A stretch of 64,000 nt of DNA, from assembly GCA_046290225.1 (NCBI GenBank), contig JBKAGE010000076.1:32001-96000 (forward strand). The letters run 5' to 3'. Under the pieces are notes generated by a model, which saw nothing but the letters and a program-made list of their open reading frames with translations, was not told where the DNA came from and searched no databases. Of the stretch, positions 1 through 64,000 are shown in pieces (the first letter of the stretch is position 1; each line of letters begins with the position of its first letter). The stretch is from Bradymonadia bacterium. Its GTDB lineage: Bacteria > Myxococcota_A > Bradymonadia > UBA7976 > UBA1532. The translations under genes and the position numbers were made by a program.

Positions 1-1103
1 AGGAACCAGGGCATGTCCACCAGACCGTAGATACGACGCCAGTCCTCGTCCCAGAGGGGGTAGCCGTCGTCGCGGGTGTTGATCCAGTCGCCGCCCTCGG
101 CAGGCATCAGCTCCGACTGATCGGTCACGCAGCCCAGCTCCGGGCGCATCTCGGCGTCATCGGCGATGCAGCCTAAAATCTCGTAGTTGAAGGTGGCCGT
201 CTCTGCCTCGGCCACAGCAACCTCCACCATGCCCGGCAGAGGCCCCTTGGCCTTGGCCTCGGACATGATCGGCGCTTGCCACGCGAGCACGATCGAGTCG
301 CGACTCACCCCCGCAGCCTCAGCCACGGTGAAGATCTCCTCGGTGTAGCTCCGGCGGAACTCGATGTCGGGGTTCGCGCTGGGGGTGCCGTCGCGCAGCT
401 CCAAGAAGCCCGCTGTGGGTGAAGGCGTCGACCCATCTTCGAAACGCAGGTTGTCGGTGATCACCACCGCCGCCCGATGGCCAAAGGGAATCGCCGTGAG
501 AGGACGCACGATCAATGGGCGATCAGCTGCGGTCTCCCCGCGCAGATCCACCTCGGACCACGCGGGAATGCGCTCACCTGTGTCGAGATCGAAGAGCTGC
601 ACCGGTGAGTCGGCGCTCATGCTCGTGGACGGATCATCAGGCAGCGTGAGGTTGCTGGTGTCCACGAAGCCGCCGTCGATGACCGCAAAGAAGGCCGTGG
701 AGTTGGGGAAACCGTCGTCATCGAGGAAGTCGAGTAGGATCTGCGGATCAGCCCCGGCGTTCGGAGGCAGGATCTCGGCGTTCAGGCGTACATGCCAGCC
801 AGTCTCGGTGCTCTCGTCGGGCTGCACGTAGAACATCGAGGGGAACGGCTGGCCACAGACGGCCTCCACGAGGGGGTCACAGTTGCCTGTGGGCCACTCG
901 ACGGGCATGCCGCCGGCACCGCCAACGTCGCCACCCGATCCGCCAACCATGCCCCCAGCGCCACCGAGATCTCCGCCGGCGCCGGCCATGCCTCCGGCGC
1001 CTCCGGGATCACCACCACTGTCGTCGTCATCGCAACCAGACAAGGGCGCCGCAAGGGCGGCCACCATGCCCAGACAACTGAAAATCGTTCGGGTGCTCAT
1101 CAT
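1..1103 (-). CDS. Secreted lipoprotein, probably a lipase/alpha-beta hydrolase-associated family; runs off the left edge (3' truncated)
   Basis: Not in the ORF track because there is no stop in the window. Manual translation from ATG 1103: MMSTRTIFSCLGMVAALAAPLSGC (lipobox), DDDDSGG, a Gly/Ala linker, then CDPL..C..PFPS..Y, DGF, LIVRPLTAIP, and WRRIYGLVDMPWF at the edge. GAGAGG RBS-like sequence upstream. Any catalytic domain lies outside the window. Confidence 0.75.
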   Translation of the reverse strand, partial: MMSTRTIFSCLGMVAALAAPLSGCDDDDSGGDPGGAGGMAGAGGDLGGAGGMVGGSGGDVGGAGGMPVEWPTGNCDPLVEAVCGQPFPSMFYVQPDESTETGWHVRLNAEILPPNAGADPQILLDFLDDDGFPNSTAFFAVIDGGFVDTSNLTLPDDPSTSMSADSPVQLFDLDTGERIPAWSEVDLRGETAADRPLIVRPLTAIPFGHRAAVVITDNLRFEDGSTPSPTAGFLELRDGTPSANPDIEFRRSYTEEIFTVAEAAGVSRDSIVLAWQAPIMSEAKAKGPLPGMVEVAVAEAETATFNYEILGCIADDAEMRPELGCVTDQSELMPAEGGDWINTRDDGYPLWDEDWRRIYGLVDMPWF

Positions 1104-1310
1104 GCCTCTCGATGGCTTGGGTGTGTCTCTCTGTCGAGGGGCAGATGTATAGCCTCTGGGTGGGGTTGCTCTCCAGAGACACGATACGAACCACGCTCAT
1201 GTTGTGTACCGGTTCGCCCCTCAGCCCAAACACCACCCTCGCCCCAAAGCTGGAGCAACGCCGTGCACGAGCCGCGGAAGCGCGGAGGTGGCGGCAGTCG
1301 TCGATGAGGT

Positions 1311-1403
1311 GGTGAGTTTGCGTGCAGGCCCGGCGGAAAAACCGCAGTCGTGGCCGGAGGCCACGGCGAGGATTTTTCCGCCGGGCCTGTGCGTGAAATC
1401 GCC
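1311..1403 (+). repeat. Structured palindromic element (REP/MITE-like), copy 1 of the CCGCAG..CGAGGA family
   Basis: 31-bp stem: 1311-1341 pairs with 1373-1403, with five G-T wobbles on the + strand. It encloses CCGCAG-TCG-TGGCC-GGA-GGCCA-CGG-CGAGGA. Confidence 0.8.
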
Positions 1404-1406
1404 GGC

Positions 1407-3707
1407 TCAGCGGCGGCTGCCGCCGCCGGAGAGCCGGAGCAAAGTCACTTGCCAGGGCTTCGGGTACATGCCCAGCGCCAGCGAGCCGTCGGGGGCAAAG
1501 GCAGCTTCGGGCGCATCCGTGGCGGGGGCCGCCTGACCCGTAGAGCGGGCGATGTGACGGATCGGCTGCTGCGCACCCGTGTTGGTGTCGACCAGCACCG
1601 CCTCAAGGCCGCGGCGGGCGAAGAAGATCCAGCGGCCGTCGGGGGACACCTCGAGGTGCGAGGGCACCGAGGGCACCCAGACTCCGCCACCGATGTCGAA
1701 GTGGAAGGTCTGGGCCTGTGCCCCATCCAGATCAGAGATGACCACCGTGCACTGCTGTGTGTTGCAGTACTCCCGCAAGATACGGCTCTCGCTCACCATC
1801 CAGGTCTGCGTCAACGCGCCACCGTGACCTTGGAGGAGGTTGTCCACCACGCGGGTGCCCCCGGCGCTCTCGGCCACATTGGCCATCACCTTCAAGACAG
1901 GTGCGCCGTCGGTGCTGAACAGATCAGCGATGGGCTGTGTCACATCGAGCACCTTCAGGCCTTCTTTGGTCGGCACCACGATGCGGTTGGCCCGCACCTT
2001 CATGCCACGGGCGTCGAAGCCCACACGCGCTCGAGGGATGACCTGAAAGTACTCAGGGTTCAGCTTGCCCGTCTTCGATGAGCGGGTGTAGCCCTTCACG
2101 AAGTCGTCCAGATCGGTCGACACCAGCACGCTGCAGTCGGCGTTCACCCCGAAGTTCCAGCCCTCGCCCATCTTCACCATGTTCGACGGTGTGTACTTCC
2201 GCTTCCCCTTAGGGGAATACACCACCAGATCACCTCGGTAATTCACCGCCGCCAGGGCGCCGTTGGGGCAGCTCTCCACGTGAATCACGTCTTTGCGCAT
2301 CGACTTGCTCAGCCAGAGGCGCTTGCCTGTGGCGGTGTCGATCACCCGGACCTTATCGTCGTTGCCGCCCACGGCGAGGCGCCCCGTATCGCCGAGCCAG
2401 GCCACGGCGTCGACGGTGCCGTCACCCTTCATGCCCGAGCTGCGACCCTTCTTGGGGTGGGCGTCGATGATGCTGCTCACCTGCCAGCCCAGATCTTCCA
2501 CCTTCTCGACCCCGGGGCTCGCCGAGGTGCTCACCTGTACCACCTCTTCGAGAAGCGGCTTGGGGCCTGGCAAGGGCAGCTCGAAGGCCTTGATCGAACC
2601 GTCATAGGCCGCCACATAGCCCATCTTGCTGTCAGCGACGAGCTGCGTCGGCGCCTTGGACAAAGCCACAGTGCCCACTCGACGCATGTCGACGGGATCG
2701 AGCAAGAACGCGAAGTCGTCCATCCCCGTGCCGCCGACAGCAGAGAGCAACACAGCGCCAGCGTTCGCCGGCGATATCCCCGCGTTGCCGGGCGTACTCC
2801 GGCCAACAGGCTTCTTCGTCTCCAGGTCATATGCGATGAGCGCGCTCGTCGAGGAGACGTACAGACGATCCATGTCGGCCTGCACCAGCCCGCCATCCAC
2901 GGACTGGCCGCCCTCGATGGCCGTACAGGTGACGTTGTTCGGGTTCTTGATCGAGGTCATGCACACCTCGGTGAAGCTGCCCCCGTGGATCCCGTGCGCC
3001 GTGGCGAGGGTGTCGCCTCCAGCATCGAGGAAGGTCAAGTAGGGCTTCTTCACCGGGAAGGTGAGGGTACGGGCCTCGCCGGTGGCGCAGCTGACCGCCG
3101 TGAGGCCGTTGAAGAGACGCCCTCGGCCAGAGAATGTGTAGGCGAAGACCGAGCCGCCGCCGTCGCCGGCGAGCTCGCTGGGCACCGGGGTACGCCAGCG
3201 GGTCGTGCCATCTACAGGATCGATGGCGCGGGCGAGCAGGGTGCTCTTGCCGTTGGCGTCAGCACCTCGATGAGAGACCACCACGAGGCGACTGCCCTCG
3301 CAAGTGGTCAGGCGGCTGGCGGGGGCCTCGAGTTCGATGGCCCACTTCTGCTTGCCGGTCTGTGGATCGAGGCCCAACAGCTGCGTGTCTTCGGCGTTTC
3401 GCCACACCACGACGCCACCTGCGAGGGCGATCTCACCGTGTTGATAGTCATGTGGTTTGCGGGGTTTCTTCTTCCACACCCGCTTTCCTGTGGTGGTGTT
3501 GAAGGCATACAGCTCACCGGACCAGCTCACGGCGATCAGGCGCTCACCTGTGGAGAGCATGTCGACAGGGCCAGCGTCTTTGCCGGCTTTGGCGCTCCAG
3601 CGGACCTTCAGGGGCTTGTTCATCAGATCGGTGCCCACAGGGCCAGCAGTGGCGAGGCTGGCGGTGAGCAGAACGGCACCGAGGCTGCTCAGGATGGGAA
3701 AACGCAT
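1407..3707 (-). CDS. Secreted PQQ-like/WD40 beta-propeller repeat protein
   Basis: Signal peptide MRFPILSSLGAVLLTASLATA after a GGAG RBS. PQQ-type repeats (LYAFNTTTGKRVW, LGLDPQTGKQKW, AIDPVDGTTRW), then WD40-type repeats (LAVGGNDDKVRVID, VSPDGRWI, FAPDGSL). Confidence 0.85.
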   Translation of the reverse strand: MRFPILSSLGAVLLTASLATAGPVGTDLMNKPLKVRWSAKAGKDAGPVDMLSTGERLIAVSWSGELYAFNTTTGKRVWKKKPRKPHDYQHGEIALAGGVVVWRNAEDTQLLGLDPQTGKQKWAIELEAPASRLTTCEGSRLVVVSHRGADANGKSTLLARAIDPVDGTTRWRTPVPSELAGDGGGSVFAYTFSGRGRLFNGLTAVSCATGEARTLTFPVKKPYLTFLDAGGDTLATAHGIHGGSFTEVCMTSIKNPNNVTCTAIEGGQSVDGGLVQADMDRLYVSSTSALIAYDLETKKPVGRSTPGNAGISPANAGAVLLSAVGGTGMDDFAFLLDPVDMRRVGTVALSKAPTQLVADSKMGYVAAYDGSIKAFELPLPGPKPLLEEVVQVSTSASPGVEKVEDLGWQVSSIIDAHPKKGRSSGMKGDGTVDAVAWLGDTGRLAVGGNDDKVRVIDTATGKRLWLSKSMRKDVIHVESCPNGALAAVNYRGDLVVYSPKGKRKYTPSNMVKMGEGWNFGVNADCSVLVSTDLDDFVKGYTRSSKTGKLNPEYFQVIPRARVGFDARGMKVRANRIVVPTKEGLKVLDVTQPIADLFSTDGAPVLKVMANVAESAGGTRVVDNLLQGHGGALTQTWMVSESRILREYCNTQQCTVVISDLDGAQAQTFHFDIGGGVWVPSVPSHLEVSPDGRWIFFARRGLEAVLVDTNTGAQQPIRHIARSTGQAAPATDAPEAAFAPDGSLALGMYPKPWQVTLLRLSGGGSRR

Positions 3708-3803
3708 GGGACTCCTCCATAGACAGGGCGGCCATTGTGGCCTTTCACCTGTGATCTGCACAGTCTCGGAGGGCGTTTTTTTCTGGCGGGTTCAGGCAGA
3801 GGC

Positions 3804-4223
3804 TCAGATGCCCTGCTTCCCCGTGTTGCCACGGTTGTCGCCCACGTGGGGGGTCACGTCCGGGGGCGTCTCCGTAATGTTCAGGGCACGGCTCTTCAGG
3901 GTGTGCGGGCCCAGGTTCACCTCACCCCCCTCCACCGTCACGGGGAGCTTCAAGGGTTCGTAACCGATGGCGTTGATCACGATTGTGTAGGTCGTGTCTT
4001 CGAGGCCCTCGAAACCACCGTTCTCCATAACGCGGCGGTTGATGTTGAAGACTCCCAGGCGGGTGGTCTTGACGAAATCCGTGGCCGGCTGGGTCTTCAC
4101 CTCGATCCCTTTGATGGGATCACCCTGCTCGTCGACCAGCTGGCCGATGATCGCCCGCTGGCTGCCGCACCCCACGAGCCCGAGCAGGCCGAGCCCCATC
4201 AACACTCGACGGTAGTCATTCAT
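3804..4223 (-). CDS. Lipoprotein with carboxypeptidase-regulatory-like (transthyretin-like) domain
   Basis: Lipobox LVGC; IIGQLVDEQGDPIKGIEV..T...G.F...YTIVINAIGY pattern; GAGGAG RBS. Confidence 0.75.
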   Translation of the reverse strand: MNDYRRVLMGLGLLGLVGCGSQRAIIGQLVDEQGDPIKGIEVKTQPATDFVKTTRLGVFNINRRVMENGGFEGLEDTTYTIVINAIGYEPLKLPVTVEGGEVNLGPHTLKSRALNITETPPDVTPHVGDNRGNTGKQGI

Positions 4224-4283
4224 GTCAATCTCCTCGTGAAGCAGTCTTTGCTCTATAGACGGCAGCCCACAGAATAACTGAAA

Positions 4284-5681
4284 TCACAGTGGAGACAGAA
4301 GGGTCCCCAATGCAATGGGCTTCACCGCGCTGAGGAGATGTACGCGCCGGCTCAGCAAATGATCCACGCACGCCTCTGCCAGTGGCATGTGCTCTTCAGC
4401 CCCCACATCGGCCATCAAGGGGTGAACACACTCGACCAGCACGTCGCCGGATTCGATCACGATCACATCGACACACGCCGCGGTCCAGCCCATGGCTTCA
4501 GCGCCCCTTACAGCCAGATCGGTCAGCAGGGTGTGCTGATCTTCAGTGCCTGGCACTTCGCCGATCACCACCCCGTCGATCACCCTCAGGCGATGACGCG
4601 CCAGAGGGATTGCGCCGCTCTCCACCACAACCATGGGCGCGGCATCGAGCTGCTGCCGAAGCAGAACTTCGAGGGTGTGCACATCTGTGACCGGCACGAC
4701 ATATGGGGGCAATGCTCGATCAGATGCGGGGACCAGCACCCGCACGGGGAGCCCGCCCAAGGCCGTTACGAGATCTTCAGCGCGCCAGGTCATCTGGCGG
4801 TGCACCATCAGGCGAGGTCGAGTGGGCACGTCGGCCCAATCCAGCAACTGTGCCCCAGGACACGGCGCCCACAACGGCCCCTGCGGGTGATGGTGGAGCG
4901 TGGCCACCTGAGGGCCGAAGCACTGGCGTTCGATGTATCGAGCCAGCGCCGTGTCGCTCACACACAACAACATCGATCCTGGTGCCAACGGCCCTGTGGT
5001 GGGATCCATCGAGCGCGGGGTGATCTCCACTGCGCCGATCGATCGGGCGCTGCAGGCCGCCTCGAGGGCCCTCACCATCGCTGGAGCAGGCCTCGCTGGA
5101 TCAACCACCCAATGCAGCGTAGGCGCCACGGGCTCCGGAGGCCCATATGCGTGCCACGTGAGGGTGGTCCGCACACCACCACGAACCGGCAGCACCTCGT
5201 GACATGCCCCTGGATCAGGCACATCACCGAGATAATTGCGCCAGATGGCGAGGCGACCTGAACGCGGCACGATCTCAGTGGCCTGCGGGCCACTTTCAGG
5301 CCAGCGGCTCTGGCCTCCGGCCTCCGGGGCCTCTACGTGCACCATGGCGCTGGCGTAGCGCCGTAGACCGCCGACCTCGTGGGCGTCGTGCACCGGCCCT
5401 CGGCCCTGGCCGATCTCACACCGATGCAGGCGCCAGACAGGCGGACCGAGGTGTGTGTCGAGATCGAAGCGGGCGATGAGGCGCCCGGCGAGGACCTCGA
5501 GTGCGGGGTGAGCGCTCAAGGGCAGATCGACCACGAGGCCGTCGGGCCCTCGATGCACCTGCGCCGAGGGTGGCCAGAGAGCTTCGTCGGCACACACCGC
5601 TCTCAAAGCACGGAGCAGAGGCTCGTCGACGAAGCCGTCGATGATGCGCAATTGTGGACGGTGAGCAGACTGGGCGCTCAT
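4284..5681 (-). CDS. 2OG-Fe(II) oxygenase (prolyl-4-hydroxylase-like) domain fused to a RimK/ATP-grasp-like domain, both apparently degenerate
   Basis: N-half: IIDGFV, GQGRGPVHD, RYASAMVHV..PEAGGQSRWP, PRSGRLAIW.N, HEVLPVRGGVR. C-half: LGGLPVRV, LRVIDGVVIG, LAVRGAEAMGW..CVDVI. Start may be 5681 or 5732. Confidence 0.65.
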   Translation of the reverse strand: MSAQSAHRPQLRIIDGFVDEPLLRALRAVCADEALWPPSAQVHRGPDGLVVDLPLSAHPALEVLAGRLIARFDLDTHLGPPVWRLHRCEIGQGRGPVHDAHEVGGLRRYASAMVHVEAPEAGGQSRWPESGPQATEIVPRSGRLAIWRNYLGDVPDPGACHEVLPVRGGVRTTLTWHAYGPPEPVAPTLHWVVDPARPAPAMVRALEAACSARSIGAVEITPRSMDPTTGPLAPGSMLLCVSDTALARYIERQCFGPQVATLHHHPQGPLWAPCPGAQLLDWADVPTRPRLMVHRQMTWRAEDLVTALGGLPVRVLVPASDRALPPYVVPVTDVHTLEVLLRQQLDAAPMVVVESGAIPLARHRLRVIDGVVIGEVPGTEDQHTLLTDLAVRGAEAMGWTAACVDVIVIESGDVLVECVHPLMADVGAEEHMPLAEACVDHLLSRRVHLLSAVKPIALGTLLSPL

Positions 5682-5755
5682 GGAGTGCTCTTGCGACCTC
5701 GCCGGAGAGAGTGGATGGTGAGGGCGCACCATAATCCTCTCCGAGAGCGATCACC

Positions 5756-7726
5756 ATGTCATCGGCCCCACTGAGCGCCTGGGCCCTCGCCGGACTCCTG
5801 CTCACCGCCTTCGCCCACTCAACAGCCACCGCCGAGCCAGCGGTCGACCGATATGGCGATCCGCTCCCTGAGGATGCCGTAGCCCGACTCGGGAGCGCAC
5901 GGTTGATGCACCCGGGGCCGGTCATCGGCGCGCAGTTCGTCCAACAGGGCCGAGCACTGCTCGTGGCCTTCATACCTGCCCCTGCGGCTGATCCACAGAT
6001 GGTGCGTCCCACCATGCGTCTGTGGTCGGTGCACGACGGCGCCCTCCTCAAAGAGATCGAGGGTCCTCCCTTCCCGCTGACGCCGCCCAGGACGAGCCCG
6101 GACGGCAACATCATCGTGGCGCTCGACGCCCTCGGCCGACCCCGCCCCCTCGATCTCGAGGCGGGGCGGTTCGGTGCTCCTGTGGTGCTGCAAGGGGCGA
6201 GCGGCATCACCGCCATCGCGCCCACCAGCGATGGCCACGTGCTCGCCGCTGATGGCCAGCAAGTGGGGCTGTGGGCCTGGCCTTCAGGGGCGCGGGTGCG
6301 GACCTTCGACCTCGGCAGCCGGTGGCCCGAGCAGCTCACCGTGAACGCAGAGGGCACCCGGGGCGCCGTCGCCGTGGGCGATCGCGGAGACGTGGCCCTC
6401 TTGATGCTCGACCGACAAGAGCCAGTCCGTGTGTTGCCAGGCAACGGCCGCTCTGTCGTGGGTCTCGACCTGGACCCCAAAGGCGAGAGCGTCGCCATCG
6501 CCGAAGAGGGAGGCACCCTGCGCGTTCACCGTTTCCAGGGGCCCAGGCGCTTCGACCCCATCCAAGGTGGCCGCGGACTGTTCTCTGCAGATGGGCAGCG
6601 CATCTTCGTCGGATACCCGACCCCGAGCATCCATGTTGTGGCCGATGGTACCCGACAGGCGTCGATCCTCTCTGGCTGGCCGGGATTGATTCGCGTACTC
6701 GATCGAGGGCCAGCCCTCGCGGTGTTGGTGAATCAGCGACACGTGGTGCTGACCACCCTCTCAGGCACCCCACTGCATCTCGAACAGACCGCAGGCACAG
6801 CCCGCTCAAGCCAGGCTTTTGGCCAGCTGCTCGACGCCCCCAAAGGCGGTGTACCTCGGGCCCTCACGTGGGCCCCCGCTGCCGGCGTATCCGTCTGGTC
6901 CGGGGGCGGCGAGCGTGTCGCGTCAGGACACGAAGGGCTCGATCTGCTCGGCGCCACCGCCCTCAAAGGGGATCAGGTGGCGCTGCATCACCGCAGCCTC
7001 GATGGTGCGCAAATCACCCTGGTGACCCTCACCGATCTCGATGACGTTCGTCGGTTCCCTGTCCGGGCCGAGTCACCTTCTCACTTGAGCACGGGGCCGA
7101 AGGGCAACCGGATCTTCATCACCAGCCAGGGGGTCGACGACCCGCTCTGGCGCGCCGATGTTCGCACAGGCCGTGGGGGCCGCCAGACACCCGACAAGGG
7201 GAAATGGTCTACGGTGTGTCATGGCCCTGACGGGCAGATCGCCGCCCTGGTCTTCAGCCCGGCCCCCGGGTGGCGCAAGACCCCTTCTGGGAGCGTGTAC
7301 CTCTGGGCCAATCACCGGGCCAAGGGCAAGCGCATCATCCTCGAAGTCGCCGGACGCCTCGGCAGGGGGCGCCAGCCCGACCTGCGGACGTGTGCCTTCA
7401 CCCCAAGCGGTCGCACCCTGATCGTCGCCGGCCCCAACGGCATCCACTTCGTCGATGCCCGACGAGGTCGACGCCGCCGAAAGCACATCGACCTGCCTGA
7501 CCAGCTGGCCTTCTCTATGGCGCTCTCTCCTGACGGCCGATGGCTCGCCGCAGGCGACGCCGAGGGCGCGATTCGCCTCTGGAAGACCGACGATGGTGCT
7601 GCGGGGCCCACCCTGCGGGGGCACCTCGACGGCGTGCACCACCTTCACTTCTCCGCCGATGGCGCCCATCTGCTCTCGATGAGCGCAGACACCACAGGGC
7701 TGATCTGGCGACTCCCACCGCTCTGA
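5756..7726 (+). CDS. Secreted WD40 repeat protein
   Basis: Signal peptide; DRYGDPLPEDAVARLG leader motif; WD40 repeats such as LSPDGRWLAAGDAEGAIRLW and LRGHLDGVHHLHFSADGAHLLSMSADTTGLIW. Confidence 0.85.
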   Translation: MSSAPLSAWALAGLLLTAFAHSTATAEPAVDRYGDPLPEDAVARLGSARLMHPGPVIGAQFVQQGRALLVAFIPAPAADPQMVRPTMRLWSVHDGALLKEIEGPPFPLTPPRTSPDGNIIVALDALGRPRPLDLEAGRFGAPVVLQGASGITAIAPTSDGHVLAADGQQVGLWAWPSGARVRTFDLGSRWPEQLTVNAEGTRGAVAVGDRGDVALLMLDRQEPVRVLPGNGRSVVGLDLDPKGESVAIAEEGGTLRVHRFQGPRRFDPIQGGRGLFSADGQRIFVGYPTPSIHVVADGTRQASILSGWPGLIRVLDRGPALAVLVNQRHVVLTTLSGTPLHLEQTAGTARSSQAFGQLLDAPKGGVPRALTWAPAAGVSVWSGGGERVASGHEGLDLLGATALKGDQVALHHRSLDGAQITLVTLTDLDDVRRFPVRAESPSHLSTGPKGNRIFITSQGVDDPLWRADVRTGRGGRQTPDKGKWSTVCHGPDGQIAALVFSPAPGWRKTPSGSVYLWANHRAKGKRIILEVAGRLGRGRQPDLRTCAFTPSGRTLIVAGPNGIHFVDARRGRRRRKHIDLPDQLAFSMALSPDGRWLAAGDAEGAIRLWKTDDGAAGPTLRGHLDGVHHLHFSADGAHLLSMSADTTGLIWRLPPL

Positions 7727-7855
7727 TGACCCATAAAGGGCATCTCACACCTGACCAGCCCTTCAACACGCACCTCGACCAACCGATGAACAGGGATGTG
7801 TTGTTCTGTGCGAGCAACACCTATGAGGTTTGCGTCGGGTACTTTGAGGGCATTG

Positions 7856-9394
7856 ATGCACACGCCACCCATCGAACCGGTGTTGCGACTCGTAATGGAC
7901 GCCATTCCGCAATGCGTGTTCTGGAAATCCAGGGAGTTCGTCTACCTGGGCTGCAACAAGAACTTCGCCCGAGTGGCGGGCCTCTCCGATCCGTCGGAGA
8001 TCGTCGGTCTCACCGACGAAATGCTGCCCTGGAGCTCGGAGGAGACCCTCCGCTTCCGCTCGGATGATCGCCGCGTCATGGAGAGCGGAGAGGCCCGCTT
8101 CAACATCGTCGAGCATTTGATGGATGCCGAGGGCAAACGCCGCTGGCTCGAGACCAACAAGATCCCCCTGCGAGATCCAGAGGGTCAGATCTACGGGGTG
8201 TTGGGCACATTCGAAGACGTCACCCACACCTTCGCTCAGCAAGAAAGCCTCAAGCGCCTCAATGGGCAGCTGCGGCAGATTCAGCGATTCGAGCAGCTCG
8301 GCGGGCTGCTCAAGGGCATCGCCCACGACTTCAACAATCTGCTCACCACCATCTCGGTTCAAAGCGAGCTGATACAAAACAGCGCCGATGATCAAGAGAC
8401 GCTGCACTCGTCGACCGAGCGCATTCTGGCCTCGGTGGCCTCGTCGAAACAGCTCTGTCAGCAAATGAGTGTCTTTGCCGGTGACGAGCAGGTGGTCCTG
8501 TCACCGCTCAACATCGGCGAGCTGTTTCATGGCGCCAATGGACTGATCCGCGCCCTGGTGCCTCAAAACACCCGCTTCAACGTCACGATCCCCGAGCACA
8601 TGCCCACCATCGACGGTGACACAGTGCAGCTGCGTCAGCTGGTCCTCAACCTGCTGAGCAATGCCGCCGAGGCGACCTCGAAGATCGAGCACCCGCGCAT
8701 CAGCATCGAAGCCTTCCCTCACATGGTGGAAGAAGACGACGCGGTGCCCGCAGGTGAGTACGTCGCCCTTCAGATCACCGACAACGGCCGTGGGATCCCC
8801 AATTCGCTCAAAGAGAAGATCTTCGAGCCCTGCTTCTCGACCCACCCACGACACACAGGCCTCGGGCTCTCGATGGCTCGGGAGATCGCCCACCGCCATA
8901 CCGGGCATCTGATCCTGGTGGACAGCGCACCGGGTCAGACGATCTTCAGAGTATTGCTGCCCCAACAGGGTGCGATGACCCCTCTGCCTCAGAGCCTCAC
9001 CCCGGAGGGCCAGCCCACAGCCTTCGAAGGGCGCTGCCTGCTCGTCGACGACGAGCCTCTCACCCGACGCTCGTTGAGCCTCGTGTTGCAGCGGGCTGGC
9101 TTCGAAGTGATCGAGGCCACGAACGGGCTCGAAGGGATCGCGCTTCACGAGCGCCACGCAGAAGAGATCTCGGTGGTGGTCCTCGACGTGACGATGCCAG
9201 GCATGGGCGGCATCGAGGCCCTCTCCCGCATGCGCATGAACCACCCGGGCACCCCGGTGGTGCTCATGAGCGGCTACGCCGACAAGGTGCTCGACGGCGC
9301 CCTCTTCGGTGACTGGCACCCGGTTTTTCTGCAAAAGCCCTTCAACTCAGGGCAGCTCTTCGAGTCCATCATCGAAGCCCTCTCCGAAGGCTGA
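7856..9394 (+). CDS. PAS-domain hybrid sensor histidine kinase/response regulator
   Basis: PAS (VFWKS..YLGCN, WLETNKIPLRD), H-box IAHDFNNLL, N-box QLVLNLLSNA, G1 DNGRGI, G2 TGLGL, receiver LLVDDE..VLDVTMPGMGG..QKPF. Start uncertain. Confidence 0.9.
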   Translation: MHTPPIEPVLRLVMDAIPQCVFWKSREFVYLGCNKNFARVAGLSDPSEIVGLTDEMLPWSSEETLRFRSDDRRVMESGEARFNIVEHLMDAEGKRRWLETNKIPLRDPEGQIYGVLGTFEDVTHTFAQQESLKRLNGQLRQIQRFEQLGGLLKGIAHDFNNLLTTISVQSELIQNSADDQETLHSSTERILASVASSKQLCQQMSVFAGDEQVVLSPLNIGELFHGANGLIRALVPQNTRFNVTIPEHMPTIDGDTVQLRQLVLNLLSNAAEATSKIEHPRISIEAFPHMVEEDDAVPAGEYVALQITDNGRGIPNSLKEKIFEPCFSTHPRHTGLGLSMAREIAHRHTGHLILVDSAPGQTIFRVLLPQQGAMTPLPQSLTPEGQPTAFEGRCLLVDDEPLTRRSLSLVLQRAGFEVIEATNGLEGIALHERHAEEISVVVLDVTMPGMGGIEALSRMRMNHPGTPVVLMSGYADKVLDGALFGDWHPVFLQKPFNSGQLFESIIEALSEG

Positions 9395-9416
9395 GCCTCC
9401 TGTAGAACCAAAGCCC

Positions 9417-10307
9417 TCAGAGATATCGCCGGGCGATGGACACCGCCTGGGCCCCGTACGATCCACCGAACAGCACACAGTGGTTGAGCACGTGATACAG
9501 CGTGTAGAGCGGCAGCCTCTCCTGCCAGCCTGCGCTCAAGGGCCAGCTGGCTGCGTACGCCTGGAACACACGTTGAGAGAAGCCGCCAAAGAGCACCATC
9601 ATGCCCAGCTCCGCTTCGCGGTGGGCGTAATATGCAGCAGGGTCGATGAGGGCGGGGCCGCCCTCAGGGCCAGTGTGTAGATTGCCCGACCACAGATCAC
9701 CATGAATCAGGGCTGGGGGCTCGGGATCGGCAGCAAGCAGCTCGGGGAGTCGATCGAGCACGCGTCGGAGCACCTGACCGTCTGCCACTGAGAGGTGCCC
9801 TTGCTGACCCGCACCCTCGATCAGTGGGGCCAGACGCTGTTCACGATAGAGGTCTGACCAGCAAGACTGCCAGACGTTCACCTGCAGTGTGGTGCCACAG
9901 TACGTGTCGGCGGAGAAGCCATAGTGGCCCGAGCACTGTTGATGTGGGGCGCGATGCATCGCCGCCAGGCCTGCGCCGAGGCGTTCGTCGAAGCCATGCC
10001 GCCGGGGCGCGAGGGGCAAGTGCTCGAGCACCAGGAACCCCGGGCGTCGGCCCACGGCGATCACCTCGGGGATCACCAGCTCTGCACCACTCGATGCCAC
10101 AGCCTGCGCCATGGCCCGCAGCCCCAGCGCTTCTCGCTCGAAGAGATCAGCAGGGCCGTTCGGGTGCCACTTGACGAAGTACCGACGACCGCCCACCGAA
10201 ACCAGAACCGACTCATTGATGCAGCCGCCACCCACAGGCTCGACCGCCGTGACTGGCCCACCCAGCGCGTCACTCAGAGCTGCACTCACCCCCCTGGGCA
10301 GCCTCAC
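9417..10307 (-). CDS. Fructosamine kinase family protein
   Basis: VGGGCIN, YFVK, LIHGDLWSGN, IDPAAYYAHREAELGM, FGGF, LYHVLNH..LFGGSY. Start overlaps the cysN stop (GTGA). Confidence 0.92.
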   Translation of the reverse strand: MRLPRGVSAALSDALGGPVTAVEPVGGGCINESVLVSVGGRRYFVKWHPNGPADLFEREALGLRAMAQAVASSGAELVIPEVIAVGRRPGFLVLEHLPLAPRRHGFDERLGAGLAAMHRAPHQQCSGHYGFSADTYCGTTLQVNVWQSCWSDLYREQRLAPLIEGAGQQGHLSVADGQVLRRVLDRLPELLAADPEPPALIHGDLWSGNLHTGPEGGPALIDPAAYYAHREAELGMMVLFGGFSQRVFQAYAASWPLSAGWQERLPLYTLYHVLNHCVLFGGSYGAQAVSIARRYL

Positions 10308-11983
10308 GTGAGGGCCTGCTCTTCAAGCAGCTCGATGATGCGCGCCACGGCCTGGGGGTGCTCGAGCTCGGCCACACTCATGGGCAGCTCGCTCCACGGC
10401 ATGGTGTCACCTTCAGGCATCGTGAATCCCGCGCAGAGCACGGGCTGTCCGCTTTGGATCGCCAGTCGAGCCACGGCACATGCTCGGCGACAGGCTTCTG
10501 CCCCGCGGGGATCCTCCAAATCGGCGTTGAGCTCGGCTGCGAGACGCTCGGGGGTCACCAACAGACTCTTGCGGCCCCATCGAGCCAGGGCATCGTGTAC
10601 CTGCTCGGCGAGGGCTTCGTGAGGGCCGAGTTCGAGGGCAAAGGCCGAACTTGCGACCCCCTCAGGGCGCTGCTGCGCCGAGGGTCGATCCACCAACATG
10701 CCGGCCCCTACAGTGGCGCAGGTGGCTCGATCGATGAGCACAAAGGCCCCTGTGGTCCGATTTCGCGTGTACGGATCCCAGATGAGGGGCTGATCTGTGC
10801 GCAGCGTCACCCGGCCGATGTCGTTGAGTTCGAGTTGATCGGTTTGTCGCCGTCGGAGGGTGGACATCTCCACGGCATAGCGTACCCCCGTGACTGATCC
10901 AGGCACGGTACGCCCAGTATGTTGCACCCAATATCGACGACCTGGGGTCAGGGCCGCTTCCGACATCCAGACCATCATGGCCTCGAGCTCTGTGTCGAGG
11001 TGGGGCGTATTGTGTGCCCCAGCGATCATGTCGCCTCGGGTGAGATCGAGCTCGTCGGCGAGGGTGATGGCCACCGCCTGGGGGGCCTGAGCGCTGTCGA
11101 CCACCCCTTTGGGGGTACGGATCCCGGTCACAGTGCTGGTCTTGCCCGAAGGCAGGGCCACCACCTCGGCGCCTGTACGCAAGATGCCTGCGGCGAGGGT
11201 GCCCGCAAAGCCCCGATAGGTGTGATCGGGTCGAATCACGCGCTGTACGGGCAGCCGCAGATCGATGAGGTTGGCGTCACCGGCGACGTGCACCGTCTCG
11301 AGGGCGCCGAGCAAGGTGCTCCCGGTGTACCAGGGCATGCGGTGGCTGCGATGCACCACGTTGTCGCCTTCTCGGGCACATACAGGCACGAACTGCACAT
11401 CATCCACCTGCAAACGCGCCGAGAACTCGGTGAAGGCGCGCCGCACCGACTCGAAGGCCTCTGCCTCGAAGTCCACCAGATCCATTTTGTTTACGGCGAT
11501 GAGCAGATGCTTGATGCCCAACAGGCTGCAGATGAAGGCGTGGCGCCGGGTCTGCTCAAGCATGCCCTGAGTGGCGTCCACCAGGATCACCGCCAGCTGA
11601 CAGTGAGAGGCCCCGGTGGCCATGTTCCGGGTGTACTGCACATGGCCGGGGCAGTCGGCGATGATGAAGCGCCGCCTCGCCGTGGAGAAATAGCGCCAGG
11701 CCACGTCGATGGTGATGCCCTGCTCCCGCTCCGCCCGAAGGCCGTCGACGAGCAGGGCCATGTCGAGGGCCTCACCGGTGGTGCCGTATCGGGCAGAGTC
11801 GCGCTCCAGGGCGGCGAGATGATCGTCGAAGACCAGCCGGGCGTCGTGCAACATGCGGCCGATGAGGGTGCTCTTGCCATCATCGACGCTGCCACAGGTC
11901 AAAAACCGCAGCACGGTGCGGGCACGGTACGACTCGAGGAACGCCTCGAGCCCCATCTGTTCGAGGGCTTGGGCCTCGTTCAT
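10304..11983 (-). CDS. cysN: Sulfate adenylyltransferase subunit 1 (CysN/NodQ-like, with a vestigial APS-kinase tail)
   Basis: LRFLTCGSVDDGKSTLIGR, DGLRAEREQGITIDVA, ADCPGH, NKMD. ATG overlaps the cysD stop (TGATG). Confidence 0.95.
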   Translation of the reverse strand: MNEAQALEQMGLEAFLESYRARTVLRFLTCGSVDDGKSTLIGRMLHDARLVFDDHLAALERDSARYGTTGEALDMALLVDGLRAEREQGITIDVAWRYFSTARRRFIIADCPGHVQYTRNMATGASHCQLAVILVDATQGMLEQTRRHAFICSLLGIKHLLIAVNKMDLVDFEAEAFESVRRAFTEFSARLQVDDVQFVPVCAREGDNVVHRSHRMPWYTGSTLLGALETVHVAGDANLIDLRLPVQRVIRPDHTYRGFAGTLAAGILRTGAEVVALPSGKTSTVTGIRTPKGVVDSAQAPQAVAITLADELDLTRGDMIAGAHNTPHLDTELEAMMVWMSEAALTPGRRYWVQHTGRTVPGSVTGVRYAVEMSTLRRRQTDQLELNDIGRVTLRTDQPLIWDPYTRNRTTGAFVLIDRATCATVGAGMLVDRPSAQQRPEGVASSAFALELGPHEALAEQVHDALARWGRKSLLVTPERLAAELNADLEDPRGAEACRRACAVARLAIQSGQPVLCAGFTMPEGDTMPWSELPMSVAELEHPQAVARIIELLEEQALT

Positions 11984-12879
11984 CAGAAATACCCCTCGCG
12001 CTTCTTGTCTTCCATGCTGCCCCCCTCGTCGAAGTCGATCACCCGGCCCTGCCGCTCCGACTCCCGGGCCATGAGCATCTCGCGCAAGATCCCGTCGATG
12101 TCCGTGGCCTCTGAAGGGACCGCCCCGGTGAGCGGGTAGCAACCCAGCGTACGAAACCGCACCTGCTGCATCTGGGGCACCTCACCAGGCTCGAGGGGCA
12201 TGCGCTCGTCGTCCACCATGATCAAAGTGCCATGGCGCTCCACCACCGGGCGGGGTTTGGCGAAGTAGAGCGGCACCACGGGGATCTGCTCGAAGCGCAC
12301 GTACATCCAGACATCGAGCTCGGTCCAGTCCGAGAGCGGGAACACCCGGATCGAGCCCCCACCTTTGAGGCGGGTGTTGTAGACATTCCACAGCTCTGGC
12401 CGCTGGTTGCGCGGGTCCCATTGATGCTGGGCGTCTCGGAACGAGAAGATGCGCTCCTTCGCCCGGCTCTTCTCCTCGTCTCTCCGGGCGCCCCCAAAGG
12501 CGGCGTCGAAACCGTGATGATCGAGGGCCTGCTTGAGGGCCAGCGTCTTCATCACGTGGGTGTGATGCTGGCTGCCGTGGGTGAAGGGGCCCACGTCGTC
12601 GGCCACCCCATCGGGGTTGATCCACTCGTGCAGTTGCACCCCGAGATCGGCGGCGAGCTGATCGCGGAAGCTGATCATCTCGCGAAACTTCCACCGGGTG
12701 TTCACGTGCAGCAGCGGGAACGGGATCGGCCCCGGTGCGAAGGCCTTCCGAGCAAGATGCAACATCACGCAGGAGTCCTTGCCTACGGAGAACAGCATCA
12801 CCGGCCGTTCGAAAGCGCTGGCGACTTCCCGGATGATGTGGATGCTGCGGGCTTCGAGATCGTCGAGGTGGGTATGCAT
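11983..12879 (-). CDS. cysD: Sulfate adenylyltransferase subunit 2
   Basis: [55 protein letters not shown]. Confidence 0.97.
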
Positions 12880-12995
12880 GGCGGCCACAGCGAACACGAA
12901 AGCACGGCCCCCTTGCAACCCGGTTCCTCTTCGAGAGATCACTTCCGGGTGATCGCTCGTCGACGCACTTCCCAGATCAACGTACCGAGGCCTTC

Positions 12996-13781
12996 ATGCT
13001 CGCCGTCGTCTCCCCCGCCAAGAAGCTCGATTACTCCCCTGCCCCCGAGGCCCTGCCCTTCACCCGTCCGGCCCTCTCGGAAAAAACCCGGGCCCTCGCC
13101 GAGGTCACTCGCACACTCTCCGCCGCAGATCTCAAAGGCCTGATGCGCATCAGCGACAACCTCGCCGAGTTGAACCATGGCCGATTTCAGCGCTTCATCC
13201 TCGACGAGAGCGCCCTCACCCTCGGTGAGCACGCCAAACAGGCAGCTCTGGCGTTCAGCGGTGACACCTATGTCGGTCTTCAGGCCAGCGAGATGAGCCA
13301 GGACGATCTGCAATGGGCTCAGGATCATCTCGCCATTCTTTCAGGGCTGTACGGGGTGCTCCGCCCCCTCGATCTCATCCAGCCCTACCGCCTCGAAATG
13401 GGCACCCGTCTGCAGACTTCCGCCGGCAAGACCCTGTATGCGTGGTGGGGGACCGACATCGCCGAGCGCCTGAAGGCCATCGTGGCCGACCACGACAGTC
13501 CGGTGATCCTCAACTGTGCGAGCAATGAGTACTTCAAGGCCATCGACACCCAGGCCCTGGGGGTGCGCGTGATCACACCGGTCTTCAAGGAGATCAAAGA
13601 CGACAAGGCCCGCACGTTGGGCATGTTCGCCAAACGCGCTCGGGGCATGATGGCGCGTTACCTCGTCACCCACCGCCTTGAAAACCCTGAAGATTTGAAG
13701 GGGTTCGATCTTGGCGGATACAGCTTCCAGAGCGATGGCTCGTCGGCGGACACATGGCTCTTCACACGCCCTCAACCTTGA
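12996..13781 (+). CDS. yaaA: Peroxide stress protein YaaA (UPF0246)
   Basis: SPAKKLD, F.GDTY.GL, ILSGLYGVLRPLD.I.PYRLEMG, NCASNEYFK, AKRARGMM. Confidence 0.95.
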   Translation: MLAVVSPAKKLDYSPAPEALPFTRPALSEKTRALAEVTRTLSAADLKGLMRISDNLAELNHGRFQRFILDESALTLGEHAKQAALAFSGDTYVGLQASEMSQDDLQWAQDHLAILSGLYGVLRPLDLIQPYRLEMGTRLQTSAGKTLYAWWGTDIAERLKAIVADHDSPVILNCASNEYFKAIDTQALGVRVITPVFKEIKDDKARTLGMFAKRARGMMARYLVTHRLENPEDLKGFDLGGYSFQSDGSSADTWLFTRPQP

Positions 13782-13954
13782 TTCTCACCACCGACGAGTG
13801 TTCTCTTCCGTGACAGTCAACTCGAGGTGGGTGTCACAGATTGGGCAGCTCTGCCCACCTCTTGGCCTTGATCCGACTTCCGCCGATGAAGGGGGAGACG
13901 TCTCACTGCTCCGAACCGAGTCAGTCGACGTGAACGCCATCAGGACGGGACACT

Positions 13955-16252
13955 GTGAGCCTCTTCGTCTTCAGCTCTGCGATCTGCGCGACCACCTTCG
14001 GCATCAATGCGTGTTTGTTGCTGACATGGTTCTGGCGCAAGCCCGATGCACGCATGCTGGGCCTGTTCAGCCTTTCCGTGTCCTGCTTCTTCGGTCTGGA
14101 GTTCATCTGGCGCCTGTCAGGTGATCCAGCGCACTTCGCCGCCCTGTATCCCACATACATGGCGATGATTTTGCCCATGGTGGTGCTGTTCATGCACTTC
14201 GCCATGCTCTACGCCGGCTACGGCTCGGCGCCGCGTTTTCAGCGCACCGCCGGTGTCCTCTACGCCCTCGCGGTGGTGCTGGGTCTGTCTGTGTACCTCG
14301 TGCCCACCCCCAAGCCCATCACGCTCGGCGGCATCCAAGCGGTCGACGACATGCACCAGCACTGGTTGCTCATCATGGTGAAGGGGGTCGCCTCGATCTT
14401 CAGCATGGCCGTGGGCGCGCTGTTGGTGCGGGCGATGCTCAACCAGACCCACCCCGACGAGCGGCGGCGCCAGAAGATGCTGACTCGGCTCGCAGTGCTC
14501 AGCGTCGTGTGCCTCGTCCCCCTCGAGGTCTCCCGAGTGATTCTGTCGTGGGATCTGCCGAACCTCTCTTCCACTGTACTGCCCCTCTACAGCGTCGCGT
14601 TGATCTGGAGCCTGATTCAACGCACCCCCTTCGAGATCTCGCCCCTGGCGGTCTCTCGCGAGGTGATGGACTGTATGTCGGAAGGGCTGATCTTGTGCTC
14701 ACCTACAGGGCAGATCCGCTACATCAACCCGTCGATGAAACGCATGACCGGGTGGGACATCGACGATCTCATCGATGCACCTTTGAGCCGAATCTGCCCG
14801 GATCTCGAAGAGCTGTTTGCCTCCTCGGACGACTACTTTTTGATGCACGCCAAGGAGACCAGCCTCCTGACCCTTGGTGATCGGCCCCTGCCAGTGCTGA
14901 TCTCGCTCAACCCGGTCACCAATCGTCAGGACCAAGTTCAGGCCCTCGTGCTCACCGCCACCGACATCACTGGCCGGCGTCTGAACCAGTTGGAACTGCA
15001 AACAGCGAAGGACAAGGCTGAGGCAGCCACTCGGGCAAAGAGCGCGTTCCTGGCCACCATGAGCCACGAGATCAGGACCCCGATGAACGGGGTCATTGGC
15101 ATGACCGGGCTGCTGGCAGAGACCGATCTCACCTCAGAGCAGACCGAGTACGTCGAGACCATCCGCCGAAGCGGCGACGCTCTACTGGCGATTTTGAACG
15201 ACATCCTCGACCTCTCGAAGATCGAAGCGGGCCGGGTAGAGGTGGAGCAACACGCCTTCAACCTGTACCGCCTGCTCCTCGACTGTCAGGAGCTGCTGGG
15301 CTCGAGGGCTCAGGCCAAGGGCCTCGAGTTCTCGGTGCAGATCCACCCGCGGGTACACAAGTACATCCGCGGTGACTCTGCCCGCCTGCGGCAGGTGGTG
15401 ATGAACCTGCTGAGCAACGCGGTGAAGTTCACCGAAAAGGGCTCGGTCAGCTTGATCTGTGAGCCCCTGCCCAACGACATGGTTTCCCTCAAGGTCACCG
15501 ACACGGGTGTAGGCATCCCCGAAGACCGGATGAACCGCCTGTTCCAGCCCTTCAGCCAGGTCGACGCTTCGATCAACCGCCGCTTTGGCGGCACGGGCCT
15601 GGGGCTGGTGATCAGTGAGCGCCTCGCAAGCCTGATGGGCGGCTCGCTCACGTGTGCCTCGGTGCTGGGTGAGGGCACCACCTTCACGCTGAAGTTCAAG
15701 GGCATACAGGCAGAGAGTCCTCAGCTGAGCACCATCGAGATGGGGGCCTTCAAGCCTGTGCAGACCACCGAGCTCTCGGTGCTCATCGCAGAGGACCACC
15801 CCATCAACCAGCGCGTGACGCAGAAGATGTTGGAGCGCATGGGGCTCAGCGCCGACGTGGCCTTCAACGGCCTCGAAGCCCTGGCCGCCCTGGAGCGCCG
15901 CCACTACGATGTGGTGCTCATGGACATGCAGATGCCCGAAATGGACGGCCTCGAAGCCACCCGACGCATTCGCGAGCGCTACGGCAAGTGCGGCACGCGC
16001 TCACCCGAGATCCACGATCGCTTCGGGCCCTACATCATCGCCCTCACGGCCAACGCCATGAAGGGCGACGAGACCCGCTGCCGAGAGGCGGGTATGGACG
16101 ACTACCTGAGCAAGCCCGTGAAGCCCATGGCGCTGTATCAGGCCTTGAGTCAGGTGGTGGTGGCCCCCAAAGACACCCCGCCTTCCGCTGACCCCATCCA
16201 CGGCGGGCCCACAGCAGCGGAGCCCCCACCGCCTCCGGTCGATCCTTCTTGA
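13955..16252 (+). CDS. Membrane-bound hybrid histidine kinase (7TM-like input, PAS, HisKA, HATPase, REC)
   Basis: About 7 hydrophobic segments; AKSAFLATMSHEIRTPMNGVIG, RLRQVVMNLLSNAVKFT, GGTGLGL, LIAEDHPINQ, LMDMQMPEMDG, IIALTANA, YLSKP; Pro-rich tail. Confidence 0.95.
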   Translation: MSLFVFSSAICATTFGINACLLLTWFWRKPDARMLGLFSLSVSCFFGLEFIWRLSGDPAHFAALYPTYMAMILPMVVLFMHFAMLYAGYGSAPRFQRTAGVLYALAVVLGLSVYLVPTPKPITLGGIQAVDDMHQHWLLIMVKGVASIFSMAVGALLVRAMLNQTHPDERRRQKMLTRLAVLSVVCLVPLEVSRVILSWDLPNLSSTVLPLYSVALIWSLIQRTPFEISPLAVSREVMDCMSEGLILCSPTGQIRYINPSMKRMTGWDIDDLIDAPLSRICPDLEELFASSDDYFLMHAKETSLLTLGDRPLPVLISLNPVTNRQDQVQALVLTATDITGRRLNQLELQTAKDKAEAATRAKSAFLATMSHEIRTPMNGVIGMTGLLAETDLTSEQTEYVETIRRSGDALLAILNDILDLSKIEAGRVEVEQHAFNLYRLLLDCQELLGSRAQAKGLEFSVQIHPRVHKYIRGDSARLRQVVMNLLSNAVKFTEKGSVSLICEPLPNDMVSLKVTDTGVGIPEDRMNRLFQPFSQVDASINRRFGGTGLGLVISERLASLMGGSLTCASVLGEGTTFTLKFKGIQAESPQLSTIEMGAFKPVQTTELSVLIAEDHPINQRVTQKMLERMGLSADVAFNGLEALAALERRHYDVVLMDMQMPEMDGLEATRRIRERYGKCGTRSPEIHDRFGPYIIALTANAMKGDETRCREAGMDDYLSKPVKPMALYQALSQVVVAPKDTPPSADPIHGGPTAAEPPPPPVDPS

Positions 16253-18576
16253 GCATCCCTCTGGGCCCCTGGTCCCTCAGCCCTCGATATTTCGTCCGCA
16301 CCAGTGGGGTGCCCTTCGAGCGCATCGAGCTCACCGATGAGCATGTCGATGCCATCTCCGAGGCGCTGGGTCGCCTCGACGCATCCCACGCCCACATCGA
16401 GGCAACCGCGTCAGCAGCCCACCTATGGCTCGATGACGCTCCGGATGTACCGACGAACACACGGCGACGTCTTCGCCGCCACATCGCCCGACGTGTCCCT
16501 CTGCCTGAGGGGCTGAGCGCCCTCGATGCATGCCTCGAAGCCTATACAGATGCCCTTCACAGGCATGCTCGATCCACCCAGGCACTGACGACGTCGTACG
16601 ACGCGCTGCGCCTCACCGCCCGCGAGCAGCTGTGGGCCGCCTGGAACACAGAACAGGTGAGCGACGCCATCACCCTCTTGAGCCCGAAGGCCGCCGCCTG
16701 GCTGGGCAAGGGCAACTTCACCTCCGAGGAAGGCGCACGACAGCGCAAACTGGAGCGCCGGCTCTATCTGTATCTACAGCGTCTGTGCACCAAGGCTGAG
16801 ACTACGAGCAGCTTCGGCCCCATCGCCAGCGGCCAGGTGGAGCATGGCGCCACTGGTGTGCACATGCGCCATGGGCCTCGACTCATTACACAGGGCCGCG
16901 CCTATCCGTCGGGCTGGCTGGTCAGAGCTGTGGCGGCTCAGGGGGCTGTGCGCTTCGGCGACGCGTTGCCTGTGAGGCCTGCCCTCGACGTCGTGACGTG
17001 CCCTGACGGCACGTACCGATATGTCGACGTGAGCCCCTTCGAGCGTCGTTGGTTGCCTGACGATGGTCTGCGGAGCCGAACCCCGGCCACCCCTCGGCAA
17101 CATGCTGACGGCTTGAGCGCCCTCGCCGAGTCCTGGTCACACATCGACCACCCGGAGATCCGCACCTTCGTCGGCGACGTCGAGGCCCTGGCGGCTCAGA
17201 TCCGCGCGTTCCCCCTCACCTCGGGCGCTGCACGCCGTGAGGCCCTCGCGGCCATCGCAACACAGGCCGAGGCCCTCACAGGTGAGCCCGGGTACCGCGG
17301 CGCGGGTGAGATGTACGCCGATCGGATGCCCTTCTTCGAGGACTGTACTCGGGATGTTGAGCGGTTCGTCATCGGGCACGACATCGTACAGGCCATGGCC
17401 CCACTCGGCGCCGCCCTCGATCTCTGGCTCGGTGCCGGGGTCTCTCAGAGGCTGCACCTCGCCGACATCCACCACACATGGCGCGCCCACTGTTTCCCCG
17501 AAGCCCTGCAAGGCGAGCCGGTGGACATGGGGGTGTTCCTGCAGCGATATCATCAGGCCCTGCAGGCTGAAACACTCGAAGACGCCATCTTCGCCAGCCA
17601 GCATCGGCTCAACCTCACCCCGCCCATGCCAAGAGCGCTGCTCGACGCCATCGACGCATCACCCGATGCCGTGTGTCCCGTCGATCTCGAGGCCCTGCCC
17701 GGAGATCGTGGGCAGGAGCCCGCGGTCGCCTCTTTCGACGTACATCTGCTGCCCCCTTGCGATGGTCATGGCTGGCAGGTGGTTCTCGGCGAGGGTCATG
17801 CCATGGTGTGTGCCTTTCAGTTCTTCCTCGATGGCCTGCCCGATGAAGCAGAGTTCTACGCCGAGCTCGACGACATCTATCGCGCCGTCACCGACGACGA
17901 GGTGCTGCTCAAAACCTACGACACTTTCGACGCCAAACTCTCCTACCGGTATCTGTCACCTGCACTGGTGGACTTCGACCCTGGCGCTGAAGGCCCACCG
18001 GATCGGCCCAAGATCGGATGGGCTGATCTGAAACTGCACTTCGAAGAAGGTGGCTGGCATCTCTCCACCCCCGATCCGAGAGCGGACCATCAAAGGCGCC
18101 GAGGGCGGTTTCTGCTCAAGGCGCCTCGAGAGCTGGGCCCCGAGCACGCGCTGCCGGGCGTGGCGCTACAGGGGAAGGGCCTCCCTCGCCCCGGTGTCGA
18201 GTCATCCCCGAGGGTGGTCGACGGCGATCTGGTACTCTTCAGGCGCACCTGGAGGCTGGCCCCAGAACAACTGATGCGCTGTAACGCCCCCACCCGAGCG
18301 GCCACCTTTGCCCGAGTGCACCGGCTGAGATGCAGCCTCGAGATCCCGCGGTTCTTCTTCGTCAAGGCACCTGATGAGCCCAAGCCCATCTGGATCGACG
18401 CCTTGAACCCGGTGGCCATCGACCTGCTGATCTCGCTGGCACGTCACAGCGACCGCCCGCTGATCTGCTCGGAAATGCTCCCTGACCCCAGTCAGCTCTG
18501 GTTTAGAGACGACCGTGGGCGCTACGTCTGTGAGCTCCGCGCGAATCTATACCGACGCCAGGTGAATCATCGGTAG
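16249..18576 (+). CDS. Stand-alone lantibiotic-dehydratase N-terminal-domain protein (small LanB / PEARL, peptide aminoacyl-tRNA ligase-like)
   Basis: FVRTSGVP, YLQRLCTKAETTSSFGP, VVLGEGH, PRVVDGDLVLFRRTW, PRFFFVK..EPKPIWID, SEMLPDP.QLW..D.GRYVCELR. The 775-aa protein ends right after ELR, so no elimination domain. TTG start overlaps the kinase stop. Confidence 0.85.
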   Translation: MSIPLGPWSLSPRYFVRTSGVPFERIELTDEHVDAISEALGRLDASHAHIEATASAAHLWLDDAPDVPTNTRRRLRRHIARRVPLPEGLSALDACLEAYTDALHRHARSTQALTTSYDALRLTAREQLWAAWNTEQVSDAITLLSPKAAAWLGKGNFTSEEGARQRKLERRLYLYLQRLCTKAETTSSFGPIASGQVEHGATGVHMRHGPRLITQGRAYPSGWLVRAVAAQGAVRFGDALPVRPALDVVTCPDGTYRYVDVSPFERRWLPDDGLRSRTPATPRQHADGLSALAESWSHIDHPEIRTFVGDVEALAAQIRAFPLTSGAARREALAAIATQAEALTGEPGYRGAGEMYADRMPFFEDCTRDVERFVIGHDIVQAMAPLGAALDLWLGAGVSQRLHLADIHHTWRAHCFPEALQGEPVDMGVFLQRYHQALQAETLEDAIFASQHRLNLTPPMPRALLDAIDASPDAVCPVDLEALPGDRGQEPAVASFDVHLLPPCDGHGWQVVLGEGHAMVCAFQFFLDGLPDEAEFYAELDDIYRAVTDDEVLLKTYDTFDAKLSYRYLSPALVDFDPGAEGPPDRPKIGWADLKLHFEEGGWHLSTPDPRADHQRRRGRFLLKAPRELGPEHALPGVALQGKGLPRPGVESSPRVVDGDLVLFRRTWRLAPEQLMRCNAPTRAATFARVHRLRCSLEIPRFFFVKAPDEPKPIWIDALNPVAIDLLISLARHSDRPLICSEMLPDPSQLWFRDDRGRYVCELRANLYRRQVNHR

Positions 18577-18738
18577 GTCCAGGCGGGGCCTAAATCGCTC
18601 AAAAAACATCCCAACCCCCCCGTTCTGTATCTACAGATGGTGATTTTTGGGCCCGAGCATCACACGACTCAATAAACACGAAACCATTTTCGGCCTTATG
18701 ACATCAGATCCCGGTGGTCCCATGGTGGAGACAACGGC

Positions 18739-20841
18739 ATGAACATCTCGGTCAAGGCAGGCGACACCCCACTGCTCAGCGGCCTCGCCGCTGCGCTGTG
18801 CGAGGCTCTCGGCGCGCCAGCACCGGCAGAACTCGATCTGCTCATCGGAGGTCGGCTCATCGACGCCGATCTCGACCCCGAGCTGCGCCTCGAAGAAGCG
18901 CTTCAAGCCACGGGGCTTCGACCCAGTCAGATCCACGCCACCCTCACCGAAGCCCGCTGGTCCAGCGATCCTCTGGTGGCTCGAGCACCCGCATCGGACC
19001 ACTCGATCCGCTGGGTGGCCATCATCGGCGCCCGCCGGCGCAAGCTGAAGGTGGTCATCGCTGATCAGTCCGGCATCCGCCGCCGGCTGATGACCATGAA
19101 GGACACGGCCCAGCTGCTCGGCCTGACCGATCACCGCACCCCTGTGGCCTTCATGCAGGTCGAGGCGGCTCTGCCCCTCGAAGCTCTGCGACTCAGCGGC
19201 GCCCACCCCAACCCCTGGGAGCGGGTGAGGGCCCTGATGCGCCTCGAGCGTCAGGAGATCAGCACCCTCGTCGTCTACGCCGTGGTGGTGGGCTTCTTGA
19301 GCCTCGCCACGCCGGCGGCGGTGCAGACGCTGGTGAACACGGTGGCCTTCGGCACGCTGCTGCAACCCCTGGTGGTGCTCACAGCGGTGCTCTTCATCTG
19401 TCTGGCCTTCTCCGGCGTGCTCCGGGTGTTGCAGTACTATGCCGTGGAGATTTTGCAGCGGCGCCTGTTCGTACGGGTGGTGCTCGATCTCGCAGGGCGC
19501 CTGCCCCAAGTCGACGAGCGCATGCTGGGCAAATACAACATGCCCGAGCTGGTGAACCGCTTCTTCGATGTGGTCACGGTGCAGAAGTCGGCCTCGAAGC
19601 TGCTCCTCGACGGCCTCGAGCTGGGTCTGCAGACCCTCATCGGCATGATCTTGCTGGCTCTGTATCACCCCTTGCTGCTGGCCCTCGACGTGGTGCTCAT
19701 CGGCGCCATGCTCGTGGTGCTCTTCGTCATGGGGCGCGGATCGAGCCGCACCGCCCTCGCGGAGTCGGACGCCAAGTACGCCGTGGCGGCGTGGCTCGAA
19801 GACGTGGCGGCGCAGCCTCAGGTCTTCCGGTCAGGCAAGGGGGCCCAGGCGGCCCTGGAGCGGGCCAACGGCCTCGCCACCACCTACCTCGCCCGGCGCA
19901 ATGACCACTACCGCATCGTGTTGCGACAGTTCATGGGCGGCGTGGGCATTCAGGTGGTGGCCAACACCCTGGTGCTGGGCATCGGCGGCTGGCTGGTGCT
20001 CGACGGGCAGCTCACCCTGGGTCAGCTCGTGGCCTCCGAGCTCATCGTCGCCCTCGTGGTGGCCGGTATGGCCAAGATCGGCAAGCAGCTCGAGACCCTC
20101 TACGATCTCGTCGCCGGCCTCGCCAAGATCGGCAAGCTCGTCGACCTGCCCCTCGACCACAGGCGCGATCACGCCAGCTCGTCACCTTCGGGCACCGCCC
20201 TCACGCTGCAAGACGTGGCTCTGCCCTCTGGCGTGAAGATCCCCGACATGGAGATGCGCCCTGGTGATCGCCTGCGCGTGCTGGCCACCATGCCCGACTG
20301 TCGGCGGCAGTTCCTCGGCGCCCTCGAGGGCCAGGTGCCCCTGGCCAAGGGCAGGATCCAGCTCAACGGTGAAGACGTGCAGCGGCTGTCGCCCATGAAC
20401 CTCGGGGACCACGTGGCCCGCATCGAGGGCCCGGCGCCGGTGAACGGCACCATCCTCGAGTACCTTACCCTGGGCCTCGACGGGGTTCGGGGCACCGAGA
20501 TCGACGCCGCCCTCGAGGCTGTGGATCTGCTCGAGACGGTGGGCCGTCTACGGGGCGGCCGGGCCACGCGCCTGATCTCCAGTGGCGCCCCTTTGAGCCC
20601 GGAGCGCTGTGCCCTGCTCGCCGTGGCCCGGGCCCTGCTCGCAGGGCCCCAGGTGCTCATCATCGACGACTGGCTCGACCGCTTGCCCCCAGAGCAACGC
20701 CGCCGCGTGCTCGACAACCTGAGCGCGTGGCCTCAACCCATGGTGCTCATCATCGCCACCCACCTCCCCTCGGACGCGTGCCCGTGGGATCACAGCGTGT
20801 GCCTGCAGGTGGGCAGCGACATCAACGGCGAGGAGGCCTGA
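18739..20841 (+). CDS. Type I secretion-like ABC transporter (TMD plus degenerate NBD)
   Basis: LSLATPAAVQTLVNTVAFG, ELVNRFFDVVTVQK, GQLTLGQLVASELIV. NBD remnants ARALL, VLIIDDWLD, IIATH, but no Walker A. Confidence 0.88.
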   Translation: MNISVKAGDTPLLSGLAAALCEALGAPAPAELDLLIGGRLIDADLDPELRLEEALQATGLRPSQIHATLTEARWSSDPLVARAPASDHSIRWVAIIGARRRKLKVVIADQSGIRRRLMTMKDTAQLLGLTDHRTPVAFMQVEAALPLEALRLSGAHPNPWERVRALMRLERQEISTLVVYAVVVGFLSLATPAAVQTLVNTVAFGTLLQPLVVLTAVLFICLAFSGVLRVLQYYAVEILQRRLFVRVVLDLAGRLPQVDERMLGKYNMPELVNRFFDVVTVQKSASKLLLDGLELGLQTLIGMILLALYHPLLLALDVVLIGAMLVVLFVMGRGSSRTALAESDAKYAVAAWLEDVAAQPQVFRSGKGAQAALERANGLATTYLARRNDHYRIVLRQFMGGVGIQVVANTLVLGIGGWLVLDGQLTLGQLVASELIVALVVAGMAKIGKQLETLYDLVAGLAKIGKLVDLPLDHRRDHASSSPSGTALTLQDVALPSGVKIPDMEMRPGDRLRVLATMPDCRRQFLGALEGQVPLAKGRIQLNGEDVQRLSPMNLGDHVARIEGPAPVNGTILEYLTLGLDGVRGTEIDAALEAVDLLETVGRLRGGRATRLISSGAPLSPERCALLAVARALLAGPQVLIIDDWLDRLPPEQRRRVLDNLSAWPQPMVLIIATHLPSDACPWDHSVCLQVGSDINGEEA

Positions 20842-20842
20842 A

Positions 20843-22195
20843 ATGAACGGACACGCCCCCCGCATCCGCGGTGAATCAGCTCTGCGCCGGGTCAAATCGC
20901 CCCGCATGGTGGGCAAGATGGCCCGGGCCCTCGCCTGGATCATCCCCGGCGGCATCCTCACCATGGCCTTCGTGCCCTGGCAGCAGACCGCCAAGGGCTT
21001 CGGCCGCGTGATCGCCTACGCCCCCCTGGAGCGCACCCAGGCCATCACGGCTCCCCTCGACGGCCGCGTGACCGAATGGAAGGTCCAGGAAGGCGACCTC
21101 GTCAATGAGGGCGATCTCATGGCGGTGATCGCCGACAACGATCCTGATCTGCTCGATCGCTTGGGACAGGAGCTTACGGCAGTCAAGACGTCCATCCACG
21201 CCAACCAGGCCTCTGCCCATGCCCTCGAGAAGCAGATCGAAGCTCTGGAAGAGGCCCGTACGCTGGCGCTCTCCGCCGCAGAGGCCAACGTCAAGGTGGC
21301 TCAGCAGAAGGTCCGGGCCCAGAAGCGCGCCCTCGAGGCAGAGCAGGCGGTGTATCGCACGGCGAAGCTCAATCTGACCCGCCGGGAGAAACTGGGCAAA
21401 GAGGGGCTGGTCTCACAGCGTGATCTCGAGCTCGCCGAGCTGTCTGCGGCGAAGGCCCGGACCTCGGTGGCCAAAGCCAAGGCTGCCCTCGAAGCAGCAC
21501 GGGGCTCGGTGCTGAGCAAAGAGGCCGAGCGAGAGCAGAAAGCCGCTGACAACCTCGCCAAGATCGCCAAGGTTCGGTCTTCGCTGGAGAAAGCGCGCTC
21601 TGACCTGGCCAAAGCCAACGCCGATCGGATCAAGGTGGAGACGAAGCTTGCCCGTCAGGCCCGCATGGAGGTCCGGGCCCCGAGAGACGGCACGGTGCTG
21701 CGCCTCATCGTCCGGGCCAACACCGAGTTCGTGAGCCCTGGTGATCCCATCGCCACCCTGGTGCCCGAGAGCACCGATCGGGCGGTGGAGCTCTGGGTGT
21801 CGGGGAACGACGCGCCGCTGGCAGCGCCCGGGCGCAAGGTGCGCCTGCAGTTCGAAGGCTGGCCTGCGGTGCAGTTCTCTGGCTGGCCCTCGGTGGCCGT
21901 GGGCACCTTCGGCGGCGTCGTGGCCTTCGCCGACGCCACCGCCGACGCCTCCGGCCGGTTCCGGGTGGTGGTCCGCCCTGATCCGGACGACAACCCCTGG
22001 CCCGTGGACAACACCTTGCGTCAGGGGGTCCGGGCCAATGGCTGGGTGCTCCTCGATCAGGTCACCATCGGCTTCGAGCTGTGGCGTCAGCTCAACGGCT
22101 TCCCCGCCTCGGTCCCCGCAGATGATCCGCTGCTGCAGACCGGCGACAAAGACGGCAAGAAAAAGAAGAAGAAAAAGAAGAAGGACGACAAGTGA
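20843..22195 (+). CDS. HlyD-family membrane fusion protein
   Basis: N-terminal TM, VPWQQT..G.G.V, biotinyl-like APLDGRV..W.V.EG, long coiled coil, GRKVRLQFEGWPAVQFSGWP, ELWRQLNGFP. Confidence 0.92.
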   Translation: MNGHAPRIRGESALRRVKSPRMVGKMARALAWIIPGGILTMAFVPWQQTAKGFGRVIAYAPLERTQAITAPLDGRVTEWKVQEGDLVNEGDLMAVIADNDPDLLDRLGQELTAVKTSIHANQASAHALEKQIEALEEARTLALSAAEANVKVAQQKVRAQKRALEAEQAVYRTAKLNLTRREKLGKEGLVSQRDLELAELSAAKARTSVAKAKAALEAARGSVLSKEAEREQKAADNLAKIAKVRSSLEKARSDLAKANADRIKVETKLARQARMEVRAPRDGTVLRLIVRANTEFVSPGDPIATLVPESTDRAVELWVSGNDAPLAAPGRKVRLQFEGWPAVQFSGWPSVAVGTFGGVVAFADATADASGRFRVVVRPDPDDNPWPVDNTLRQGVRANGWVLLDQVTIGFELWRQLNGFPASVPADDPLLQTGDKDGKKKKKKKKKDDK

Positions 22196-23781
22196 TCACA
22201 TCGTGGTGTCTGGTGGCCTTGCTGGGCGCCCCCCCTGTGGGTGACGTGCCTGCAGCAGATGTGTCACCTGCGGATGCGCTCACAACCAGCAAACCTGCTG
22301 GCAAAGAATCTTCTGACAAGACCCCCTCTCGCGAGGTGCCCTCCAAGGACAACCTGCCTCGAGTCGACAAGTTGCCTCGACCGTCTTCGCTCGACGTCTT
22401 CGAAGAAGATCTGCTCGCTGTCGAGAGCGGCACCCTCACCTCGGGTGAAGCGCTGACGCTGAACCAGGTGATGGGCACGGTGGATGATCATCACCCGATG
22501 CTCCGGGCAGCACAGGGCAAGATCGACGAGGCCGAGGGCAAGCGCTTCTCTGCAGAGGGTGGCTTCGATCTCAAGCTGAAGGCTGGCCAGAAGCTGATCC
22601 CCTTCGGCAAGGACGAGTACGGCCACACCGAAGCCATGGTGGAGCAGCCCACCACCTTGTGGGGCACCACCTTCTTCGGCGGCTACCGTCGCAGCAGCGG
22701 CGAGGTGCCTGCCTACGCTGGCGATCTGGAAACAGTGGGGGCCGGTGAGGCCGTGGTGGGGGCGAAGATCCCCCTGTGGCAGGGTGGCGCCATCGATCGT
22801 CAGCGCGCCGACTTGCAGCAGACCGGTCTCGGTATCCGCATCGCCGAGCTGAGCCGACAGAAGATGCAGCTGAAGCTCTACGGCGGCGCCGCAGAGGCCT
22901 ACTGGAAGTGGGTGGCCGCCGGCCACGTGTTGCGCATCAGGCAGCATCTGCTCGAGGTGGCCCAGCTGCGCATGAAGCAAATCGAAGATCGCGTCGCCCG
23001 TGGTGATTTGCCGGAGATCGATCGCATCGACAACCAGCGCTCGATCTTGAAGCGCGAGTCGAGCCGGGTGAAGGCCACCCGAAAACTGCAGGAGGCGGCC
23101 CTCAAGCTCTCGCTGTACGTGAGAGATGGCGACGGTCGCCCACGGCAGCCGCTGCTCAAGAGCCTGCCCCCCAAGATCCCCATGGCGCCTGATCTGCCGG
23201 CCACCGAGGTGGGCGGCGACGTCGAGGCCGCTCAACGCCGCCGACCAGAGCCGGCGCAGATCGAGCTGGCCCGAGATCAGCTGCAAATCGAGGTGGATCT
23301 CGCCGACAACCAGACGGCCCCTCAGATCGACTTCACCGTGGCGGGCATCGAGCCCCTCGAGGAAGACAAGAAGTTCAAGACCGAGCTCGAAGCCGGGGTG
23401 AAGTTCACCATGCCCCTGCAGCGCCGCAAGGCCCGGGGTAAGCGCGCGGCCGCTCAGGCCGCCAAGACCCAGCTCGAGGCTGAATCCACCTTCCTCAACG
23501 AGCGTATCGCCGTCGAGGTGGCCGACGCCCGCTCGGCCCTCGAAGCCGCCGCCCAGCAGGTCGAGGTGGCCCGTCAGGAGCTGAAGGTGAGCCGCCTCGT
23601 GGAAGACGCAGAGCACACCCGCCTCGATCTGGGGGCGAGCACGCTTCTGGTGGTGAACTTGCGGGAGCAGGCCACCGCCGACGCCGCCGAGCGCTTCGTA
23701 CAGGCCCTCGCCGAGCAGCACATCGCCTACGCCCGCTGGCGGCTGGCTCAAGGTGTGTGGGTGCCCGAGCCCAGGCAGTGA
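22192..23781 (+). CDS. TolC-family outer membrane efflux protein
   Basis: Third gene of the ABC-HlyD operon (GTGA overlap); HHPML.AA, EGGFD, AYWKWVAAG, RRPE, E..R.DLG.S.L..VNLRE. Confidence 0.88.
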   Translation: MITSWCLVALLGAPPVGDVPAADVSPADALTTSKPAGKESSDKTPSREVPSKDNLPRVDKLPRPSSLDVFEEDLLAVESGTLTSGEALTLNQVMGTVDDHHPMLRAAQGKIDEAEGKRFSAEGGFDLKLKAGQKLIPFGKDEYGHTEAMVEQPTTLWGTTFFGGYRRSSGEVPAYAGDLETVGAGEAVVGAKIPLWQGGAIDRQRADLQQTGLGIRIAELSRQKMQLKLYGGAAEAYWKWVAAGHVLRIRQHLLEVAQLRMKQIEDRVARGDLPEIDRIDNQRSILKRESSRVKATRKLQEAALKLSLYVRDGDGRPRQPLLKSLPPKIPMAPDLPATEVGGDVEAAQRRRPEPAQIELARDQLQIEVDLADNQTAPQIDFTVAGIEPLEEDKKFKTELEAGVKFTMPLQRRKARGKRAAAQAAKTQLEAESTFLNERIAVEVADARSALEAAAQQVEVARQELKVSRLVEDAEHTRLDLGASTLLVVNLREQATADAAERFVQALAEQHIAYARWRLAQGVWVPEPRQ

Positions 23782-23788
23782 TCGCCCC

Positions 23789-24937
23789 TCAACGCTGAGC
23801 GAGCATCGCCTTGGCCCACGCCCGCACCACCGCCGCAGCCAGCTCACCCTGCTTCAGCCCCGCCGCATGGCGCTCCACACGACGAAATGCGGCCTCGAGA
23901 TCTGATTTCGATACTCCGAAGTACAACCGCTCGAAAGTATCCTGGGCCTGCCCCAGACGCACACGATATGCCGCCATCTCTGGTGCGTTGGCGCTGGCGA
24001 GCGCGATGAGGGAGACAGCATGGCCTACATGCACCTTGGCCTCGGGTACGCGCCCAGTTTGTGATCGCTGCACCGCGAGCATCAACAACGCCTCCCCCCA
24101 CTGCAGCTGCATGGCCGGATCTTCCGGGTGCTGCTCGTAGAGCCCACGGGCGAGCAGCTCTGCCTCTTCGAGAGTCTCCGCAGCCTGGGGGAACGCCTTC
24201 TCGGCCATGTACAAGCGCCCCACCTGAAGCAAGGTGTGGCACAGGCGCTCTCGGTGCACCGACTTGCCAGGCTCGGCTTCGAGGATGGCCCGGGAGATCT
24301 TTGAAGCCTCGACATAGGTCTGCTGCCCAGCGAGGTTGTCACCTCCCATCACCTGAGCGCCAGCGATGCCCCTCAGCGCGTTGGCCCGCATGACCATGGT
24401 CTCAGGAGATGATCCCTGCACGAGCATCAGCATCTGGGCCTGTTGGTCGAGGTTGCGATAGGCCGCCATGGCTTTGCCGGCCTGCTTCAAGGCGATGTGG
24501 ACGTCGCCGAGTCGACGAAAGGTGGCCCCCAACATGTGCCGCCACGCCAGGGCGGTGTTCGTGGGCAACGTCAGCAGCGACTGCATCTCGGTGATGGCCG
24601 CGGTGAAGTGATTCACCGCCTGCGCGTAGGCACCGTTGTTCTTCGCCATGATGCCCAGGCGGCCGTGGTAACGGAACACGAGCTCTCGGGCCACGAGATC
24701 GTCGGGCTTCACCTTCAAGTGACGGCGGGTGTCGGCGAGGCCCTGGCGATATCGCTTCTCAGCAGCAGCCTCGTCTCGATCGAAGAGCGCGTCGCCTTCA
24801 GCGATGCCCGCCTTTGCACGGGCCAGCAGCAGATCTGTCTCAGAGGTTGTGGGAGGCACTGCGGGGCCAGCCAGGGCAGGGCTCCGAGGTGGAGAGATCG
24901 CGCCCATCAGCGCTGCGAGACAGCAGACAACCCTCAT
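23789..24937 (-). CDS. Secreted TPR-like helical repeat protein
   Basis: Signal-like N-terminus; TPR-like helices (RLGIMAKNNGAYAQAVNHF, RLGDVHIALKQAGKAMAAY, QVGRLYMAEKAFPQAAETL). Confidence 0.7.
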   Translation of the reverse strand: MRVVCCLAALMGAISPPRSPALAGPAVPPTTSETDLLLARAKAGIAEGDALFDRDEAAAEKRYRQGLADTRRHLKVKPDDLVARELVFRYHGRLGIMAKNNGAYAQAVNHFTAAITEMQSLLTLPTNTALAWRHMLGATFRRLGDVHIALKQAGKAMAAYRNLDQQAQMLMLVQGSSPETMVMRANALRGIAGAQVMGGDNLAGQQTYVEASKISRAILEAEPGKSVHRERLCHTLLQVGRLYMAEKAFPQAAETLEEAELLARGLYEQHPEDPAMQLQWGEALLMLAVQRSQTGRVPEAKVHVGHAVSLIALASANAPEMAAYRVRLGQAQDTFERLYFGVSKSDLEAAFRRVERHAAGLKQGELAAAVVRAWAKAMLAQR

Positions 24938-24996
24938 CGATGCTCCTGGAAGGATCCGCGGAGCAAACGATCAACAGAGGCGGCCCATTCTGCCAA

Positions 24997-27900
24997 TCAT
25001 CGAGGCAACGCGATCAGGCGGAACCGTTCCCATGCATGATTGCTCGGGCGGTTGGCCACCAACGGCTCACCACCGCCATTCTCTGCGGTGACGAACTGCT
25101 GTGTCGTCGCCGTGCGGAGCGAGATCGTGCCATCGGCGTTGGGCACGAGGTCGAAGCGCTCATGGGACAGAATCCAGCTGCGATCAGCGAGGAGCTGCCC
25201 ACCACCACCGTTCACCGCCCTGACATACTCACCGTCGTGACGCAGCGCGATCTCGAGCCCACCGAGGTTGACGAAGTCGAAGGTGGTCGAGGCGTCGACC
25301 TGCGTCCCGGTGAGGGCGATGCCATTGGGCGTCACCTGCACATAGCGGCCGTCTACCCCCTGAATCGCCACTGGGGTGCCTGCCAGATCGACGAGGGTGA
25401 AGCGGGTGTCCTGGGCCCCTTGCGCCCCATCGGCGACGAGCAGGCCGTCCTCACCATCACGCAGGTGGTGCGCCCCGCCCGTGCTCAGCGCCACGAAGCC
25501 AAAGCCCAGCTCGATCAAGTCGAACTTCTCCCACGACCTGAGCCACCGCGCGTCGCTGTACACCTCACCGTCATCCCCACCTTCGACCCCGACGAAGCGG
25601 CCGTTGGGCAACCGCAAGCCCACCTGTTCTTCACCCACGGACACCATCTGTAGAGGCAACGGTGCGATGGCGTCGGAGATCATGCTGCCGTCGGGATCCT
25701 GCCCGACGAAGAAGCCCTCGGCGGTCTGCAGCGCCACAGGACCTGCGTCGAGGGCCTGCAGCTCGAACATCTCCCAGAAGCCCACATCTGCCTGATAGGC
25801 GAGGATCTCACCGTCCGGGCTGACACCCACGTATCGATCATGGACCGTGCGCAGCGCCACACGGCCGTTCCCCTGAGGCTCCAAGGTGAAGATCTCCCAG
25901 GGGCCGATCCACGGCGTGTGCACAGTGAGTGATCCCCACAGATCATCTTCGGCGGTGATGAAGTGGCCGTTGTCGCCCTTGAAAGCCACCTGATTGTTGC
26001 CGAGCTCGATCATCTCGAAGGTGCTGCTCTCGTCGAGGTAGGGCATATCGGCTTCGGGGTGGTCGCCCCACGAGAACACGGTGGTCTGCCCGATGCCCAT
26101 GTCGATGAGAAACTGCAGGTGCACGTATCGATGGTTTCGGGCCATGAGGGCCACCTTGCGCCCGGAGCGCGACACCGACGCATAGGCCTCGGGGTCGAAC
26201 ATGTTCAGCGCGCCCTGGCCGCCGATGGCCTCACTCACCGAGAGGGTGTGGCCCGCTTCCCCAAAGGGGGCGGCGGACCAGACATCCCGGTCGAAGAAAC
26301 AGAAGTCGTCGAGATCTTCCACAAAGCCTGCGCCAGGGCCCTCACCGACATTGTTGTGGCCCAACCCGCTGAGGGCTCTGCACACCTGCATGCCCGCCGG
26401 GGGCTGGGGCTGATCCGCCGAGCCATAGACCTCGATCTGACGAGAGAGACCACAGCCGTTCACGTGATCCATGAGCCCGCCAGGGACCAGCGCCGAAGGG
26501 GCCGGCAAATGATCGGCGGATCGGTCGAGATACAGCGTGTGGGTCCCCGCGGCGGGATACACCTGGATGTGGTGGCCACCCTGGAAGATCGGATCACTGA
26601 TCGCGAGGTGTGCACACGATGCGTGCGTGCACTCGGCGCCGGAGCCTGCCACCCACCGATGACGATCACCCACCTGAGCGCTCACGAGGGTGAACATCGA
26701 CTGACCCGCATGCTCGGTCCGCCGCACGTGCAGCTTCACAGTGGCCGTGTCGCGCCAGTGCGCAGCTGTGTCCAAGGGCAGGTAGCCACCGTCCTGTTCG
26801 AAGAGCATGAGGTAGCGCAGCTGCACGATCTCACCAGCCTCACCGAGATCTCGAATGGGGCTCACCCGGAGCAGGGTCGCGGGCTCGTGGGGTCGCCGAG
26901 CGTGCTCGTCGCTGTCGAAACGTACGTAGGGGGCGAAGTACTGCCCCAAGGCGTTCTCCACTGCATCGGCGAGGCCGTCGCCATCGGCATCGGCCTGATC
27001 GGCAAAGGCAGGGGGCGTGTACGTCAGGCCTGGGCGCTGCTCGGTCTGGATGACCCTGTACGCGTAGACGTCATCGGTGGCCACCATCGCGATCAGCTCG
27101 TCCTTGCCGTCTTCGTCGATGTCGTACGCCGTGAGCGCCGCCGCTGCGGTGTGCTCGAGGCTGGGGATGTGCCATGTGTCCTCAAAGGCCCCTGCCACAC
27201 CACTGCCGTGCAGCTGATGGCTGATCTTGAGCCTCAGCTCTTCCCGGCCACACGGCGCATCGTTGGCCAGCAACGCCAGCCCGGGCGCCCCGTCGCCGTC
27301 GAAGTCACCGATGGCGATGCCCGCACCGCGGGCTACATCACCGAGACCCGCGATTTCCACCTGATGACCCATCGACCCCGGGGCGCCGAGGGCGCCGAGA
27401 TCTCGAGCCACTCGATACCGGAAGCTGTTGGGCCCGTTGGGGTTGTCGTAGGCCATGACCAGCATCTCGGGACTGCCGTTGCCGTCGAGATCCGCGGTGC
27501 TGATGCCCGCCCCTTGAGCCTCGTTGCCCAGCCCGGGCAGCGTCAGCACGTCGCTCTGATCGAGTGTGTTGAAGAGGCCACCCCCGCTGGTGGCGTAGAC
27601 CTGGTAGCGGAAGCTGTTGGCGCCCTGGGGGTTGTCGTTGGCCATGAAGATCAGCTCGTCATAGCCATCCTGGTTCAGATCGATCAGCTCGACGCCGGCC
27701 CCTTGACCCTGATGCCCGAAGCCGTTCATGACCGTGTGCCAGTCCCAGTCATCCGTGTGCCCGGCATGATCGAGGTTCCACCCGATGCGCACATAGAACT
27801 GATTGGGGCCGCTGTGGGGATCCCCGTTCTCGTCGAGATAGACCACCGCCACGAGATCGGGCCGGGGATCGTCGTCGAGTTGCCCCACGGCCACCCCAGC

Positions 27901-28575
27901 CCCCTGTGGCGTGCCGGAAATCTGCTCGATGGTGTGCCACTGCGTGGTCGTGTAGCACTCGGTCCCGGAGCTGATGGCGCCCGACTGCACCGACCAGCAT
28001 CGCTGAGCGCTCGGGGTCAGGGTGACTTCGGGTGTATAGCTGCACACCTCATCCTCACCGGGGCACCCGGCTTCGGCCCGGGTGACGGTCTTCACGGCCT
28101 GCTCACCGAGATCGGTGGTGACGGTCAGCTGAAAGTCATCGTCACCGATCCCCGACGTCCAGGTATAGGTCGGGCGCGGGCTGGTGGACGCCACCAGGGG
28201 CGAGAGGAGGGTGGGCTCTGAGGCGCCCAGAGAGAACGACATCCACTCGGAGACAGGCCCGTCGCCCATGCCCCAGGGCTTCACCTGCCATTGCCCATCA
28301 CCGGGCACGTCGAAGTCGACGCCCGCCACGGCGCAGATCCTACGCGCCTCGGAGCAGTGGGCACTCGCGGAGAACCACGTGCCCTGGTTGCCATCAGGGT
28401 GCAGGATCGTGAGCCTGTACCAGAGCGCGTCTTCTACATGAGTCCAGACAAAGTTGAGGCGCTCTGGCGCCACCCCCTGATCCCCCATGGGTCCCAGAAG
28501 GGTGGGCGCCTCTTGAGGCTGCGCCATGGCCGCGGCCCCCCAGAGCGTCATCAACGCGAGTGTGGGTTTGAACAT
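24997..28575 (-). CDS. Large secreted multidomain protein: Ig/FN3-like x2, FG-GAP/VCBS repeats, central unknown domain, C-terminal fascin-like beta-trefoil repeats
   Basis: Signal MFKPTLALMTLWGAAAMA after GGAG; DLNQDGYDEL, DLDGNGSPEM, DFDGDGAP, DIDEDGKDEL; repeated ALR/K...G.YV.A..GG...L.A.R..I..WE.F.L. Confidence 0.82.
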   Translation of the reverse strand: MFKPTLALMTLWGAAAMAQPQEAPTLLGPMGDQGVAPERLNFVWTHVEDALWYRLTILHPDGNQGTWFSASAHCSEARRICAVAGVDFDVPGDGQWQVKPWGMGDGPVSEWMSFSLGASEPTLLSPLVASTSPRPTYTWTSGIGDDDFQLTVTTDLGEQAVKTVTRAEAGCPGEDEVCSYTPEVTLTPSAQRCWSVQSGAISSGTECYTTTQWHTIEQISGTPQGAGVAVGQLDDDPRPDLVAVVYLDENGDPHSGPNQFYVRIGWNLDHAGHTDDWDWHTVMNGFGHQGQGAGVELIDLNQDGYDELIFMANDNPQGANSFRYQVYATSGGGLFNTLDQSDVLTLPGLGNEAQGAGISTADLDGNGSPEMLVMAYDNPNGPNSFRYRVARDLGALGAPGSMGHQVEIAGLGDVARGAGIAIGDFDGDGAPGLALLANDAPCGREELRLKISHQLHGSGVAGAFEDTWHIPSLEHTAAAALTAYDIDEDGKDELIAMVATDDVYAYRVIQTEQRPGLTYTPPAFADQADADGDGLADAVENALGQYFAPYVRFDSDEHARRPHEPATLLRVSPIRDLGEAGEIVQLRYLMLFEQDGGYLPLDTAAHWRDTATVKLHVRRTEHAGQSMFTLVSAQVGDRHRWVAGSGAECTHASCAHLAISDPIFQGGHHIQVYPAAGTHTLYLDRSADHLPAPSALVPGGLMDHVNGCGLSRQIEVYGSADQPQPPAGMQVCRALSGLGHNNVGEGPGAGFVEDLDDFCFFDRDVWSAAPFGEAGHTLSVSEAIGGQGALNMFDPEAYASVSRSGRKVALMARNHRYVHLQFLIDMGIGQTTVFSWGDHPEADMPYLDESSTFEMIELGNNQVAFKGDNGHFITAEDDLWGSLTVHTPWIGPWEIFTLEPQGNGRVALRTVHDRYVGVSPDGEILAYQADVGFWEMFELQALDAGPVALQTAEGFFVGQDPDGSMISDAIAPLPLQMVSVGEEQVGLRLPNGRFVGVEGGDDGEVYSDARWLRSWEKFDLIELGFGFVALSTGGAHHLRDGEDGLLVADGAQGAQDTRFTLVDLAGTPVAIQGVDGRYVQVTPNGIALTGTQVDASTTFDFVNLGGLEIALRHDGEYVRAVNGGGGQLLADRSWILSHERFDLVPNADGTISLRTATTQQFVTAENGGGEPLVANRPSNHAWERFRLIALPR

Positions 28576-28810
28576 CTCGGCTTCTCCATCAACGTTGCGG
28601 CCCGAGGGGCCTGATCGCCGATTACAAAGCCGGTGGGGTTTTCTTTCGCCGAGGTGAAAAATCACGAGCGCTTTCATACGCCCAAGTGGGCAACCGCCTC
28701 ATCTACCGTCCTGGTGGCGACGGTCGCAGAGAGCACGAAGCATGGTGTAAGGTCCCGCGCCATCCAGGGTCTAAGTTGAGGACCCCTTGATCAATCGGAA
28801 AGCCACACCG

Positions 28811-31213
28811 GTGAACGCCGCCCCCAATACACGCTGGTCGCTCACGCTGAGCACCCTGTTGCTGTTGTCGCTCCCAGTGACCCTGCTGCTGGCCCATGCC
28901 GCGGAATACATGCCCTTTGTCGCCGACGATGCGCTGATCTCGTTGCGGTATGCCGATCGGCTGCTCGCGGGTGAGGGACTGAACTGGACCGCAGGGGCCC
29001 CAGTGGAGGGCTATTCGAACCTGCTCTGGATTCTGCTCGACGCTGCTCTGGGGGTCTTGGGTGTCGATCTCATCGACGGCGCTCGATTGTTGGGGATGGC
29101 CAGCACCGTGGGGGTGTTGTGGGCCATGGGGCGTCTGCACGGTGGCGGGGGTTTGCCTGGCCTACTGGCGATCTGGGTGGCTGGGGCGGCCTTTGTGCTG
29201 TGTGGTCCGGTGGCGATCTGGGCCATCGGCGGCCTCGAGCAGCCCCTCGTGGCATTTCTGCTGGCCTGGGGCGTGGTCCGGTGGGGCTCGATCTCGGCGA
29301 CGACCACGCTGCGCGAGGCCATCTCTGCAGGCATCCCCCTGGGCTTGCTGTGTCTGACCCGACCTGACGGCGCTCTGCTGGCGGGGCTCTTCGGCCTCAC
29401 CCTCGTCATCCTCGACCGGGGCCGAAAGCGGGCTTGGCGCCAAGCGGTGGGGCTGGGTCTCTGGCCCGTGGGGCTCACCCTCGCCCAGCTGATCTTCAGG
29501 CTGGCCTACTACGACGACTGGGTCCCCAACACAGCCCACCTCAAAGCCAGCTGGACCTCGGTACGCTTCTGGGAGGGGGTCGATTACATCATCGCCGGCC
29601 TCGAAGGCTGCGCCCCTCTGGCGCTGTTGAGCACTCTGGGCATCTATGCCGCCATCTGTGGGCACCGGCGCCGAGAGGCGGTGCTGTTGGTGGTCGTGTC
29701 GGTGGTGTGGCTGGGCTATGTGGCCTCGGTAGGCGGCGACATCTTCCCCGCTCACCGGCACCTGCTCCCCGCGCTGGCCTGCTTTGCTCTGCTCTCGGCG
29801 AGCGGCATCCGGTGGCTCACCACCGATCTCGCCCCCAAACACGTGGGGGCCTGGGGTCTGATGTCGGTGGCCCTGCTGTACGGCCACTACGCCCTCCAGG
29901 GCCACGACTTCGCCAACAAGCGCGCCAAGATGGAGCGCTGGGAGTGGGACGGCCTGACCATCGGGCCCATGCTCCGCGCCGCCATCGGTGATCGAGATCC
30001 GCTGCTGGCCGTGACCGCCGCCGGCGCCCTGCCCTACTTCTCGGGCTTCCGCAGTCTCGATATGCAGGGCCTCAACGACCGGCACATCGCCCAGCAGCCT
30101 CCACAAAAGGGCGCATGGCTCGCCCATGATCGAGGCGACGGCAAATACGTGCTCGATCAGAAGCCCGATCTCATGGTCTTCGGTGGCGTGATCGGCGGAC
30201 CGCCGAAGTTCGTCTCCGGCAGTCAGATGTACCGGGACAAACGGCTCAAGCGTCACTACCGCATGATCACCCTCGAGGGCTTCGACCCGCACCGGGCGGT
30301 GAGCCGCCCCTGGGTGCGCCTCGATGGTGCCCTGGGCCTGCAGATCTCACCCGATCGCGTCGAGGTGCCCGGGCACTTCTTCTCCGAGTCGGTGGGCCAG
30401 CCCCTGAGCGATGGGCGCCTCGGCGCCCGGTTCACTGAAGACACCCCCGCCGAGAGCCTGCACGTTCAACTCTCCCCCGGCCCGTGGCAGGTGGAGATCA
30501 TGCCTCCGGAGGCGAATCTGCAGGTGGAGATCGTCAATGTGGGCGATCAGCCCGCGCAGGCAGTGGCTGGGCCCAAAGGGGGCATACAGATCGCGAAGAC
30601 GCAGCGTGTTCAGCTGCGGCTCACCGCCCGCAGGGCAGACACCGTGGTGTCGAGCATCGCCCTGGTGAAGCGATCTTTCGGAGGACAACGACGATCCCTC
30701 GCCCCCAAGGCGTCGGTGACGCTTCACACGCCGAAGCTCACCCCCCGAACCATGGTGAAGGTGATCGGCAGCTTCAAAGAAGGCCTCGACGGCTGGCACG
30801 TCTCGGGCGACGCCTTTGAGCGGAACCCTCACCACGGCCCCAAGGGCAAGTACAGCAAACGGCAAAAAGGCATGAAGGGCTACACAGGCCCCATGCTCAA
30901 CACGTACCACGGCGAAGATGGGGACGAGGCCCGCGGGTGGGCCTCGAGCCCGACCTTCACCCCAGAGCAGGGGCAGATTCTGGAGTTCCGCATCGGCGGC
31001 GGCGACAACCGGGTGGAGCTGCAATTGCTCGATGTGGCCGACGGCATCGAGCGCCCGGTGATGGCCTGGACCGGCCCGCGCTCAGAAGCGCTGGAGACCC
31101 GCCGGTATGACCTCTCTCTTCATGCAGGCCGCACACTTCGGCTGAAGCTGGTAGACGACGCCGACCTCGGCTGGGGACACATCACCCTCGATGAAGTTCA
31201 AATCCTCCGTTGA
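28811..31213 (+). CDS. Polytopic membrane glycosyltransferase (GT-C-like) with extracytoplasmic C-terminal domains
   Basis: DDALISLRYA..L..G.GL.W..G..VEGYSN.LW, GLEQPL, LTRPDG, YYDDWVPNTAHLK, GGD.FP..R.LLP, AAGALPYFS....DMQGLND. Start GTG 28811 or TTG 28787. Confidence 0.8.
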   Translation: MNAAPNTRWSLTLSTLLLLSLPVTLLLAHAAEYMPFVADDALISLRYADRLLAGEGLNWTAGAPVEGYSNLLWILLDAALGVLGVDLIDGARLLGMASTVGVLWAMGRLHGGGGLPGLLAIWVAGAAFVLCGPVAIWAIGGLEQPLVAFLLAWGVVRWGSISATTTLREAISAGIPLGLLCLTRPDGALLAGLFGLTLVILDRGRKRAWRQAVGLGLWPVGLTLAQLIFRLAYYDDWVPNTAHLKASWTSVRFWEGVDYIIAGLEGCAPLALLSTLGIYAAICGHRRREAVLLVVVSVVWLGYVASVGGDIFPAHRHLLPALACFALLSASGIRWLTTDLAPKHVGAWGLMSVALLYGHYALQGHDFANKRAKMERWEWDGLTIGPMLRAAIGDRDPLLAVTAAGALPYFSGFRSLDMQGLNDRHIAQQPPQKGAWLAHDRGDGKYVLDQKPDLMVFGGVIGGPPKFVSGSQMYRDKRLKRHYRMITLEGFDPHRAVSRPWVRLDGALGLQISPDRVEVPGHFFSESVGQPLSDGRLGARFTEDTPAESLHVQLSPGPWQVEIMPPEANLQVEIVNVGDQPAQAVAGPKGGIQIAKTQRVQLRLTARRADTVVSSIALVKRSFGGQRRSLAPKASVTLHTPKLTPRTMVKVIGSFKEGLDGWHVSGDAFERNPHHGPKGKYSKRQKGMKGYTGPMLNTYHGEDGDEARGWASSPTFTPEQGQILEFRIGGGDNRVELQLLDVADGIERPVMAWTGPRSEALETRRYDLSLHAGRTLRLKLVDDADLGWGHITLDEVQILR

Positions 31214-31443
31214 GGCTTTCTCCTGAATGGCACCCGGCCCATTGCAGTCTTGGGCTCGGGGCAGCGACCACAATCGGGAAAATCATCTCGAAGAATATTC
31301 AACAGAAGGGAAAAGAATCGCTTGGCCCCCCTGTAAACACCCACCAGAGCCCCCTGCCTCTCCTGTATTTATATCTATGGAAATGTAGGGGTCTTGGAAG
31401 CGCGGACAGAAACAGGTAACAGAAGGACTCTCTGGGGAGAGAG

Positions 31444-32310
31444 ATGCAGACCGACGACGCCCTCGATCAACTCATCCGGCAGGCTCTCGCCGAGTCGAAG
31501 CCCGTGGCTGACGCCAACGAGCAGGCGGATGATCACGACCTCGACGACGGGGCGTGGGCACAGTGGGCCCTCGGCACCCTGAGCGACGCCGCACGGGATC
31601 AGGTCGAGGGTCGGCTCGCAGCCGACGCCGAGGCCAGAGCCCTGGCTCAAGCACAGCGCGAGCCCGTGTCGGAAGACCTCGCGCAGTGGGCCCTCGAGCA
31701 ATGGGTCGATGTGCAGAGCGGCGCGTCGTCAAATCAAGCCGGACCTTCGGCACCCGCTGAGCCAGCCCCAACGACGTCGGACACAGACGGCAAGGTGGTC
31801 TCGCTCTGGGGCTGGCGCGCCTGGCCCCTGGCAGCGGCGGCCGCCGTGGCCATCACCGTGGGCAGCGTGCTGTGGTCCACCTCGGGCGTGGTGCCCGGAC
31901 CTCAATACACCGCGGGGCCGCTCATGGGCAGCGCCCGCACCATGCGGTCCGAAGAGCCCGGCACCGGCGTGTTCCTGCCCGACAGCAGGCTACAGGTCGA
32001 TCTCAAACCCCCAGCAGAGCGGGAGACCTTCCCTCAAGTGGTGGTCTACGCGGGGCCCGAGTCAGGGCCCTTCAACCGCATCGACGACGCCAAGATCGTA
32101 CAAGGCTTCGGCGGCGCCCTTCGCCTCAAGGCCCGAGCCGGTGATCTCTTCGCAGATCACTTCGGCCCCAGCCTGCTCGCTGTTTCTCTGGGACCCTGGT
32201 CTCAACCTCCAGCCACGCTCGACGGCCTCGATGACGCCGATCGACGTCAGTGGTTGCGCTTCCCCGTGGACTATCGAAAGACACCGCCCTCAACAGGAGA
32301 GCAGCCATGA
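31444..32310 (+). CDS. Putative single-pass anti-sigma factor (zf-HC2-like N-domain without Zn ligands)
   Basis: AQWALGTLSDAARDQVEGRLAADAEARAL aligns with the anti-sigma pattern .Y..G.L......VE.HL..C..CR; GKVVSL, then TM WPLAAAAAVAITVGSVLW, then a soluble C-domain; same operon as an ECF sigma. Confidence 0.75.
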   Translation: MQTDDALDQLIRQALAESKPVADANEQADDHDLDDGAWAQWALGTLSDAARDQVEGRLAADAEARALAQAQREPVSEDLAQWALEQWVDVQSGASSNQAGPSAPAEPAPTTSDTDGKVVSLWGWRAWPLAAAAAVAITVGSVLWSTSGVVPGPQYTAGPLMGSARTMRSEEPGTGVFLPDSRLQVDLKPPAERETFPQVVVYAGPESGPFNRIDDAKIVQGFGGALRLKARAGDLFADHFGPSLLAVSLGPWSQPPATLDGLDDADRRQWLRFPVDYRKTPPSTGEQP

Positions 32311-35033
32311 GGATGACCTCTCGAAAGACTGGCTTGAAAGCCCTGGCCCTCAGCGCCGCCACCATGTCGCTGATGACCGGATGCCCCATCGGCGAAGCGA
32401 GCGACAGCGCCAGCACAGGCACCACTGACGCCGCGATGCGCGGTGACATCGACCGCCAGGGTGACCCAGCCCGCCGAGGCGACGCTCGACGCCCTGCCCC
32501 CGACGCAGAGCCGGCTCGTGAGCGCGAGCCTGAGCCGCTGCCCGTGGGTGCTGGCCACGTGATTGTCGACGTCGCCCCAGTGTTCACTGATCCAGCAGCT
32601 GACGGGGTGAGGTTCGGCGCCGAGAGCTCACGTGGGCTCGTCGGCGACGGCTGGCGCCGTTACTACGAGGTGCGCTTCCGCCTCGACGACGGCGCCCCCT
32701 CTGACGGCCTGGGCATCCCGGACGACGTGGTGGCCCAGGTGGGCCCCGAGCTTCAGGGCGCCTGCCGCAGCGATCGCTACTTCGTGCACTTCCCAGAGTC
32801 GGACTGGCCCAACGCCCCCTCGGACGGCTTCGAGGAAGCCCTCCGCCGCGGCATGGGGCAACAGGGGTGGTGGTTCACGCCCCCCGAGGAGCCTGATCAT
32901 CGACCCCTCCATGACCGCACATGGTTGCGGGCAGAGAATGAAGCCCAATGTCACGTGGTGGAGGCGATCCGCGAGGCCGCGGCCAGAGCGGAAGAGATCC
33001 GGCCTGATCGGATGGATCGCATCCGCGTGGGCCGCGTCTGCGAGTTCAACGGCATGGGCACCCCGGAGGCCTACTCAGGCCCCATGGTGAGCTGGCACCT
33101 CGAGCGCATGGGCGTCGACGCCGTGCCCGAGCTGCCCAACGTGGGCCCGGTGGTGGATCTATTGCTCTTCGACTCGGGCATCCGCCCAGAGGCCAACATC
33201 CAGGGGGTGGTGGAGCACCCTCCGGTGAGCCTGTTCCCCCTCGCTGATCCGACCTACGACACCCCGGCCCCCCACGGCACCTACATGGCGCAGCTGATGC
33301 GTCAGCTGATCCCTCGGGAGCAGGCCACCATCCACAGCTGGCGGGTGATGGACGAGTTCGGCCGGGGCACCACCCACGATCTGGCCCGCTCGATGTACGA
33401 AGCCCTCGTGCGTCGGGATCGACCGGTGCCGGCGGTGGTGAACCTGAGCCTGGGCTGGCCCGCCGAGCTGAACCGCAAGCGCCAGCTCTACACCCAGGTG
33501 AGCGAAGGCAGCGTGCCCTCCTGCGGCCTCGACGACAACGGCCGCCCCCGCGAGGGTGTGGAGTCGGGGATCGGTGAGGCGGCCCGCTTCATCATCGATC
33601 ACGGCCGTAAGGTCGACGAGGGCCCCCTCGACGTGGCGATCTTCGCCGCTTCGGGGAACCGCCCTGGTCGCGAGGTGGTCACGGATCGCCAGCGCGCCAA
33701 CGATCTCGCCCCCTCGAACGACTACGACGATCCCTGTGCTGTGGGCGAGGCGTTGGAGTCGGCCCCCTGGTCGATGCCTGCAGAGTGGAGCTTCGTCCCC
33801 ACGAGCTGTGAGCCGGGCGTCGACGGCGCCAACGGCACGAGCCACTTCGCCCTCACGGCCGTGGGTGTCTCGGACGGTCTCGAGGGCCAGGGTTTCATGG
33901 CCCGCCCCCACCGCGACGCAGCCCTGGTGGCCCCCGGTGAGCTGGTGGTGGTGGGGGCCGAGACGCCCTCGCCCACGCATGTCTCCGGCAGCTCTGCCTC
34001 CACGGCCCTGGTGAGCGCGGCAGCGGCCCGCTTGCAGATCCGCCGCGCCGCCGAAGGACTGAAAGCCCTCTCCGGCCGCGCGCTGACGCAGCACCTCTAC
34101 CTCACTGGTGTGCCGATGCTGGACGCTGGTGGGGATCGCCTCACGGCCCGCAACCTGGATGTAGAGACGGGCGGCCAGGCCCGCCGCCTCTCGGTCTGCC
34201 GCGCCGAAGCGACGCTGCACTGTCAGGCGGCCTGCCCAGGCTGCCCGAGCGGCCAGGCATGTGGCGAAGCGATGCTCGTCTGCGCCGAGAACTCCGGCAA
34301 CGCCGCCACATCGCCTCTGCCGGGCTTCAACGGCGTGAGCACCACTCCCTTGCGGGTGATCGAGACCTGCGAGGCAACCTGCCTGCAGACCTGCCTGCAG
34401 CACGCAGAGCGTCGGGGCATCAGCTGCCGCACACAGGAGCCGGAGGCGGCGCCGACCTGGGCTCCTGAAGGCATCGACGCGTTTGAGCAGTCAAACCCGG
34501 CCCCGTTTGAAACGCACGATCCTATCGTTTTCGCTGACCCTGCTCTGAACGATTACCTTGCCTTTGAGCTGGACGACGAAGGTCTGCCCATCCCTGATGT
34601 CTACAGCGTAGGGGAGCTTGGGCCTCAGCCGATCATCCCCTTCTGCCCCGACTGCTTCGCCAAGGTGTTCAACCCCATCGATGCGATATCGAACCCTGCG
34701 AACAAACTGTCGATGGATCTATTCATCCAGCCCAACGAACAGTACATCACCAAAACAGGAGAGCCCTCTGTTGCAGTGATGGGGATCACAGCCAAGGTAT
34801 TCCTGCCTTCAGGTGCAATGCACACCGTCGACTTGGAGCCTCCAGCCAACATCGGAGCTTGGTTGCCAGGCCAGGCAGCGGCCGCCTACGAGATTCCTCT
34901 GGGCAACTACTTGGGTGAGCTGAAAGGCACCAAGGTTGTGCTCTACAGCAAGCTGCTTGTCCTCAAGGGTGAGTATGCAGAAAAGACATTCTTTGATGAA
35001 TCCATTGTTTACGTGACAGTGGAAAACCAATGA
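32307..35033 (+). CDS. Subtilisin-like (S8) serine peptidase, lipoprotein
   Basis: Lipobox LMTGC; triad motifs LLFDSGI, PHGTYMA, SGSSASTALVS; VVNLSLG; FAASGN; Cys-rich and PQP..PFCPDC C-terminal region; ATGA overlap with the upstream gene. Confidence 0.85.
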   Translation: MRMTSRKTGLKALALSAATMSLMTGCPIGEASDSASTGTTDAAMRGDIDRQGDPARRGDARRPAPDAEPAREREPEPLPVGAGHVIVDVAPVFTDPAADGVRFGAESSRGLVGDGWRRYYEVRFRLDDGAPSDGLGIPDDVVAQVGPELQGACRSDRYFVHFPESDWPNAPSDGFEEALRRGMGQQGWWFTPPEEPDHRPLHDRTWLRAENEAQCHVVEAIREAAARAEEIRPDRMDRIRVGRVCEFNGMGTPEAYSGPMVSWHLERMGVDAVPELPNVGPVVDLLLFDSGIRPEANIQGVVEHPPVSLFPLADPTYDTPAPHGTYMAQLMRQLIPREQATIHSWRVMDEFGRGTTHDLARSMYEALVRRDRPVPAVVNLSLGWPAELNRKRQLYTQVSEGSVPSCGLDDNGRPREGVESGIGEAARFIIDHGRKVDEGPLDVAIFAASGNRPGREVVTDRQRANDLAPSNDYDDPCAVGEALESAPWSMPAEWSFVPTSCEPGVDGANGTSHFALTAVGVSDGLEGQGFMARPHRDAALVAPGELVVVGAETPSPTHVSGSSASTALVSAAAARLQIRRAAEGLKALSGRALTQHLYLTGVPMLDAGGDRLTARNLDVETGGQARRLSVCRAEATLHCQAACPGCPSGQACGEAMLVCAENSGNAATSPLPGFNGVSTTPLRVIETCEATCLQTCLQHAERRGISCRTQEPEAAPTWAPEGIDAFEQSNPAPFETHDPIVFADPALNDYLAFELDDEGLPIPDVYSVGELGPQPIIPFCPDCFAKVFNPIDAISNPANKLSMDLFIQPNEQYITKTGEPSVAVMGITAKVFLPSGAMHTVDLEPPANIGAWLPGQAAAAYEIPLGNYLGELKGTKVVLYSKLLVLKGEYAEKTFFDESIVYVTVENQ

Positions 35034-35050
35034 GAGACTGAACTCAATCT

Positions 35051-35701
35051 ATGCTCATCATCGCTCTGCTCAGCCTGTGCCTGAGCGTAGCCCTCAAGGC
35101 CAACGCTCAGGATCAAGACAAGCGTCTCATCACCGAGGCGCTGAGCGGAGATCGTACATCGATGCAGCAGATCATTCGACGTCTGCTGCCAGTGATACAG
35201 TCACGGGTACGGGTCTACCTTTCGAGACGTTCGGGACAACGGCTCGGAGGGCAAGACGCAGATGACCTGATTCAGGAAATCTGGTTGGCTCTCATCAAAG
35301 ACGAAGGCCGTGTGCTCATGGCGTATGACCCCGACAGGGGCATGTCACTCGAGGGATACACGGGCCTCATATGCCGCAGGGAGCTGTGGCGCAGGGCTGA
35401 ATCGAGCCAAAGTGAACGCCGGGGGGGCCACTTGAAGCTGGTCGAGCTTGATGAAGCGAGAGACACTCAGAGTCAGGAGAACCCAGAGCAACTTACTGTC
35501 GCTCGCGGAGATCTCAAACGACTCTATACATACCTGATGACCGAGTTGCCACCCAGAGGACAACTGGTATTGATGGCGCTGTATGAGGATGGTCTTTCTG
35601 CCGAACAAGCGGCAGAATTCGTCGGCGTCACCAAACAGGTCATCTACAACTGGCAACACAAAATCCGAAAGCTGTCCCGCGCTTTTCTCGCGCCAACCTA
35701 G
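35051..35701 (+). CDS. ECF-type RNA polymerase sigma factor
   Basis: D.RLI..ALSGD; region 2 DADDLIQEIWLAL..YDPDRG.SL; region 4 LPPRGQLVLMALYEDGLSAEQAAEFVGVTKQVIYNWQHKIRK. Confidence 0.9.
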   Translation: MLIIALLSLCLSVALKANAQDQDKRLITEALSGDRTSMQQIIRRLLPVIQSRVRVYLSRRSGQRLGGQDADDLIQEIWLALIKDEGRVLMAYDPDRGMSLEGYTGLICRRELWRRAESSQSERRGGHLKLVELDEARDTQSQENPEQLTVARGDLKRLYTYLMTELPPRGQLVLMALYEDGLSAEQAAEFVGVTKQVIYNWQHKIRKLSRAFLAPT

Positions 35702-35715
35702 CTCAACTGCACATC

Positions 35716-38355
35716 GTGGTGTGGATGGCGCTGTTCTGTTCCAGCTGCAGCGACACCCCTCCAACATCAAAGCGGTCTACACCACCACCCCAGATCACAG
35801 CCACGCTTCATGGCTTTGCTGATCTTCGACTTCTCTCGAATGGGCGCACAGCCCCTGTCTTCGATACCCAGCACCCTCCCTATGTGCTGACCCAGTCATC
35901 AAACATCGCTCACCTGTGTTTTGAGCCAACCGAGGGACAACGTGATTGCCAACCTGTTTCGATGGTCTCCACTTCAAAGGGCAAAGTTTATCGTCTGGCC
36001 AAAGTATGGGATGAGTCAAAGGGCAAAGAGGGTCAAGGTACTCTCATAGCCCTCAACCCAGGCCAGGATGTTGTCTTTCAAGAAGAAATATTCTGGCATC
36101 CTCCCTCGAAGCCAGACCCAGCCTTCAATGAAAAAGTCGAAGCAGCGCGTGCGCTTCATCGCAAGGGCGAGCATGCTCAATCAGCAGACACATGGCTTGA
36201 GGCTGCCCACATTGCCAAAGAACACAAACAGCCCTTTGCTCAAGCAAGAGCATTGAGGGCAGCAGGCTATGTAGGCTGGTGGGGTCGACAATTTCGTGAT
36301 GCCGAGGGCTGGCTACGAGACGCGCAACAGATATCAACGACGATTGGTGACTGGCGCGGACAAGCACTGGCACATAATTACAGCGCGCTGATTGCCTTGG
36401 ATGTTGGTGACTACCGCACAGTCGCTGAACACATCAAAGACGTCACAGCTGTCCTAGAGCGGTTTCAAAATCTAGACCTTGAGTTTTCGTTCCTTTCCAC
36501 TCGCCTTTGGTTCCTGATCGACATGGGACAGCATCGAGAGGCACTTGCACTCGATGCTCAATTCAGCGGAAACCAGACCTACCGCCGTCATACAATCAAT
36601 AATTCTGCTTGGATTCGCCTGGAGGCAATGGAGAGAGGCGTAATCCCTAAAAACTATGACGAGATCAAATCGCTGCTGTTGGAAAGCCTCGGATACCTGA
36701 AGGCCCAGGATCACCATGCACAAGCAGCCTCGGTAAATACAGGTTTGGCTTGGGTTGCGTTTGCTCAAGGTGATCTTGAATCAGCTTCTCAATACATAGA
36801 TGAGTTCAAAAAACTCACAGCAGACAAGCCAAGTCCTTCTCGCACTTCAATCGACCAAATCGAAGGTGAGCTCGCCCTCGCCCGCAACCAGTACGACCTC
36901 GCCACCACGCGCTTCGAAGTCCTCATCAAGCGCCTCGAAAACAACCCCCGGGCCGGCAGCGCCGATGCCCTCTGGCGCGCATTCGAAGGCCGTGGACGTG
37001 CAGCGTTGGGCAAGGGCGACACCCAAGCAGCCCTCGCGGACTTCCGTCGAGCGCTCCAAGAGGTCGAGCGCCTTGGTCGACGCACCGTCGTCAAAACCGA
37101 CCGGGGGCAATTCTTCGCTGATCGGCGTCCCCTCGTCGAATCCACCATGAAGCTCTTGCTCCAAGAAGGCCGCGCCGCCGAGGCCTTCGAAGTCGCTGAC
37201 GGTGACCGCGCCCGGGTGCTCCGCGCCATGCAGGCGCGTCTGCGCGTCGATCGGCTCACCTCGGCGCAGCGTGCAGAGTGGAGTGATCGACTCGGGCGTT
37301 TCTACACCGCCAGCAACGCCCTCGCCGAGGCTGCGGAGCTCGAAGGCCTCGCAGTGGGCAAGGCCGCTGAAGCCCAGGCCGCCAAGCTCGCGAACCTCAA
37401 ACGCGAGCACGAAGCCGCCTTCGACCAGGCCTTTCATCTGCTCGATGAGGCCGCGCCCATGACCGTGCCCGAAGGCGCCAGCGGAGACGCGGCGTCCAAA
37501 CAGTTGAAGGCAGACGAAGCTCTGTTGGCGATGACACCTCTCGGAGATCAATGGCTGGTCTTCTGGATGCATGGTGGGCAAATCGAACACCAGCAGATCC
37601 CCAAAGACGCAGATCCCGTCGGGCCATGGCGCCAGCGGCTCGCCCAGGACGACATCGCTCACCTCTATATCATCCCCGGAGGCCATCCGAAGGCCTTCGC
37701 GTTGCCGGTGAAGCCCGTCGGCAGCGCACCTCCGCTGCTGCAACACGTGAGCGTGTCGTTCATGCCGTACGCTGGCCTGCTCCAAAACACGCCCACGGCG
37801 AGCGATGGTAGCCCCCTGGTCCTCGCCGACACGCGCAGCGATCTGCCCTATGCCGCGCAATCAGGCGTCGCAGTGGCTCAACGCCTCAAGGGTAAGCTGC
37901 TCAAGGGTCCCGAAGCCCACCGTGAGGCCGTGCTCCCGGCCCTCGGTACAGCAAGTCTGATTCACTTCGAAGGTCACGGGGTGCTCAACCCCGAAGATCC
38001 CTGGGCCGCCCACCTCGCCCTCGCCGAGGGCCAACAGCTGGCCATGCCCGACCTGCTCACCACCCGCCTCGAAGCCCAGCTGGTCGTGCTCAGCGGGTGC
38101 GAGACCGGGACCGACGCGGTGTTGCTCAGAGATGACGTGGTGGGGCTGCCAGAGGCCTTCCTCGCCGCTGGGGCACAGACGGTGCTGGCCACGGATCGCA
38201 AGGTGCCCGACGAGGCCACCGGGCGCTTCATGGCACGCTTCTATGATGCTGGTGGGTCGACACGCCCTGCAGAGGCGCTGAGGCAGGCGTTCCTGGCTTC
38301 AGGCAGTGAGGCCGAAAGCGTGAGGGCCGCCTGGAGGGTGGTGGGGCGCCGGTAG
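35716..38355 (+). CDS. TPR-CHAT domain protein (caspase-like Cys protease)
   Basis: TPR-like helices; AAEAFEVAD..RAR.L; CHAT dyad motifs LIHFEGHG and LVVLSGCETG; GLPEAFLAAGAQTVLAT..V.D, F...FY, AEALRQA, W..W.V.G. Possible lipobox (FCSSC). Start uncertain. Confidence 0.92.
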   Translation: MVWMALFCSSCSDTPPTSKRSTPPPQITATLHGFADLRLLSNGRTAPVFDTQHPPYVLTQSSNIAHLCFEPTEGQRDCQPVSMVSTSKGKVYRLAKVWDESKGKEGQGTLIALNPGQDVVFQEEIFWHPPSKPDPAFNEKVEAARALHRKGEHAQSADTWLEAAHIAKEHKQPFAQARALRAAGYVGWWGRQFRDAEGWLRDAQQISTTIGDWRGQALAHNYSALIALDVGDYRTVAEHIKDVTAVLERFQNLDLEFSFLSTRLWFLIDMGQHREALALDAQFSGNQTYRRHTINNSAWIRLEAMERGVIPKNYDEIKSLLLESLGYLKAQDHHAQAASVNTGLAWVAFAQGDLESASQYIDEFKKLTADKPSPSRTSIDQIEGELALARNQYDLATTRFEVLIKRLENNPRAGSADALWRAFEGRGRAALGKGDTQAALADFRRALQEVERLGRRTVVKTDRGQFFADRRPLVESTMKLLLQEGRAAEAFEVADGDRARVLRAMQARLRVDRLTSAQRAEWSDRLGRFYTASNALAEAAELEGLAVGKAAEAQAAKLANLKREHEAAFDQAFHLLDEAAPMTVPEGASGDAASKQLKADEALLAMTPLGDQWLVFWMHGGQIEHQQIPKDADPVGPWRQRLAQDDIAHLYIIPGGHPKAFALPVKPVGSAPPLLQHVSVSFMPYAGLLQNTPTASDGSPLVLADTRSDLPYAAQSGVAVAQRLKGKLLKGPEAHREAVLPALGTASLIHFEGHGVLNPEDPWAAHLALAEGQQLAMPDLLTTRLEAQLVVLSGCETGTDAVLLRDDVVGLPEAFLAAGAQTVLATDRKVPDEATGRFMARFYDAGGSTRPAEALRQAFLASGSEAESVRAAWRVVGRR

Positions 38356-38359
38356 CAGC

Positions 38360-39103
38360 TCAGCCGTGGTCGTGGCCGTCGTGATCGCCATGATCGTGCT
38401 CACCACCCGCGCCGCCATGATCACCGTGGTCTTGCTCACCACCATGATCGCCGTGATCGTGCTCGCCACCAGCACCACCGTGCTCACCATGCTCGCCGCC
38501 GTGATCACCATGATCGTGACCACCATGGTCGTGGCTCATGCCTGGCTGATGGATGACGAGGCCCACATCTGCCGAGGGTGCGGGGCCCAGACGGATCATG
38601 TGCATGCCCGCGGGGAAGTCGAGCTCCATGACGTGCGCAGCGGCGGGGCATTGCTCAGGTGTGTTCGCGCTCATCTCGGGCGACAACACGTTGCCCTCGG
38701 CGTCGGTGATCTCGATGGGCACCTCGGCGGTGAGCATGAAGATGTACTCGCTCGCCGCCTGAGGGTGGAAGTGCACCATGCCGCCGAAGGTGCCATCGCC
38801 GTTGTCGGCGAGAGTCAGACGGTAGTGAGTGTGAGGCGGGGTGACGTCGGGGGCCTCGTCGCCACCGAGGGTGACGTCGGTGAAGGGGCCGCCTTCCATG
38901 TGATCACAGGCGAGGGCCACCTCGTCGAAGCCCGTGTGGCCACCTTCGCCACCATGCATGTGCTCACCACCGCTGCCGGCAGCGCCACCACCAGCACCCG
39001 CGGTGCCACTGCTGTCACCATCATCATCGTCACAGCCGAAGCCCACGAGGGCGAGGGCCAGCACGAGCGACGTGGGCTTCAGAAAATGACGGGCAATGTA
39101 CAC
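38360..39103 (-). CDS. His-rich lipoprotein, putative metal-binding
   Basis: GAGGAG RBS plus GTG; lipobox VGFGC-DDDD; His/Met/Cys-rich core (ACDHM, PHTHY); C-terminal HDHGDHGG repeats. Confidence 0.8.
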   Translation of the reverse strand: MYIARHFLKPTSLVLALALVGFGCDDDDGDSSGTAGAGGGAAGSGGEHMHGGEGGHTGFDEVALACDHMEGGPFTDVTLGGDEAPDVTPPHTHYRLTLADNGDGTFGGMVHFHPQAASEYIFMLTAEVPIEITDAEGNVLSPEMSANTPEQCPAAAHVMELDFPAGMHMIRLGPAPSADVGLVIHQPGMSHDHGGHDHGDHGGEHGEHGGAGGEHDHGDHGGEQDHGDHGGAGGEHDHGDHDGHDHG

Positions 39104-39291
39104 AGCGCTTCTCCTCGCACGGGGTCTCTCATTTTGGACACAGCAAGGTAGCGAAGAGATGCGGTTCGAATAAATGCGACGGATTGACGCAGGGCAGATT
39201 TAAGGAACTCCCCAAAAGAGGGATCAGCAAATACACGGAATCAGATTCGCACCTCATGGGTATTTCAGAGTCGAGCCACTCTGGAGATCCA

Positions 39292-40326
39292 ATGCCCTCC
39301 CCGCTGCACGAGCTTTTGCTCGATTTAGAGGTCCTAAAACAACGGCGGACTGAGTCAGGGAGGTGAGGTGCGAGTGAGGCAGTTGAAAGACCCGCAGGCG
39401 ATACCAAAGTATCGTCGAGGACGCTTTCGGCTGCATCGCGAAGCACATCACCTTTCTGGCGACAGGAGCTGTTGTGTTAGGACCTCTTATTCCGCGACGA
39501 CCTGCGCCTCGGCCCCACTCTGCTTTCTGCCGTAGCCCCCGAGGCGTTGCCCGAATTCGACGATGTCTCCACTGACGAGTCGACCTACACCGATGCTGGG
39601 GTGAGCGAGCTGCGATCGGACCTGACGGTTCGGCTGATGCACCAGGGCCAGCTCGTCGGTGTGCTCGTCGTCGAGGTGCAGCTGAGCGTCAAGGAAGAGA
39701 AACGTGTGTCGTGGCCCTGCTACCACGTGCTGGCGTGGAGGCGGCATCGCGTGCCGGTGGAAGTGCTGGTCTTCACACCCAGTCAGGCGGTGGCGCGCTG
39801 GGCCAGCACGCCGGTCTCTTTGGGTACCACCCTGGAGTATCAGCCCACCATCGTGGGTCCTGACGGCGTACCACGCATAGATGATCCAGCAGTGGCATCC
39901 CAGGTGCCCGAATTGACGCTGATTTCTACGATGGCCCACGGAAACCGTCGCCACAACGAGCCCATCCTCAAGGCCTGCCTCGCAGCCTTGGACGCCCTCG
40001 ACGCGTCGGATGCTCTTCTCTACTATGATGTTCTGTTTGCGCGGTTGAACGCCGCCGCTCGGGAGGTACTGCACACCATGTTCAACAAACACGGGTACGA
40101 GTTTCAGTCCGAATTCGCGATCAACCACATCAAACAACTCGAACAAAGGCTGGCGGAAGGTCAGCTTATCTCTTTGAGACGCACGCAGCTCAAACAAGCT
40201 CAGATCAAATTCGGAGCACTCTCAGAGGACCATCGCGAACGCATCGAGCAGGCTGAGATGCCGCAACTCGAAGTCTGGCTCGAGCATATCCTCTCCGCTG
40301 AGACCGCCGACGCATTGTTGCAGTGA
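39292..40326 (+). pseudogene. Rpn/PD-(D/E)xK-like putative transposase-related gene (DUF4351-like C-terminus) interrupted by a MITE
   Basis: GGAG plus ATG 39292 gives MPSPLHELLLDL. Deleting 39328-39489 continues in frame as FRDDLRLGPTLL..LPEFDD..ELRSDL..VVEVQL...K..SWP.Y..KFGAL..RIEQA....LE.W.E.IL.A. The insert carries in-frame stops (TGA 39364, TAG 39478). Confidence 0.85.
39328..39486. mobile_element. 159-bp MITE (non-autonomous; ends resemble IS5 family, IS1031 group)
   Basis: 19-bp TIRs GAGGTCCTAAAACAACGGC (39328-39346) and GCTGTTGTGTTAGGACCTC (39468-39486), 2 mismatches; TTA direct repeats at 39325-39327 and 39487-39489; no transposase ORF. Confidence 0.9.
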
Positions 40327-40344
40327 TCGCAGCTGAGGCAGTCC

Positions 40345-41313
40345 TCAGCCCTCAGCCTTCGGCTTCTCCGCCACCACCCGCAGCACCCCACCACGCCCCG
40401 CGAGGGCCAGCCCGCCCGTAATCAACAAATCCAGGGGCATCAGCGCGAACATCAGCAGCGCCCAGAGCCGGGCGCCCCACCCTTTGCCGAAGACCACTCC
40501 GGGCATGAAGCGCCGGACCCCGAGGGTCATGAGCACGCTCCCGGCAAACTCTGTCGGCGACCAGGGGCGGCTGAGCTTGAGCGGCTTCAGCCCGGCGCCC
40601 TCCACCAGCGACGTGAGTGTCTTGGGCGTGAAGTGATAGAGATGCGTCGGCGGCTGCAGAAACAGCCATCGGCCCTTGAAGAGCGCCCCCAGCGGGCTCA
40701 CCGTGGGCACCTCGATCACCAGCCAGCCGCCGGGGGCCGTGATGCGGGCCATCTCTGCCAGCTCTGCCGCTGGATCGTACGTGTGCTCCAGGCAGTGCCA
40801 GCTGGTGACCCCGTCGAAAGCGCCGTCTGGATACTGCTGCTCTGCGAGCTCTCCTGTGTCCACCTCGATGCCATAGGACTCAGCGGCGAACTCGCGACAG
40901 CGGGCGTTGAAGTCGACCCCGCGCACCTGCACGCCTGCTCGATGTTTCAACCGCGCGAGGAACCCAGCGAGGCCGCAGCCCACGTCGAGGACCCGCCCCG
41001 ACTTCAGGGGTCGACCGAGAGCCGCGAGGGCCTGGACCACGCTCTTGGCTCGGAAGTCGTCTACCCCCTTGCCTGCGTCTTTGCGGCCCTGCTCCAGGTG
41101 CGGACCCGTGTAGTAGCCCGCGTAGTACGGCCCCATCTCATCGGGGGTTGGTCGCGGGGAGAGCACCCAGGTGCCGCAGACGCTGCATCGTGCATAGGTA
41201 AAACGGCCCGGCACGCCCCAGAAACGATCCTCAGCCTCGAAGATCGGGCGTAGAGGCTCGGCGCCGTGGAGAGGACATACCGGCACCGCATCGGGCGTCT
41301 TGGGATCAGTCAT
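40345..41313 (-). CDS. Class I SAM-dependent methyltransferase with N-terminal zinc-finger-like motif
   Basis: CPLH..CSVCG..PRPT, VLDVGCGLAGFL, FDGVTSWHCLEH..DP, PGGWLVIEVP, PPTHLYHFT. Confidence 0.9.
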   Translation of the reverse strand: MTDPKTPDAVPVCPLHGAEPLRPIFEAEDRFWGVPGRFTYARCSVCGTWVLSPRPTPDEMGPYYAGYYTGPHLEQGRKDAGKGVDDFRAKSVVQALAALGRPLKSGRVLDVGCGLAGFLARLKHRAGVQVRGVDFNARCREFAAESYGIEVDTGELAEQQYPDGAFDGVTSWHCLEHTYDPAAELAEMARITAPGGWLVIEVPTVSPLGALFKGRWLFLQPPTHLYHFTPKTLTSLVEGAGLKPLKLSRPWSPTEFAGSVLMTLGVRRFMPGVVFGKGWGARLWALLMFALMPLDLLITGGLALAGRGGVLRVVAEKPKAEG

Positions 41314-41400
41314 CGCCCACCCCCCGCTCCACCTCGGGGGCAGTTGCGCCGAATCATGAGGGGCCGTGTCATGAGAGGCACAGAATCTGTGAGCGTATGC

Positions 41401-43713
41401 ATGATTTGCCCAACCTCCATCCAACGCCGGTCGCTGCTCGCGTGCCTGGGCGCTGTGTTGTGTCTGCCCTCGATGGCCGACGCCGAGGGGGGTCACACCA
41501 TCGGCGCATCATCCGTGAGGCAGATCTACACCAGTTCCACGGCGAGCGGCAGTGAAGGGCCGCCAGTCTATCGGGTCAAGCACCTGATGGACGGCCGGGA
41601 CTGGTCTGCCTGGGGCTCTTCGGTCACCGATGGTGAGGGGGCCTGGATCGAGGTGCAGTTCAACGGCGTCGAGTACATCTCCGGGGTGGACTTCGTGCCC
41701 GGTGACGCCCGGGGCAAGGACAAGTTCGCGGCCTGCGGACGCCCGAGCAAAATCACCATCCAGGCCGGCAGCCAGTCAGTCAGCCGCCGGCTCAAGGACG
41801 AGCGCTGGCGGCAAAAAATCAGACTCGTTACGCCGATGTACGGGCGGCGGCTGCGCATCTCCATCGACAGCATCCACGGGCACTCGAAGTCTGCAGGGGT
41901 CTGCATCTCGGAGCTGAAGCTGCTCGCTGCCCGCGGGCGTCTGGAGAGCCTGCCTCATCTGCGCCGGCGTCTCGACGCGCTCCGCGACGACATCAACGCA
42001 GGCCGGCCGATCGACGCCATCGAAGCAGAGGCGCTGTCCATCGGGGCGCCTGCAGCCCCTGCCCTCGTGCGCATGCTCGACGTCAAGCGCCCGGGACACA
42101 CAGTCCAGGTGCTCGATCTGCTCGGTCGCCTGGGGGCTCGGACTACAGCAGGGCCCATCGAAGACCTGTACCGCAACCCCAAGGCGCCGGCCCTGGTGCG
42201 CGATCGTGCGCTCTGGGCCCTGGGTGCTCTGGGTCAGCGCACTCACCTGAGCGCCATCAAACGCTGGCACCAAAGCGCTCGCGGAGGCGATCGTGATCTG
42301 GCCCTCGATGCCTGGGGCCGCCTGGGTGATCCCGAAGCCCTCGAGGCCGCCCTCGTCACCCTGCGCGAGGGCACGACGCCCAGCCGTCGGGTGGCGGTCT
42401 CCCTCATGGACGAGTTCCCGGCGAAAGATGTCATGGCCGGCCTGGAGCCCATGCTCACCGGCCCACCCTCCGATGCCCGGGACTGGGCCTTACGGGCGCT
42501 GGGTCATGTGCAACATGCCGCCCGCACCACACACCTGATGGCGGCCCTCGAAGGCCCCGCCACGATCCAAGAGGCGGCCCTTGAGGCCCTGACTGTGACC
42601 CCGGCCCCCGAGAGCCACCGTGTGATCAGGGGTCTGGCCGCTGCGAAGAGCTACTCCACTCGGGCCGCAGCCCTCGCAGCCCTGGGCCGGCTCGCAGATC
42701 GAGGCGACTTGTCGGTGATCGTTGCGGGTACACGTGATCCCGTACCGGTGGTGGCACAGCGCGCGGCCACCGCCCTGAAGCCATTTCGCAGCCACCCCGA
42801 CGCTCAGCGTGCCCTGCACAGGCTGGCCCTCAGCCCGGTGAACACCCCCGCCGCAGAGGCCGCAGCGCACGTACTCACTGAGGGCGGCGCTTCGGAGTCG
42901 ACGCTGGCTTCACTGCTGGCCTCACCTCACACCCGCGTACGCGACGCCGCAGGCTCCGCGCTGAGGCAACGGGGCGACGCGGGCCGTCGAGCGCTGCTCA
43001 AGGCCGCAGTCGACGCCGACGCGCCGCTGCGCCGCGGCGCCCTGGGCGCTCTGCGACAAATGGCGAAGGTGCCCGTGGTGGATTTGATCCGCGCCACAGA
43101 GCGGGCAAAGCCAGCAGTGCAGGTGGATCTGCTCAGCCTGCTCGCCGAGCTGAAAGATCCAGCAGCAGCGACCCTCGCCCAACGGCTCTCTTCTCCAGGG
43201 CGCCCGCTGCAGGTGCGCCAGGCCGCAGTAGTGGCCCTGGGTCGTTGCGGCAATGACGTTCAAGCGCATGGGGCCTTGATCAAGGCGCTCTCTGATCCAT
43301 CGCCGATGGTGCAGCACGCCGCAGTGCTGGCCCTGGGCACTCGGCGTTCGCCTTCGGCGGTGAAGCCCCTCGGCGAGCTGCTCAACACGTCGAACCAGTC
43401 GCTCTTGCGCCACGCGGTGGTCCAGGCGCTGGGCAACATCGGTCGTTCTGAGGCTCTGCCCTACCTGTCGCAGGCGTACACGACTTATCGAGATCGGCGA
43501 AACGAGGATCGAGATCTGCGGGCGATGATCGTGCTCACGGCGAGCCGCCTGGAGAGCCGCGAGCGTATGCAGCTGCTCATCGAGGCAGTGGGAGATCGAG
43601 ATCCTCGCGTGCGAGAAGCCGCTGAGCGTGGGCTGGCCACGCCGAAGCGGACGATGCCCACACAGCAGACCGCGACCCCCAAGGCCCCCGCAGCTGTCGC
43701 CGAGACCCGCTGA
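41401..43713 (+). CDS. Secreted protein: discoidin/NADase-type glycan-binding-like domain plus HEAT (PBS-lyase-like) repeats
   Basis: RRSLL signal-like N-terminus; HLMDGR..SAW....DGEGAWIEVQF..RP..I.I..CISEL; many repeats such as VRDRALWALG, VRQAAVVALG, DPRVREAA. Start uncertain. Confidence 0.78.
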   Translation: MICPTSIQRRSLLACLGAVLCLPSMADAEGGHTIGASSVRQIYTSSTASGSEGPPVYRVKHLMDGRDWSAWGSSVTDGEGAWIEVQFNGVEYISGVDFVPGDARGKDKFAACGRPSKITIQAGSQSVSRRLKDERWRQKIRLVTPMYGRRLRISIDSIHGHSKSAGVCISELKLLAARGRLESLPHLRRRLDALRDDINAGRPIDAIEAEALSIGAPAAPALVRMLDVKRPGHTVQVLDLLGRLGARTTAGPIEDLYRNPKAPALVRDRALWALGALGQRTHLSAIKRWHQSARGGDRDLALDAWGRLGDPEALEAALVTLREGTTPSRRVAVSLMDEFPAKDVMAGLEPMLTGPPSDARDWALRALGHVQHAARTTHLMAALEGPATIQEAALEALTVTPAPESHRVIRGLAAAKSYSTRAAALAALGRLADRGDLSVIVAGTRDPVPVVAQRAATALKPFRSHPDAQRALHRLALSPVNTPAAEAAAHVLTEGGASESTLASLLASPHTRVRDAAGSALRQRGDAGRRALLKAAVDADAPLRRGALGALRQMAKVPVVDLIRATERAKPAVQVDLLSLLAELKDPAAATLAQRLSSPGRPLQVRQAAVVALGRCGNDVQAHGALIKALSDPSPMVQHAAVLALGTRRSPSAVKPLGELLNTSNQSLLRHAVVQALGNIGRSEALPYLSQAYTTYRDRRNEDRDLRAMIVLTASRLESRERMQLLIEAVGDRDPRVREAAERGLATPKRTMPTQQTATPKAPAAVAETR

Positions 43714-43722
43714 TACCCAGCC

Positions 43723-44238
43723 TCAGGGCAACGCCACCTGAAGCGGAAGCGTCTCCTCCACCACCCCCAATGCGCTGCTGATCTCCACCTGAAGCTCGAG
43801 GGTGACACCTTCGAGGGCCGTCACCGCCTCCTGACTCAGCAACCCGCCCATCTGGTCGACGAGGACCACCCGGGCGAGATCGTAGTCACACGCCCCATCG
43901 CTCAACCACAACAGCACTTGAGTCTCGTAGTACTGGCCCAGAGTGCCGTTGGGGCCTACGAGGCGCAGGCTCACGGTGGCCTCGTCGGGGTCGAAGGCGC
44001 CGTGCAACCGGAACGAAGGCTCGATGTGGAACCCGCCCTGGTTGCCCGCCTCGACAGGAAAAGATTCAGCTTCGGCAGAGGTGAGCGCCCGCCATGGGTG
44101 CTCGGCACCGAGAGTCAACGTGAGGGCGCCCTGGCCACAGGGCGTCTCTGGGCCTGTCGGGGCACGGGTCTCGTCATCACACCCGGTGACGCACGTCAGG
44201 AGCACACATGCCAGGTGTAACCACCGGAGAGGCTTCAG
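43723..44238 (-). CDS. Hypothetical lipoprotein
   Basis: LACVLLTCVTGC-DD lipobox; G.QGGFHI motif. Start codon unclear. Confidence 0.6.
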   Translation of the reverse strand: MKPLRWLHLACVLLTCVTGCDDETRAPTGPETPCGQGALTLTLGAEHPWRALTSAEAESFPVEAGNQGGFHIEPSFRLHGAFDPDEATVSLRLVGPNGTLGQYYETQVLLWLSDGACDYDLARVVLVDQMGGLLSQEAVTALEGVTLELQVEISSALGVVEETLPLQVALP

Positions 44239-44243
44239 GCCTC

Positions 44244-44564
44244 TCAGTCGTCGCTGCTCGAGCTGCTGGCAGTGCTGGTGCTCGAACTGCTGCTCGATGT
44301 CGAACTGCTGCTCGAGCTGCTGTCGCTCGAACTGCTGTCGCTCGAGCTGCTGCTCGATTTCGACTTGCCGCCGTTCGAATCGCCCGAGTAGCCCTCGGCG
44401 TACCAGCCGCCGCCCTTCAAATGGAACGCAGAGCGGCTGATGATCTTCTCCTGCTGGCCCTCGGCGCCGCAATTCTCGCACGTCGACGGCGGCGGATCGC
44501 TCAGCTTGGCCCAGACTTCGGCGATGTGCCCACATGACTGGCAACGGTACTCGTAAATGGGCAT
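44244..44564 (-). CDS. FmdB-family zinc ribbon protein with Ser-rich tail
   Basis: MPIYEYRCQSCG..CENCG..IS...F.LKGGGWY, followed by poly-Ser. Confidence 0.92.
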   Translation of the reverse strand: MPIYEYRCQSCGHIAEVWAKLSDPPPSTCENCGAEGQQEKIISRSAFHLKGGGWYAEGYSGDSNGGKSKSSSSSSDSSSSDSSSSSSSTSSSSSSTSTASSSSSDD

Positions 44565-44734
44565 CTGAGGGTACTCCCGTAAATTCAAGTTCAGGCCGGG
44601 AGTGCTAAACACTCTGCATGCCGTGTCAAGGGTCCTGCACCCTTCCGGTGACCGGCCATTGCCTCGAACACGCTCCGTTGCTACCCTGACGCGCCTTTTT
44701 TCTGCTCTAGAACCCTCGACGAACGGCATTCCTG

Positions 44735-45829
<1,095 letters not shown>

Positions 45830-45917
45830 CCGGGCCCCGCGGCCGGTCCAAGCCCCGTAACCGCACCTCTGCCCCCCGAACCTCTGCTCCTCGAGCCCCT
45901 GCCGCTGAGGTCCTGCC

Positions 45918-48041
45918 ATGCGCTCGCACATCGCCCTGCTCGCCCTGTTGTTGCTCCCCGCCTGTGAGACCACGGGCCCCGAGGCCACCTCTGGCCCCGC
46001 CGTCGAAGGTCGAGCCTCGGCCATCGTCGGCGGCCGCGCCGAGGGCGGATGGTCCGGCGTGGGCGCGCTGACCTACGACTCCCGGAACACCGGCTACACC
46101 GGTTCGTTCTGTACCGGGGCCCTCATCGATCGCCGCTGGGTGCTCACCGCCGCCCACTGCATCCGAGGCCTACAGGATGACGGCCGTCAGGTGACGCCGG
46201 CGAACGTCTACTTCTACATGGGCCCCGACGCCCGCCCTACGTTCCGGGGGCCGCCGAACAACGGTACGTTCTACCCTGTGCAGGAGATCCACCTGCACCC
46301 GGGCTACAACGACGACGATTACGTGGCCCTCTACGACATCGCCCTCTTGGAGCTGTCGCAAAACGCCAGCGAGGCGGTCTACCCATACTTCGAGGGTGAT
46401 CTGGCCCCCTACGTGGGCGACGACTTGTTCTATGTGGGCTACGGCGTGTCCGACGGCGTGAGCCAGGAAGGCGGCGGGGTCAAGCGATCCACCTTCCTCA
46501 CGCTGAGCAGCGTGTCCTCTGGGGCCTTCGTCACCGATCACGGCAACTCCGGGGTGTGTCAGGGCGACTCTGGCGGCCCGGCCTTTCTGCAGGTCGACGG
46601 CCGCTATCACATCATCGGGGTGAACAACAGCGTGGCAGGCTCACCGGCCTGTCTGGGTGTCTCGGTGCAGATCCAGACCGCCACCTACGCCCACTGGATC
46701 CAACGCACGATGGGCGCCGTGGGGGCCTGCGGAGCCAACACCTGCAGCTGCCCCGAAGCCTGCGTCGATGGCGCCTGCGACGAGCTGCGGTGCAACGCCG
46801 ACGCCTGCGGCTCGATCTTCAACTGCTTCAACAGCTGTCAGGGCGATGGCTGCGAGTTCGGCTGCTATGCCGAAGGATCCCCCGAGGGCCGTGCCACCTT
46901 CGACACCGCCATCCAGTGCATGACCAACAACTGCGCCAACGCCGCGGACTACCAGGCCTGCGTACAGCAGCGCTGTGGCGAGGAGATCGACGCCTGCTTC
47001 GACGCTGGCCCCCCACCCCCACCCGGCGACGGGGATTGCGAGACGCTGCTCAACTGCGCCAACAGCTGCGGCAACGCCGAGTGCCAGCAGCAGTGCTACG
47101 CCAACGGCTCTGCCCAGGCTCGAGAAGACTACGAGACGCTGATCAACTGCGTCTTCGAGCGCTGCGAGGGTCTGGAGGGCGACGCGTTCAATGACTGCGC
47201 CTACGACCGCTGCGGCAACCTCTGGGCGACGTGTATCCCCGGCGACGAGTGTGCGGTGACAGGTGGCGACTGCGGCGCCGGCGCAGCCTGCCTGCCCGGC
47301 CCCTGGCCGGCGACTTACTGCGAGCCCTCGAACGACCGGGAGGCGGGCCAGCTGTGCAACCCCCAGGTGGTGGACTGCGCCGACGGCCTCATCTGCGCGG
47401 ATCAAGGCTTTGGCACCCGCTGCGAGACGATTTGTACCGACGCCGCCCAATGTGAGGGCACCGGAGCGGAGTGCCGCCTGTTCGGGAACACCTCGGTCAC
47501 CATGGGGGTGTGCAGCTGCGAGGACGCTGATCGAGACGGCGCCTGCGACACTGTGGATTGCGACGACAACAGCGCCCGCCGCCGCCCCGGTGCCGTAGAA
47601 ACCTGCGACGACATCGACAACGACTGCGACGACGCGGTCGACGAGATGTGCGGGGAGTGCGAGCCCGAGGAGGAGGTCTGCGACGACGTCGACAATGACT
47701 GTGACGGTCAGGTGGACGAGGGCTGCAATGCTGGCGGTGCCGGCGGTGGTATGGGCGGCGCTGGCGGCGCCCCCGCGGGTGGCGCTGGTGGTGAGCCTGC
47801 AGGGGGTGCCGGTGGCGCCCCTGTTGCCGGTGCCGGCGGTGAAGCGGGCGCAGGCGGTCTCGCCCCTGGTGGCGCCGGTGGATCAGGTGGCGCTCAGCCC
47901 CCTCCGACGGTGAACCGCGTCAGCAGCGGCGGTGACGGCGGCGGATGCGACACCACGGGGGGTGGCGCTTTGAGTGTGTGGTGGCTGTTGATGCTGGCCC
48001 CCCTCGTGCGCCGCCGCCGTGGTGATGTGATCGCTGGATGA
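45918..48041 (+). CDS. Trypsin-like (S1) serine protease, lipoprotein, with Cys-rich repeats and MYXO-CTERM-like tail
   Basis: LPAC lipobox; IVGG, LTAAHC, DIALLEL, GDSGGP; DCDD..PGA.E.CD.IDNDCD motifs; GGC..WWLLMLAPLVRRRR. Confidence 0.92.
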   Translation: MRSHIALLALLLLPACETTGPEATSGPAVEGRASAIVGGRAEGGWSGVGALTYDSRNTGYTGSFCTGALIDRRWVLTAAHCIRGLQDDGRQVTPANVYFYMGPDARPTFRGPPNNGTFYPVQEIHLHPGYNDDDYVALYDIALLELSQNASEAVYPYFEGDLAPYVGDDLFYVGYGVSDGVSQEGGGVKRSTFLTLSSVSSGAFVTDHGNSGVCQGDSGGPAFLQVDGRYHIIGVNNSVAGSPACLGVSVQIQTATYAHWIQRTMGAVGACGANTCSCPEACVDGACDELRCNADACGSIFNCFNSCQGDGCEFGCYAEGSPEGRATFDTAIQCMTNNCANAADYQACVQQRCGEEIDACFDAGPPPPPGDGDCETLLNCANSCGNAECQQQCYANGSAQAREDYETLINCVFERCEGLEGDAFNDCAYDRCGNLWATCIPGDECAVTGGDCGAGAACLPGPWPATYCEPSNDREAGQLCNPQVVDCADGLICADQGFGTRCETICTDAAQCEGTGAECRLFGNTSVTMGVCSCEDADRDGACDTVDCDDNSARRRPGAVETCDDIDNDCDDAVDEMCGECEPEEEVCDDVDNDCDGQVDEGCNAGGAGGGMGGAGGAPAGGAGGEPAGGAGGAPVAGAGGEAGAGGLAPGGAGGSGGAQPPPTVNRVSSGGDGGGCDTTGGGALSVWWLLMLAPLVRRRRGDVIAG

Positions 48042-48093
48042 TCGGCCCATCATGTGCATAAAAGGGCCCCATCGAATCCATCGGAGCCCTTCA

Positions 48094-50034
48094 GTGCGTC
48101 TTCTAACCCCTCTCCTGCTCACGCTGATCTGCGCGTGTGATCCCGGCCCCTCCAGCGATACGCCGAGCCCGGCCACTGGCCAGAGCCAGCAGAGCATCGT
48201 CAACGGCGAGCGAGAGGCCGGGTGGGCCAGCGTCGGCGCCCTCACCCTCGACAGCCCGCTCACGGGCTACGTGGGCTCGTTCTGTACCGGCACCCTCATC
48301 GACGAGCGCTGGGTGCTCACCGCCGCTCACTGCCTCGCCAACGACGAGCTGGGGCGCCCCCTGGAGCCTGAAGAGGTCTTCTTCTACATCGGTGAAGACG
48401 CACGCCCCACCATCAACGGGCGCCCTGAAGGCAGGTTCCTACCCGTACGGCGCATCTACAACCACCAGGGCTTCACCGAAGATGATCTGATCGCCGTCTA
48501 CGACATCGCGCTGCTCGAGCTCGCCGAGCCCGCCGACGGCCTCGAGCCCATCCCCTTCAACACCGATGATCTCGGGCCGTATGTGGGGCAATCTGTACTC
48601 TACGTGGGCTTTGGCGTCTCAGATCCGGAGACCCTCGAGGGCGGCGGCGTGAAGCGGTCGACCAACCTGCTCATGTCGGGCGCATATGAAGGCGCTTACA
48701 CCACGGTGCACCAGGGCAGCGGGGTCTGCTTCGGTGACTCTGGCGGCCCGGGGCTGATGCAGATCGACGGCGAGTGGCGGGTCATCGGGGTGAACAACAG
48801 CGTGAGTGGTGAGCCCCTGTGTTTGTCGGGCTCAGTGCAGATCCGGTCGGACAGCTACACGCACTGGATCAGGCACACCATGGGCCTGGTGCCCGACTGC
48901 GGCCCCGACACCTGCGGCTGTGACGTTGCTTGCCTACCCGACGGCACCTGTGACGAGCAGCGCTGCATCGAGGGCCTCACCTGCATCGACATGTTCTTCT
49001 GCCTCGCCGAGTGTGTGGAGAGCGACTGCCTGACCCGATGCTACCTCGAGGGCCCCCTCGGCGCCCGGGCGGCCTTCGACGCCACCCTGGTGTGCATCGT
49101 GGAAGAGTGCAACGGCGAGTGGATCGAGTCGCCCTGCGCCCAGGCGCAGTGTGCTGAAGAACTCGCGCTGTGCGAAGACGATGATCCTGAGCCGCCGCCT
49201 CCACCCCCGCCGCCTCCGCCCGTCGATTTGACCTGTGACGAGGTCCGGCAATGCATCGACAACTGCGGCGACGTGACCTGCCAACGGGCCTGCTTCGAGG
49301 ACGGCACGGACATCGCCCAGAGCCAGTACGGCGATCTGATGGTGTGCATCGAAGAGCGCTGTGGCGCGCTGAGCGGTCAGGTGCCGGCGTTCAACGCGTG
49401 CGCCTACACCGAGTGCGCTGAAGCCTGGGTGCTCTGTGTACCCCCGGACGCATGTGAGATCACCGGCGGCAGCTGTCCGCCGGAGACGGCCTGTGTCGCC
49501 GCCGACTGGCCTGCGACGTACTGTGAGCCTTCCGAGGGCCTGGTTCGCACCCGGCAATGTGATCCCGGGCTGGTGCAATGCGCTGATGGGCTGTCCTGCT
49601 TCGATCTCGGCGACGGCGACCGCTGCCACCCCACCTGCCTCGATGACGTCGACTGCGCTGAGGACGAGGTGTGCCGCCCTCTGGAAGAGGCCTCCATCGA
49701 GATGGGGGTGTGCGGCTGCCGCGACGACGACGGGGATGGGGTCTGCGCGGTGGATGACTGTAACGATGCTGATCCGCTTCGGAACCCCGAGGTCACCGAG
49801 CGCTGTGGTGACGGTGTGGACAACAACTGCAACGGCCTCGTGGACGAGGGCTGTGAGATGCAGCAGCCGGATGCGGATGGCGGCCTGGGCGGAGACCCTC
49901 CGACTTCGCCACAGCCCCTGACGACTGCGCTCCGAGGGCCTAGCGGTCGCGGTGGCTGCAGTCAGAGTGGCGGCATGGGTTATGGGTGGTGGGTGATTCT
50001 GCTCGTCGGTTGGGTGCGTCGCCGCAGAGTTTGA
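48094..50034 (+). CDS. Second tandem S1 serine protease paralog with Cys-rich repeats and MYXO-CTERM-like tail
   Basis: GGAG plus GTG; ICAC lipobox; IVNG, LTAAHC, DIALLEL, GDSGGP; DGVDNNCNGLVDEGC; GGCS..WWVILLVGWVRRRRV. Confidence 0.92.
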   Translation: MRLLTPLLLTLICACDPGPSSDTPSPATGQSQQSIVNGEREAGWASVGALTLDSPLTGYVGSFCTGTLIDERWVLTAAHCLANDELGRPLEPEEVFFYIGEDARPTINGRPEGRFLPVRRIYNHQGFTEDDLIAVYDIALLELAEPADGLEPIPFNTDDLGPYVGQSVLYVGFGVSDPETLEGGGVKRSTNLLMSGAYEGAYTTVHQGSGVCFGDSGGPGLMQIDGEWRVIGVNNSVSGEPLCLSGSVQIRSDSYTHWIRHTMGLVPDCGPDTCGCDVACLPDGTCDEQRCIEGLTCIDMFFCLAECVESDCLTRCYLEGPLGARAAFDATLVCIVEECNGEWIESPCAQAQCAEELALCEDDDPEPPPPPPPPPPVDLTCDEVRQCIDNCGDVTCQRACFEDGTDIAQSQYGDLMVCIEERCGALSGQVPAFNACAYTECAEAWVLCVPPDACEITGGSCPPETACVAADWPATYCEPSEGLVRTRQCDPGLVQCADGLSCFDLGDGDRCHPTCLDDVDCAEDEVCRPLEEASIEMGVCGCRDDDGDGVCAVDDCNDADPLRNPEVTERCGDGVDNNCNGLVDEGCEMQQPDADGGLGGDPPTSPQPLTTALRGPSGRGGCSQSGGMGYGWWVILLVGWVRRRRV

Positions 50035-50076
50035 GCGTCGGGCTGCTCAGCCTTACTGGGGCGATGACGAAGGCCA

Positions 50077-50574
50077 GGGCTGGGGCCTTTGTAGGCAGTC
50101 GTCGCTTCGCTCCGCCTGCGTAGGCAGCTTTATCGGCCGGCCTGCGGCCCGCCTTGGAGCTGCGTACACGTCGGCACACTCGCTGGCGCGAGCAGGCCTC
50201 CGGGTAGGCAGGGTCGCTCAAGGCTTCGCCTTATTCGCTCGCTCCCCTGCGTAAAGAGTCAGTTCTGGTGTGGCTTTGAGGGCACCCCCAATGCTGTTGG
50301 GGCTTTCGCCGAGCGTTGGGACTCAGGAGCTTGCAGGTTCGCGGTAGGTCGAATCCCGGCGGGGCTCAGCAACAAGATACAGAAGAAACTCTTTACGCAG
50401 GGGAGCGAGCAATCAATGCGCTAGCATTGAGCGACCCTGCCTACCCGGGAAGGTGCCTGCGTCAGCAGGTGCCTGAACGTGTACGCGCCAGACGAGGTTG
50501 CCCGAAGGGCGACCGAAGGCCCGGCGCCTACGCAGGCGGAGCGAAGCGACGACTGCCTACAAAGGCCCCAGCCC
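50077..50574. repeat. Inverted pair of ~185-bp REP/BIME-like units
   Basis: Perfect inverted blocks: 50077-50125/50526-50574 (49 bp), 50200-50221/50427-50448 (22 bp), 50237-50259/50388-50410 (23 bp); ~128-bp spacer. Confidence 0.9.
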
Positions 50575-50662
50575 CGACCTCCGATATCGCAACTTACACC
50601 TCTTGATTGCGTCACCCTCGCTCAAATACCCTCAGTATGTAAAAAACTGAGAGTACGCCCCC

Positions 50663-52807
50663 ATGCCCACTCATTTCACCGCGTGCCCCTTGTGCGAGGC
50701 CGGATGTGGCCTCGCAATCGAGACAGTCGACGGCGTGCCCACACAGGTCAGGCCCGATCACGACGATCCCTTCTCGCAAGGCTATGTCTGCCCCAAGGGC
50801 ATGGCGCTCCTGAGCCTCGACCAGGATCCAGATCGCCTCACCGGCCCAGTCAAAAAACAGCCTGATGGTAGCTTCGAGCCCATCAGCTGGGCCGAGGCCT
50901 ATGACGAGGTCGGCGAGAAGCTCACCGCAGTGCAGAAAGCCCATGGGCGAGACGCTGTGGCCCTCTACATGGGCACCGTCGCAGTGCACAAGTACAGCAC
51001 CGTGCTGATGCGCAACGCCTTGCTCAAAGCCCTCGGCACCCGGAACTCCACCAGCGCCGGCTCCCAGGACACCAGCACCCGATTCACAGCCTCGTACTTC
51101 TTGTATGGCAGCTGCCTCGCAGTGCCCGTACCCGACATCGATCGCACCGACTTTCTGCTGTGCCTCGGGGGCAACCCCGTCGTGTCCAACGGCAGCATGA
51201 TGACCGCCCCCAACGTCAAACAGCGGCTCAAGGGCATCCGCGAGCGGGGCGGGCAGATCGTCGTCGTCGATCCGCGGCGGAGCGAGACCGCGCGAATCGC
51301 CGACGAGCACATCTTCATTCGGCCGGGCACTGACGCTGCGCTGGTCTTGTCCATGGTGCACGTGCTCGACGCCGCGGGACGCATTCAGCGCGATCAGCTC
51401 GACGCCATCTCACGTGGGTTCGACGACGTACAATCGTTGCTGGCCCCATTCACGCCAGAAGCCGTCGCCTCCTTCACTGGCGTGCCTGCGGAGACCATCA
51501 CCCGGCTCGCCCACGCCTTCGCCGACGCACCCACAGCGGTCATTTATGGTCGAATGGGTCCCGCCAACGCCCGCCATGGCACCCTCACCAGCTTCGCCAT
51601 CGATCTGCTCAACATCGTCACTGGCAGGCTCGGCGCCGTGGGTGGATCGATGTTCCCCACCCCAGCAGTCGACGCCAGCCGCCTCGCCCGGCAGATCGGT
51701 GCCGACGGATACGACCGCTTCCGCAGCCGGGTGCGCGGCTTGCCCGAGATCTTGCTCGACCTGCCCGCCACCACCCTCGCTGAAGAGATGGAGACCCACG
51801 GTGAGGGGCAGGTGAAGGCCTTCGTGACCTGCGCCGGCAACCCCGTGCTCAGCGTGCCCAACGGCCGGCGACTCGACCGGGCCCTCGAAGGCCTCGACTT
51901 CATGGTGTCCATCGACATCTACATCAACGAGACCACTCGGCACGCCGACATCATCCTGCCGCCGTGCTCCAGCCTCGCCGAAGATCACCTCGGGCTCTTC
52001 TTCGCCAACATGAACGTGCGGAACAACGCCCGCTGGGCCACGGCCATGATCGAGGCAGAGGGCCCCGCAGATTGGGAGATCATGTTGGAGATCGCCCGGC
52101 GGCTCGGTGGCGGCCCCACGGGCATGAAGCCCGTGGATCTGCTCACGCGCCTGCTGCGCCTCGAGATCACCCCTGCCACCATCGCCGATCTGTCGATGCG
52201 CATCGGGCCGTACGGCGATAAATTCATGCCTTGGAGCAAGGGGCTGTCGCGCAAGAAACTGCAGCGCGAGACCCACGGTGTCGATCTGGGACCGCTGAAG
52301 CCTGGGATCAAGCACCGCCTGTATCATCGCGGCGGCAAAGTGAAGCTGTCGCACCCACAGCTGACAGAAGCGATGCACGCCCTCGCCAGAGAGTTAGGTG
52401 AAGTCGACCACGAAGGCTTGCTGCTCATCGGTCGCCGGGAGCTGCGCTCCAACAACTCGTGGATGCACAACCTGCCGAGCCTCGTCTCGGGCAAGGCCCG
52501 GTGTCTGCTCTACGTACACCCTGACGACGCCGCCGCCCGGGGTTTGAATGACGGCGACACGGCGTGTATGGAGAGCGCGGTGCACCGCGGCGAGCTCACG
52601 GTGCACGTCACCGACGAGGTCTGCCCCGGCGTCGTGAGCCTACCCCACGGGTATGGTCATGGTCGCGCCAGGGCAACGCTGTCGGTGGCCGGGGCCCACG
52701 CCGGGGTCTCGGCGAACGATTGGACCGATGATCAGACCGTGGAGACCATCGTGGGGCAGTCCATCCTCAACGGGGTCCCGGTAGAGCTGTCGGCGGTGGA
52801 GGGCTGA
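50663..52807 (+). CDS. Molybdopterin-dependent oxidoreductase
   Basis: CPLCEAGCG..CPKG Fe-S motif, DPDRL, VVVDPRRSETA, IRPGTD, DIYINETTRHAD.ILP, RSNNSWMHN, PGVVSLPHG. Confidence 0.93.
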   Translation: MPTHFTACPLCEAGCGLAIETVDGVPTQVRPDHDDPFSQGYVCPKGMALLSLDQDPDRLTGPVKKQPDGSFEPISWAEAYDEVGEKLTAVQKAHGRDAVALYMGTVAVHKYSTVLMRNALLKALGTRNSTSAGSQDTSTRFTASYFLYGSCLAVPVPDIDRTDFLLCLGGNPVVSNGSMMTAPNVKQRLKGIRERGGQIVVVDPRRSETARIADEHIFIRPGTDAALVLSMVHVLDAAGRIQRDQLDAISRGFDDVQSLLAPFTPEAVASFTGVPAETITRLAHAFADAPTAVIYGRMGPANARHGTLTSFAIDLLNIVTGRLGAVGGSMFPTPAVDASRLARQIGADGYDRFRSRVRGLPEILLDLPATTLAEEMETHGEGQVKAFVTCAGNPVLSVPNGRRLDRALEGLDFMVSIDIYINETTRHADIILPPCSSLAEDHLGLFFANMNVRNNARWATAMIEAEGPADWEIMLEIARRLGGGPTGMKPVDLLTRLLRLEITPATIADLSMRIGPYGDKFMPWSKGLSRKKLQRETHGVDLGPLKPGIKHRLYHRGGKVKLSHPQLTEAMHALARELGEVDHEGLLLIGRRELRSNNSWMHNLPSLVSGKARCLLYVHPDDAAARGLNDGDTACMESAVHRGELTVHVTDEVCPGVVSLPHGYGHGRARATLSVAGAHAGVSANDWTDDQTVETIVGQSILNGVPVELSAVEG

Positions 52808-52808
52808 G

Positions 52809-53402
52809 TTGGCCACGAAGAAGCGCCTGCGCGATCAACACGCCGAGGCCACCCGAGAGGCGGTGCTCGCCAGCGCCAGAGACGCCTTCACCGAGGGCGG
52901 CTACGTCAAGACCTCCCTCGACGTAATCGCCGCCCGAGCGGGGGTGACCAAGGGGGCCATCTATCACCACTTTCGCAATAAAGTAGAGGTCTTCGAGGCA
53001 GTCTACACCGCCATCGCCGGCGAGCTCGCCCAGGCCCTGCGGGCCCACATCGCCCCTTTGGAAACCCCAGCGGAGCGTTTTCAGGCGGCGATGGATCTGA
53101 TGATCGAGCACGCCGACGACCCGGCCTGCAGAGTGATTTTGTTCCGCGACGGCCCCGTGGCGCTCTCCGATCGTTATCGCGCCATCGACGACCGCCACTT
53201 TCTCGGCCTGCTCAAAGAGGAATTGTCGGCATTGCAGGCACAGGGTGCCCTCGAAGACACCAACATTCAGGTGCTCGGGCCGATGCTGCTCAGCGCCATG
53301 ATCGAAGGGGCCACCCTACTGGGCAAAGCAGAGGATCTGGCTCAGGCTCGGCGAGATGTGCGTGAGGCTTTGAGGCGTTTGCTTGTCGGTGTGGTGGGCT
53401 GA
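52809..53402 (+). CDS. TetR/AcrR family transcriptional regulator
   Basis: TREAVLASA...F...GY..TS...IA.RAGVTKGAIYHHFRNK. Confidence 0.93.
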   Translation: MATKKRLRDQHAEATREAVLASARDAFTEGGYVKTSLDVIAARAGVTKGAIYHHFRNKVEVFEAVYTAIAGELAQALRAHIAPLETPAERFQAAMDLMIEHADDPACRVILFRDGPVALSDRYRAIDDRHFLGLLKEELSALQAQGALEDTNIQVLGPMLLSAMIEGATLLGKAEDLAQARRDVREALRRLLVGVVG

Positions 53403-53409
53403 AGGCAGT

Positions 53410-54939
53410 TCAGCTGCGCAGCTCGCGCTTGAGGATCTTCCCTGTGGGGCCCTTGGGCAGAGCGTCGAGGAATTCGACGATGCGGGGGTACTTGTACGCC
53501 GCCAGGTGCTCTTTGCAGTACGCGATGATGTCTTCGGCGCTCGCGGCCTGATCGGCTTTGAGGGCCAGCACCGCCTTCACCTCTTCGCCGTGGCTCTCGT
53601 GGGCCACACCGATGACCGCCGCCTCGGCGACAGCAGGGTGACCGTAGAGCACCTCTTCGATCTCTCGGGGATACACGTTGAAGCCACCGCGGATGATCAT
53701 GTCCTTCTTGCGGTCGACGATGAAGTAGTAGCCGTCGTCGTCGCGGATCGCGATGTCGCCGGTGTGGAACCAGCCATCCACGATGGTGGTGGCGTTCACC
53801 TCGGGGCGCTTGTAGTACCCCTTCATCACGTTGTGACCCTTGATGCAGATCTCACCGGGGGTGTCCGAGTCGGTGATGACATTGCCCTCGGCGTCTTCCA
53901 GCCGGAACTCCACGCCCCAGAGCGGCAGGCCCACACTGCCGGCCTTCTTGGGACGATCGAGCACGTTGAAGCTGGCCACGGGGCTGGTCTCAGAGAGGCC
54001 GTAGCCCTCGAGGATGTTCACCCCGTACTTCTCGTCGAAGGCCTTCATCACCTCCACGGGCATCGCTGAGCCGCCGGAGACACAGAACTCGAGGCTGCCG
54101 AGATCGTAGTTGCTCGCCTCGGGGTGGTGCAGCAGAGCGAAGTACATCGTGGGCACGCCGCCGAAGAGGTTCACCTTGTGGCCCTGGATCAAGCCCATGG
54201 CTTGGGTGGGATCGAACCGGGGCAGCATCACCACCGTGCCGCCAGCCATGAGCACGGCGTTGTGCATCACCGTCTGGCCAAAGCTGTGGAACAGCGGCAG
54301 CGTGGCCAGGGCCGTGGCGTTGTCACCGAGGCCCAGCAGGCGATCTTTCACGTACTGGGCGTTGTAGAACATGTTGAAGTGGGTGAGCTCTGCACCCTTG
54401 GGCCGACCGGTGGTGCCCGAGGTGTACAAAATCACCGCAGTGTCGTCGGGCATGGTGGCGGGCAGATCGGTCACCGGATCGCTGCCGCCGATGAGGGCGG
54501 TCATGCTCACCGCGCCTTCTGGGGCGGTGACGTCGGTGGGGTTGGCCTTGGCCACGATCAGATGCTTGCAGGTCTCCACCCGCTCGAAGGCCGCCTGGGC
54601 CTGCTCGAAGAAGCCTTCCCAGACCACCAGAGCCACAGCGTCGGCGTCCTCGAGGTGGTAGGCGATCTCGTCTGCGGTGAGCAGCACGTTGAGAGGGATG
54701 ATCGGGTTCCCGTGATGGTGGGATCCGAAGTACGCCAGGGTGAAGTGAGGCACATTGGGCAGCATGAGGGCCACGTGCTGACCAGCCTTGATCCCCAAGC
54801 CCTCGAGCCCGCCGGCAAATCGCTGAACGTAACCGTATACCTGGGCATAGCTCAGGCTGGCTTCGCCGAGGACGATGGCGGGCTTCTCGGGGTGGGCGCG
54901 GGCGCTCTCGCGCAGGATCATGGCCAGGTTCAGACTCAT
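53410..54939 (-). CDS. Long-chain fatty acid-CoA ligase
   Basis: YTSGTTGRPKG, LPLFHSFG, EGYGLSETSP, GWFHTGD, DRKKDMIIRGGFNVYPREIEE, PKGPTGKILK. Confidence 0.95.
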   Translation of the reverse strand: MSLNLAMILRESARAHPEKPAIVLGEASLSYAQVYGYVQRFAGGLEGLGIKAGQHVALMLPNVPHFTLAYFGSHHHGNPIIPLNVLLTADEIAYHLEDADAVALVVWEGFFEQAQAAFERVETCKHLIVAKANPTDVTAPEGAVSMTALIGGSDPVTDLPATMPDDTAVILYTSGTTGRPKGAELTHFNMFYNAQYVKDRLLGLGDNATALATLPLFHSFGQTVMHNAVLMAGGTVVMLPRFDPTQAMGLIQGHKVNLFGGVPTMYFALLHHPEASNYDLGSLEFCVSGGSAMPVEVMKAFDEKYGVNILEGYGLSETSPVASFNVLDRPKKAGSVGLPLWGVEFRLEDAEGNVITDSDTPGEICIKGHNVMKGYYKRPEVNATTIVDGWFHTGDIAIRDDDGYYFIVDRKKDMIIRGGFNVYPREIEEVLYGHPAVAEAAVIGVAHESHGEEVKAVLALKADQAASAEDIIAYCKEHLAAYKYPRIVEFLDALPKGPTGKILKRELRS

Positions 54940-55126
54940 GGCGTCTCCGGTGCTCTTGAGGTGAATGGAGGCGTCAGTGTGCCCGCTTCCCAGGGAGATG
55001 GCAGGGGTTTTCGTGGGCAAGGACACAAGATCACGGGTGTTTTGCGACTTAACTCAGCCCTTCTTCCCATCATCGCGAGGGGTTGTGTACCGTGGTGCTG
55101 CGTTGCACCATGAACGGAGCGGTGAT

Positions 55127-56875
55127 TTGAAGCTCAGACCAACGTCATCGGCGCTGTGGGGCGCCTCTGTCATGATGTGCATGGGGGTGACGTCGAGCGC
55201 CCACGCCGGTGAGTGGCAACAGGCCACCCTCGGTGGGGTGACCACCCAGCTGTATCGACCAGACGCCGAGGGTGTGGCCGGTGAAGGTCGGCCCCTGTTC
55301 ATCGCGCTCCATGGCTGCGCTCAGCAGGCCACGGCGCTCAAAGACTTCGGCAACTGGTCTGCTGCAGAAGAGTATGGCGCGGTCATCGCCCTGCCCTCAG
55401 CCCCCAATGGTGGAGTGTACGCAGGGTGCTGGGATTACTACGGGGCCGGTCACACCCGCGGCAACCGCCACAACGGGCCCCTGCTGGCCATGGTGCAGGC
55501 CCTGCTCGACGACGCCGAGCTGAAGATCGATCCCGCTCAGGTCTACATCACCGGGCTCTCGTCGGGTGGCGCTCAGGCGGGGGTCATGGGCTGCCTCGCG
55601 CCGGAGATCTTTGCCGGTGTGGGCATCAACGCCGGCCCTGCAGTCGGCACGTCCGAAGCCGACATCGCCAGCGCCACGGGCACCCCAGAAGGCGTCGCGA
55701 ATACGTGCACCACCCTCGCAGGCGCGGAGTCCGGGGCCTTCTCGACCCAGCTCACGGCGGTGGTCTACGGCGACAAAGATGTCATCGTGGCCCCGGGCTA
55801 CGGCCGCCTCAACGCCCTCTCTCGGGCTGGCCTCTACAGCGTGCCCGACGCCCCGGATGCCTTCACCCTCGACGGCCTCCCAGGGTACGCCCCTTCAGGC
55901 CAGGGGCAGATCTGGTTCGATGCCGACGGTCCACGGGTCTCGCTCATCGAGGTGACGGGCATGGGCCACGCGTGGCCCGCAGGCACCGGGGAAGGCTTCG
56001 AGAACCAGTTCGTCGCCGCGGAAGGCCTCGACTGGTTCAGCTATCTGATGCAGTGGTTCACCGCCCACAACCGCCGGCTCGACGGCTTCACCCCCGAGCC
56101 CCCAGGCGTGACACCAGAGCCCACCCCCACGAGCCCGCCCACGCTGACGCTCACCGATGTCACCAGCACAGCAGGCTGTCTGCAGGCGTCGGGGCAGTTG
56201 TCCACCCTCGAAGGCGATCCGCTGAGCGGCCCCGAGGTGCAGGTGTTGTTGGTGGCAGGCGACACGAGCGCCCTGGCCACGGTGGAGCTCAGCGGCCGCT
56301 GGCAGGGCGAAGTCTGCGGCCTCGAGTCAGGCTGCTACCAGCTCGGCGTTCGGGTCACGAGCCCCGGCGGGCAAGACGCCCTCACCAGCGATCCAGTGCC
56401 GGTGGTGGCTACGGCAACGCCTGATGAAGGCAACATGAACCCTGCGCCAAGTGGGGTGGTGGCGGAGGTGGAGGACACGCTGGTGGGCCACACCGGACGC
56501 TTGAGCGTCTACCCTGGGGGCTACGGTGTGGCCGACACCACCTACCTCGACTTGCTCGATCAGTTCGGCACGATGACACCCTTCACGCTGTATCAGAGCG
56601 CCGACGGGGACTGGTACCTCGATCCGGCGAACATCCCTGGCGGCGCGCCAGAGATGCCCATGGCAGAGACGCCGAGCTGTGACGAGGTGACGCCGCCCTC
56701 GACCGAGCCAGAGGCGCCGGGCGAAATGCCCCAGCCAGGGCAACCGGGTGGCGGCGGTGGCGCGACCGCTGGGGGCCCAGCGGTGCGCACGAGTGGGGGC
56801 TGTCAGGGTGCACCCGGTGGTGGGGGGCTTTGGTGGATGGCGTTGCCATTGCTCGGGCTCCGACGCCGACGCTGA
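55127..56875 (+). CDS. Extracellular PHB depolymerase-family esterase with MYXO-CTERM-like tail
   Basis: GGAG plus TTG; signal peptide; ALHGCAQ, CWDYY, IDPAQVYITGLSSGG, G..D.IV, GMGHAWPAG; GGC..LWWMALPLLGLRRRR. Confidence 0.88.
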   Translation: MKLRPTSSALWGASVMMCMGVTSSAHAGEWQQATLGGVTTQLYRPDAEGVAGEGRPLFIALHGCAQQATALKDFGNWSAAEEYGAVIALPSAPNGGVYAGCWDYYGAGHTRGNRHNGPLLAMVQALLDDAELKIDPAQVYITGLSSGGAQAGVMGCLAPEIFAGVGINAGPAVGTSEADIASATGTPEGVANTCTTLAGAESGAFSTQLTAVVYGDKDVIVAPGYGRLNALSRAGLYSVPDAPDAFTLDGLPGYAPSGQGQIWFDADGPRVSLIEVTGMGHAWPAGTGEGFENQFVAAEGLDWFSYLMQWFTAHNRRLDGFTPEPPGVTPEPTPTSPPTLTLTDVTSTAGCLQASGQLSTLEGDPLSGPEVQVLLVAGDTSALATVELSGRWQGEVCGLESGCYQLGVRVTSPGGQDALTSDPVPVVATATPDEGNMNPAPSGVVAEVEDTLVGHTGRLSVYPGGYGVADTTYLDLLDQFGTMTPFTLYQSADGDWYLDPANIPGGAPEMPMAETPSCDEVTPPSTEPEAPGEMPQPGQPGGGGGATAGGPAVRTSGGCQGAPGGGGLWWMALPLLGLRRRR

Positions 56876-56978
56876 CCACCCTCAATCAGGCGCGCCCCGC
56901 CGTGAGGCGTTTGACATCGGGGCCATGAATCGGGCACCTAACCCGGTCATCGAGCCCCCTGCCGCTGCCGGAGATGCC

Positions 56979-57767
56979 ATGAACACCCCGAGCAAGTCTC
57001 TCGAAGCCCGCCTCCTCGATCGCATCTCCAAGGCCAACAAGGCCTTCGATCTCATCGCCCCCGGCGACAAAATCATGGTGGCCCTCTCCGGAGGCAAGGA
57101 CTCGTGGGCCCTGCTCTATCTGCTGCGGGCCTATCGCCAGAAGGTGCCCTTCGACTTCAGCATCGTGGGGGTGAACCTCGACCAGGGGCACCCCGGGTTC
57201 CCCGCCCAGGTGCTCATCGACCACCTCACCGCAGAAGGGTTCGATCATCGAGTGGTGTTCAAGGACACCTACTCCGTGGTGCAGGCCAAGACCCCCGAGG
57301 GCAAGACCTACTGCGCCCTGTGCTCCCGTATGCGCCGGGGCATCCTGCATCAGATCGCCGAAGAGCTCGGCTGCCGATCCATCGCGCTGGGCCACCATCG
57401 GGACGACGTGGCCCAGACCCTGCTGCTCAACGTGTTCTTCTCAGGGCGTATGCGGGGCATGCCGGCGAAGCTCGAGGGGCCCATCTCGGTGATCCGGCCC
57501 ATGGTGTACTGCGCCGAGTCCGAGCTCGCTGCGTACTGTGACCAGGTGGGGGCGCCGATCCTCCCCTGCAACCTCTGCGGCAGCCAGGAGAACCTGCAGC
57601 GTCAGGAGATGAAGGCCCTGCTCAACACCCTCGAAGGCCGCCACCCCAGCATCAAGGGCAACATGCTGGCGGCCCTCACCGGCGCGGGGCTCATGGCCGA
57701 GGGTGTGGCCCCTGTGGAGACCGCGCCCGAAGTCATCCAGGACACTCTGATTCAGATCGAAGGCTGA
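56979..57767 (+). CDS. ttcA: tRNA 2-thiocytidine(32) synthetase
   Basis: SGGKDS, NLDQG.PGFP, CALCSRMRRG, IALGHHRDD, PCNLCGSQENLQR. Confidence 0.95.
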   Translation: MNTPSKSLEARLLDRISKANKAFDLIAPGDKIMVALSGGKDSWALLYLLRAYRQKVPFDFSIVGVNLDQGHPGFPAQVLIDHLTAEGFDHRVVFKDTYSVVQAKTPEGKTYCALCSRMRRGILHQIAEELGCRSIALGHHRDDVAQTLLLNVFFSGRMRGMPAKLEGPISVIRPMVYCAESELAAYCDQVGAPILPCNLCGSQENLQRQEMKALLNTLEGRHPSIKGNMLAALTGAGLMAEGVAPVETAPEVIQDTLIQIEG

Positions 57768-57821
57768 AACCGCTGCCTCAGATTGCATCATGGCGGCGCC
57801 TTTGCCGTATGTTGTTCTGAG

Positions 57822-58706
57822 ATGCTCGATCTGAACGCCACCTCGCTCCGAGGCTCCATCCTGTTGCTCTGGCTCGTCACGCTGACGCCCCACATCACGT
57901 CGGCCCGTGGCAAGACACCTCGCTGGCACACCGTCGATGGCGCGGCTGCAGGGGCATCCGAGGCCATCGGAGGCTACAGCAAGGGCTGCCTGCAGGGGGG
58001 CGTCAGCGTCGGCCCTACGGGGAAGGGGTTTCAGATCATCCGCCTCGAGCGCAACCGCAGCTGGGGGCACCCCACCCTGGCCACCTTCGTCGAAGGCTAC
58101 GGCGCTCGGCTCGACGCCGCTGGCCTGCCCCCGGCCCTCATCGGTGACTTGGCGCAGCCCCGGGGGGGTCGCATGCCCTCGGACCACCGCAGTCACCAGA
58201 CCGGCCTCGACGTCGATGTCTGGTTCAGCCGGCCCGAGGGGCCACATCCTCTGCCTCGAACGGCCGTTCAGGCGTGGACGTTCCCCGATCTCGCCGACAA
58301 GAAGACCGAAGAGATCCACCCAGACCGCCTCACCAAAGATCGCATCGAGATGCTGAGGCTCGCCGCCGAAGATGACACTGTGGCCCGCATCTTCGTGAGC
58401 TATGTCATCAAGGGCGCGCTGTGTGCACAGGTGAAGGGTGATCGCAGCTGGCTACGCAAGATCAGGCCCTGGTGGGGTCACCGCGCCCACTTCCACGTGC
58501 GCCTGCACTGCCCCGAAGGCAGCCCGGACTGTGTGCCACAGAAGACCCTGCCCCCCGGCGACGGGTGCGACGTCTGGAGCTGGTTCACTCGAGCCGAGGT
58601 GGCCGCCCGCAAAGCCAGGGGCGAGCCCAAGTACACCCCACCGAAGATCAAACGACCCCGCCGCTGTCGGCAGGTGCTCAAGGCCCGAAAGGCTCGATCA
58701 GAGTGA
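57822..58706 (+). CDS. mepA: Penicillin-insensitive murein endopeptidase
   Basis: IGGYSKGCL.G, RNRSWGHP, IGDLAQPRGG, HRSHQTGLDVD.W, WLRKIRPWWGH..HFHVRL.CP, GDGC. Confidence 0.93.
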   Translation: MLDLNATSLRGSILLLWLVTLTPHITSARGKTPRWHTVDGAAAGASEAIGGYSKGCLQGGVSVGPTGKGFQIIRLERNRSWGHPTLATFVEGYGARLDAAGLPPALIGDLAQPRGGRMPSDHRSHQTGLDVDVWFSRPEGPHPLPRTAVQAWTFPDLADKKTEEIHPDRLTKDRIEMLRLAAEDDTVARIFVSYVIKGALCAQVKGDRSWLRKIRPWWGHRAHFHVRLHCPEGSPDCVPQKTLPPGDGCDVWSWFTRAEVAARKARGEPKYTPPKIKRPRRCRQVLKARKARSE

Positions 58707-58713
58707 GCCGCCC

Positions 58714-61074
58714 TTGAGCAGACGAGATCATGTCCCTGCCTGGCTGGTGGTGATGCTGTGCACGCTCTGTGTGCGCGCCCACGCTGACGAGATCACTGTA
58801 GGCCCGGGGCCAGATCCCACAGAGCTGCCCACGGTGAGAGACGTGCAGGTGGAAGGCCTCGGGCCGAGCCAGAGACTGAAAGCCGAGATCCTCGCGCGGC
58901 CTCTGTTGGATCAGCCTGCAGATCCAGACCGCATCGACGGTGTGTTGCGTGCTTTGTCCACCCAGGGCGGCCTCGGCGCCTTCGATGTACAGGTGGAGCG
59001 CGCCGGAGATGTGGCGGTGGTGATCCTGATCAGCGCCGGCCCTCGGCGGCTGGTGGAGGGGATCCTGCTCGACACCCGGCCTGACGACGGGATGGACCCC
59101 AACCCTCGACTCAACAGCCTGCTCAGGCGTCAGCTCCAAGCGAGCGATCATCCGCTGCGCACCACAGAAGGTCAGCCGTTCCACCCTTACTGGCTCGAGG
59201 CAGATGTAGAGGCTGTTCGTCGATTCTATGTGGAAGACGGCCACCTCGACGCACGGGTGGAGCCGATGCTCCGGCCCGCTGGAGAGCTCGTCGAGGTGGT
59301 GTTCCACATCACGCCGGGGCCGGTGTACTCCACCGGCGAGATCACCCGCTCGGCGCCGACGACCCCGGCATGGCGGGCCATGGAGTCGGTCTCTCTACGC
59401 ATCGAGCGCGGCGCCCCAGTGCCCTGGTGGTTGAAGGCCGACGCGCACCGCATGCGCCGGGCGGTGTGCCTCGCCGGGGGACACCCCGAGGCCACGGTGG
59501 ACACCACGGTGAGCGAGACGGGTGAAGAGCGCTCGGTCCGCTTCGAGGTCACCCCGGGTCCTGCCCGCAAGATCCGCTCGATCGACTTCACGCATCAGAG
59601 CCTGCCGCCGAGCTTCCTCGCAGAGCACGGCGTCGCTGCAGGCGCCCCTTATTGCCCGGATGCTCTGGTCGAGCTGGAGAAAGCCATCTCCGCCCGGCTG
59701 AAGAACGAAGGGTTCCCTGATCCTGATCTGAAGCTCTCTGCCCGCTCTTTGCCCCCTGCGGAGGCCATGGCCATGGGCAACCGCATGGTGGACGTCGTCA
59801 TTCAGGTCCAACCCCGAACGCAGGCGGTGATCCAGCGTGTCTGGTTCGACGGCAACAAGGTGACTGAGGCCTCGGTGCTCGAGAGCATGGTGGTGGTCCG
59901 CGATGGCGACATCTTCAACCAGACCGACATCGATCGCAGCGTGCAGAATCTGCTCCGCAGTGGCTTGTTTCGTCGCGCATACGCCCGTGTGATTGATGGC
60001 GGCGGCGGGCGCTTCTATCTCTACTTCGTGGTGCAGGAGAGAGAGTTCCTCTCGCTGAGTTTTCAGAACCAGGAGGTGACTTTCTACAACATGGATCTCA
60101 CCCGGGCGCCCACGGCGCTGGGCGAGCTCACCGATGGCGTGACACTGCGAGGCCGCGGGCAGCAGCTGGCGATCCGCGCCCAGAAGGACCACCAGCGCCT
60201 GCGATTTCGAGATCCGTTCCTCTTCAACAACATGGTGACCCGTGTGGATCTCGAACGCCGCGAGTTCGGCTTCAGCGAGCTCGACGAGACGGTCTGGGCC
60301 GCCACCCTGGGTCTGGGGTTGCGGGCCTTCGAGAACCGCCTGGAGCTCATCCCCGTGGTGGCTGTGGAGACGCTGCAATCAGAGTCCCCGGCGCGGTACG
60401 CCTCTCTGCCGGTGCGCGGTGACGATCAGCTCCGTGTGCTCTGGGGCCTGGAGACGCTCATCGATCTGCGGCTGGTGGATGGCGAGCGCTTTCCCTATTT
60501 GGGGGCGCTCCTCGAGACGAGCGTGCGCAACATCGGCCTGCCAGGCTACGGGAAGCCCGATGTGCTGCGCCTGAGAACCTCGGGGCGCTTCTTCCTCCCT
60601 CTGGGCACGAACCGCACGGGCCAGCACTTTGTGTTGGAGTCTTTTGTGGAAGGGCACTGGCGCATCTCCGAGAAGGAGAACCGCATCACGGCCTTCGAGC
60701 GCGCTGCCCCCGAGATCAGAGGGTACGACCGGGAGGCCCACTATCTGGCCCACGAGATCGTGTCGACGGACGCAGAAGGCCGCCTTCAACAAGAGCAGGT
60801 AATGCTGGGCAGCACCGAGGCGTACGTGGGCTCGGTCTCGATCCGACTGCCCCTGTTCAACCAGCGCCGCACGACGCTGGTGCCCTTCCTCGACGCCATC
60901 ACCATGGGCGATCCCCGCAACCCCACCTTCGATCGCGTGTTCTTCGGCGCCGGCGCCCAACTTCGCTTCTCGCTGTTCAAAGAGCGCCTCGAAGGCTTCA
61001 TCTATGTGGCCCACCCCCTGAACGATACGGATGAAGCCGACTTCTTCGGCTCTGGCGCTGGCGGGAGCTTTTAG
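58714..61074 (+). CDS. Omp85 (BamA/TamA-like) outer membrane protein with POTRA domains
   Basis: Signal ending AHA; POTRA-like motifs (FYVEDGHLDARV, FDGNKVT...L, L..SGLF); barrel with RG.GQQL, FRDPFLF, IRGY; terminal aromatic (GGSF). Start uncertain. Confidence 0.8.
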   Translation: MSRRDHVPAWLVVMLCTLCVRAHADEITVGPGPDPTELPTVRDVQVEGLGPSQRLKAEILARPLLDQPADPDRIDGVLRALSTQGGLGAFDVQVERAGDVAVVILISAGPRRLVEGILLDTRPDDGMDPNPRLNSLLRRQLQASDHPLRTTEGQPFHPYWLEADVEAVRRFYVEDGHLDARVEPMLRPAGELVEVVFHITPGPVYSTGEITRSAPTTPAWRAMESVSLRIERGAPVPWWLKADAHRMRRAVCLAGGHPEATVDTTVSETGEERSVRFEVTPGPARKIRSIDFTHQSLPPSFLAEHGVAAGAPYCPDALVELEKAISARLKNEGFPDPDLKLSARSLPPAEAMAMGNRMVDVVIQVQPRTQAVIQRVWFDGNKVTEASVLESMVVVRDGDIFNQTDIDRSVQNLLRSGLFRRAYARVIDGGGGRFYLYFVVQEREFLSLSFQNQEVTFYNMDLTRAPTALGELTDGVTLRGRGQQLAIRAQKDHQRLRFRDPFLFNNMVTRVDLERREFGFSELDETVWAATLGLGLRAFENRLELIPVVAVETLQSESPARYASLPVRGDDQLRVLWGLETLIDLRLVDGERFPYLGALLETSVRNIGLPGYGKPDVLRLRTSGRFFLPLGTNRTGQHFVLESFVEGHWRISEKENRITAFERAAPEIRGYDREAHYLAHEIVSTDAEGRLQQEQVMLGSTEAYVGSVSIRLPLFNQRRTTLVPFLDAITMGDPRNPTFDRVFFGAGAQLRFSLFKERLEGFIYVAHPLNDTDEADFFGSGAGGSF

Positions 61075-61091
61075 CTCCGGGGCTTCGGCCC

Positions 61092-61222
61092 CGTGAGCGG
61101 CCGCCTGGGCTGTGAGGCGTGGCGCCTGGGCGGCGCTTCCGTCCTCGACGATGCTTCCAGCATCGCCTGCGGGTGAATCACCACCCAGACACCACGCCTC
61201 ACAACCCAGGCGACCACTCACG
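61092..61222 (-). repeat. Structured palindromic element, copy 3 of the CCGCAG..CGAGGA family
   Basis: 44-bp arms 61092-61135 and 61179-61222 differ at 7 positions, all G-T pairs on the - strand. The loop holds CCCGCAGGCGATGCTGGAAGCATCGTCGAGGACG on the - strand (61140-61173). Confidence 0.85.
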
Positions 61223-61420
61223 TGGCCTGCGCCCCTCCGCGTGCATGTTTGGGGGCTGGATAGGGGGTTTTGGGGGGGAGGTTGGAGGAGGGCTTGGGGG
61301 TCGAGGTTGGAGGAGGGGTTGAGAGAGGCTGATGGAGAAAAGAGCTTTGGGACAACCTTTGGGGCTTTGACAACATCATTATGAACAGCGGATATAATCC
61401 ATGCTTCTAGCAGCTAAAAA

Positions 61421-62320
61421 TTGACGTATCTGGTGCAGCATCGGGAGAGCAAGCCGGGTGAGGTGGTGAGTGTGCAGAAGAGCCTTGCTGAGCTTTTGAG
61501 ACGAACATCCGGAGACCACACCGGACATTGGAACGAAGAGGCGTGGCGACAAGTCGTCCATGGCCCCGCTCAGAGCCTCGCCCACTGCGCCGAAGCCCAG
61601 AACATCGACGAAGCGCACAGCCTCTCCATGCTCGAGGCCTACCTCACCCTGGCCAAGCGCGCCGTACTCGATGGCTACCTGCTGCCCGAGGGCGTCGGGC
61701 GACACGGCTTCTTTCACCACGCCTGGACCCAGCTGATCCCTCGGCTGCTGCCCCTTGCATCGACAGATACGCATGGTCGGCTCATGGGCATGCTCTGGGC
61801 CCTCGGCGAAAACCTCGAGACCGCACCCCCCTGGCTCGAAGCCCTCATCACGGCGGCCTCCGATGATCTGACCAGCCTCGAAGATCTCGACGAGTGGGTG
61901 GCTGATCTGACCCTCGAAGCCCTCGAACCTCCGACACAGACCCTCGAGCCTGAGCAGGCCACCATCACGTGGTTCGACTTCAGACACAGCGACTGGCAGT
62001 TCCTGCCCGGTGAGATGACCTTTGTGGCGCCCACCGTGCTGTGGATCGGTGATCGGCACCGCGTCGATCCTCAACAGCGCCCCCTCGGCCATGGCCTCTG
62101 GCTTACACCGGGTGGGCCGCGCTCGTTGGGCCCGTTGCCGCCGCCAGAGATCGAGCTCGATCTCGGCGAAGAGACCGATCCGATGCCCATATTCGACAAG
62201 GCCATTGGCTCGGACCGACGCTTCACCTCGGTCTTCACGGCCCGGGCGAACCCCTGGTGTGGTGCAGCTGCGCTCGAGAGTTCGCAGAGCATCGTCACGC
62301 TCACGGCAGCGGCGGGCTAA
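61421..62320 (+). CDS. Hypothetical protein
   Basis: 299-codon ORF with host-like codon usage filling the gap between convergent genes; no motif recognised. Start uncertain. Confidence 0.6.
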   Translation: MTYLVQHRESKPGEVVSVQKSLAELLRRTSGDHTGHWNEEAWRQVVHGPAQSLAHCAEAQNIDEAHSLSMLEAYLTLAKRAVLDGYLLPEGVGRHGFFHHAWTQLIPRLLPLASTDTHGRLMGMLWALGENLETAPPWLEALITAASDDLTSLEDLDEWVADLTLEALEPPTQTLEPEQATITWFDFRHSDWQFLPGEMTFVAPTVLWIGDRHRVDPQQRPLGHGLWLTPGGPRSLGPLPPPEIELDLGEETDPMPIFDKAIGSDRRFTSVFTARANPWCGAAALESSQSIVTLTAAAG

Positions 62321-62341
62321 GCAGTCTTGTGTAGATGAGTG

Positions 62342-62378
62342 AGGCTCAGGGGCTCCGAAGCCGAGCACCCCAGAGCCT
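62342..62378. terminator. Possible bidirectional hairpin between convergent genes
   Basis: AGGCTC-A-GGGG-CTC...GAG-CA-CCCC-A-GAGCCT imperfect stem; no poly-U tail. Confidence 0.3.
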
Positions 62379-62413
62379 GATGAGCCAAGAGCTGAACGTT
62401 CTATCGGCGATGT

Positions 62414-62728
62414 TCAGTCGAGCTCGCCGCGCTCAGCCTTGCCGATCCAGGTCCTGATCTCACGCTCGATGATGCCCACGGCTTTCTTCTGCAGAGGCCG
62501 AAACAGCAAAGGCACCTTCAACTCCAGGTCGAAGGCCCCGGGGCGCAGCTCCACCGTGCCCTTCAGGGACACCCCCTTGGCCTTGAACTGAATGTCGGCC
62601 TTCTTCGGGGTCAGCCACCTGGCCTGAGGGTTGTACTGGGCGAACTGCGCCCTGTACTGCTCGAAGGCTTTGTCGGCGGTCTTACGGGCGAGATCGTCGC
62701 TGAGGCTGTGTGTGATGGTGTGGCGCAT
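62414..62728 (-). CDS. Polyhydroxyalkanoic acid system family protein (small)
   Basis: H.ITHSL....AR...., F...GV...G.V, L.VPLLFRP, I..EI..W pattern; AGGAG RBS. Confidence 0.7.
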   Translation of the reverse strand: MRHTITHSLSDDLARKTADKAFEQYRAQFAQYNPQARWLTPKKADIQFKAKGVSLKGTVELRPGAFDLELKVPLLFRPLQKKAVGIIEREIRTWIGKAERGELD

Positions 62729-62800
62729 GCAGGCTCCTGAAAGCGTCCCCCTCTCGAGATTCGAGGACTGAGTGTCTGGGAAGGGTTACACCATCCAGGC

Positions 62801-64000
62801 TCACACCACAAAACGATCAGTCATCTCACCGTCGATGTTCCACCGCTCCACGGTCATGGTGCCGTCGGCAGCCACCTCGATCCGCGTGGCGCCATAGGTC
62901 TCTTCTGCCACCTGGCGGAGCGGGATCTCTTCGGGGTAGCTGGCCTCGACGTCGTCGCGGGTGGCGTCGATCTCGTAGCTCAACGCACCGCCGCCACCGT
63001 CGACGACGTAGACCATGCCGTCGACGTCGAAGCGCTCATAGCAGTGGTTGTGACCCGTGAGCACCAGCGGCACGTTGTGGGCTTGGAAGATCGGGTGAAG
63101 CACGTCGCGCACGCGGCGGTTCGCCGACGACTTGCTGAAGGTGTAGACCGGCCGGTGGAAGCCCACCACGGCCCGCTGCAGGCCGTCTGCCTCGAGGGTG
63201 CTCAGCTGCTGCTCCAACCACTCGGTCTGGAACGGCTCTGCCTGATCGTCGGTCTCGGAGTTCATCAAGATGAACCGCACGCTCCCGAAGTCGAAGGCGT
63301 GGAGATCGGATCGAGGGCTCTCGCTGCCCTGAATGCCGAAGAGGCGGCCGTACTGCACGGTGAACTCTTCCTGGCCTTCGTACTCGTGGTTGCCCACGCA
63401 CAGCTGTATAGGCGCCACGCGCATCGCCGCGGCGAAGTACTGGAACATGCCGTTCCACGTGTCGCCGGGGTTGCTCATGTATTGGATGTCACCGCCGTGC
63501 ACCACCACGTCGGGATTCCAGCTGGCCACGAGCTCGCCCACTCGGATCGAGTTGGGCCACATGGTGTCGGCGACCCAGACCGCGGTGAAGGCCTGCCCCG
63601 GCGCTGGCGGCGCGGTGAAGGCCCCCGTCACCGTGGTGGGGCCGATCTCCACGGACCAGCTGTATCGCATGCCCGGGGTCAACTCGGTCATGCGGCCGGT
63701 CCAGAGCGTGTAGGTCCCGGGGTAATCGCCGAAGTCCACCCGATCGGGGAACGGCGGCCACCGATATTCGAGCTCTTCGGTCTCGCTCGTCAGCTCTACA
63801 CGCTCGGGCTCACCGCCCTCGGCGGTGAGGGTGGCCTCGGCCTCGAACCCCTCCAGGGCTTCGAAGCGCAACACCACAACGCCACCGACGATGTGCAGCC
63901 AGGGGCCTTTGGTGATGGGGGCCTCGGGCAGACGGGCGAGCGGATGATCGGCGATCGCCGCGTCGGGACTGTCCGCATCCGGGATCTCGGCATCAGGGGC
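62801..64000 (-). CDS. Purple acid phosphatase-like metallophosphoesterase with FN3-like domain; 5' end outside the window
   Basis: VADT, HGGDIQY, GNHE, FHRP, GHNHCYER; LTPGMRYSW; frame stays open to the right edge (APDAEIPDAD..ITKGPWL). Confidence 0.9.
   Translation of the reverse strand, partial: APDAEIPDADSPDAAIADHPLARLPEAPITKGPWLHIVGGVVVLRFEALEGFEAEATLTAEGGEPERVELTSETEELEYRWPPFPDRVDFGDYPGTYTLWTGRMTELTPGMRYSWSVEIGPTTVTGAFTAPPAPGQAFTAVWVADTMWPNSIRVGELVASWNPDVVVHGGDIQYMSNPGDTWNGMFQYFAAAMRVAPIQLCVGNHEYEGQEEFTVQYGRLFGIQGSESPRSDLHAFDFGSVRFILMNSETDDQAEPFQTEWLEQQLSTLEADGLQRAVVGFHRPVYTFSKSSANRRVRDVLHPIFQAHNVPLVLTGHNHCYERFDVDGMVYVVDGGGGALSYEIDATRDDVEASYPEEIPLRQVAEETYGATRIEVAADGTMTVERWNIDGEMTDRFVV

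Follow-up and report, generated by a model that had tools for sequence, protein, structure and literature searches.

A four-gene unit of a Bradymonadia bacterium with the features of a split DdvA/DdvS system and a predicted arginine cleavage site in its anti-sigma factor

Introduction

When an anti-sigma factor and an ECF sigma factor are encoded together with two putative exported proteases, which of the proteases acts on the anti-sigma factor? The question is raised by a locus in the window analysed here, a stretch of 64,000 nucleotides from a Bradymonadia bacterium. An earlier note on this DNA had described the locus as a candidate CRISPR-independent cascade of two proteases, with Csx29/Csx30 as its model.

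Organization and distribution of the four-gene unit

The genes for the anti-sigma factor (31444-32310, 288 aa), an S8 subtilase lipoprotein (32307-35033, 908 aa), the ECF sigma factor (35051-35701, 216 aa) and a TPR-CHAT lipoprotein (35716-38355, 879 aa) are four co-oriented open reading frames on the + strand. The first two share an ATGA overlap at 32307-32310, and gaps of 17 bp and 14 bp lie between S8 and ECF and between ECF and TPR-CHAT, which confirms the tight packing described earlier. The unit is conserved in relatives. All four genes were present in 15/26 S8 loci and in 30/49 sigma loci (Myxococcota), so the unit is more than a chance arrangement, and a third set gave 15/40; these sets overlap one another, and the locus scans were built on the closer ECF alignment. 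Gene order within the unit is shuffled between loci. The anti-sigma gene adjoins the sigma gene in 46/49 loci, and in the S8 loci it often abuts the S8 gene. Anti-sigma/sigma pairs had no CHAT gene nearby in 10/49 and 15/40 loci, so cleavage there would have to occur in trans. The S8 family was found in 11/14 genomes of the same family as the source genome versus 0/286 other genomes of the phylum, with at most three candidates scored per genome. The cassette was also seen in records named Archangium, Polyangiales and Deltaproteobacteria, and its distribution outside the source family is patchy. Independence from CRISPR agrees with the source genome, in which cas1 is missing and a crude scan for repeats showed no array, and PADLOC returned no match for the four proteins.

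The anti-sigma factor and its arginine loop

In the predicted model (pLDDT 78.6), the anti-sigma factor consists of class I ASD-like helices (residues 4-71), a TM helix (about 128-144) and a periplasmic Ig-like beta-sandwich (150-282). The TM helix is Ala-rich (31825..31875, + strand) and is preceded by a basic residue at position 125 that is conserved in 88% of homologues; a hydrophobic 18-mer is present in 90/93 of them. The family profile matched PDB 3hug_B (E 8e-5), which we take to be the anti-sigma factor RslA, as well as ChrR (3e-4) and, weakly, the N-terminal domain of DdvA (E 0.6). NF052375 matched the anti-sigma factor at E 3e-6, which is under the cut-off of that model. The window copy has lost the zinc ligands and has no zf-HC2 match; this Pfam domain is found in 15/55 homologues and a CxxC in 30/95. 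The locus has a single-pass anti-sigma factor with a class I ASD next to an ECF sigma factor, which is the arrangement that marks the DdvA/DdvS type.

The ectodomain belongs to a family of 2126 clusters at 50% identity that matches no Pfam family, and no description of it was found in the literature searched. Its sequence had no match in the PDB, and fold searches returned generic Ig-like folds only, all with Z under 8 (best 7.8). A word-index search with the anti-sigma alignment is insensitive and gave 7 matches only. Atlas clusters close to an atypical paralogue contain DUF4384, which Pfam finds in 0/55 anti-sigma factors; this is a lead only.

Near the start of the ectodomain, the family has a periplasmic loop with the motif G-x5-R-(G/S/A), which in the window copy is G162-x5-R168-S169. 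Arg168 (31945..31947, + strand) lies in a coil of the predicted model (pLDDT about 70) and, from its conservation and co-variation, is the predicted P1 residue of a CHAT site. Position 168 is Arg in 84/95 non-redundant homologues and in 134/148 distant representatives, with Lys in 7 more of the latter, and the following residue is Gly, Ser or Ala in 125/134. The distance between the Arg site and the TM helix has a median of 22 residues across homologues.

The TPR-CHAT protease

Pfam detected CHAT (E 2e-34) and a weak TPR match in the TPR-CHAT protein. Its dyad, H754/C795, is conserved in 96/96% of 47 homologues, and its lipobox Cys11 in 85% of homologues, from which export is predicted. The signal of the window copy is only 11 aa long from a GTG; because it is so short, the true start may be a few codons further upstream. 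A lipobox Cys is present on S8 as well (Cys26), so that both proteases are predicted to act outside the cytoplasm, as the earlier note had suggested. It had also regarded an extracytoplasmic CHAT protease as unusual, but DdvA is a precedent (PMC11506125), and DdvA (8rot) was the only PDB match of the CHAT domain (E 1.3e-9, dyads aligned).

In clan CD proteases, residues reported to form the S1 pocket are Cys92/Asp95 (alpha1) and Ser156 (L3) in TbMCA2 and Asp365/Glu500 in MALT1 (available text of PMC4357240), and D2151 in separase, at which place the Leu-cutting Craspase has Lys (available text of PMC9729208). The predicted equivalents in the window CHAT are A713, S716, E752 and D832 (within 35716..38355, + strand). 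Arg-specific clan CD proteases have acidic residues in this pocket (alpha1, L3/L4, L5). The family pattern is E716/D832 and that of the window copy is E752/D832; as mapped by sequence register, these patterns would agree with PMC4357240 and PMC9729208, but the residue at the place of the metacaspase L4 Asp is not acidic here. The window copy carries S716 and E752 (37861..37971, + strand), which are swapped relative to the usual E716/A752, and E752 may be a compensatory acidic S1 residue. An attempt to see the alpha1 pocket residue of DdvA gave only DARPin noise.

Anti-sigma residue 168 co-varies with the predicted S1 pocket of CHAT

Co-variation was analysed in 68 CHAT/anti-sigma pairs, with the pocket written as residues 716/752/832. 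Among the 58 Arg168 pairs, the pocket was E/A/D in 49, E/S/D in 3, D/A/D in 2, A/S/D in 2, E/A/E in 1 and S/E/D in 1 (the window). The four Lys pairs, which form one clade, had A/D/D, A/D/V (twice) and T/D/D; Leu was paired with A/S/A, G/V/E and V/V/E, Met with A/A/D and D/G/A, and Gln with E/T/D. In the scan of anti-sigma columns given below, loci with the canonical pocket had Arg in 55/56 cases and those with another pocket a residue other than Arg in 8/10. The exceptions were L073 (Gln with the canonical pocket), L190 and the second CHAT of L057 (both Arg with A/S/D), and the Leu partner in L015 is an atypical 613-aa protein with no neighbouring ECF match. When 63 conserved columns of CHAT were scanned without prior selection, 716, 752, 713, 234 and 832 ranked as the top co-varying positions, and four of these five (713, 716, 752 and 832) coincide with clan CD S1 residues when placed by sequence register through the HxxGHG motif rather than by structural superposition. 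In the reverse scan of 22 anti-sigma columns, residue 168 ranked first. Along the tree of CHAT sequences, there are 6 switches of the P1 label and the pocket switches with 5 of those, although the tree came from a quick search and has many weak forks, and its well-supported branches force only 2 changes of a non-basic label.

Since changes in the CHAT S1 pocket track changes at residue 168, it is very likely that Arg168 is the P1 residue for CHAT and that CHAT is the site-1 protease. The published CHAT cleavage sites in the sources available are after Leu or Met, not Arg. The conserved Arg168 loop and its co-variation with the CHAT pocket appear, from comparison of sequences, to be what is new here.

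The co-variation fits a bound pseudo-substrate as well as a true substrate. Arg168 could inhibit or tether CHAT by occupying its S1 pocket, and a signal would then split the resting complex, which would leave the anti-sigma factor open to other proteases and CHAT available for other targets. Such docking would yield the same S1/P1 co-variation, and it has a precedent in gingipain RgpB, in which Arg126 of the prodomain lies in the S1 pocket (available text of PMC4357240); the CHAT domain of DdvA is also in a resting state, shielding its TM helix from RseP (PMC11506125). However, the small P1' residue resembles that of a scissile bond, the dyad is retained in nearly all homologues, and the loop is placed where a site-1 cut would remove a bulky domain. 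We regard the docking explanation as improbable, and cleavage by CHAT at Arg168 as the preferred reading.

The S8 subtilase

The S8 protein matched Pfam Peptidase_S8 (E 4e-5), and its model (pTM 0.88) has the fold of subtilisin and proteinase K (E 5e-10). It comprises the lipobox, a prodomain and a Cys-rich C-terminal portion with a GPQP-CPxC motif. The Asp/His/Ser triad and oxyanion Asn on a subtilisin fold place it among the S8 proteases; among 47 homologues, D289, H323 and N451 are each conserved in 100% and S563 in 98%. The catalytic centres of both proteases are intact, as the earlier note had stated.

A cascade of the two proteases has several points in its favour. In such a cascade, CHAT would activate an S8 zymogen, or S8 would switch on CHAT or supply its ligand, and whichever enzyme acts second would cut the anti-sigma factor. 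S8 and CHAT travel together even where no ECF gene is adjacent (C37, C73), their distance matrices correlate (rho 0.52 versus a shuffle maximum of 0.27), a C14 caspase lipoprotein takes the place of S8 at some loci, and SAVED-CHAT is reported to activate PCaspase (available text of 10.1101/2023.06.23.546230). On the other hand, no switch in step with the CHAT pocket was seen in any of 11 Arg-rich columns of S8, the co-variation runs directly from CHAT to the anti-sigma factor, and 3/49 and 6/40 loci have CHAT, anti-sigma and ECF genes without S8. R243 of S8 was rejected as a CHAT site as it stays Arg in all Lys, Leu, Met and Gln loci. An S8-to-CHAT step is compatible with these co-variation tests, but we consider the cascade, which was central to the earlier note, unlikely.

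The reverse assignment, with S8 as the site-1 protease and TPR-CHAT as an output of the regulon, is in line with the frequent abutment of the anti-sigma and S8 genes and with the subtilases conserved beside TM zinc anti-sigma factors in ECF26 and ECF33 (available part of the PMC7826278 supplement). It leaves the co-variation between anti-sigma P1 and CHAT S1 unexplained and gives the key role to the replaceable member of the unit, and it is highly improbable. Cleavage of the anti-sigma factor, which the note had assigned to CHAT, S8 or both, is thus favoured for CHAT and disfavoured for S8. A separate copy of the candidate promoter precedes S8 in 6/20 motif-bearing upstream regions and in paralogue C38, and because S8 is replaceable and often has this copy, it looks like an induced output or feedback protease rather than an activator.

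Comparison with known systems

As a model, DdvA/DdvS of Myxococcus xanthus (PMC6061681, PMC11506125; PDB 8rot, 8rw5, 8rlz) comes closest, ahead of Csx29/Csx30, and the unit is a split form of DdvA/DdvS with a gene context catalogued for ECF54. Both systems have an ECF sigma factor, a single-pass class I ASD anti-sigma factor and a periplasmic TPR-CHAT with a His/Cys dyad, and in both a site-1 cut followed by RseP is proposed; for DdvA, the activity of CHAT has not been demonstrated (PMC11506125). In DdvA, TPR-CHAT and the anti-sigma factor are fused, whereas here they are separate reading frames, as in all mapped loci. Here, a small Ig-like domain that bears a defined Arg site also forms the end of the anti-sigma factor, and an S8 or C14 protease is co-encoded. 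The DdvS promoter is GTAA-n16-CGT, unlike the upstream motif found here, and DdvS controls a linked CBASS/CRISPR island, of which the searches for cas1 and an array gave no sign here.

The combination of ECF, subtilase and TPR-CHAT is catalogued as the context of ECF54, for which proteolytic regulation was proposed (available parts of PMC8999054 and the PMC7826278 supplement). According to these parts, ECF54 is 100% actinobacterial, lacks a recognised anti-sigma factor, and has a carboxypeptidase-regulatory-like gene at +1 and a GTATCAG/CTCC promoter, whereas the unit here is from Myxococcota and has a TM anti-sigma factor, exported proteases and a different motif.

In the type III-E Craspase system (available text of PMC10028731, 10.1101/2022.08.17.504292 and PMC9729208), TPR-CHAT Csx29 cuts a separate anti-sigma factor, Csx30, and frees the ECF-like CASP-sigma, as predicted here. 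The cut in Csx30 falls in a hairpin close to where a beta-rich C-terminal domain begins, with P1 as the main determinant, which is like the predicted site. However, Craspase works in the cytoplasm under RNA guidance, depends on Cas7-11 and cleaves after Met or Leu, and none of these points appears to hold for the unit here. Type III-E is defined by Cas7-11 with an array and a cytoplasmic Csx29, and the genome described above has neither array nor cas1 and a CHAT protein with a lipobox. In Haliangium ochraceum, another member of Myxococcota, a SAVED-CHAT is encoded beside a second protease, PCaspase, and PCc-sigma (available text of 10.1101/2023.06.23.546230); its SAVED sensor is activated by cA3, the locus is type III-B, and the CHAT cuts the second protease, a step of which there is no sign here.

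Proposed mechanism

We consider it probable, on balance, that the unit works as a split DdvA-type switch of regulated proteolysis. The single-pass anti-sigma factor would hold the ECF sigma factor at the membrane, and its Ig-like domain would block the site-2 protease. The exported TPR-CHAT lipoprotein would both sense the signal and act as site-1 protease. Binding of a ligand, probably a protein, to its TPR region would align His754 and Cys795, and Arg168 would enter the S1 pocket (713/716/752/832) for a cut at R168-S169, about 22 residues past the membrane. M50 proteases are encoded in the source genome, and one of RseP type would then cut the TM helix and release sigma. AAAAGA-N16/17-GTA promoters would in turn be used to transcribe the operon of sigma itself, the gene for S8 and some 15-20 further genes, whose products are mostly exported and have no assigned function. 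S8 would be an output or feedback protease, not an activator.

For DdvA, a site-1 role of the periplasmic caspase-like domain was proposed but could not be shown, for want of both a signal and a cleavage site (PMC11506125). In the unit described here, protease and substrate are two proteins and natural variation names the scissile residue and the pocket residues, and the idea can therefore be tested without knowing the signal. The source genome carries several paralogous cassettes of both Arg-type and Leu-type. A tentative extension is that these belong to a family of periplasmic caspase-like relays with a readable specificity code, in which four S1-pocket positions set the cut residue (Arg, Lys, Leu or Met) and insulate paralogous cassettes in one cell; in one subclade, sigma might be membrane-tethered by a hydrophobic N-terminal tail in the manner of a pro-sigma factor and drive a regulon of exported proteins for contact, predation or competition. 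The code may predict the specificities of other bacterial CHAT proteases, and may give orthogonal protease/substrate pairs.

The sigma factor and its candidate regulon

Upstream of the unit is a candidate ECF promoter (31311..31335, + strand) with -35 AAAAGA, a 16-nt spacer and -10 GTA. An EM motif search on the upstream regions gave GC-rich background only, and the pattern was read by eye from the same upstream regions on which it was then tested: AAAG[AG]-N16/17-GTA occurs in 20/83 of them versus a mean of 0.21 in 200 shuffles, and in 1/43 held-out regions. The strict form has 21+13 sites in the source genome versus 2-10 for each of nine other spacers. Several relatives that bear the cassette showed no genome-wide excess (0 sites in G015 and G021). 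A first export heuristic was uninformative (9/19 versus 40% background); by a stricter one, genes behind the motif look exported in 15/22 cases versus 30% background, with 7/16 in the wrong-spacer control. R-G motifs were not enriched in the candidate target proteins.

Independently of which protein is cut first, the unit could also serve, like DdvA/DdvS, as a switch for anti-phage or contact defence, since DdvS controls a CBASS-CRISPR island (PMC11506125) and bacterial CHAT proteases are often linked to immunity in the sources available. The genome and PADLOC results above argue against this, as do the candidate targets, which are exported, mostly have no Pfam family (14/20 scanned) and include no recognisable defence genes. 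A role in defence is therefore possible but doubtful.

The sigma factor matched Pfam Sigma70_ECF (E 2e-7), and its best NCBIfam matches were below cut-off save for the generic TIGR02937. It has a hydrophobic N-terminal extension of about residues 1-15 (35051..35095, + strand). A positive-inside charge bias around this tail was looked for and not found. Such an extension is present in 34/54 non-redundant sigma factors, with a bimodal score, and in 26/59 scorable database homologues, 17 more being too short to score. It often begins at a stop/start overlap, and in the window sigma factor its start is the only canonical one upstream of the conserved D23.

The four-gene unit

The unit is made up of four tightly packed ORFs: an anti-sigma gene (31444-32310, +) and genes that Pfam also recognises as encoding an S8 protease (32307-35033, +), an ECF sigma factor (35051-35701, +) and a TPR-CHAT protein (35716-38355, +; CHAT match). 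The ATGA overlap, the gaps of 17 and 14 bp and the S8, ECF and CHAT identities are as the earlier note had described. Its view that the unit is CRISPR-independent also stands: the genome carrying the window (G000; 8.6 Mb, 99% complete) has no cas1, and a crude repeat scan found no CRISPR array. The flanking genes, one glycosyltransferase-like upstream and one for a His-rich lipoprotein on the opposite strand downstream, were not seen as conserved members. The lipoprotein (38360-39103, -; gene convergent on the cassette) has its His-rich repeats in the tail and a weak ZrgA match (E 0.03); it probably binds metal and is probably unrelated to the cassette.

The structure model of the anti-sigma protein combines ASD-like helices with a TM helix (128-144) and, at 150-282, an Ig-like sandwich for which fold matches were only generic. 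Its profile matches PDB 3hug_B and ChrR, and weakly the N-terminal domain of DdvA; zf-HC2 was matched in 15/55 homologues. The S8 protein has a subtilisin fold, and the D/H/S triad reported as intact belongs to a D/H/N/S set that is complete among 47 homologues. The CHAT His/Cys dyad, likewise reported as intact, is retained in 96% of 47 homologues, and DdvA is the sole solved structure to match this domain. Lipobox-like N-termini, previously suggested for both proteases, are predicted by the strict lipoprotein pattern in 25/47 CHAT proteins (lipobox Cys in 85%) and 18/47 S8 proteins; most other S8 export signals are Sec- or lipoprotein-type by eye.

Co-variation of the CHAT pocket with a predicted cut site

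The anti-sigma ectodomain starts with a G-x5-R-(G/S/A) motif, whose Arg168 is the predicted P1 of a CHAT cut. This residue lies in a lower-confidence coil of the model, a median of 22 residues beyond the TM segment. It was Arg in 54/59 homologues of the first set and, after loci were added, in 84/95 (Lys 4, Leu 2, Met 2, Gln 1, Val 1, gap 1). Among 148 distant representatives taken from 2126 clusters, 134 had Arg, 7 Lys and 5 Met.

In 68 neighbouring pairs, changes in CHAT were sought where residue 168 changes. A CHAT with E716/A752/D832 accompanied Arg168 in 49 of them, and a close variant of that pocket did so in another 6; in the window pocket, S716/E752/D832, the acidic residue has swapped position, and A/S/D occurred in two Arg pairs. 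All four Lys loci had lost the acid at 716 and gained Asp752. Leu loci had three CHATs and Met loci two, and all five had lost the canonical pocket; it was kept at the Gln locus, where an Arg lies three residues upstream of the site. At least two acids occupied the pocket positions in 58/62 pairs with a basic P1 versus 1/6 with a non-basic P1, kin not being independent. When 63 conserved CHAT columns were scanned without bias, 716, 752, 713, 234 and 832 ranked highest, and residue 168 came first of 22 anti-sigma columns in the reverse scan.

By motif register, the TbMCA2 counterparts of CHAT 713, 716 and 752 are Cys92, Asp95 and Ser156, and CHAT 832 falls in the L5 region, where MALT1 has Glu500 (PMC4357240), at about the position of separase D2151, which binds P1 Arg; Craspase has Lys about there (PMC9729208). 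The CHAT tree has six changes of P1, five of which coincide with a pocket change, although the search behind this tree was quick and left many forks open, and its strongly supported branches force fewer changes. Co-variation, reverse scan, motif register and tree together are strong evidence that the CHAT S1 pocket would read residue 168. That CHAT cuts the anti-sigma there is a prediction for which the evidence is good but not complete. By pointing to a predicted cut site and to the residues that would set specificity, the co-variation turns this into a question that can be tested directly.

Conservation of the unit and the place of S8

The genome has 11 CHAT matches. Complete four-gene cassettes lie on contigs C76 (the window), C38 and C35; C37 and C73 have S8 and CHAT pairs, C68 has sigma, anti-sigma and two CHATs, and C55 has sigma and anti-sigma. 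The C78 cassette combines anti-sigma, sigma and two CHATs, the second of them Sec-type, with a C14 caspase lipoprotein in place of S8 (G000:C78:360875-362812; L012:5876-7810; Pfam E 7e-20) whose nearest solved structures are metacaspases.

S8 was found in 14/24 genomes of the same family versus 0/16 more distant ones. All four genes were present at 15/26 S8 loci of relatives, the remainder being mostly short contigs or contig ends. The neighbourhood survey proposed earlier confirmed the co-occurrence at 30 of the 49 sigma loci that the genome collection supplied; the rest had C14 for S8 (2), no second protease (3), anti-sigma and sigma alone (10) or other subsets (4). Further anti-sigma-centred regions (n=40) held all four genes in 15, anti-sigma and sigma alone in 15, no S8 in 6, C14 in 3 and no sigma match in 1. 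These locus sets overlap; every residue count uses sequences de-duplicated at 97% identity. From locus to locus the genes occur in freely shuffled order. Among protein distance matrices from 31 loci, anti-sigma/CHAT (0.54) and S8/CHAT (0.52) correlated best, with shuffle maxima near 0.27; CHAT/sigma (0.25) was not above its shuffles.

When 52 S8 sequences were put through the same co-variation test, none of their arginine columns followed the CHAT pocket; R243, which stays Arg in every non-Arg locus, was rejected as a CHAT site. Since S8 is also the replaceable member of the unit, the CHAT-to-S8 step of the proposed two-protease cascade is unsupported. The opposite step, S8 acting on CHAT, is compatible with these data.

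On C37, a 613-aa protein (G000:C37:189281-191122; L015:13282-15120) has a long, unclassified N-terminal part and, at its C-terminal end, the TM and Ig-like module seen in the anti-sigma, where Leu-Gly occupies the predicted site. It adjoins S8 and a CHAT with an acid-less pocket, at a locus with no ECF match. The putatively cleavable module may have been reused here on another cytoplasmic regulator. GC is about 59% over 34500-37000 (S8 C-terminus, sigma, TPR part) versus 65% for the window, and the C73 and C68 paralogues of CHAT have a GC3 near 0.5; sensor parts may have been exchanged or may have diverged fast.

Comparison with known systems

DdvA/DdvS (PMC11506125, PMC6061681) follows the same logic in one polypeptide, whereas the unit has separate genes; the CHAT-based site-1 step of DdvA is described as proposed and unproven (PMC11506125). 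ECF54 has catalogued subtilase and TPR-CHAT neighbours, like the unit, but is actinobacterial and without a recognised anti-sigma (PMC8999054, PMC7826278 supplement). Craspase cleaves Csx30 close to where a beta-rich domain begins, P1 being the dominant residue (PMC10028731; 10.1101/2022.08.17.504292), SAVED-CHAT activates a second protease (10.1101/2023.06.23.546230), and the published CHAT cleavage sites have Leu or Met (10.1101/2021.06.07.447441). Two further sources (PMC8195603, 10.1101/2025.11.14.688446) deal with modules of the caspase/ECF and protease/effector kinds that are distinct from this unit. In a search of largely open-access literature, no publication turned up in which Myxococcota have an exported, unfused TPR-CHAT alongside a TM anti-sigma and S8. 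Named relatives are Myxococcota-type MAGs. The unit is real and conserved and, judged from its sequences, appears to work like DdvA/DdvS; its architecture is not DdvA-type, its anti-sigma and lineage set it apart from ECF54, and the novelty of the cassette itself is only moderate.

Sigma tail and candidate promoter

In many of the unit's sigmas, 12-18 hydrophobic residues precede the conserved core (20/20 picked sigmas; 34/54 non-redundant, clearly set off from the others; 26/59 scorable database homologues). The tail is missing in Archangium-, Polyangiales- and Sandaracinaceae-named records and many divergent paralogues of the family, and no charge bias that would fix topology surrounds it. 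N-terminal extensions are rare in the ECF classification, BldN being the well-described case (bioRxiv 2019.12.11.873521), and ECF36 has multi-TM fusions (PMC8999054); a literature search yielded nothing specific on such a short hydrophobic tail. A membrane tether is our guess.

The pattern AAAG[AG]-N16/17-GTA (window 31311-31335) occurred in 20/83 upstream regions versus 0.21 on average over 200 shuffles, although it was read by eye from the regions it was counted in, an EM motif search having failed. By spacer, 9 regions had 16, 12 had 17 and one had any other from 10 to 23. Genome-wide, the strict pattern gave 21 sites (spacer 16) and 13 (spacer 17) versus 2-10 at nine other spacers, including sites upstream of the C38 S8 and anti-sigma genes. 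Genes behind it look exported (15/22 versus 30% background, binomial p 3e-4; wrong-spacer control 7/16). Of 20 candidate targets picked from the 34 sites, 14 lacked a Pfam family; a further S8, a protein with RCC1 repeats and a beta-barrel are among the remaining ones. Only 1/43 held-out upstream regions carried the pattern, and relatives were mixed, three genomes showing an excess (G002, G017, G024) and two none (G015, G021); the candidate promoter therefore plausibly holds for this subfamily and not for all paralogues.

Strong copies precede two similar-looking exported proteins of about 780 aa without a Pfam family (G000:C1:110481-112838, L126; C17:242-2581, L129) and a second, unrelated-looking exported S8 of 1287 aa (G000:C40:4786-8649, L135). 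In six divergent intergenic regions (L055, L057, L090, L115, L123, L124), a T-run/A-run palindrome with a -35 on both strands gives back-to-back candidate promoters, S8 one way and the anti-sigma or CHAT side the other. Near the 3' ends of the C76 and C38 cassettes lie stand-alone genes resembling each other (window 39547-40326, +; G000:C38:284387-285010), which we take to be Rpn/PD-(D/E)xK transposase-like. Elsewhere in the window, 24997-28677 (-) encodes an exported protein of 1226 aa that combines FG-GAP repeats with several beta-trefoil domains of the fascin-like kind.
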